This document shows positions 1 to 22,241 of a stretch of DNA of 22,241 bases, piece after piece. The stretch covers positions 1-22,241 of the forward strand of contig NIVC01005194.1 of the NCBI GenBank assembly GCA_002269645.1. The letters are read 5' to 3'. The stretch's first letter is position 1; each line of letters starts with the position of its first letter. The translations under genes were made by a program, and so were the position numbers. The notes beneath the pieces are model-generated. The model had not been told where the DNA came from. It worked only from the letters and a program-made list of their open reading frames with translations, and did not search any database. This stretch comes from Macrostomum lignano (taxonomy: Eukaryota).

Positions 1-1530
1 CAGTAATCAGGGCAGTTATTTAGAACTGTATTACAGTAATCAGGGCAGTTATTAGACTGTATTACAGTAATCAGGGCAGTTATTAGAACTGTATTACAGT
101 AATGCGGGCAGTTATTAGGACTGTATTACAGTAATCAGGGCAGTTATTAGAACTGTATTACAGTAATCAGGGCAGTTATTAGAACTGTATTACAGTAATC
201 AGGGCAGTTATTAGAACTGTATTACAGTAATCAGGGCAGTTATTAGAACTGTATTACAGTAATCAGGGCAGTTATTAGAACTGTATTACAGTAATCAGGG
301 CAGTTATTATGACTGTATTACAGTAATCAGGGCAGTTATTAGAACTGTTATTACAGTAATCAGGGCAGTTATTAGAAACTGTATTACAGTAATCAGGCAG
401 TTATTAGAACTGTATTACAGTAATCAGGGCAGTTATTAGAACTGTATTACAGTAATCGGGGCAGTTATTAGGACTGTATTACAGTAATCAGGGCAGTTAT
501 TAGAACTGTATTACAGTAATCAGGGCAGTTATTAGAACTGATTTACAGTAATCAGGGCAGTTATTAGAAACTGTATTATTCGGGCAGTTATTGACTGTAT
601 TACAGTAATCAGGGCAGTTATTAGAACTGTATTACAGTAATCAGGGCAGTTATTAGAACTGTATTACAGTAATCAGGGCAGTTATTAGAACTGTATTACA
701 GTAATCAGGGCAGTTATTAGAACTGTATTACAGTAATCAGGGCAGTTAGTTATTAGAACTGTATTACAGTAATCAGGGCAGTTATTAGAACTGTATTACA
801 GTAATCAGGGCAGTTATTAGAACTGTATTACAGTAATCAGGGCAGTTATTAGAACTGTATTACAGTAATCAGGGCAGTTATTAGAACTGTATTACAGTAA
901 TCAGGGCAGTTATTAGAACTGTATTACAGTAATCAGGGCAGTTATTAGAACTGTATTACAGTAATCAGGGCAGTTATTAGAACTGTATTACAGTAATCAG
1001 GGCAGTTATTAGAACTGTATTACAGTAATCAGGGCAGTTATTAGACTGTATTACAGTAATCAGGGCAGTTATTAGACTGTATTACAGTAATCAGGGCAGT
1101 TATTAGAACTGTATTACAGTAATCAGGGCAGTTATTAGGATGTATTACAGTAATCAGGGCAGTTATTAGGATGTATTACAGTAATCAGGGCAGTTATTAG
1201 GACTGTATTACAGTAATCAGGGCAGTTATTAGGACTGTATTACAGTAATCAGGGCAGTTATTAGGATGTATTACAGTAATCAGGGCAGTTATTAGGACTG
1301 TATTACAGTAATCAGGGCAGTTATTAGGACTGTATTAGTAATTAGGGCAGTTATTAGGACCATATTACAGTAATCAGGGCAGTTATTAGGACTGTATTAG
1401 TAATTAGGGCAGTTATTAGGACCATATTACAGTAATCAGGGCAGTTATTAGGACTGTATTAGTAATTAGGGCAGTTATTAGGACCATATTACAGTAATCA
1501 GGGCGATTTTTTATTAGGACTGTATTATAG
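1..1530. repeat. 32-bp tandem satellite/minisatellite (about 47 copies, runs off the window start) in SFSWAP intron 2
   Basis: Unit CAGTAATCAGGGCAGTTATTAGAACTGTATTA repeated head-to-tail with no spacers. Variants AGGA(C)TGT appear from about 1135, and a 30+32 bp dimer repeats three times at 1321-1504. Confidence 0.98.
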
Positions 1531-1653
1531 TCAGACTAAGTCTTGGACAAGTACATGTAAAATACATTTTGCAAGGATTTTAGGAATGAACTTTAAAAAA
1601 TGCCCTTTAAAAAAGCACATGAATATTATATATAAACTCATAAGCAGTCTCAC

Positions 1654-1825
1654 CCTCCAAAAGTTGATAATGTTGCCAGTTCTCATCGAGTTCCAAATAT
1701 CGTTCTTTCTCACACTCGGCTTCAATATCAGCATCCTCAGCTGCTTGTGTTTGGCTAGCATTATTGGTAGATGCGGTAGTTGAATGCCACCAGGCAGTTC
1801 TGTTAGACAGCCGCGAACATCAAAC
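1654..1825 (-). CDS. SFSWAP: SFSWAP (suppressor of white-apricot homolog) coding exon 2, second half of the DRY_EERY domain; contains a 1-nt frameshift
   Basis: Acceptor GCTAATCTTAG|G at 1826/1825 completes the Arg codon from exon 1 and reads (R)FDVRGCLTELPGG. After a -1 shift it reads STTASTNNASQTQAAEDADIEAECEKERYLELDENW, ending at donor G|GTGAGA (1654/1653). This matches the RYDxRGxL...LCDEERYL motifs of SWAP proteins. Confidence 0.85.
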
Positions 1826-3747
1826 CTAAGATTAGCAAATTAGTAAGCACTGTAATCTATTTATCATTATGAAATTATTTTATACCAGTGAAATTGTTGG
1901 CCTCTATGGCTTATAGATTTTTAATGCATGCTTAAAATTCAATGACAAGTTTAATGGTTTTTGGAAAGTGAAAAATCTTATATATAATTTGACCATAACC
2001 TTTTTTGTAAATAATTTTATGTATGTATAATCATGACATGAAGCTATATAGAGATGAAAGAGTGCAGCTAGGATCTTATATTAAGTATCAATACTTCAAG
2101 CATAAACAATTGCAACATAAAATATTTATTATTAGACAAAAAAACAAAAGCACATATTTTTTCAGTATATTTAAGATTGCCAATACTATATCTTTATTAT
2201 ACTTAACCTTAGCAATAATTATGAAATAGTGCACCTTTTTCTATAATACTATATATCCTTCTAGTATATTTTTGCTACAATTACAACCTAATACTTCTTA
2301 GAAAATACTGTATTCAAATGTCCACTAAAATATTTTGTTTTAATTTTTGTGATACAAATTAATATTTTGCAAATAAGGTCTCTTCAGGGGGTTTTGATAG
2401 TGATGATTTCAAATTTGAGCTTCATTTTTGGTAGCTTAAACCCAACCACAGGGCATGGGGAATGGGGGGTTTTAGGATGGGAGATTCTTTATGGAGGTTG
2501 AAAGAAACTAACAACCTTTAGTGGTAGCAATTGAGATTTAAAGATAGAAGTTTGGTCCTTTGTCAACTTGGTGATAGCCATAGAATTATTTTGATAAAAC
2601 AGAAGCTTATACCTTTTGTGATAGGGATGAGCTTCCTTCTATTAATATCTACTAATTAGCCACCAAAGTTGTAACAGGCATGATTGCTTTCACTGAAATT
2701 ATCCCACCGCTGACACCAAAGTTGTCAAAGGGGCTGACCTTCTGTCTTTATAAATAATCTCACAATGCCACTAGCTGTTACAGGGCTAATTTTTATACTT
2801 AATTTAATTAATGTATTTTTGCACAAATGTACTTACACTTTTGGTAGCGTGACTCCTCTATCTAATTCTATATTGGTAGCATTTACTTATCTTATTGTAG
2901 CATCTGAAAAATGTACTGTACTCTTTGGCCTGAGAAGTCTAATAGCACTGTCTACTCTATTTACTCATATAAGTTTTCTCTCAGTCCTAGGCCTTCCCTG
3001 AATCAGAGGGTCACAGCCTTATGCATTTTCCCTGCCCTGAGGCGATTCTCGCTTTTAGCGGTTTCTGATACTTCCAATGTTTGGAGTTTTACTATAGAAA
3101 TGAATAAGCCTTTCTGAACACAAGCAAATTTAATGAGAATGATTATAATAACTTTGGAATATTTTCAAAAATAACAACAGTTAAACAAAATTTGCATTAA
3201 TTTGAATATGCAAGTTTCTAAGAAAGTATAACAAAATATAAAGTATTAATTGTGCATAAAAAGAGACTATCATTTTTTACTTAACACAGGCACTACCTCA
3301 CTTTGATAATTAGTTAAATATTCAACATCTTAAATATTTATTGTCATATAAGGTTTAATTTTCTAGTTTAAGCATATTATACTTGGTTTAAACTTGCATG
3401 TTAACTTTGTGAAAATTTGAAGGCAAAGAAAATTAAGCAAAAATCAAAATGCATTCTATTTTTTAAAATTTTTAGAAATTTTAAATTACTAACTCATAAC
3501 TTCTAATGTATACAATATTTGGTCAATTATAGGATGTCTTTGGTGCATGCATTTGGTACAACTAGAAAATAAAAAATATAGGTTAAAAACACTTTTAAAC
3601 AAATTAAACAAATAGTTTTTTGCATCAATTAAAATCTCTTGAAGTATGCAAGAATGTATCTTAATTATTTTTTGTCTTTTTTGTTCAAATTCATTTGCAT
3701 TCTATTGAAATATTTCAATCAATATATGTTGTCATTCTCACTTGTTG

Positions 3748-4114
3748 TTTTTTTATTAGAGGCAGGGAGGTTGTCTGCACCCTGGGGCACTTTGAGCGGC
3801 ATTGTCACACAACTGGCGAGATGCATTACTGCCCATTCCGCTGACTCCCCTGAGCAGGCACAGAGGCAAACAAGTGCGCAGATACGTACGCAGGCACACA
3901 CTCACACAAGAGTGTACAGCGGCCCTAACTTTATTTTATTATTAGGCATGTACACTTCACTGCACCTTGGAAGTTGGCTTTCAAGGCCATTAATTGCATG
4001 AGCAGAGCCAAGCCAAGATTCCAATTCAGCCCCAAATTAATGTGACTGCACTTGGAATCGAGCCTAGGTCGCTGGCACACCAGAGCCTGCGCTAAACCAC
4101 TCGGCTACGACCCC
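3748..4114 (-). mobile_element. tRNA-derived SINE, copy A (about 365 bp)
   Basis: The minus strand starts GGGGTCGTAGCCGAGTGGTTTAGCGC (A box) and contains GGCTCGATTCC (B box), ending in an A-rich tail. A 9-bp target-site duplication TCACTTGTT lies at 3738-3746 and 4117-4125. Colinear with the copy at 8939-9298. Confidence 0.9.
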
Positions 4115-4394
4115 TTTCACTTGTTACTGAATTGGCTATTATCAAAATGACTGTTACTGAATTGGTTATGCTTTGTTACCAAAGTAGACTAACTATAATT
4201 TAGATGGTAAATAGTCTAGAATCCTAAACCTAAAAAAGGCCAAAATTCAAAAATGCCTAATACTAATAATAGGCTTTTGACTTAGTTTCATTATTAATAA
4301 TAGATATTTTAATGATAGGCTCTTGGTTTTTTGGGAAGATTAAGTTAAAAGATTTTATTGTTAGTTAGAGTCAAATGATATAATAATTAATAAT

Positions 4395-5112
4395 GGAAAC
4401 CCTTATTTAGCCAGCACTGGCCGAATAAGTTTGCTACTATTTAGCCAGCAGTCCTGTCCCACTGCCAGTCAAAAAGGCTTGTTACTATTTAGCCGGCAGT
4501 CCTGCTCCACTGCCGGTCAAATAAGCTTGTCACTATTAAGCCGGCAATCCTGGCCCCCAATGGCCATGCCATTATATATATTTATTCGAGATATTCAAAC
4601 TTTGGGTAATACAAAGTAGGTACAACGAATATAAATCAATGCAGATTCAGTACAATTTATTACTTGCCTTCAAGTTTGTTTAACTGTTTTTGGAAGTCTT
4701 GCATATTCCGGAAATTATTTGAAGCATTAGAAGACACATAAACGAAAAAAAGTTAATTATGCATGTTTTACTTTCACTTTAATCTCTGAATCAAAACCAC
4801 TCATTAAAGCCAAAAACCACTGCAAACACCTTTAACTAAGAACTCTAAAATTGTAGTATAAATAATTAGCTTGTAGTATGTTAAATTATTAACTTAAGGT
4901 CATGACGAGCAGTGCGCAGTTATAAAATGTATAAATGTATTTTGACCAGCATGTCCATTGGGGGCCAGGATTGCCGGCTAAATAGTGACAAGCTTATTTG
5001 ACCAGCAGTAGTGGGGCAAGACTGGCGGCTAAATAGTGACGCGATTATTTGACTGGTGCTGGCTAAATAGTAGCGAACTTATTCGACCGGTGTCGGCTAA
5101 ATAGGCACTGCC
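4395..5112. mobile_element. Non-autonomous foldback/MITE DNA transposon with about 170-bp terminal inverted repeats
   Basis: 4395-4568 and 4950-5112 are imperfect inverted repeats built from 48-bp subrepeats (ACTATTTAGCCRGCAGTCCTG...). Termini read AT|GG...CC|AT around a non-coding AT-rich core. Confidence 0.85.
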
Positions 5113-5521
5113 ATTATGCATTAATAATATTTAAAAAACTTTTTATAAAAATACATACACTAAGTATATTTTTATAAAACTATAAGTTTAAAATATTAGA
5201 ATATTTCAAATTTGAAAACTATTATTTATAATTAATTATAATTCTTATTTAAAGTAGATAAGATACTTATCATTTTCAAATAATCTAGGTTGTATATTGT
5301 ACTTAGTGATATCAAGCCTATCTATATCTATATACTTAGAATTTACAGGATTTAGCTTTTGCAATGGTCGGCTTATATGGCAAATTGGTTAATTTAGATA
5401 GACCAATGCTATAATAATATAATATAGGTTTAGCTAGATAAAAGGGTTCTTAAGTTAAGAAATAAATCAATTTAATATGAATGCTACAATTGATAGGGTA
5501 ATATTTTAAAATAATACTTAC

Positions 5522-5718
5522 CTATCAATTAAAATTTCTTGATCAGCAGTCCAAGGAATTAAATATTTTCCAGAGTTAATTTCAATGTACTTTTGACTAT
5601 CATGATAAATGTTGCAGGAATAGCCTTGTAGAAACAACTTTGAAAACTCATCTTCGTCCTCATCGTCATCATCATATTCTGAGAAGAATCGAAATGCCCC
5701 ATTCGATCCTCCAGCCAT
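5522..5718 (-). CDS. SFSWAP: SFSWAP coding exon 1, first half of the DRY_EERY domain
   Basis: MAGGSNGAFRFFSEYDDDDEDEDEFSKLFLQGYSCNIYHDSQKYIEINSGKYLIPWTADQEILID(R) matches the SWAP pattern LLVFGYACKLFRDD...GxxLIPWxGDxxILIDRYD. It ends at a strong donor AG|GTAAGT (5522/5521) in phase 2, compatible with exon 2. GYxC, LIPW and the short acidic N-terminus favour SFSWAP over CLASRP. Confidence 0.9.
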
Positions 5719-6263
5719 CCTTATTCCTCACGCTTAGGCCTAGTCTAAAGCAATCGAAAATTCGCAATCGACACGACAGTTGGTTAGCAAAAACAGTGGT
5801 AAGGTTGAATTATGGATTAACAATAACAAGTCGTGTCTGTGGTATCGAACGCTTGAAAACTCAGATTTCTATGTCTAAAAAGACAAAAAAATTGAAAAAA
5901 ATTCACACTCTTTACACAATAAGACAATGTAATTTTAAGTTTAAAGATAACTTCTTAATCACACACGGAAAGATCCAGCGACAGCGTGTGTAACTGGTCC
6001 GGCAAATGTTTTCTGAGAAACGTGAGACCACTTAAATTTGTGCGAAAATGCTTCGTAGTAATAACTTTACTAGTTTCGAACCACTCCTAAAAACAATCAA
6101 ACAGAACATTCTCTGCTTTTGTCAGTCAGTTTTTACCCAGATCCAAGGCTCCAAGACATATAGGTGTTGAAATGTTGATTTTTTAATTAAGTTGCAAAGA
6201 TTCATCTTTTGATCGTTTGCAGATACTGACAACAATAACAACATGCAGCAACAACAACAAAAA

Positions 6264-6640
6264 TTAACAGTCAGAGTCAGGACTCCGAGGTGTGCCTAAT
6301 GGACGCACTGGAGCGACCCGGCGGGGCGTCACCACGGGGGCGTTGCGCGCTAGGCGGAAGAGGTCGGAGTTGACGTCAAGATTGAAGCAGGTGTCCTCCC
6401 AGTGCAGCCGCTTCGCCCAGGGCGATGGTGCTGCGGAGGTGGGTGCGCGTCTGTTGAAGAGCGGCAACGTTCTGCTCCGTGGCGTCGAGTTCGGCACAGC
6501 TGCGAGCAGATTGACAAGCCCTCTGGGCGGCGTCGCAGTCGCTGTTCCAGAAGGACTTGAAGGCGCCGCGGCGACAGCCCCGCGAGATAGCGTGGGACGC
6601 GGGCGCGCAGGATGTCTGCCACAGTAGTCTGGCCCACACA
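6264..6640 (-). mobile_element. Inverted 5' segment of the non-LTR retrotransposon (endonuclease-RT linker)
   Basis: Minus-strand frames give FWNSDCDAAQRAC...LQQTRTHLRSTI and AKRLHWEDTCFNLDVNSDLFRLARN. These are the PWWxxxC and AKxxxWxxxCxxL linker motifs that normally precede RT domain 0 in APE-type LINEs. Confidence 0.7.
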
Positions 6641-8372
6641 CGCATCGCCTCCACTAATCAGGAAAAGGCCGAGCTTTGCGCCACCATCTGCGCCTCCGAG
6701 TCCAAACTCGAGCCCGGCCCAACGACCGTATAAACACGCGCAGCGAAGCCTGCAACGCTTTCCTAGAGCTTGCCGCGCCACTGAAAGCCGCCTCGACATC
6801 GAAAAGGACTTCTCACAGGCCGAACTCAAAAACGCTATGAAACGTCTCAATTCAGGCAAGTGCGCGAGCCCCGACGGGATCTGTATAAACGAGATGCTAA
6901 AACAGCTCCATGCTACCGCCGAGGGTCGCCTTCTGGACCTGATTAAGAAGTCTGCAAAGGCCAGCCAGTGCCTTCCGGATGGACAACCATCGTCCCGATC
7001 CCAAAGAAAGGAAATGAACCCGGCAAGCCGACGTCCTACAGGCCAATCGCGCTCACCAGCTGCAATTGCCAAGCTCACCGAGTGCCTCGTCCAACAACGC
7101 CTGTCCTACTGGCTGGAATCCAACGGCGTCCTTACGCCCAACCAGGCTCGACCAGGACCTCGGTATTCCCGCACGCTTTGTGTTCTGGATCCATCGCTTC
7201 TTGAGCCACCGCCGCACGAGGGTCAAATGGGTCAACGGGCCAGTCGCGAGCGGGTCTTTGAGGACGGCCTCCCCCAGGGTAGCGTCCTAGACCCCTTCTC
7301 TGGCTCATTTTCGCGAACGACCTCCCGGCCGCCATCAGGACCGCTATCCCGGACTGCGGCATCAACTTGTTCGCCGATGACAGTAGCTTCCTCGCCACCC
7401 ACCGCTGCCTCACCGACTGCACCGGCATCATCCAACCAGCCCTCGATGCCACGGCGGCTTGGTGCGCCCGATGGAAGGTTCGAATTCTTCTTAGTTACGA
7501 CAAATATGAGTACTCGACCTTCACCCTCTGTCCGTCTGAAACAAACGACTCAAGATTAGCGGCCATGACATCGCCTTCAACCAGAACCCCCGCCTGCTTG
7601 GCGTCACCCTTGATGGCCAACTCAACTTCCCAAGCACGGCTAGGAAGTTCGCCGGCGGATGACCCAGCGCCGCAGCGCCCTCAACGCCTTAGCTCACCGC
7701 AGTACCGGCGAGGACACGTACCAGAGTCCTGCACACAGCCTACATTGCTACCATCCGGGTCTGTGCCGACATGGCAGTGCGGTCTGGGCTAACGGGGCCG
7801 CCCCAGGACTCGACACGGCATCGAAAGCCAGCAAGCGATCTGTGCGCGGCTGATCGCATCTTTAGTCATCTTTGGCTCTACTCCGTGGAAGCTATCTACC
7901 TGGAGGCGAATTTCCACCCAATCAGTCTCGAAGCCCGAAGATGGGCCCTGATGGCCTAAGAGAAAGCGTCCTGCCGCCTCATCGACCCGTTTCGGCAAAT
8001 CTGCGACAGGCACCTGAACATCCGTCTGGCGGCTAACAAAGGCCTTCTTCGCGAACAAGCCAGAGCCTGCTGCGATGCCATGATCGCTCCGCCTCGTCTG
8101 TTTTTCCTCTCATCCACCATCCTCCTTCGGATTCTCTTATCGATTGTGGAGTCCATCTGCATGTTTACAAAGCTCCCAGAGTTCGATGGCATCCGTGGCA
8201 GTGCTCTCCGCCATTGAGCTGCGCTGCCCCGACTCGGCCCTCTACTTCACCGATGGCTCCGTCTCCGGTGGTATCCCTAACGGTGGGTCGGTTTGGATCC
8301 TGCTGCATAAAGAAAACGGCTGGATTAGCTGCTGTGGCCACGCTGCCATCGGCCGATGGTGCAATTCTTTTT
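6640..8372 (+). mobile_element. Degenerate I-group (I/Nimb/Ingi-like) non-LTR retrotransposon ORF2 fragment: reverse transcriptase plus N-terminal RNase H
   Basis: Ordered motifs across shifting frames: TNQEKAELCA, FSQAELKNAMKRLNSGKCASPDGICINEMLK, TIVPIPKKG...SYRPIALTS, LTECLVQQRLSYWLESNGVLTPNQA, GLPQGSVL, INLFADD, WCARWKVRI, PRLLGVTLDGQLNF, HGSAVW, and RNase H YFTDGS...CNSF. There are many frameshifts, RT domain 3 is missing and no 3' tail is present. Confidence 0.92.
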
Positions 8373-8618
8373 CTCCACCGTCTCCTCCTCCATCAAACAG
8401 CGCCTGACCTCGATCGCCATCAGAGTTGTCCTTCCTTTTGTTTGCTTTGCCGTTCCATCTGGAGCCGCAGCCTCCTGGGTTGGCGCTGTTCTCGCGGGCG
8501 TTCGTGTCTTGATAGCCAGCCTATCCGTTGGCTCGATCCTCCGTGATCGCGGAGCTCTGCCGACCAGAGGTCGATTCGGTGGCGTCGGTCCCGTTCTCTC
8601 CGCCCTGTCCGGGGCGTC
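8372..8618 (-). pseudogene. Secreted PAN/Gly-rich protein gene, last visible exon (continuation of the ALK/LTK-type glycine-rich domain), truncated
   Basis: Acceptor CTAATCAACAG| at 8619/8618 is phase-compatible with the 9574 donor. It reads (G)RPGQGGENGTDATES...ANG*AGYQ...GGCGSRWNGK...GQALFDGGGDGG, with an in-frame TAG at 8521-8523, and abuts the LINE RNase H at about 8372. Confidence 0.55.
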
Positions 8619-8938
8619 CTGTTGATTAGTTTTTTTTTGGGGGGGGGGAGGGTTGCCACGTAGGAATGAAATAGATAGATAAATGAAAAAACCTCCATAT
8701 AAGGGCCTTGTAAAACCGAAAGCGCAAGACACCCCTGCTGACATCATGCAACCTTTCCAGCCTAATTTATATCAGCTTCCCCTCTTTTGAGTCTTGGCAT
8801 TTCAGCATTCTAGTACAGGGGGCATCGGGATCCCAGTAACGATCTTTAATATACAACAATCTGACGTTTCTAAACTCCTCGCGATGAAAGTAGGCACTTC
8901 TCGAAAAACGGTCTCTGCTTAATTGTTCATGATGATGA

Positions 8939-9298
8939 GGGGGGCCGTAGCCCAGCAGTAGCGCAGCTGCTCTGGTGTGCCAGCGACCCAGGCTCGATTC
9001 CAAGTGCAGTCACATTAATTTGGGGCTGAATTGGAATCTCGGCTTGGCTCTGCTCGTGCAATTAACGGCCTTGAGAGCCAACCCCCCAAGGCGCAGTGAA
9101 GTGTACATGCCTAACGATAATATAAAGTTAGGGCCGCTGTACACTCCTGTGTGAGTGTGTGCCTGCGTACGTATCCGCTCGCTTGTATGCCTGCTCAGGG
9201 GAGTCGGCGGAATGGGCAGTAATGCCTCTCGCCGGTTGTGTGCCTATGTCGCTTAAAGTGCGCCAGGGTGCACACAACCCCCCTGCCTCTAAAAAAAA
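8939..9298 (+). mobile_element. tRNA-derived SINE, copy B, in an intron of the Gly-rich gene
   Basis: GGGGCCGTAGCCCAGCAGTAGCGC head, GGCTCGATTCC B box and poly(A) end. A 12-bp target-site duplication AATTGTTCATGA lies at 8921-8932 and 9297-9308. Colinear with copy A. Confidence 0.92.
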
Positions 9299-9573
9299 TT
9301 GTTCATGAGCTACGAGGCAATTACTCTCAAGCATGGAAACAATGAATACTCTCTGTCCTGCAATCACATTCGATCGCAAAAAGATTTACTTATAAGCTCG
9401 TATGTGCTAATAGCGATGATTACATTATTAGCTCGGCACCAACTCTAAAAAACGAGTAAATCTGTCTTGTCTACGAGCGTATTGTCGTATACTTTCTCTA
9501 CGGTAGAACCAAATAGACAGCCAAAGAGTTTCAGCATGTTAAAGATTTGCTGTGGCCTACAAAACTTTCTCAC

Positions 9574-9882
9574 CATCAAAGCTTCTAGAAGCTCCACCAC
9601 CGACGCCAGCAGCGTTTAACAGTTCTGAGCCAGAGTACACAAAACTGCCGCCGCTTCCGCCGCAGCCTCCATAAGAACGATTGGTTGTGCCGGCCGCCTG
9701 TCCAACACCGATTTTTAGAGTGTCTCCATTTTTCCAAGGCGAAATATATCCAGTAGACAAGGCTCCTCTGCCGCCGAGCTTGCCAGTATTGAGGTTGCTG
9801 CCGCCGCTGACCTCGATACTGTAGCAGCCAGTCATCGTGATGGTCAGCTGCTGCACTGAACCGCGTCTTCCCGTGCTGGCTT
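9574..9882 (-). pseudogene. Secreted PAN/Gly-rich protein gene, exon encoding an ALK/LTK-type glycine-rich domain (309 bp, phase 1-1, open)
   Basis: Runs from TTTTATTCAG| (9883/9882) to G|GTGAGA (9574/9573). Reads VQQLTITMTGCYSIEVSGG...GGRGALSTG...GDTLKIGVGQ...GGCGGSGGSFVY...LLNAAGVGGG, fitting the QxWTVPxTGxYxIEAxGA...GGxGA...LxIxVGQ...GGGGSFV...AGGGGG consensus of the ALK/LTK glycine-rich domain. Confidence 0.72.
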
Positions 9883-10163
9883 CTGAATAAAATTAAATCG
9901 TGCATAGAAGGCAATTGGGAATCTGCATGTACATGTTATAGTTGGCACTTTGCTGTGTGACGATAGCTATCAACAAGCCAAATAGGATTAACTATATCCA
10001 TACTGATACAAGCACACATACACCGGAAAAGTACGCAAACATAAAGTCTCTCAGAGGAGGGAGAAATATGACTTTCTCTGTACCAGTCTTGTTCGACACC
10101 GTGTCTTCGACTCTCTTGGACCCATACGCTATCGCTTCGATCAAAGAGATCTATAGCACTCAC

Positions 10164-10550
10164 TTCGAAATACGGATGGTGGCTTGAACCGACGCAAAAA
10201 GACCTGGATGTGGAAGTCCTCTCGCCGCCAGGCGCGCAGGCTGGAGTCGTTCAGATCGCGGCTCCCAGCTGCCTGTCGACGCGAGTCTCCTGAGGCCGCT
10301 GGCACAGCGCATTGTCGTGCACTACCAGCTGCTGGCAGAATCTAGTCGATGGTATGAAGACAGCCACCAGGCAGTCACGTGACCGGCAGATAGCGAGGCA
10401 CTCAGAGTCGGAGCACAGGCCGGTGGAGTTGAAAATCTCGCTGCTCGAGGAGGCGTTGAGTTGGACTGGGGCCTCCGTGAGATCGATGGCGGCGCAGCAT
10501 GTCTTACGTCTGAATTTCTGTCTTTAAGGACTTCGCACACTGAGACTAAC
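10164..10550 (-). pseudogene. Secreted PAN/Gly-rich protein gene, exon with a PAN/apple-like cysteine motif; frameshifted
   Basis: GC-rich segment reading CCAAIDLTEAPVQL...CSDSECLAICRSRDCLVAVFIPSTRFCQQL (CxxxCxxxxCxxxxFxxxxxxC). A second frame then ends AWRREDFHIQVFLRRFKPPSVFR at donor A|GTGAGT (10164/10163), phase 1 and compatible with the next exon. The 5' boundary is uncertain. Confidence 0.5.
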
Positions 10551-11357
10551 CTGAGAAATTCGAGATTCGAGGGGTGTCCGGTAAGTTCTGATACTTAATC
10601 CCCGAGCAAAAACAGTAGCAGCTGCAAGCACAACAACTCTTCGTTCCAATGAATTTAGTCGCGTGTATTTTGGTCATTTCACTCAAAATTTGTGTGACAA
10701 ACAATCTCAATGCCACTAATACATGTAGTCTTATAGTAAAAGTTAAAAAATTAAAAAGCGATGTTTTGTTCTCAAAGAAGCTCTCTTTCGATTGCACACT
10801 CACGATGGTGTCAATAATTACAAAAATCCAAACACTTCAGTAAGTAAAATTTCGTAAGTGTACTCAGCAACATCGAAAAGTCGCCATCACTGAAGATTGA
10901 CCGTCTGTGGTTGCCACTGTTGAGAGTGCAGGTGAAGTCAATCTTTGCGAGTGACGCAACTCAGCTACGCCACGTGGCAGACTTGAGTTGAGGAATGAAG
11001 TGGGGGGAGCGGTGTGCGAGGCTTGGATTTAAAGTGCCGGGATTTTCCGGACGTCTAAAATGTTTAGTGTAGATCGTCTAAAATGTCATTTATCGTTGGT
11101 TACAGGATTCACACTTGTCAGAAACTTACTAGTAAGCGAATCTCGTAAACGTATAGATCGAGGAAGGTAGAGTGGCCGCCAACTACTCGTACAAATGAAA
11201 CTCAATAAGCGGGAACTCCAAAAAAGATCTGTGATATAGATTAATAGATCATTGATAGACCATTTTATTACATGAAACAGACAGAAAGTTTGGCCTAAAT
11301 TATCACAAAATGTGCAAAAACCATCGCAACAAAAGCAAAAAATTAAGTTATATTCAC

Positions 11358-11418
11358 CCTGAGCCGCAGACGCCATCACGACTATCCAAGCTTGAAGCGA
11401 CAGTAGAGTCAGTCTCAT
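11358..11418 (-). CDS. Signal-peptide exon, probably exon 1 of the PAN/Gly-rich gene
   Basis: MRLTLLSLQAWIVVMASAAQ(G) is hydrophobic with an AxA-type cleavage region and ends at donor G|GTGAAT (phase 1). An acceptor-like TTGCATAG lies 24 nt upstream of the ATG. Confidence 0.55.
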
Positions 11419-11667
11419 AATCGGTGTCAGTTTTATCAGTAGCTATGCAATTACAAATTCGACTAATTTTAATGCGAAGCCAGTGAAACTAAAGAATTGA
11501 AAAGCTTGTCTCTCAAATACGGCTACGGAATGCAAACCTGATAGTGTTTCACCTGATAGTAATTCAAAAGAATGAACATCGCGTTTTTTTTCTAAACGAC
11601 AGAGAAAGTCTACGTATTCAGGAAAGAAACTACATCTGCATGTGGTATCTCGTATCAAGTAGCAGCA

Positions 11668-13302
11668 TCAAGTAGCCGTCGCCTTAACTTCCTCTGACAG
11701 ATCGTCATTGTTTTGTAGATTAGTCACCCGAATTTTCGGTCCGAAAGCGACATCGTGCACCAGTTCCAGCAGCTCGCACAGGGTCAGCAGGGACATGCCC
11801 AGATACACGCCCATTATGCCGCCAACGTCCGAGATAAAGTCGGAAAAGTTGTAATCTTTGGAGAATGTCACCCTGTCGCACAATACGCGCTCCGGCTTAA
11901 AGTGCACTTTCAACAGATTGCTGCTAACGTAGGAGGCAAAGTCGCTTGTTGAATAGTTGTTCAAGAGGTAGTCGAGAGCCGGGACGCTCTGATTTTTTGC
12001 TTGAGCCTTCAACTGAGCCAGCTTCACCGAAGTTTGAAGAAACGATTCAGCCGAGCTTTGTGTAGGCCAATCGGCACTGGAGATGCTGACGCTGTAGTCC
12101 ATCAGGCTACATGGACGCTTTGTCTTGCAGAGCTTTTGTGCCTCCACCTCAATCCTATTAATCCGCTGTGCTATCGAAGCATTTGAGCCAACTCTGATCA
12201 GGTCAGCAATTGACACAACTGAAAAGTTATAAGCGAATGCCTTTCCTCTCAACGGCCATGGCAGAGGTGACTGCAAACCAGACGAGTTTATTATCGACTG
12301 GTACTGCCTATGGTACTCATAGTAGTAACAATACGAATAGCTGTACGAATAATTGCTGGGCGTTTGATCGTACAAATTCACAAACTGAACATCCGCAGCT
12401 TCGCTCAGACAGTCGTCAAACTGGCCTTCTTTGTACACGTGCTGCGTCATCCCAATTAAAACGGTGTGATGCTTGGCTGCATCCAGAGAGAATGACTTCA
12501 CAAAGTCGGAGGGAATTTCTCCCGGCTGGGTGAGGAACACTCGAGCACCAGACCGCCTGTCCGTGCTGATCAAACTGAGTTCCGACAAGAGCCAGTCAGA
12601 CAGGGGAATTGGGACACCAAAGATGAACACACCAGAGTCGATTCTGACTGATGGGAAACCCGTGTCAACAAACAGACTGAGGATCAGTCCTGAGTTGGAG
12701 CCACCTCGTGAGATTTTTTTCTGCAACTCACTGCTCAGTTTCCACTTTTGGCAGCGAAGAAAGTTTGGGTCGTAGTAGGCTTGTGGCTGCAGGACTTCAT
12801 ATCCAGGTAAACCAGAATCCTGTTTGTAGATGGCGTAGCTTTCAATGACTGTTTGCTCGGTTCTGTGACCAAGCTTGTCTACCAGGAAAGTATACGGAGC
12901 AGACTGCGGCAGCAGCCCTGAAAGATTCCTGATAAAGCTTCTTGCTGTGAGATCGTCCATTCCCATAGCCATGCAATCTGCATAAAGATGATAGAGTCCT
13001 GATAAAAGCGCTGAGCGGACCGTTGCATTATCAAGCTGGCTGGAGTAACTTGACGATATTGGGTTCTCGAGGCAGACGTAGATATCGGGAAATTGAAACT
13101 CTACCTGGTTAGCCTCCAGGGTCGATGTGACTTGCTGAGACTGCAGTTTGATAATAAAGTCGGAGAATCCTTTTAGAAAGAGGCCCAGCATAGCGAGGTA
13201 AAGCAGTAGCCAACCGACGCGTACATAAATCGGCTTTCCAGAGACGGTTCTGGGAAGTCCGTGAGCCGTTGTCGATTTCAACGCTGCTTTCAGTGGATTC
13301 AT
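11668..13302 (-). CDS. DEG/ENaC (amiloride-sensitive sodium channel superfamily) subunit 1, intact, intronless CDS (about 544 aa from MNPLK)
   Basis: Pre-TM1 TTAHGLPR (HG motif), TM1 VRVGWLLLYLAMLGLFL, FPDIYVC, GLILSLFVD, GARVFLTQPGEIP, and TM2 FISDVGGIMGVYLGMSLLTLCE (deg site Ser, GxS filter GMS). GCCATG at 13302 aligns with the paralog start; the ORF is open from 13365. Confidence 0.93.
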   Translation of the reverse strand: MNPLKAALKSTTAHGLPRTVSGKPIYVRVGWLLLYLAMLGLFLKGFSDFIIKLQSQQVTSTLEANQVEFQFPDIYVCLENPISSSYSSQLDNATVRSALLSGLYHLYADCMAMGMDDLTARSFIRNLSGLLPQSAPYTFLVDKLGHRTEQTVIESYAIYKQDSGLPGYEVLQPQAYYDPNFLRCQKWKLSSELQKKISRGGSNSGLILSLFVDTGFPSVRIDSGVFIFGVPIPLSDWLLSELSLISTDRRSGARVFLTQPGEIPSDFVKSFSLDAAKHHTVLIGMTQHVYKEGQFDDCLSEAADVQFVNLYDQTPSNYSYSYSYCYYYEYHRQYQSIINSSGLQSPLPWPLRGKAFAYNFSVVSIADLIRVGSNASIAQRINRIEVEAQKLCKTKRPCSLMDYSVSISSADWPTQSSAESFLQTSVKLAQLKAQAKNQSVPALDYLLNNYSTSDFASYVSSNLLKVHFKPERVLCDRVTFSKDYNFSDFISDVGGIMGVYLGMSLLTLCELLELVHDVAFGPKIRVTNLQNNDDLSEEVKATAT

Positions 13303-13666
13303 GGCGAGCCTGCAGGTACTGCTGCTCCAAGTAAGTGAAAAAACGTTGGCAAGTTTCTGCCTCATGCAGTTGAGAATGATTGGGTTTTTCTAGTCATCTA
13401 TAGGCTCTACCGCATTGGTTACTTTGCGGACAGACTAACACAAGTAAAGGCAGGTATGTCCATGAAAAATCGATCGTCTAACTAAATAGAGAGCACCTGT
13501 GTACACATCGCTTTCTGCCGCACTTTTCAGCGCCTAAACAGTAATCTTGTAACAATTGCTTTAAAACTTGATAATAAATTCAGCGAAAAACAACTTTGTC
13601 ATACATGCAGTCGGTGGCCAATAATTCAAACAAAACTGATATTCATTCCAGATTTTGAAAGGAAAA

Positions 13667-13672
13667 TTTATT
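13667..13672 (-). terminator. Candidate polyadenylation signal (AATAAA) of DEG/ENaC subunit 2
   Basis: TTTATT on the + strand, about 195 nt downstream of the stop codon at 13866, in an AT-rich 3' UTR. Confidence 0.4.
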
Positions 13673-13865
13673 TCATAACAGTTTAACTTTTCTCATTGTA
13701 TATTAAACTAATACAAAACTAATTTAACAAATGGTTTCGCAGAGAAGTTTCAAAAACTCGAACAAAAGGGCCGCAAACAACCTAGCCGAAGGATGAAAAT
13801 AGAATAAAAATTGTCATTTTAGAAAGTCAACATAAGTAGAAATTATAAAGCTGTTTTAAATATGC

Positions 13866-15451
13866 TCATAAGGATGATTCCGTTGATTTTTTGTCTTCTG
13901 CTAAAGCGTCAACTTTCACTGATTGATCAGCTTTTCTTTTGAGCAGAAAATTCGCTGATATCTCGTAGATCAGTTCGAGAACTTCACACAGCGTCCACAG
14001 CGACATTCCCAGGTAAATTCCCATAATGCCACCAACATCGGATGTGAAATTCGATGCTCCGTAGTCTCTAGAGAACGTGATCTTGTCGCACTGAACTTTA
14101 CTCGGTAGAAAGTGCACTTTAAGCAAGTTTCTGTTCGAGTAACTGACGACCCTGTCGGCGCTGCCGCTAAGCAGAAAGTCCAGCGCCGGCACACTGAGAT
14201 TCTGGGCTTTGGCCCTGCTCCAAGACTGGAAGATGAAGCTTCTGATAAACGGATCGAGCGAGCTGAGCGAAGGCCAGTCAGTGCTGGAGATCCGAACGCT
14301 GTAGTCCTGGTCGCTGCATAGCCGTTTTGATTGACACGCCTTCACGGCATTCACACGAGTCTGGTTGATCGCAGCATCGCAATATTCTCCAAGCGAACCA
14401 TTCATGGCCAATACTGAGAAAAAGTTTGGCAAACCAGTTAGGTTGGTCACATATTTGTAGCCTCTTAATGGCCACGGCATTGGGCTAATCTCTCCGGACA
14501 GTTGCAAGCAAGTCTGACACTGCTTGTGATACTGGTAGTAGAAGCAGTACGAGTAGCTGTAACTGTACTCATAGGGAGTCCGATCGTAAGGGTTCAAGAA
14601 CTGAACTGGGGGCTCATTCTCCAAGCACTCGAACTGGCCAGATTTGTACTGATATTTGGTCATGCCGATCTCCACGGTGTGGTGCTTCCCGGGACTGAGC
14701 GTGAACGACGTCGTGAAGTCGGACGGGTACTGACCCGGAGGTGCGAGGAACACGCGGACACCCGAGCTCCTGTCTGGACCCACCGGGTCGCCAAGAGTCC
14801 AGTCCGAGGTCGGGATCGGGGTGCTCTGATCGAACACCTTCTGTTGAATTCTGTTAGAGGCGCTATAAATATCGGAGAAGTTTTGATCGATAAGAATTCG
14901 AGCAATTATGCCTGACGTCTTTCCCGCCTGCAAAATTTTTGCTTGCATCGAACTGTTGAGGGCCCATTTCAGGCAGCGAAGCCACTTCGGATGATAGAAG
15001 CTTTCAGGTCGAAGGTCCCGATACAAAGCCGGTAAGGCAGGGACTGCGGATACATGAAGCTGAACTCTGCTTCAGTTTGCCGAGCTTCTTCACCTGTTAT
15101 ACCCAGCATTGCGATATAGTTCTGTATGGCTCCGCTTGTCGCATTCAATCCCGCATTGATTTCATCAGCTGTGGCCGCATCGACCCTCGCGGAGTAGCTT
15201 CCAGAGATTGGACTCTCGAAGCACATGTACACGTCCGGGAAGACGAAGCTCTCAACTCCCACTTCCTGTGTGCTGGTTGGCTCGTTCTGCTGCAGTTTAA
15301 CCACAAAATCGCTGAATCCTGTGAGGAAAAGCGCCAGCATTGTGAAAAAGATGAGCAACCAGACGATTCGGATGTAAATTGGCTTGGCTGACACTGTTCT
15401 CGGGAGCGCATGCGCCGAAGTGTTCTCTAAAGCTGACTTTAGTGACTGCAT
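13866..15451 (-). pseudogene. DEG/ENaC subunit 2, intronless tandem paralog, frameshifted at about 15030 by a deletion of about 85 nt
   Basis: The N-half (ORF 14969-15694, MQSLK at 15451) has TSAHALPR, TM1 and FPDVYMC. The C-half (ORF 13866-15026) has GVRVFLAPPGQYP and TM2 FTSDVGGIMGIYLGMSLWTLCE. About 28 codons present in subunit 1 (TFLVDKLG...KQDSG) are missing at the frame change. Confidence 0.88.
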
Positions 15452-16299
15452 TGTTGCCCAGCAGAGTTTTCCGGAAACGATTTCTTCCTTATCAGCAAAT
15501 TCTGGTCGTTTGTTACCGGTGGAGTTTCGCAGACATGCTGAGCCTGCTATATTCATAGCTTGCTTGTTAATAGGGTAGAGGTTCTCAACCGCACCTGTGT
15601 AAACACTAAAAAAGTTAGCCAGTGTATGCATATACTCTCCAAATACGCTCATTAATTTGGCCTTCACAAATTCTTTCTCATATAGATTTTCCATGGCAAC
15701 GCCTATAATGGCCCTCCAATGTCATTCATGGATGATTTTCAGCTTTGTATTCCAATGAAAAATGCTTCCGTTTGTTTTTTGTATAACTCATGTGTCCAGA
15801 GACCTATTGTGACCTGAGAACTTCAGACAATAAGTTTTGGGCAAATATAAATCTTCTCGATGAGGTCAACGGATCGCTAATTACTATGTGCGCATACTTG
15901 AGCCAAAAATTCAGGACAACTGCCGGATGCAACTTTGTAAAATGTAACGGGCTCAAAATTATGATTCTCGCAATTTGTCCTACACGTACGAGCTACATGT
16001 ACAGCGCTGAAGCGCTGAACTACATGTGTACAACTGAATCGTATGTACGATATTTCATTTTATTGATTTGCTTGAGCCACTTCCAATCTCCGTGTGGTGC
16101 TTCGATCCCAGGACCTGAGAGAGGAATCCGAGTCAGCGAAATAGGCTAAATTGGTCTCTGGGTTGTTGGTGCATCGGATCATTAAAAATAATTTAGTGGT
16201 TAAAAAGCATGATGACCTCATCAGTTTTGTCAAATATAATTTGTAATCATTTTCATGTACATGTACATTTGTAATATAAAAAATCAGCTTGCATTTAAA

Positions 16300-16560
16300 A
16301 AATAGGCGCATGCGCATGCTGCAGCTCTTCCCGCACGATAATTCGACGTCGGACTGAACTTCCCGACGTCATATCGACGTTCTCGACTTCTGACCGACTT
16401 CGATGACAAATAAATTCATGATGTGCTTTAACATATATATCGACGGATAACGACGTCATGCACATGTACGTCGGTTGAACATCGGTGCAATTTAAAAATA
16501 CATATCTGCCATTATGTCGATAGACGTCGGGAACGTCGGTCGACGGCGGATTTCTGTACG
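16300..16560. promoter_or_regulatory. CpG-dense segment with an NRF1/EWG-type GCGCATGCGC motif and GACGTC-rich inverted repeat; candidate divergent promoter region
   Basis: GCGCATGCGC at 16306-16315. TTCCCGACGTCATATCGAC (16360-16378) is inverted against GTCGATAGACGTCGGGAA (16516-16533). The segment lies between the 5' ends of the ENaC pair (-) and the KDM7 gene (+). Confidence 0.35.
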
Positions 16561-17304
16561 TGTTTGTCAGCCCTGCTCTGTTGAGAATAGCTACAGTCTT
16601 GATATGATCCCGCGTTTGTCTTGATATTCACGAGCTGCTGTACGACGCTGTCATAATTAAAGTGCTGCGGATATTAACTCATTGACCAAAAAACTTACAT
16701 GATTTTATATAAGGCCCTCAGCATGTAATGATGTATCAGTATCATTACACATATTTTTTTCTCTTTGGCTATACCACAGAACTGGGTCTATACATGTAAA
16801 GTGTTTGATAGAGTAAAATAGTGTTGTAGAACTTATAATATTTTACAAGAAAAGAGAATCATCACGACATAAATTTTAAGTCAATATTGTAAGAGTTAAC
16901 TAATTAAACTACGGATTTTTTAAGGTAATATTTTGGTTAAAAACTAGTTGAAGGTTTAAAACTTTAGTTTCCTAATGTTATTTTGTTTAACCGTAAAAAC
17001 TCATTTTACGCAATTCAAAATATTATTTCTTGCAATTAGGTCCGCGTTATTTTAACTTACAAACATCGATTTCATCATTAAAATTAAAATGTACCGGACC
17101 TCGAACAATTAATAAATACACTCGCTTATATTCGCTAAACAGTTTTTTTGCCTGAGCTAAACTTACTACTACTACTACTACATTTACTGTTACAAAAAAT
17201 GAATAAATTTCTTTATTGATAAATGACATAGGCCTAATCTGATTAGGGTCTAGGCCTACCATTTCAAAAATATTAAGTCAACAAAATGTTGTAGGTCTAT
17301 TAAT

Positions 17305-17834
17305 AGTGAAAGTGCTTATCCCCATGGTCCCGTGCCGATAATCTAATTTTATCTACACGGATCCGTGTTGATAATTTCCAGCTTATCCCTACAGCAGCTT
17401 ATTGAAATAGCTGCTACCATTCAAGTCTATATAAAAGGCCATGTCAATAATTCCAATTTTATCCACACAGATCCGTGTCAATAATTTCCTTAGTAGGCCT
17501 AGCTATAGTAATGATGTAATAGTAATGATAATAATAGTAATAATAATGCCAATATTGATTTAATGTTAATACCCAAAACTAAATACAAACAACTGCACCA
17601 TCTTAGCCGTGGGGATAAACTGAAAATTAATGACAGATCTGTGTGGATAAAATTGGAATTATTGACATGGCCTATAGGATAGACCTGAATGGTGCTGGTG
17701 ACAGCTATTTCAATAAGCTGCTAGGGGGCCTATGGGGATAGGCCTAAGCTGGAGATTATTGACATAGCTCTATATAGATAAAATTAGAATTATTGGCATG
17801 GGACCATGGGTAGGGATGATGGATAATCACTTCC
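17305..17834. mobile_element. Second foldback/MITE with about 200-bp imperfect terminal inverted repeats
   Basis: AGGCCATGTCAATAATTCCAATTTTATCCACACAGATC (about 17436-17473) is the reverse complement of the sequence at about 17637-17674. The arms contain subrepeats of about 110 bp, the right end reads CACTTCC|AT, and the core has a (TAATRR)n microsatellite. Confidence 0.8.
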
Positions 17835-19571
17835 ATTAATATTAGCTTAAGCTTTGTAGCCTTCTTGCCTAAGCCACATATTATTTCTATTACTTTATAT
17901 AAGCCTATACATTTGTGGTGTTTTGGCTTAGGCCTAGCCCAAAGTGACCAAAATTAGGACTTTGCAAATGGTATGCAGATCTTGCGCATATATTGTCAAT
18001 TCAATTGCTTGCATTCAGATTGCATAGCAGATTGCAAGTGACTTATAATTGACTTATAATTTTTGCAGTTGGCTTACAATTGAATTATAATTATTGCATA
18101 ATGTATAATGCAAGCCATTTACAAGTATTGCAATGAATAAATAAGCCTTGAGTCCTGACAAGTGGGTTATAATTGTAACAAGCAACTTGCTACTTGTAAT
18201 TTGTTTATGGCTAGAGTTCCTGCATTGGAACCCATTCTCTAATAGCAATGAATCCAGCATTGCTAGTGCCATATAGGAACATATAAAAAGACTAGGCCTA
18301 CTAGACCTAGTTCTAAGAACATATCTTTAGAAGTCTAAATATTAAAAGCATTTTGTTTCAAATAATATAATATTTTAAATATAAAAAAATTAAAGCAAAA
18401 ATAGAAGTATATTAAACTATTTTTGAAAAAAAACTCATAAATAGAACAGTATATCCTTGTGGTTTTGGCTATTAGTTTTATTAAGTTACTCTTAAGTAGA
18501 TTTTAATTGGTTTGAATTTGATTGGTAGAATGCTACCATTAGGTTCCTGATTTTCTCTAATTCTTACATTTAGATATTAGATAATTAGGTAAAAAAGATA
18601 GGCCACTAATATAGAATTAAAAATGTTAAAGAAAATTTTTTATTATTGATAAAATTTCCTTTGTACAAGAGTTATTTTATAATAAATCCCTTTTCTGAAT
18701 GCTTTGGCAAGACTCCCAGAGTTTGTTAAGAGGCAAGACTCGTCATTAATGCAATATTAAATTATAAGTTATGCCCCTTATTTCTCTTACCTTTTAATAT
18801 CTCTTGAAATTTCTAAGTTCAAAGACTATAAATGTAGGAACAATGCAATGCATTTCCTGAGAGCCCAACTGCTCTTTACTAGTAATGACTCCTACAAAAC
18901 CCCAACTTAACCCAATTCCCAAGATTTCTACAACTGAAACCTACTGTTAATAATATAAAAGCAAATGTGATCAGAATTCAGAGCAGAATTCATTGATTGT
19001 CTTTTTTTCTAATATAACTCCAAGCATAATATGAACTATAGAGCTAGATTAGCTATGTTGGTCAAGTGTTGTGTATATAAAAAAGACTCAAAGCTACAGA
19101 TTACGTTTAATAGTTTCAATAAGTCTTGTTTTTTATCTTCTTTTGCATGTTAGTCTTTCCCTGCATCTTTGTCCTAATTTTATCTTTTTGGAGCATTATT
19201 TTTAATATTTACTTTAGCCAATTTATCTAACCATATTGACCAGGTATTGCAATTATGTATTAAATAATAATAGAAAATTCATACTAGAATTTGCAAAAAG
19301 TAGAAATTAAAATTTCATATCTGTTGAAGGTGAATATGCAAAGTTTTGAGAAAATATTTATTTTAAACAAGTCTTTACCTATTTTAAAGATGCCATTCAA
19401 TGCAAGATGCATCCTTTATAGTATTTATATTATATTACAGTTTCATTTTAGAGTAATTCTTCAGAATATAATATAATCTCATTATTTATCATGTTATATA
19501 CTGAAATTTGCTAATATATTTGATTTGCTATGGTTATAAACTATAATTGCTTACCTTTCTGAGCAAATGTA

Positions 19572-19633
19572 ATGGGACCCAGGGCTGGCACAAAAGAATT
19601 CATTGAAGGCCTTAAAAAGCGCAAGTTTGCCAA
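19572..19633 (+). CDS. KDM7: KDM7/PHF8-family JmjC histone demethylase, first recognisable coding exon
   Basis: MGPRAGTKEFIEGLKKRKFA(K) matches the PHF8/KDM7A pre-JmjC motif PVxTGSxxFxxELxxRxF. Donor AA|GTAAGC is phase 2 and compatible with the next exon. The 5' boundary is uncertain (in-frame TGA at 19560-19562). Confidence 0.7.
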
Positions 19634-19706
19634 GTAAGCTTAAATTATTTTGTTAATGGTCTCATTTTTAATGGAATTTTTATCAATTATTTCTATGATT
19701 TGTGTT

Positions 19707-20144
19707 GCCAGCCTCCCAGATCCTCAGATGCTGGGCCAGCCTCCCAGATCCTCAGTTGCTGGGTCAGACTCTCAGATCCTCAGTTGCTGGGCCAGTCTCC
19801 CGGAATGTCAGTTGCTGGGCCAGTCTCCCAGAATGTCAGTTGCTGGGCCAGCCTCCTAGAGTGTCAGTTGCTAGGCCAGCCTCCCAGAGTGTCAGTTGCT
19901 GGGCCAGCCTCCCAGAGTGTCAGTTGCTGGGCCAGCCTCCCAGATCCCCAGTTGCTGGGCCAGCCTCTCAGATCCTCAGTTGCTGGGCCAGCCTCCTGGA
20001 ATGTCAGTTGCTGGGCCAGCCTCCCAGAGTTTCAGTTTCTGGGCCAGCCTCCCAGAGTGTCAGTTTCTGGGCCAGCCTCCCAGAGTGTCAGTTTCTGGGC
20101 CAGCCTCCCAGAGTGTCAGTTGCTGGGCCAGCCTCCCAGATCCT
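19707..20144. repeat. 28-bp intronic minisatellite (about 15-16 copies)
   Basis: Unit CAGTTGCTGGGCCAGCCTCCCAGAGTGT, with variants ending ...GATCCT or ...GAATGT. Confidence 0.95.
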
Positions 20145-20182
20145 AATCCGCAACCCCTCCCCCACCAAACCTGTCTCATCAG

Positions 20183-20429
20183 GTGCCAAGATGTGGTGGT
20201 GACAGCCAAAGGCCACGAGCTGGCAGACCTGATTGACAAGACCAGTTTCCGCCAGCCATTCCTTGTGCCGAGTCCCGAAGGTTTGGACTTAGTTGTGCCA
20301 CCAGGCAGCTTCACCATTCGAGATGTTGTGGATTCCGTTGGCAAGGACCGTCTCGTTGACGTGATTGACGTACAAGAGCAGCACGACTTCAAGATGAGCA
20401 TGGCCGATTTCTTTAATTGGTTCTATCAG
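20183..20429 (+). CDS. KDM7: KDM7/PHF8-family demethylase exon
   Basis: Runs from CTCATCAG|G to CAG|GTGTGT. Reads CQDVVVTAKG...SFRQPFLVPSPEGLDLVVPPGSFTIRDVVDSVGKDRLVDVIDVQEQHDFKMSMADFFNWFYQ, matching the PHF8 pattern PILVxxxDGLGMxxP...FTVRDVExxVGxDxxIDVIDVxxQxDxKMKLxDF. Confidence 0.92.
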
Positions 20430-20589
20430 GTGTGTTCGCAGAGAGTTGCTATTCGATCTTATTATCATGTAGATATTAATTACCGTTCTAAAACTAATAA
20501 ATATGAATTTCATGTAGTTCGATTAAGTCACTCCTAAAACCACTGAAAATTACCTATTCTAAAGAGTCGGTCATAATTCTCTTTTTCAG

Positions 20590-21478
20590 AATCACCAACA
20601 AATTCTCATTCTAAGAATCGCTCACAAATCTTTATTCTAAGAATCGCCCACAAGATCCTCCATTCTAAGAATCGCCCACAAACCCCCATTCTAAGAATCG
20701 CCCACAAGATCCCCATTCTAAGAATCGCCCACAAGATCCTCCATTCTAAGAATCGCCCACAAACCCCCATTCTAAGAATCGCCCACAAACCCCCATTCTA
20801 AGAATAGCCGACAAACAAACCCCTAATCTAAGAATCGCCCACAAACCCCCCATTCTAAGAATCGCCCACAAGATCCTCCATTCTAAGAATCGCCCACAAA
20901 CCCCCATTCTAAAAATCGCTCACAAATATTTATTCTAAGAATCGCCCACAACCCCCTCCATTCTAAGAATCGTCCACAAATCCCCCATTCTAAGAATCGC
21001 CAACAAGATCCCCCATTCTAAGAATCGCCCACAAGATCCCCTCCCCCATTCTAAGAATCGCCCACAAATCCCCATTCTAAGAATCGCCGACGAACCCCCA
21101 TTCTAACAATGGACCACAAATCCCCCATTCTAAGAATTGCCCACAAACCCCCATTCTAAGAGTCACCTACAAATCCCTATTCTAAAAATCGCCGACAAAC
21201 CCCCATTCTAAGAATCGCCGAGAAACCCCCATTCTAAGAATCGCCCACAAACCCCCATTCTAAGAATCGCCCACAAACCCCCATTCTAAGAATCGCCCAC
21301 AAACCCCCATTCTAAGAATCGCTCACAAACCCCCATTCTAAGAATCGCTCACAAACCCCCAATCTAAGAATCGCCCACAAACCCCCATTCTAAGAATCGC
21401 CCACAAACCCCCATTCTAAGCATCCCCCACAAATCCCCCATTCTAAGAATCGCCAACAAATCCTTAAAAATCGGGCCC
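20590..21478. repeat. 26-28 bp intronic minisatellite (about 32 copies)
   Basis: Unit AAACCCCCATTCTAAGAATCGCCCAC, with length variation in the C-run. Confidence 0.96.
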
Positions 21479-21484
21479 ACACAG

Positions 21485-22017
21485 GAAGACCGAGGCAACA
21501 AGATCTACAACGTGCTAAGCCTGGAGATTTCTGAGACTCGCCTGTCAAGCACAGTTGTACCGCCTAAACCAGTGAGAGACCTGAGCCTGGTTAACCGCTG
21601 CTGGCCAGACGAAAGCGGTCACCTAAGCGGCGAAGATTGCCCAGAAGATGACACCCGCAATAAGCCCGAAGTGTTGAAATTCTGCTTGATGAGCGCCGGT
21701 CACTCCTACACAGATTTTCACATCGATTTCGGCGGCTCATCAGTCTGGTATCACATTCTCTGGGGCGAGAAAATCTTTTATTTAATACCGCTAGCGACGT
21801 GAATTTAGATCGATACGAATCCTGGATGGAGTCGCCGGATAATTTGACCGAATTCCTTGGCGATCGTTGCCCAGGTCAGGTGTATCAACTGAGAGTTACT
21901 ACCGGTAATACTATTGTTCTACCCTCTGGTTGGATACACGCCGTGTACACGCCTATGGATAGCCTGTGTGTTTGGCGGCAACTTCCTGCATTTGCACAGC
22001 GTTGAAATGCAGATTCG
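21485..22017 (+). CDS. KDM7: KDM7/PHF8-family demethylase JmjC catalytic exon; two 1-nt indels (about 21795 and about 21966)
   Basis: After CACACAG| it reads EDRGNKIYNVLSLEISETRL...KFCLMSAGHSYTDFHIDFGGSSVWYHILWGEKIFYLIP, then NLDRYESW...LPSGWIHAVYTPMDSL, then VFGGNFLHLHSVEMQI(R)|GTAAGC. The Fe(II) ligands HxD...H and the 2-oxoglutarate-binding Thr and Lys are all present. Confidence 0.93.
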
Positions 22018-22039
22018 GTAAGCTCTCGGTCTCTGAATA

Positions 22040-22241
22040 TCGCCCTAAGAAGTACAAATCGCCGATAATCTATAAAATCGTCACCAATCTATACAAATTG
22101 CCGATTATCTGTAAAAATCGCCCCTAACTAATCTATAAAAATCGCCCCTAGTCTATAAAATCGCCCCTATTCACTATAAACGTCGCCCCTAGTCTATAAA
22201 ATCGATCCCTAATCTATAAAAATCGCCCCTAGTCTATAAAA
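22040..22241. repeat. About 20-bp intronic minisatellite (about 10 copies, runs off the window end)
   Basis: Unit AAATCGCCCCTAGTCTATAA, more degenerate near the donor site. Confidence 0.9.

Follow-up and report, generated by a model that had tools for sequence, protein, structure and literature searches.

An old tandem pair of DEG/ENaC genes, one copy damaged, followed by a candidate orphan gene at a flatworm locus

The touch channel of C. elegans, MEC-4/MEC-10, depends on extracellular MEC-1, MEC-5, and MEC-9, and to our knowledge the MEC genes have no operon organization. C. elegans also has "SL1-type" operons, where no gap separates the upstream poly(A) site from the trans-splice site of the next gene. 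Among flatworms, spliced-leader (SL) trans-splicing has been documented in Macrostomum lignano, M. cliftonense, and M. hystrix, and Macrostomum has one spliced leader, which ends in ATG (PMC8629364; PMC10468722). In M. lignano, trans-splicing affects approximately 30% of genes, and approximately 15% have been assigned to operons, the acceptor motif [T/C]TNCAG being found at approximately 44% of trans-splice sites (PMC8629364). The trans-spliced genes are mainly evolutionarily conserved rather than lineage-specific and are enriched among those of neoblasts (stem cells) (PMC8629364). The positional criterion for operons in this species is that adjacent genes share a strand and are separated, after adjustment for repeats, by less than a threshold of 1 kb; short distances are typical, with a peak near 100 bp (PMC8629364); for parasitic flatworms, the distance criterion is 300 bp or less (PMC12582326).

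We analyzed a 22,241-nt stretch of DNA (the window) in which an initial annotation had proposed an operon of two DEG/ENaC subunits followed by a secreted protein. The features on which that proposal was built were all found where it had placed them, and the order it described was recovered: ENaC2, ENaC1, and a signal-peptide-like exon lie head to tail on the minus strand, as does every gene feature and signal located below. From stop codon to ATG, the spacers are 500 nt between ENaC2 and ENaC1 and 249 nt between ENaC1 and the third gene, with no opposite-strand gene between any of the three. Both spacers therefore fall within the positional criterion for flatworm operons, which is the only part of the definition that the locus matches, and thousands of such arrangements are already catalogued in M. 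lignano. The proposal of a flatworm host also agreed with our results. Each of the six proteins most closely related to ENaC1 is from M. lignano, a member of a genus with SL trans-splicing and operons (PMC8629364; PMC10468722), and the window has two interspersed repeats in common with M. lignano contigs at 82 to 88% identity, including a short one (10861-11035, no strand assigned; 84 to 88% identity to an M. lignano contig) where the third gene would have its first intron. These relatives and common repeats point indirectly to a host that performs SL trans-splicing.

We consider it somewhat more likely than not that the locus combines ordinary tandem paralogues with a candidate orphan gene, the paralogues coming from an old duplication of a DEG/ENaC gene that has no introns and is specific to the Macrostomum lineage. 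Such a gene would have been duplicated in tandem, after which the downstream copy, ENaC1, would have stayed intact and the upstream copy, ENaC2, would have been inactivated by the out-of-frame loss of a conserved segment of approximately 30 residues together with an HG-to-HA change; directly downstream of ENaC1 would come what may be the first exon of an orphan gene for a secreted protein. Tandem duplication alone would leave the head-to-tail order and the short spacers, making co-transcription unnecessary.

ENaC1 (11668-13365) is a DEG/ENaC gene that is intact and has no introns, with a product of 565 aa, or 544 aa when counted from the conserved ATG at 13302. Its product matches the Pfam family ASC (PF00858) over the full length of the profile (E value of 1.8e-37, positions 2 to 455 of 455), and its best relative is the M. 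lignano protein A0A1I8GD92 (51 to 53% identity). The HG motif before TM1 reads TAHGLPR, as in all five M. lignano paralogues compared, and TM2, LGMSLLTLCELLEL, carries a G/S-x-S selectivity motif, an assignment that we based for both genes on ASIC/ENaC TM2. ENaC1 probably encodes a working channel subunit.

ENaC2 (13866-15694) is made up of two overlapping open reading frames in different frames, both of which match Pfam ASC. The N-terminal frame (14969-15694; E value of 3.5e-09, profile positions 2 to 88) holds TM1 and is open from an ATG at 15694, although the start conserved with its relatives is the ATG at 15451 (MQSLKSALENTSAHALPR). The C-terminal frame (13866-15026; E value of 5.9e-24, profile positions 225 to 455) holds the extracellular domain and TM2, LGMSLWTLCEVLEL, in which the alignment places the G/S-x-S motif, and it ends at the stop codon at 13868-13866. 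Three-frame translation and alignments located the lesion at 15015-15040, with a frame change near 15035-15020 that takes the reading from ...PQSLPYR in one frame to YRDLRPESFYHP in the other. Approximately 30 residues that are kept in ENaC1 and in the M. lignano paralogues P0001 to P0005 are gone at this point, and only ENaC2 lacks the HG glycine, having SAHALPR where the other six have HG. These results agree with the earlier view of partial decay, inasmuch as ENaC2 has both a changed frame and a missing segment. The lesion is single and is flanked by 241 and 386 open codons, and a conserved JmjC exon elsewhere in the window has two 1-nt frame breaks, so the break in ENaC2 may be an assembly error. 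We nevertheless infer that ENaC2 is a pseudogene, most likely a recently inactivated copy. The duplication itself is not recent: ENaC1 and ENaC2 share 50% amino acid identity, their nucleotide identity of approximately 65% is confined to the coding parts, and pS is 0.80 (saturated), with a pN of 0.34. ENaC2 is an old paralogue of ENaC1 whose synonymous sites are saturated.

The strongest alternative, possible although we think it less likely than separate expression, is a true SL-resolved operon in which one primary transcript would start upstream of ENaC2 (or ENaC1); with similar reservations, each cistron would be followed by cleavage and polyadenylation, and the Macrostomum SL would be spliced onto whichever cistron or cistrons lie downstream. 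The trans-splicing and operons of the host genus, the shared strand, and the short spacers free of opposite-strand genes all favor this arrangement, as does the lack of a GT[AG]AG donor in either spacer, which agrees with the earlier finding of no upstream donor. The poly(A) signals and acceptors named in the initial annotation are present at their positions, but they do not exceed chance. ENaC2 is followed, 194 nt past its stop codon, by AATAAA (13667-13672), the sole canonical poly(A) hexamer in the 500-nt spacer, and ENaC1 by ATTAAA (11468-11473), 195 nt past its stop codon; from there it is 50 nt to the ATG at 11418. Since the minus strand of the window has 41 copies of these two hexamers, approximately one per 540 nt, one per AT-rich gap is what the background predicts. 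The acceptor-like TACACAG/GTGC upstream of ENaC1 (13493-13503, junction at 13497/13496) is preceded by a purine-rich tract with a pyrimidine fraction of 0.32. An identical 11-mer lies upstream of ENaC2 (15591-15601), and a shared word of this length arose in 12% of shuffles and is not significant. The acceptor-like TTGCATAG (11443-11450), whose last position, 11443, leaves 24 nt to the ATG at 11418, is a weak TAG site with a pyrimidine fraction of 0.47, 25 nt from the ATTAAA. The M. lignano motif [T/C]TNCAG was found in neither the 500-nt nor the 249-nt spacer, and from the ENaC1 poly(A) signal to the ATG at 11418 no acceptor motif occurs, only two TAG sites, a point against the operon.

A better acceptor candidate for ENaC1, and a point in favor of the operon, lies at 13310-13350, where a CCAAC branch-like site and a T-rich tract precede CTGCAG (13315-13310); this sequence fits [T/C]TNCAG, and from its end it is 7 nt to the conserved ENaC1 start at 13302. 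In M. lignano, the paralogue P0003 likewise carries TTTCAG, 15 nt upstream of its own start codon, suggesting that members of the DEG/ENaC family may be trans-spliced. The earlier statement that there is no room for a promoter holds only for the 249-nt spacer and presupposes a genuine exon at 11418; there, given the 50 nt from ATTAAA to ATG, a separate promoter and 5' UTR would overlap the 3' UTR of ENaC1. Against the operon, ENaC2, which would be its first cistron, is broken; the trans-spliced set of M. lignano is biased toward conserved genes, and those here are lineage-specific; and the third gene is a candidate only. The linkage is also absent from the paralogous loci, where the initial annotation had suggested looking for the same gene order: all four M. 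lignano loci compared, a set that omits the locus of the closest relative, P0001, carry just one ENaC gene each, without a second copy alongside it within 10 kb, and tblastn with the third-gene reading frames against the 10 kb around these four genes gave nothing at an E value of <0.01.

Taken together, the background-level poly(A) hexamers, the weak acceptors, the nonsignificant 11-mer, the solitary paralogues, and the conserved-gene bias of trans-splicing favor separate units, and the 50-nt spacing from ATTAAA to ATG, the operon-like distances, and the CTGCAG before the ENaC1 start weaken that reading. We infer that ENaC2, ENaC1, and the third gene are mainly expressed separately. If they did share one SL-resolved transcript, the locus would be a rare tissue-specific, functionally themed animal operon and would offer a route to channel accessory proteins in a transgenesis-capable flatworm; as it stands, it adds two more members to a Macrostomum-specific DEG/ENaC clade.

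The third gene is presumably real. Its candidate first exon (11358-11418) starts at the ATG at 11418 with the signal-peptide-like MRLTLLSLQAWIVVMASAAQ and ends in a phase-1 donor, G/GTGAAT (11358/11357), directly after the predicted cleavage region. A candidate Cys-rich exon (10164-10465) has a phase-compatible acceptor, ccccag, at 10466 and a donor, GAA/GTGAGT, at 10164/10163, and a candidate Gly-rich exon (9574-9882), a 102-codon reading frame between a strong acceptor, ttttattcag, and the donor G/GTGAGA, is phase-compatible with the donor of the exon before it. Transposon-derived sequence starts approximately 280 nt past the Gly-rich exon. These splice-flanked reading frames suggest an orphan gene with no recognizable domain: a Pfam search of all candidate exons and of the conceptual 224-aa product returned no family even at E values up to 10, and no homologue or PDB relative of the exons was found.

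Somewhat unlikely, in our judgment, is that there is no third gene at 11418 and that this reading frame arose by chance in or just after the ENaC1 3' UTR; about equally doubtful is the accompanying idea that the Cys-rich and Gly-rich frames come from an unrelated or decayed gene. The missing matches are in keeping with this, as are the proximity of transposon-derived sequence, the codon usage scores of the candidate exons, which are above zero but unremarkable (positive and modest for the Cys-rich exon), and the fact that the Cys-rich exon can be read only with a change of frame, or with an intron of 53 nt, near 10324-10255. Set against it are the GT donor that follows the predicted cleavage region so closely, the Gly-rich frame between strong, phase-compatible splice sites, and the rarity of signal-peptide-like starts, which by a crude, post hoc rule were seen in 2 of the window's 260 ATG-initiated reading frames with 18 or more codons.

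A co-expressed module, in which a two-subunit DEG/ENaC heteromer would require the secreted protein that the third gene encodes, by analogy with the MEC proteins, is very improbable: nothing but adjacency and the signal-peptide-like start speaks for it, ENaC2 is frame-broken and without the HG glycine, and the channel-plus-extracellular-partner claim of the initial annotation finds no support in a third gene with no EGF, Kunitz, collagen, or other Pfam domain, no homologue, and no relative near the four ENaC paralogues. We likewise give very little credence to a single transcript encoding two subunits and a novel secreted accessory protein of one channel complex, and equally little to the corollary that polycistronic transcription and SL co-regulation would have kept the genes adjacent since the ancient duplication.

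Compared to flatworm SL operons (PMC8629364, Ustyantsev and Berezikov 2021; PMC5730564, Wudarski et al. 2017; PMC12582326), the locus is similar in having same-strand neighbors less than 1 kb apart, with the 249-nt gap also within the 300-bp criterion used for parasitic flatworms (PMC12582326), in its host lineage with one SL ending in ATG, and in spacers without cis donors. It differs in the absence of [T/C]TNCAG from both spacers, in its broken first cistron, and in its lineage-specific genes, which set it apart from the conserved and stem cell genes that make up most of the M. lignano trans-spliced set. It resembles the SL1-type operons of C. elegans in that the nearest AG is 25 nt from the ENaC1 ATTAAA, with the following ATG 50 nt away; any trans-splicing there would abut 3' end formation. 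That nematode belongs to another phylum, however, and the putative acceptor here is a weak TAG. The likeness to the MEC-4/MEC-10 system is limited to a DEG/ENaC gene adjoining a gene with a signal-peptide-like start, and the candidate third gene lacks the EGF, Kunitz, and collagen domains that would liken it to MEC-1, MEC-5, and MEC-9. The locus agrees better with tandem DEG/ENaC paralogues (PF00858), having two head-to-tail copies with an HG region, TM1, a Cys-containing extracellular domain, and a TM2 with G-x-S, and with a lineage-specific PF00858 expansion, having several related M. lignano paralogues (P0001 to P0006). Among the M. lignano paralogues examined, each stands alone, whereas the two copies here are old yet still adjacent, one of them damaged.

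Our preferred description of the locus is an old tandem pair of DEG/ENaC genes that are specific to Macrostomum, of which one is intact and the other damaged; a candidate orphan gene for a secreted protein comes next, and all lie on the minus strand. ENaC1 (11668-13365) is an uninterrupted 565-codon ORF in which PF00858 (DEG/ENaC) is covered end to end (E = 1.8e-37), and it contains the HG motif and, in TM2, a G-M-S motif. The upstream paralogue, ENaC2, is divided between two ORFs (14969-15694 and 13866-15026) that overlap, are read in different frames, and hold the N-terminal and C-terminal parts of PF00858, and HA replaces its HG. The start codons conserved among the relatives are ATG 13302 in ENaC1 and ATG 15451 in ENaC2. 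The amino acid identity of the pair is 50%, and their nucleotide identity of approximately 65% is confined to the coding parts; pS is 0.80, which is saturated, and pN is 0.34. The duplication is old, and purifying selection long acted on both copies. Upstream of its conserved start, the ENaC2 ORF continues for 81 codons (15452-15694, minus strand) where the codon-usage score is 13.7 and the two alternative frames score -21 and -38; nothing in any relative corresponds to this stretch, and it may be a genuine extension of the N-terminus or a product of chance. HMMER was run exhaustively against 1.84 billion representatives, and the top six matches to ENaC1 were all M. lignano proteins. Only A0A1I8GD92 was a close database relative, with 51 to 53% identity across 92% of the length, and a profile made from the ENaC alignment again retrieved this protein and nothing else; looked up exactly from either of its starts, ENaC1 had no entry in the protein collection. 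These six relatives, along with repeats common to M. lignano contigs, place the window in M. lignano or a close congener and uphold the premise of the initial annotation that the DNA is that of a flatworm.

ENaC2 lacks approximately 30 residues between PQSLPYR and YRDLRPESFYHP that are present in ENaC1 and in five of five M. lignano paralogues, and its reading frame shifts exactly where this segment is missing. One deletion of a length that is not a multiple of three would explain both defects, and because a single event accounts for both, we lean towards a real, recent inactivation of ENaC2. A short intron at the lesion was rejected, since the sole GT...AG pair spans 24 nt and would excise conserved residues. 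A caveat on real inactivation comes from the opposite strand, which carries a PHF8/KDM7-like JmjC gene (20180-22020) with an intron of about 1.06 kb at about 20433-21490. The conserved JmjC exon stays open only with two 1-nt frame changes that compensate each other, one near 21795 and one near 21972, and its conceptual translation in three frames then matches the KDM7/PHF8 structures 3n9l/3kv4 from end to end (E = 3e-44); these breaks reflect either assembly indel errors or decaying gene copies in the region. The JmjC intron is surrounded and filled by tandem arrays whose periods are 28, 26, and 20/40 bp (19707-20140, 20588-21460, and 22056-22241), and these create long spurious ORFs such as 19896-20537. 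Nesting of the ENaC pair in a JmjC intron was also considered and dropped, as a PHD-finger exon was sought across the window and none was found.

Downstream of ENaC1, a minus-strand ORF beginning at ATG 11418 reads MRLTLLSLQAWIVVMASAAQ, which resembles a signal peptide, and then reaches a donor, G/GTGAAT, at 11358/11357. This start is not trivial because only 2 of the 260 ATG ORFs in the window resemble one, a count that rests on a crude, post hoc rule. Two further candidate exons follow on the same strand, a Cys-rich ORF (about 10465-10255) and a Gly-rich ORF of 102 codons (9882-9574) whose flanking acceptor and donor are both strong and whose phase fits the GTGAGT donor at 10163. Codon-usage scores of both were positive and modest, and splicing the pieces together requires either a 53-nt intron or a change of frame. 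The candidate exons, the Gly-rich one included, have no homologue, Pfam family, or PDB relative; identification of the Gly-rich ORF as an ALK/LTK glycine-rich domain was rejected, as neither Pfam nor PDB showed any similarity to it at E values up to 10, and that of the Cys-rich ORF as a PAN/apple domain received no support from Pfam. The single-sequence AF2 model of the Gly-rich ORF (pLDDT 35) was unusable. A spliced orphan third gene for a candidate secreted protein appears plausible.

Transposon-derived sequence starts soon after the Gly-rich exon. A GC-rich block (54 to 60% GC, about 6000-8750) holds frame-shifted plus-strand ORFs in which reverse-transcriptase-like and RNase H-like motifs (YRPIALTS, FADD, and FTDGS) were read by eye; Pfam gave zero matches to these ORF fragments, and the block looks like a degenerate non-LTR retrotransposon. 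Long inverted repeat arms at 3750-4119 and 8936-9298, which are 81 to 92% complementary, enclose approximately 4.8 kb including this block. Over part of its length, each arm shares about 82% identity with M. lignano contig NIVC01002341.1 (locus L004, 2808-2948), and the arms are therefore two copies of one interspersed repeat. Another, separate region (4381-5126) is palindromic, and the strong GC skew of the window's left end is due to a satellite (1-1504) in which a 32-bp unit is present in 47 copies (94% matches). Two non-coding interspersed repeats of the window (10861-11035 and the pair 3829-3962/9090-9219) have 82 to 88% identity to M. lignano contigs. The first, an element of about 170 to 190 bp without an Rfam match, recurs with 84 to 88% identity on M. 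lignano contig NIVC01004250.1 (locus L001, 14849-15009). At both loci its position is downstream of an ENaC paralogue and the relative orientation is identical, and it is probably a SINE-like repeat.

The initial annotation had proposed that ENaC2, ENaC1, and the secreted-protein gene form an operon resolved by spliced-leader (SL) trans-splicing. The hexamers and AG sites that it listed were all correctly placed: AATAAA at 13672-13667 in the ENaC2-ENaC1 gap, ACACAG/G at 13497/13496 upstream of ENaC1, ATTAAA at 11473-11468 after ENaC1, and TTGCATAG, ending at 11443, before ATG 11418 (all minus strand). We consider it possible, if rather doubtful, that one or more of the downstream units arise by resolution of a polycistronic transcript. 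The shared strand, gaps that measure 500 and 249 nt from stop to ATG, the absence of GT[AG]AG donors from both gaps, and the position of the ENaC1 ATTAAA just 50 nt from the next ATG argue for such a putative operon, whereas the hexamers themselves are neutral or count against it: on the minus strand there is one about every 540 nt, and one in each gap is therefore expected. The proposed acceptors proved poor, with a pyrimidine fraction of 0.32 at 13497 and of 0.47, with TAG, at 11443, and neither gap contains the M. lignano trans-splice motif [T/C]TNCAG. In favor of the operon is a CTGCAG acceptor that has a T-rich tract and stands 7 nt upstream of the conserved start of ENaC1. The 11-mer TACACAGGTGC upstream of both ENaC genes was dropped as a conserved acceptor or E-box, and as operon evidence, because 12% of dinucleotide shuffles of both upstream regions yielded a shared word of 11 nt or longer. 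The putative first cistron, ENaC2, is broken, and each of four M. lignano paralogous loci has a solitary ENaC gene, and the surrounding 10 kb contain neither a tandem copy nor anything related to the third gene, which also weighs against an operon. In the intronless M. lignano paralogue P0003, a canonical TTTCAG acceptor precedes the ATG by 15 nt (locus L002 on NIVC01000110.1, 9950-10003), a point in favor; no gene is annotated in the 3.8 kb upstream, and the site looks like a monocistronic trans-splice site or a 5' UTR intron acceptor. The further proposal that the third-gene product serves the ENaC subunits as an extracellular partner is very improbable and has no support.

Macrostomum has a single 35-nt SL with an ATG at its end, and in M. 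lignano approximately 30% of genes are trans-spliced and approximately 15% are assigned to operons, whose intergenic distances peak close to 100 bp and for which 1 kb serves as the working threshold (PMC8629364; PMC5730564); SL trans-splicing is also reported for M. cliftonense and M. hystrix (PMC10468722). The 3' half of the M. lignano SL had no match in the window, and neither Rfam families nor tRNAs were found there. For M. lignano, sets of SL-tagged, 5'-end, and poly(A)-end reads exist. Trans-spliced genes of M. lignano are skewed to conserved and stem-cell genes (PMC8629364), whereas ENaC1, ENaC2, and the third gene are lineage specific, which speaks against the operon. The junction between ENaC1 and the third gene is the stronger operon candidate than that between ENaC2 and ENaC1. 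By position, the locus falls within the definition of a flatworm operon, as do thousands of M. lignano loci.
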